From Octopus sinensis (lineage: Eukaryota), in NCBI RefSeq assembly GCF_006345805.1, contig NW_021830023.1:1-5447 (forward strand): a stretch of DNA of 5,447 nt, in the 5' to 3' direction. Shown here piece by piece: positions 1 through 5,447 of this stretch. The notes under the pieces are model-generated. The model saw only the letters and a list, made by a program, of their open reading frames with translations. It had not been told where the DNA came from and ran no database searches. Both the position numbers and the translations under genes were made by a program. The number at the start of each line of letters is the position of its first letter. The first letter of the stretch is position 1.

Positions 1-88
1 TACTTGTTTATCGATTCCGAAAGGATAAAAGGTAAAGTCGACCTCGGCAGCATTTGAAATCAGAACATATGGCCGGGAGAAATGCCGC
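1..88 (+). mobile_element. SINE-like repeat fragment, family A copy 1 (cut by window edge)
   Basis: 1-47 aligns with 2603-2650 (tacttg-tttatcgattccgaaaggataaaaggtaaagtcgacctcgg vs tacctattttaacgagcccgaaaggatgaaaggcaaagtcgacctcgg), and gaaatgccgc is shared. 53-66 resembles copy 2 (atttgaaaccagaac). The motif is recalled as an abundant octopus SINE core; strand is inferred. Confidence 0.8.
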
Positions 89-113
89 AGAGGGAGGGAG
101 CTAGATTCTTCGC

Positions 114-262
114 GAAGGGTTCAGTTGATATACTTTACCCCAATACTGAACTGGTCCTTTAGATGTAAGCTAAATTTCGTCACGGCTGAATTTGAAACCA
201 GAACGTAAACACCGAAACGAATACCGCAAATCATAGCACCCGCTGCTCTACCATTTCTGCCA
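114..262 (+). mobile_element. SINE-like repeat fragment, family A copy 2 (diverged, internally deleted)
   Basis: accccaatactgaactggt matches accccattacttaactggt in copy 3. atttgaaaccagaac matches copy 1. acgaataccgcaaatcat...gctctaccatttctg matches acgaaatgccgctaagcat...gctaacgattctg in copy 3. Boundaries are approximate. Confidence 0.65.
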
Positions 263-367
263 TGGATGATGAATGGGTGGGGGAGGGGCACTACAAAGAC
301 AAGTTAATAAGGATTAAGAACAGATTATGAACAGAGAGCCACCTTGGTAGGCAAACAGACAGGCAAA

Positions 368-400
368 TAGATAGATAGACAGATAGATAAATAGATAGAC

Positions 401-492
<92 letters not shown>
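368..492. repeat. (AGAT/GATA)n tetranucleotide microsatellite with AGAC variants
   Basis: Directly visible and pure from about 401 to 492. Degenerate tetramers (AGGT, AGTT, AGAC, AGGC, GGAT) continue to about 625. Confidence 0.98.
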
Positions 493-765
493 GATAGTGA
501 AAATAAAAGCTGAGACCAATAGGTAGGCAGGTTTAATAGTTAGTCTGTCAGACAGACAGTCAGGCAGGCAGACATTCAAACCGACAGATTGATAAATTAG
601 TGGATGTTTAGATGGATGCATGGATGCCTCCCTGCTGCGGAGTTTCATGAATTTAGCGTTATAACAGGGTTTGCACATATATTAAGGACGATGGCTTGAT
701 AAAATTGGAGAAGTGCAGAGAGCTGTATCCATGCGTGACTGTTAACTCGTCTGGGGCTCTTCTTC

Positions 766-1093
766 ATGTGTGTGTATGTATGTGTATATCTGCGTGTGCT
801 CAAATGTGCGCCTGCCTGTGTATCTGTGTGGCTCGTTTATATATTGTCTGAAAACATGTACGTGTATATAAACATACATTTTCGATATACATACGCGCGC
901 GTTTATAAATATATATGTGTATGTATATATATAATGTATGTATATATGTATATAATTATTGGCATACATATGTAAGTGTCTGTATAGCAATTCTGGTTTG
1001 TACTACAACAATAAATACCAAATTTTCATCATTTAATATACATAACACTGTGTATATATACGTGTATATATGTGTGGGATTTCTTGTGAGTGA

Positions 1094-1130
<37 letters not shown>
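766..1130. repeat. Degenerate TG/TA alternating purine-pyrimidine region ending in (TG)18 at 1095-1130
   Basis: Directly visible. Confidence 0.9.
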
Positions 1131-1131
<1 letters not shown>

Positions 1132-1291
1132 AATATATGTCAATGTTTGACACATATTTTGTTTTAGCATTCCTTAAGCAAGTGTCACACTTGTGTGTGG
1201 CTCAAAATATTTCCATACAGCATACATATTTGCAGGACACGCATAGAATATGCAAACTTGAATAATCAAAGAAATATACACATCCACCTTG

Positions 1292-1362
1292 ACACACACA
1301 CACACCACACACACACACTCGCATGCACGCACACATACACGCACACAAACAAACAAAAACAC
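1292..1362. repeat. Imperfect (CA)n / (CAAA)n microsatellite
   Basis: Directly visible. Confidence 0.9.
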
Positions 1363-1666
1363 AGTGAATGTTGTTAAACTCCGTTATTTTATCCAACCTA
1401 AATGTTTCATGCGACTGATTGGAATGTCACGAGCACGCACAACTGTACAGAAACGGACCAAGAAGGTGCCGTTCAGGTTTATCAGAGCAACTCGATATTT
1501 TATATCACTTACTACTAATGAGGGATACAAAATTGTATCGTTTTCTGTTTTTTTTTGTTTTTGTTTATTTCACTATCGATTAAAATTACTGTTAGTAATA
1601 ACATTTTCTAAACAAACTTTAGAAGCGTCGAATCTTGTTTTGTATTTTACAGACAAGAAAGTAATG

Positions 1667-1745
1667 TTCGGAACGCAGTATAGCCATGGAAACAGTAGAA
1701 ATAACCAATCTTTCTGTTGTTTTCATGGCTATGCTGCGTTTGGAA
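1667..1745 (+). ncRNA. Candidate miRNA-precursor-like hairpin
   Basis: 1671-1701 pairs continuously with 1711-1741 (31 bp: 26 Watson-Crick and 5 G-U) around a 9-nt loop UAACCAAUC. After one G.G mismatch there are 3 more bp (1667-1669/1743-1745). The wobbles pair only on the + strand. The inverted repeat is certain; miRNA identity is inference. Confidence 0.55.
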
Positions 1746-1903
1746 AGTTTAAGATCCAGACAGAGTTCTTCATTGTTGGAGATGAATCGGTTATATTTCC
1801 ATCCTATTCATAGTAGTAATCCGTAACCTAGTCCTAAGGTCATCTGCTATTCGTTGTCCGTGTAACATTGATATTCCTCCCTGTGTTTGTGAAATCTTTT
1901 ATC

Positions 1904-1965
1904 CCTTCCAGAATGCTTCATTTCCACGCATGCCAGCTTAATTTAATTCGTCCTTAGTCGAAAGA
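1904..1965 (-). ncRNA. Degenerate minimal type I hammerhead ribozyme-like motif (probably inactive copy)
   Basis: The minus strand reads UCUUUCGA-CUAAGGA-26 nt-GAAA-UG-aag-CA-UU-CUGGAAGG. Stem III is 3 bp, and stem I is 7 bp (3 G-U) plus a proximal mismatch. The core has A in place of G5, and stem II is poor. Confidence 0.35.
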
Positions 1966-2064
1966 CACCTGTTATTATTTTTATTGCATTTGTGTAACGT
2001 CCGTTTTTTTTTTTCGTTATTGTTTTTGTATACATTCGCTACTTTCCTCCAAGTTTTTCCTTAG

Positions 2065-2137
2065 GGCTAGCCAGATAGGAGCAATCTCAAGTATAATCAG
2101 CCGAAATTGCGAAGATAATCTGGTACTTGACTGAGGA
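2065..2137 (+). ncRNA. Hammerhead ribozyme-like motif with non-canonical strand order
   Basis: AUC triplet at 2084-2086. Stem I 2087-2093/2124-2130 (7 WC bp) directly abuts CUGAGGA 2131-2137. GAAA is at 2103-2106, with stem III 2106-2110/2081-2085 (5 WC bp). A conventional stem II is missing; GGCU 2065-2068 can pair with AGCC 2099-2102. Confidence 0.5.
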
Positions 2138-2170
2138 AAGAAAACTTCGAATGACCCGTCCTAGTTTCCT

Positions 2171-2250
2171 TGTGTCGTCTACGTGGATGTTTTGTTGTCC
2201 CATTTTTGTATCACCTAACTGTCCGGTTGTTTTGCGTTCTCGTCCCATTT
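2171..2250. repeat. Imperfect tandem duplication of about 36-44 nt
   Basis: tgtgtcgtcta..ggatgttttg..ttgtcccattt is followed by tgtatcaccta..ggttgttttg..tcgtcccattt. Confidence 0.7.
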
Positions 2251-2257
2251 AATATTT

Positions 2258-2475
2258 TGTGTGTGTGTGTTTGTCTCCCCCCAAATTGCATAACAATCGA
2301 TGCTGGTGTGTTTATGTCCCCGTAACTTAGCGGTTCGGCAAAAGAGATCGATAGAATAAGTACTAGGCTTACAAAGAATAAGTTCTGAGGTCGATTTGCT
2401 TGACTGGATGCGTTGCTCCAGCATAACCGCAATCAAATTACTAAAAGAAGTAAAAGAATAAAGGAATAACAGAAT
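2258..2475 (+). mobile_element. 3' portion of a second SINE-like family with an A-rich tandem tail
   Basis: The body ggtgtgtttatgtccccgtaacttagcggttcggcaaaagaga..gatagaataagtactaggctt is recalled as a very abundant octopus SINE. It ends in (AAAAGAAT)-like tail repeats at 2442-2475, typical of retroposon 3' ends. No Pol III head is seen. Confidence 0.7.
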
Positions 2476-2544
2476 ATATTCACATGTGTACACAACGCCC
2501 AAAGTATGCTGGAACTTAATATTGGCTTCACATTTCGACAAAAT

Positions 2545-2712
2545 GCCTGCAGCTTCGAGGGAGGGTGTAAGTAAATGACATCGGACCCCATTACTTAACT
2601 GGTACCTATTTTAACGAGCCCGAAAGGATGAAAGGCAAAGTCGACCTCGGACGAAATGCCGCTAAGCATTTTGCTTGGCATGCTAACGATTCTGGCTGAT
2701 CGCTGCCTTAAT
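2545..2712 (+). mobile_element. SINE-like repeat, family A copy 3 (5'-truncated, about 30-nt internal deletion)
   Basis: Aligns to copies 1 and 2 within the window and ends in gccttaataa; the 5' boundary is approximate. Confidence 0.8.
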
Positions 2713-3057
2713 AACTCATACATAACACTGAATACTCATAGGCACAATGAGAAACACTTCGATATTTACTAAGAAATCCATACATATGTACACACATGTG
2801 TACACAGAGACCAGACCAGACCACACTCTACCATCACTACACCGCTACCAATCCACCACCATACCACACATCTTCACCCAGCCGTGGCTACTATTCCATG
2901 ATGTCGTTGCGATCTTCCTTGCGGCAAATAGACCTAAGATATAAATTGTTATTAAGCCTGCAAACTAAATGTCATTATCGTAATGTGTTTCACTCCATTT
3001 TGGATTTGTTGTATGTGTGGAGGAAGGGGAAGTTAGGGGTGGCAGGATGAGCGAGCA

Positions 3058-3395
3058 CGTGTGTGTGTGTGTGGAACTGTGTTTGAGTGTTTCTTTTTCC
3101 CTATATATATATATGATTTTGCATATGTGTATACGTGTGTTTGTATGCGCTTATTGTTCACGTGTTATGTGTAGTAACGTTAATGGTATTGTGTGTGTGT
3201 GTGTGTGAGTACATAAATGCATGCGTGAAAGTGAGTTTGTTTGTGTGTACAATTTTGAAAGTGTATGTCTGTGTTTATATTGGTTTATTGTTGACATGCT
3301 GTGTGCTGTGTCCTTCATGCCGTTATGTGTGTGTGTGTGTGTGTGTGTGTGTTGTGTGTATAAGTGTTTAAATATTGTGTGTGTGTGTGTGTGTG
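3058..3395. repeat. Cluster of (TG)n arrays in a degenerate TG/TA background
   Basis: Directly visible. Confidence 0.9.
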
Positions 3396-3420
3396 CTAGG
3401 TTGTTCGTATATTGTATTTG

Positions 3421-3510
3421 TTGATGACGAGACACATGATGGTTACTTTACAGCAGATGATGAGAATGAAGATGATGCAGATGAGGATGTTGATTTTGTT
3501 GTTGTTGCTA
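3421..3510. repeat. Degenerate (GAT)n then (GTT)n trinucleotide repeat
   Basis: gatgatgagaatgaagatgatgcagatgaggatgttgat...gttgttgttgct. Confidence 0.75.
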
Positions 3511-3567
3511 TAGTGTCTACCTGTGTCTTTCTGGTTTGTTGTGTTTCTTATTTTCGCGGTATAATTT

Positions 3568-3586
3568 TATATATATATATATATAA

Positions 3587-3675
<89 letters not shown>

Positions 3676-3800
3676 CATATAATATATATATATATATACG
3701 TATATATGTTCTACATTCATACATGCACAGACACATATATACATACATATACGGATGGATATATATTAATATATACACATACATATATGGATATATATAT
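3568..3800. repeat. Long (TA)n microsatellite with degenerate TACA flank
   Basis: Directly visible. Confidence 0.97.
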
Positions 3801-3914
3801 GAACATCTCTATTTATCACAAACGCCCCCTCTCCTCCTCCCCGATTCCCCACCCCCAGCCCCTACTTCAACATAATTGCTATTCGGATCCACTTTCACAA
3901 CTTACTTTACGCAT

Positions 3915-4168
3915 GTTTATCTGTCCGTCTGTCTGCCTGTCTATCTCAGTTTTTTCTCTTACTATCCCTCTTGCATTTCTTTCCTCTTTTCTCTTCATTT
4001 TGCTTTTTCTCTCTTTCACTTTCTCTCTCACTCTCTCTCTCCCTCCTTCTATCTCTTTATCTATCTATGTCTTTCTTTGTTGCTCAATTTTTTCACTCTC
4101 TTTTCCTAATTTTCTTCACCCTCTCTATCTCTATCATTAGCCATGTCACCACCACTCTCAATAACATT

Positions 4169-4205
<37 letters not shown>

Positions 4206-4440
4206 TCTTCCTCTCCCTCCCTCCCTCTCTCCCTCTCCCTCTCTTGTTCCCACTTCGCTTTCCTCCTTTTTAACTCGATTCCCAATCTTTTAAACTCAAT
4301 TGTCTCCTTCCATAAATATTTTCCTCTCACCTCCCTCTCTTCTTTCATATTCTCTCTCCCACCACCACTACTCTCCACCCTCTTTAAACTCCATTATCTC
4401 TTTCCTCCCAACCCCAACATCCCAACACTTTTCTCTCCTC
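3915..4440. repeat. Polypyrimidine low-complexity tract with (CT)n core near 4174-4245
   Basis: Directly visible; almost no G on the + strand. Confidence 0.93.
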
Positions 4441-4445
4441 CAACA

Positions 4446-4534
4446 ATATATATATATACATATATTTATATACATATATAATATAAATCCATACACATGC
4501 CTAAACACACACTCACACACACAAATACAAGCAA

Positions 4535-4574
<40 letters not shown>

Positions 4575-4578
4575 CATA
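4446..4578. repeat. (TA)n / (CA)n microsatellites
   Basis: Directly visible. Confidence 0.92.
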
Positions 4579-4618
4579 TTTCCTTTCCTTCGTTTATTTT
4601 TGTGTTCTACAATTTTTT

Positions 4619-4875
4619 ATCATCAACATCATCATCATCACTACCAACATTCTTATATTTCTTCCACCTCTTATCTCCACGTTTCCCTTTTACCTTTAAA
4701 CATTAACACCACTGCTATCAAACCATCACCACCACCACCACCACCACCGCCAATAACAGCAGCATGATCATCGCCCCCACAGCCATCACCCTTACATCAT
4801 CCATTAACACCACCGAGACCAACATCAACAATATCAACTCCATCCAGTTTCACCCCACCCTCCACCCCCATCAGC
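4619..4875. repeat. Degenerate (CAT)n/(CAC)n/(CAA)n trinucleotide region with (CCA)n core near 4729-4748
   Basis: Directly visible. Confidence 0.85.
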
Positions 4876-4922
4876 ATTACTTTTAAAGAAAACACCTCTT
4901 CCCATTACTCCCCACCAATGCT

Positions 4923-4948
4923 CCCCCACGCCCCCACGCCCCCACCCC
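4923..4948. repeat. (CCCCCACG)x~3 tandem repeat; G-quadruplex-type motif on the minus strand
   Basis: C-tracts at 4923-4927, 4931-4935, 4939-4943 and 4945-4948. Confidence 0.8.
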
Positions 4949-5116
4949 TTACTGCACTCTCGAACTCTTGTCTGTCAATATACAATTTAGTTGGTCGCTT
5001 ATTAAATTTATACGGCTTTCCAGTTGGCTGATGAGCGTGCATGCTTGGCCTGTTCTTGAAACGATCTGTATTACGCAGTAAACAGTTTTTGAAAACAAAA
5101 TTAAAACACTCAAGCG

Positions 5117-5124
5117 ACTTACCT
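5117..5124 (-). other. Consensus splice donor AG|GTAAGT preceded by a polypyrimidine tract
   Basis: The minus strand reads cctctttctctccttcctttccttgttgttctaaaaAG|GTAAGT; motif only, with no transcript evidence. Confidence 0.3.
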
Positions 5125-5223
5125 TTTTAGAACAACAAGGAAAGGAAGGAGAGAAAGAGGCAACGTGCATAGATGCGTATATGCATGTGAGTGTGTATGT
5201 ACGGGTATGTGTTTATATGGATG

Positions 5224-5226
<3 letters not shown>

Positions 5227-5269
<43 letters not shown>
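5227..5269. repeat. (TA)21 microsatellite
   Basis: Directly visible. Confidence 0.98.
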
Positions 5270-5271
<2 letters not shown>

Positions 5272-5447
5272 ATATATGATAATATGTATGCGTGGTAAGT
5301 GCTTATGTCTTTGAAAGTATTACTTGACACATTTTTTCTACCTCTCATATTTATACATACACACATTGTGTATGTATGTGTGTGGTCTGAGTACAAAGTA
5401 AGCATATGTGCTTCAACACACATATATGTTGACGATAAACTATTAAC

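Follow-up and report, generated by a model that had tools for sequence, protein, structure and literature searches.

The window analysed here, a 5,447 nt stretch of Octopus sinensis DNA (contig NW_021830023.1), carries the strands of a hammerhead core in an unusual order, which raises the question of whether the locus encodes a ribozyme, and if so of what architecture and in what kind of element. In hammerheads, cleavage takes place after H17, with G12 and G8 as the catalytic residues. The first-pass annotation had placed the core in exact register in the non-circular order NUH-GAAA-CUGANGA, which standard descriptors would miss, and both points are borne out: every strand lies where it had been placed (Table 1), the order is as described, and an Rfam search of the window found no hammerhead match at E≤10. 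Likewise, no Rfam hammerhead reached the gathering score in loci L154, L143, and L226. The cyclic CUGANGA-GAAA-NUH order and three-way junction of hammerhead types I, II, and III are absent, and a type I reading with a downstream CGAAU...GUC was ruled out, as it has no A15.1 and no stem I. In S-G-C order, a stem III of at least 5 bp with a stem I of at least 7 bp was absent when window positions 1381-2800 were dinucleotide-shuffled to 232 Mb and appeared once in 223 Mb of shuffled loci (1 in 456 Mb overall). When an upstream stem II and a helix H, each of at least 5 bp, were also required, there were no matches in 456 Mb of dinucleotide shuffles. By the split-core descriptor, this is the sole S-G-C site in the window.

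The order had been taken to be a new topology, however it is already known as type SGC (HRIMA-1 and variants), which was found in metatranscriptomes and validated in vitro through cleavage assays and the rescue of stems (Eckert et al., 2023, PMC10085705). In type SGC, a link of about 3 nt leads from stem I to stem II, a helix joins the distal ends of these two stems, and no more than one or two bases are assumed between CUGANGA and stem II (PMC10085705). The octopus motif has the same S-G-C order, full core, 3-4 nt link between stems I and II, distal helix, and G between stem II and that helix. The S-G-C links of the window copy (3-4 nt and 13 nt) are within the 0-8 and 0-15 nt of the type-SGC descriptor. 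The difference is in stem II, the 5′ strand of which follows CUGANGA with 0-1 extra base in type SGC, whereas here it lies upstream of the cut, with helices Pa and Pb in between. Block C is therefore not intact, in that no stem II strand directly follows CUGANGA: the bases after A9 form at most one of five pairs with CAGCC in the window copy, in agreement with the annotation, and in the repeat family to which this copy belongs (family 1) they are unable to pair with the strand preceding GAAA. It is an upstream GGCUGG that pairs, with helix H directly next to it; the annotation had suggested its first four bases as a source of stem II (GGCU 2065-2068 with AGCC 2099-2102). The annotation's extra helix, CCAGAU 2071-2076 with AUCUGG 2118-2123, had been thought to compete with stem I. 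This is likely to be wrong, since the helix covaries and occupies the place of the stem I/II interaction helix of types SGC and CSG.

Because the stem II 5′ strand is upstream of the cut site and the post-A9 strand is in Pa, the S-G-C cycle is predicted to be interrupted between A9 and G10.1. The partner of the post-A9 strand lies 5′ of hairpin Pb, the 3′ end of which abuts G10.1. From 5′ to 3′, the fold consists of the Pa 5′ strand, hairpin Pb, stem II 5′ strand, helix H 5′ strand, stem III 5′ strand with UH, the cut, stem I 5′ strand, stem II 3′ strand with GAAA and the stem III 3′ strand, helix H 3′ strand, stem I 3′ strand with CUGANGA, and Pa 3′ strand. Helices Pa and Pb are predicted to close the A9-G10.1 gap, with Pa, Pb, stem II, and the core meeting as a four-way junction; stem II would stack on the A9/G12 core as usual and Pa on Pb alongside. 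The split form is the fourth cut of the cycle whose circular permutations are SGC, GCS, and CSG. Type CSG (two sequences; PMC10085705) resembles it in cyclic block order and in the short stretch that joins helix H to the substrate strand, but its cycle is opened between G and C, whereas the split form is opened inside block C. The split form may have originated through local duplication of a CSG ribozyme, the outer halves then being lost. The literature searched, which covered few subscription papers, gives no precedent for or account of a hammerhead with an opening at A9-G10.1, and the parts consulted of PMC13725137, PMC10162972, PMC3088659, and PMC8370743 describe no such variant. Three things are new and absent from the annotation: the gap between A9 and G10.1 that Pa and Pb close, the repeat family, and the connection to Naiad elements.

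Table 1. Features of the split-core locus within the window (positions are those of the window)
Feature	Position	Strand	Remarks
Family-1 subfamily D repeat copy, 5′-truncated, non-coding	1852..2258	+	3′ end fixed; (TA)n next in most other copies
Closing helix Pa, 5′ strand	2033..2048	+	CAUUCG 2033-2038, UUUC-U 2043-2048; C2047 mismatched in window copy
Hairpin Pb remnant	2049..2064	+	About 22 nt of family hairpin deleted near 2052
Stem II, 5′ strand	2065..2070	+	G10.1 = 2065; family GGCUGG, window copy A at 2069 (for G)
Helix H, 5′ strand (stem I/II interaction helix)	2071..2077	+	Window copy A at 2077, subfamily U
Block S	2081..2093	+	Stem III 5′ strand GCAAU 2081-2085, U16.1 2085, C17 2086, predicted cut 2086/2087, stem I 5′ strand UCAAGUA 2087-2093
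Block G	2097..2110	+	Stem II 3′ strand (C11.1 2102), G12-A14 (GAA) 2103-2105, stem III 3′ strand AUUGC 2106-2110
Helix H, 3′ strand	2117..2123	+	Sequence and pair counts
Stem I, 3′ strand, and core C3-A9	2124..2137	+	UACUUGA 2124-2130, core CUGAGGA 2131-2137; N7 is G here, U/A/C in other subfamilies
Closing helix Pa, 3′ strand	2138..2153	+	Begins immediately after A9

The genome contains 2481 first-look candidates for this stretch and 3686 matches (1845 + 1841) to the full S-G-C pattern, against 0 + 0 for the reversed control. The full unit of family 1 is approximately 750-780 bp and non-coding. Copies are 5′-truncated with one common 3′ end, usually abutting (TA)n, and some are in inverted pairs. 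The youngest subfamily forms head-to-tail arrays of approximately 775 bp with the 3′ end fixed at (TA)n, and the next unit often starts after the 3′ TA run, like the tail of a Penelope-like element (PLE). The window copy is damaged, with base changes at 2069 and 2077 and the deletion in Pb, no hairpin being found at 2049-2064, and its ribozyme is probably weak or dead. Pb may be dispensable: in L158 it alone has been lost, and as both tandem units lack it this copy was amplified after the loss. In L056, the whole ribozyme has been lost between short direct repeats. Elsewhere in the window, positions 1672-1740 are an inverted repeat of 69 bp, imperfect at 78% self-complementarity, which may be a small hairpin element, and 2256-2465, 2560-2710, and 7-47 are fragments of other abundant dispersed repeats, SINE-like in look, directly beyond the element.

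Family 1 shares (TA)n insertion, 5′ truncation, tandem and inverted copies, and a tail after the 3′ end with the autonomous Naiad PLEs, as described in the parts consulted of Craig et al. (2021, PMC8557442). Unlike these, it has no reverse transcriptase (RT) or endonuclease: the unit has no GIY-YIG and RT ORF, and no PLE ORF was consistently upstream in 142 motif-bearing locus strands. An autonomous parent sharing family-1 sequence was not found at 30 GIY-YIG loci or at 30 RT loci seeded from L092, in none of which a family-1 motif belonged to the element. The L092-type RTs were rejected as parent, with no descriptor matches on either strand of the 30 loci, and are not Naiads, because their endonuclease is C-terminal. 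A large AT-rich PLE family (L193-L222; 7934 first-look candidates) also has a C-terminal endonuclease; the DNA up to 1.5 kb from its RT match contains no permuted hammerhead. Animal non-LTR retrozymes are similar to family 1 in being non-coding head-to-tail repeats with one hammerhead per unit and proposed non-autonomous partners of PLEs, but in the parts consulted of Cervera & de la Pena (2020, PMC7229834) and Li et al. (2026, preprint) they are defined by and searched with type I hammerheads only. Family 1, with its unit of approximately 775-880 bp, is such a tandem repeat without a type I hammerhead.

Support for the fold comes from an alignment of 87 of 90 distinct family-1 copies; the three excluded were a duplicate and two copies altered by a large insertion and a large deletion, respectively. 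Of 4764 cells, 87.7% are paired, compared to 28-45% in slid controls. Double changes occur in 23 of 55 pairs, and none of 500 shuffles attained either figure; this shuffle ignores relatedness, therefore double changes at the level of subfamilies weigh more. There are two such events in stem I (AU 63/GC 18 and UA 50/AU 25), one in helix H (UA 61/CG 17), which is 94% paired, and one in hairpin Pb (AU 68/GC 10). Stems II and III have no subfamily-level double change among the 87 copies in this genome; their covariation comes from other families and from reads of another organism (organism B), probably from one locus, in which stem III is GCAGU/ACUGC, a U-A pair of stem II is C-G, and the first stem I pair is mismatched. 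All three stems flanking the core thus covary, and of the covariation looked to by the first-pass annotation that of stem I is seen within family 1, whereas that of stem III and GGCU/AGCC is seen only across families. The weakest helix is Pa, which is 78% paired and, in subfamilies C and D, broken in the middle. RNAfold predictions include a downstream hairpin that competes for the Pa 3′ strand, and automatic picking of Pa and Pb gave a clean abutting junction in only some of 17 representatives, failing or taking the wrong register in many; others were read by eye.

The core is complete (C3-A9, G12-A14, A15.1-U16.1, and H17). Conservation of CUGANGA, GAAA, and UH among copies, which had been proposed as a check, is evident: in 55 copies chosen by BLAST rather than by pattern, N7 varies freely (G in 39, A in 15, C in 1) and the other core bases are held in 49-55, while H17 is never G in the 87 aligned copies.

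A second family has 1496 genome matches (743 + 753), against 1 + 5 for the control. Together with minor relatives, it has the same helix order with other stem sequences, including UACGU/ACGUA or CAUGU/ACAUG in stem III, GAAGG/CCUUC or GAGCA/UGCUC in stem II, UCGCU/AGCGA, UCGCC/GGCGA, or CUGUC/GACAG in stem I, and ACCCCU/AGGGGU in Pa. In L084, L143, and L128, Pa, Pb, and stem II adjoin with 0-nt gaps. Family-2 copies beside PLEs (L104, L110, L114, L189, and L192) were considered as parts of these elements, but look like separate insertions. In L189 and L192, they adjoin decayed PLE ends, which we take from their motifs to be Neptune-like, with their own type I hammerhead and with TA targets in common. 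By eye, the GIY-YIG PLEs at L099, L100, L108, and L121 have a minimal type I hammerhead variant approximately 70 nt upstream of the (TA)n end. Its core carries U for C3 and A for G8, a compensatory pair of changes.

Naiads are said to lack canonical hammerheads, with eight families flagged 'HHR_half_core' in the parts consulted of Craig et al. (2021, PMC8557442). Half of the Naiad consensi (27 of 54) were read by eye over their 3′-terminal 350-600 nt or more; their names assume that file order matches the metadata sheet, as checked for cephalopods. The split form is clean in five of these 3′ ends (Obim, Ovul, 3_Chem, 2_Movir, and 4_Dst) and imperfect in two (Esco, with four of five stem II pairs, and Bfor, with a 2 bp stem I), from hosts that include a hydrozoan, a cubozoan, an ostracod, and octopuses. 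Type CSG is present in seven nematode and spider ends (Parc, 1/2/3_Nbra, Hcon, Hpol, and Smim). By eye, one or other form is therefore in 14 of the 27 ends, and the stretch inspected has neither in 13. Since the split or CSG form is present in them, seven of the eight half-core families are explained; 3_Dst is not. The 3′ ends of Naiad_Lpol, Naiad_Ppla, and Naiad-1/2/3_Dst, as seen in File S5 of Craig et al. (2021), have a common CCCCUGACGA word that fits no hammerhead order and may be another structured RNA. The literature searched, with few subscription papers covered, holds no account of permuted hammerheads in Naiads.

In this genome, the Naiad-end motif has 304 matches (152 + 152), compared to 1 + 0 for the control. 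The Naiad ends of this genome match published octopus Naiad ends, which points to an octopus as the probable host. Stem II has six of six pairs in six of the seven copies checked, Pa is weak with 4-5 pairs, and in L226 and L239 a decayed C-terminal end of the Naiad ORF is upstream, in sense. The octopus Naiad end has the same fold as family 1 at the same distance from the 3′ end, with different stem sequences. Because the fold is common to both and the stems are not, this Naiad is at most a candidate for the partner that mobilizes family 1.

An RT copying an RNA with a cut 5′ end should produce copies that start just after the cut. The 5′ ends were taken as the point where likeness stops in the upstream DNA of anchored copies, tandem units being counted singly. 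Anchors downstream of the cut have 5261 matches for family 1 and 2045 for family 2, and the first 100 listed on contig C1 were used in each family. In family 1, 22 of the 100 start at +1 to +14 after the predicted cut, against 2.6 expected from the flanks (p 4e-10); four start at -14 to -1 (one of which is +1 by eye), four at +15 to +40, and eight at -60 to -15. In family 2, 12 of the 100 start at +1 to +14, two of which may be one duplicated event, against 2.2 expected (p 6e-5), with three at -14 to -1, four at +15 to +40, and six at -60 to -15. The family-1 peak is at +8 to +12, not at +1, and nine of the 22 ends are at TA-like microhomologies (+8 and +10). TA-like words are also present upstream of the cut, where there is no pile-up; microhomology accounts for some of the peak, though not for the lack of one upstream. 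It is likely that the pile-up is a fossil of cleavage in vivo. Among the runs listed as carrying the sequence, none is recorded as RNA. Raw RNA from organism B yielded 17, 19, and 20 partly fitting reads in three runs, with no end pile-up and no joints, the reads being too few and from a different organism.

Based on these sequence patterns, we think there is a good probability that family 1 encodes an active split-core S-G-C hammerhead, open at A9-G10.1, that processes the RNA of the element. Multimeric transcripts would be cut to unit length, and a Penelope-like RT acting in trans would prime approximately 100 nt downstream of the core, at a fixed site, on a (TA)n target. Running off at the cut end, the RT would give short copies; continuing on uncut or circular RNA, it would give long and tandem ones.

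A less probable variant of the split-core reading, compatible with catalysis, has the same pairings in a ribozyme that is active only as a strand-swapped dimer. Helix H would stack on stem III as one long arm, and the core of another copy, such as the adjacent tandem unit, would receive the stem II 5′ strand, the stem I 3′ strand, and CUGANGA from the far end of H. The links between H and stem III are indeed short, 3 + 6 nt here and 5 + 0 nt in Naiad-2_Movir, while the two places are far apart in the crystal structure (Eckert et al., PMC10085705); young copies are tandem, and dimeric cleavage is proposed for minimal PLE hammerheads in the part consulted of PMC6765202. On the other hand, co-transcriptional cleavage was obtained with SGC and CSG constructs whose links are about as short (PMC10085705), and in some Naiad versions H or the linkers are long (Naiad_Bfor) and should span in cis. 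Given the very short links and the geometry flagged by Eckert et al., the ribozyme may fold in cis or act as a dimer.

It is unlikely that the fold is instead a binding or pausing signal for a Penelope-like RT, with no cut or a protein-dependent one, and that RT drop-off and TA microhomology produced the pile-up. The peak does lie 8-12 nt inside the cut, only one of nine Xenopus retrozyme dimers cleaved in vitro (bioRxiv 10.64898/2026.07.22.740005), and an anole PLE hammerhead cleaved only with its protein, its mutants having no effect on insertion, in the part consulted of PMC11167929. However, an RT stalled by the structure should stop where the fold begins on its 3′ side (+41 to +65) rather than at +1 to +14, the upstream TA-like words show no pile-up, and across families N7 is free and H17 is never G, as catalysis requires. 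Very improbable is an ordinary type-SGC hammerhead with stem II from the post-A9 strand and the upstream strand as a switch or decoy: family 2 and L185 can form approximately 4 bp after a bulged A (with two G-U pairs in this canonical stem II of family 2), but in seven of seven family-1 representatives no more than two non-adjacent pairs of five form, against 4-6 pairs for the upstream strand with helix H following directly.

Since the split form separates CUGANGA from stem II, against the stated assumption, the catalogue of six hammerhead permutations would be incomplete. If a helix insertion is truly tolerated at A9-G10.1, it would be a new handle for engineered switches. Type SGC is known from metatranscriptomes rather than from genomes of known organisms, whereas the split form is in an animal retroelement; non-circularly permuted hammerheads, until now a matter of a few hundred environmental RNAs, are thereby placed in animal genomes, one of which has more than 5000 full-pattern matches. 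On balance, it is probable that the split-core form, a fourth non-circular permutation open at A9-G10.1 with a four-way junction, is an ancient and active ribozyme that occurs, across at least four animal phyla, in Naiads and in the non-autonomous elements partnered with them, that this form and the CSG type of nematode and spider Naiads are the hammerhead reported as missing from Naiads, and that the cut site of the split form sets the start of many genomic copies. This offers a testable answer to the apparent lack of hammerheads in Naiads. The copy starts piled at the cut would be rare evidence on the role of PLE hammerheads in transposition, a role called unclear in the part consulted of PMC8557442.
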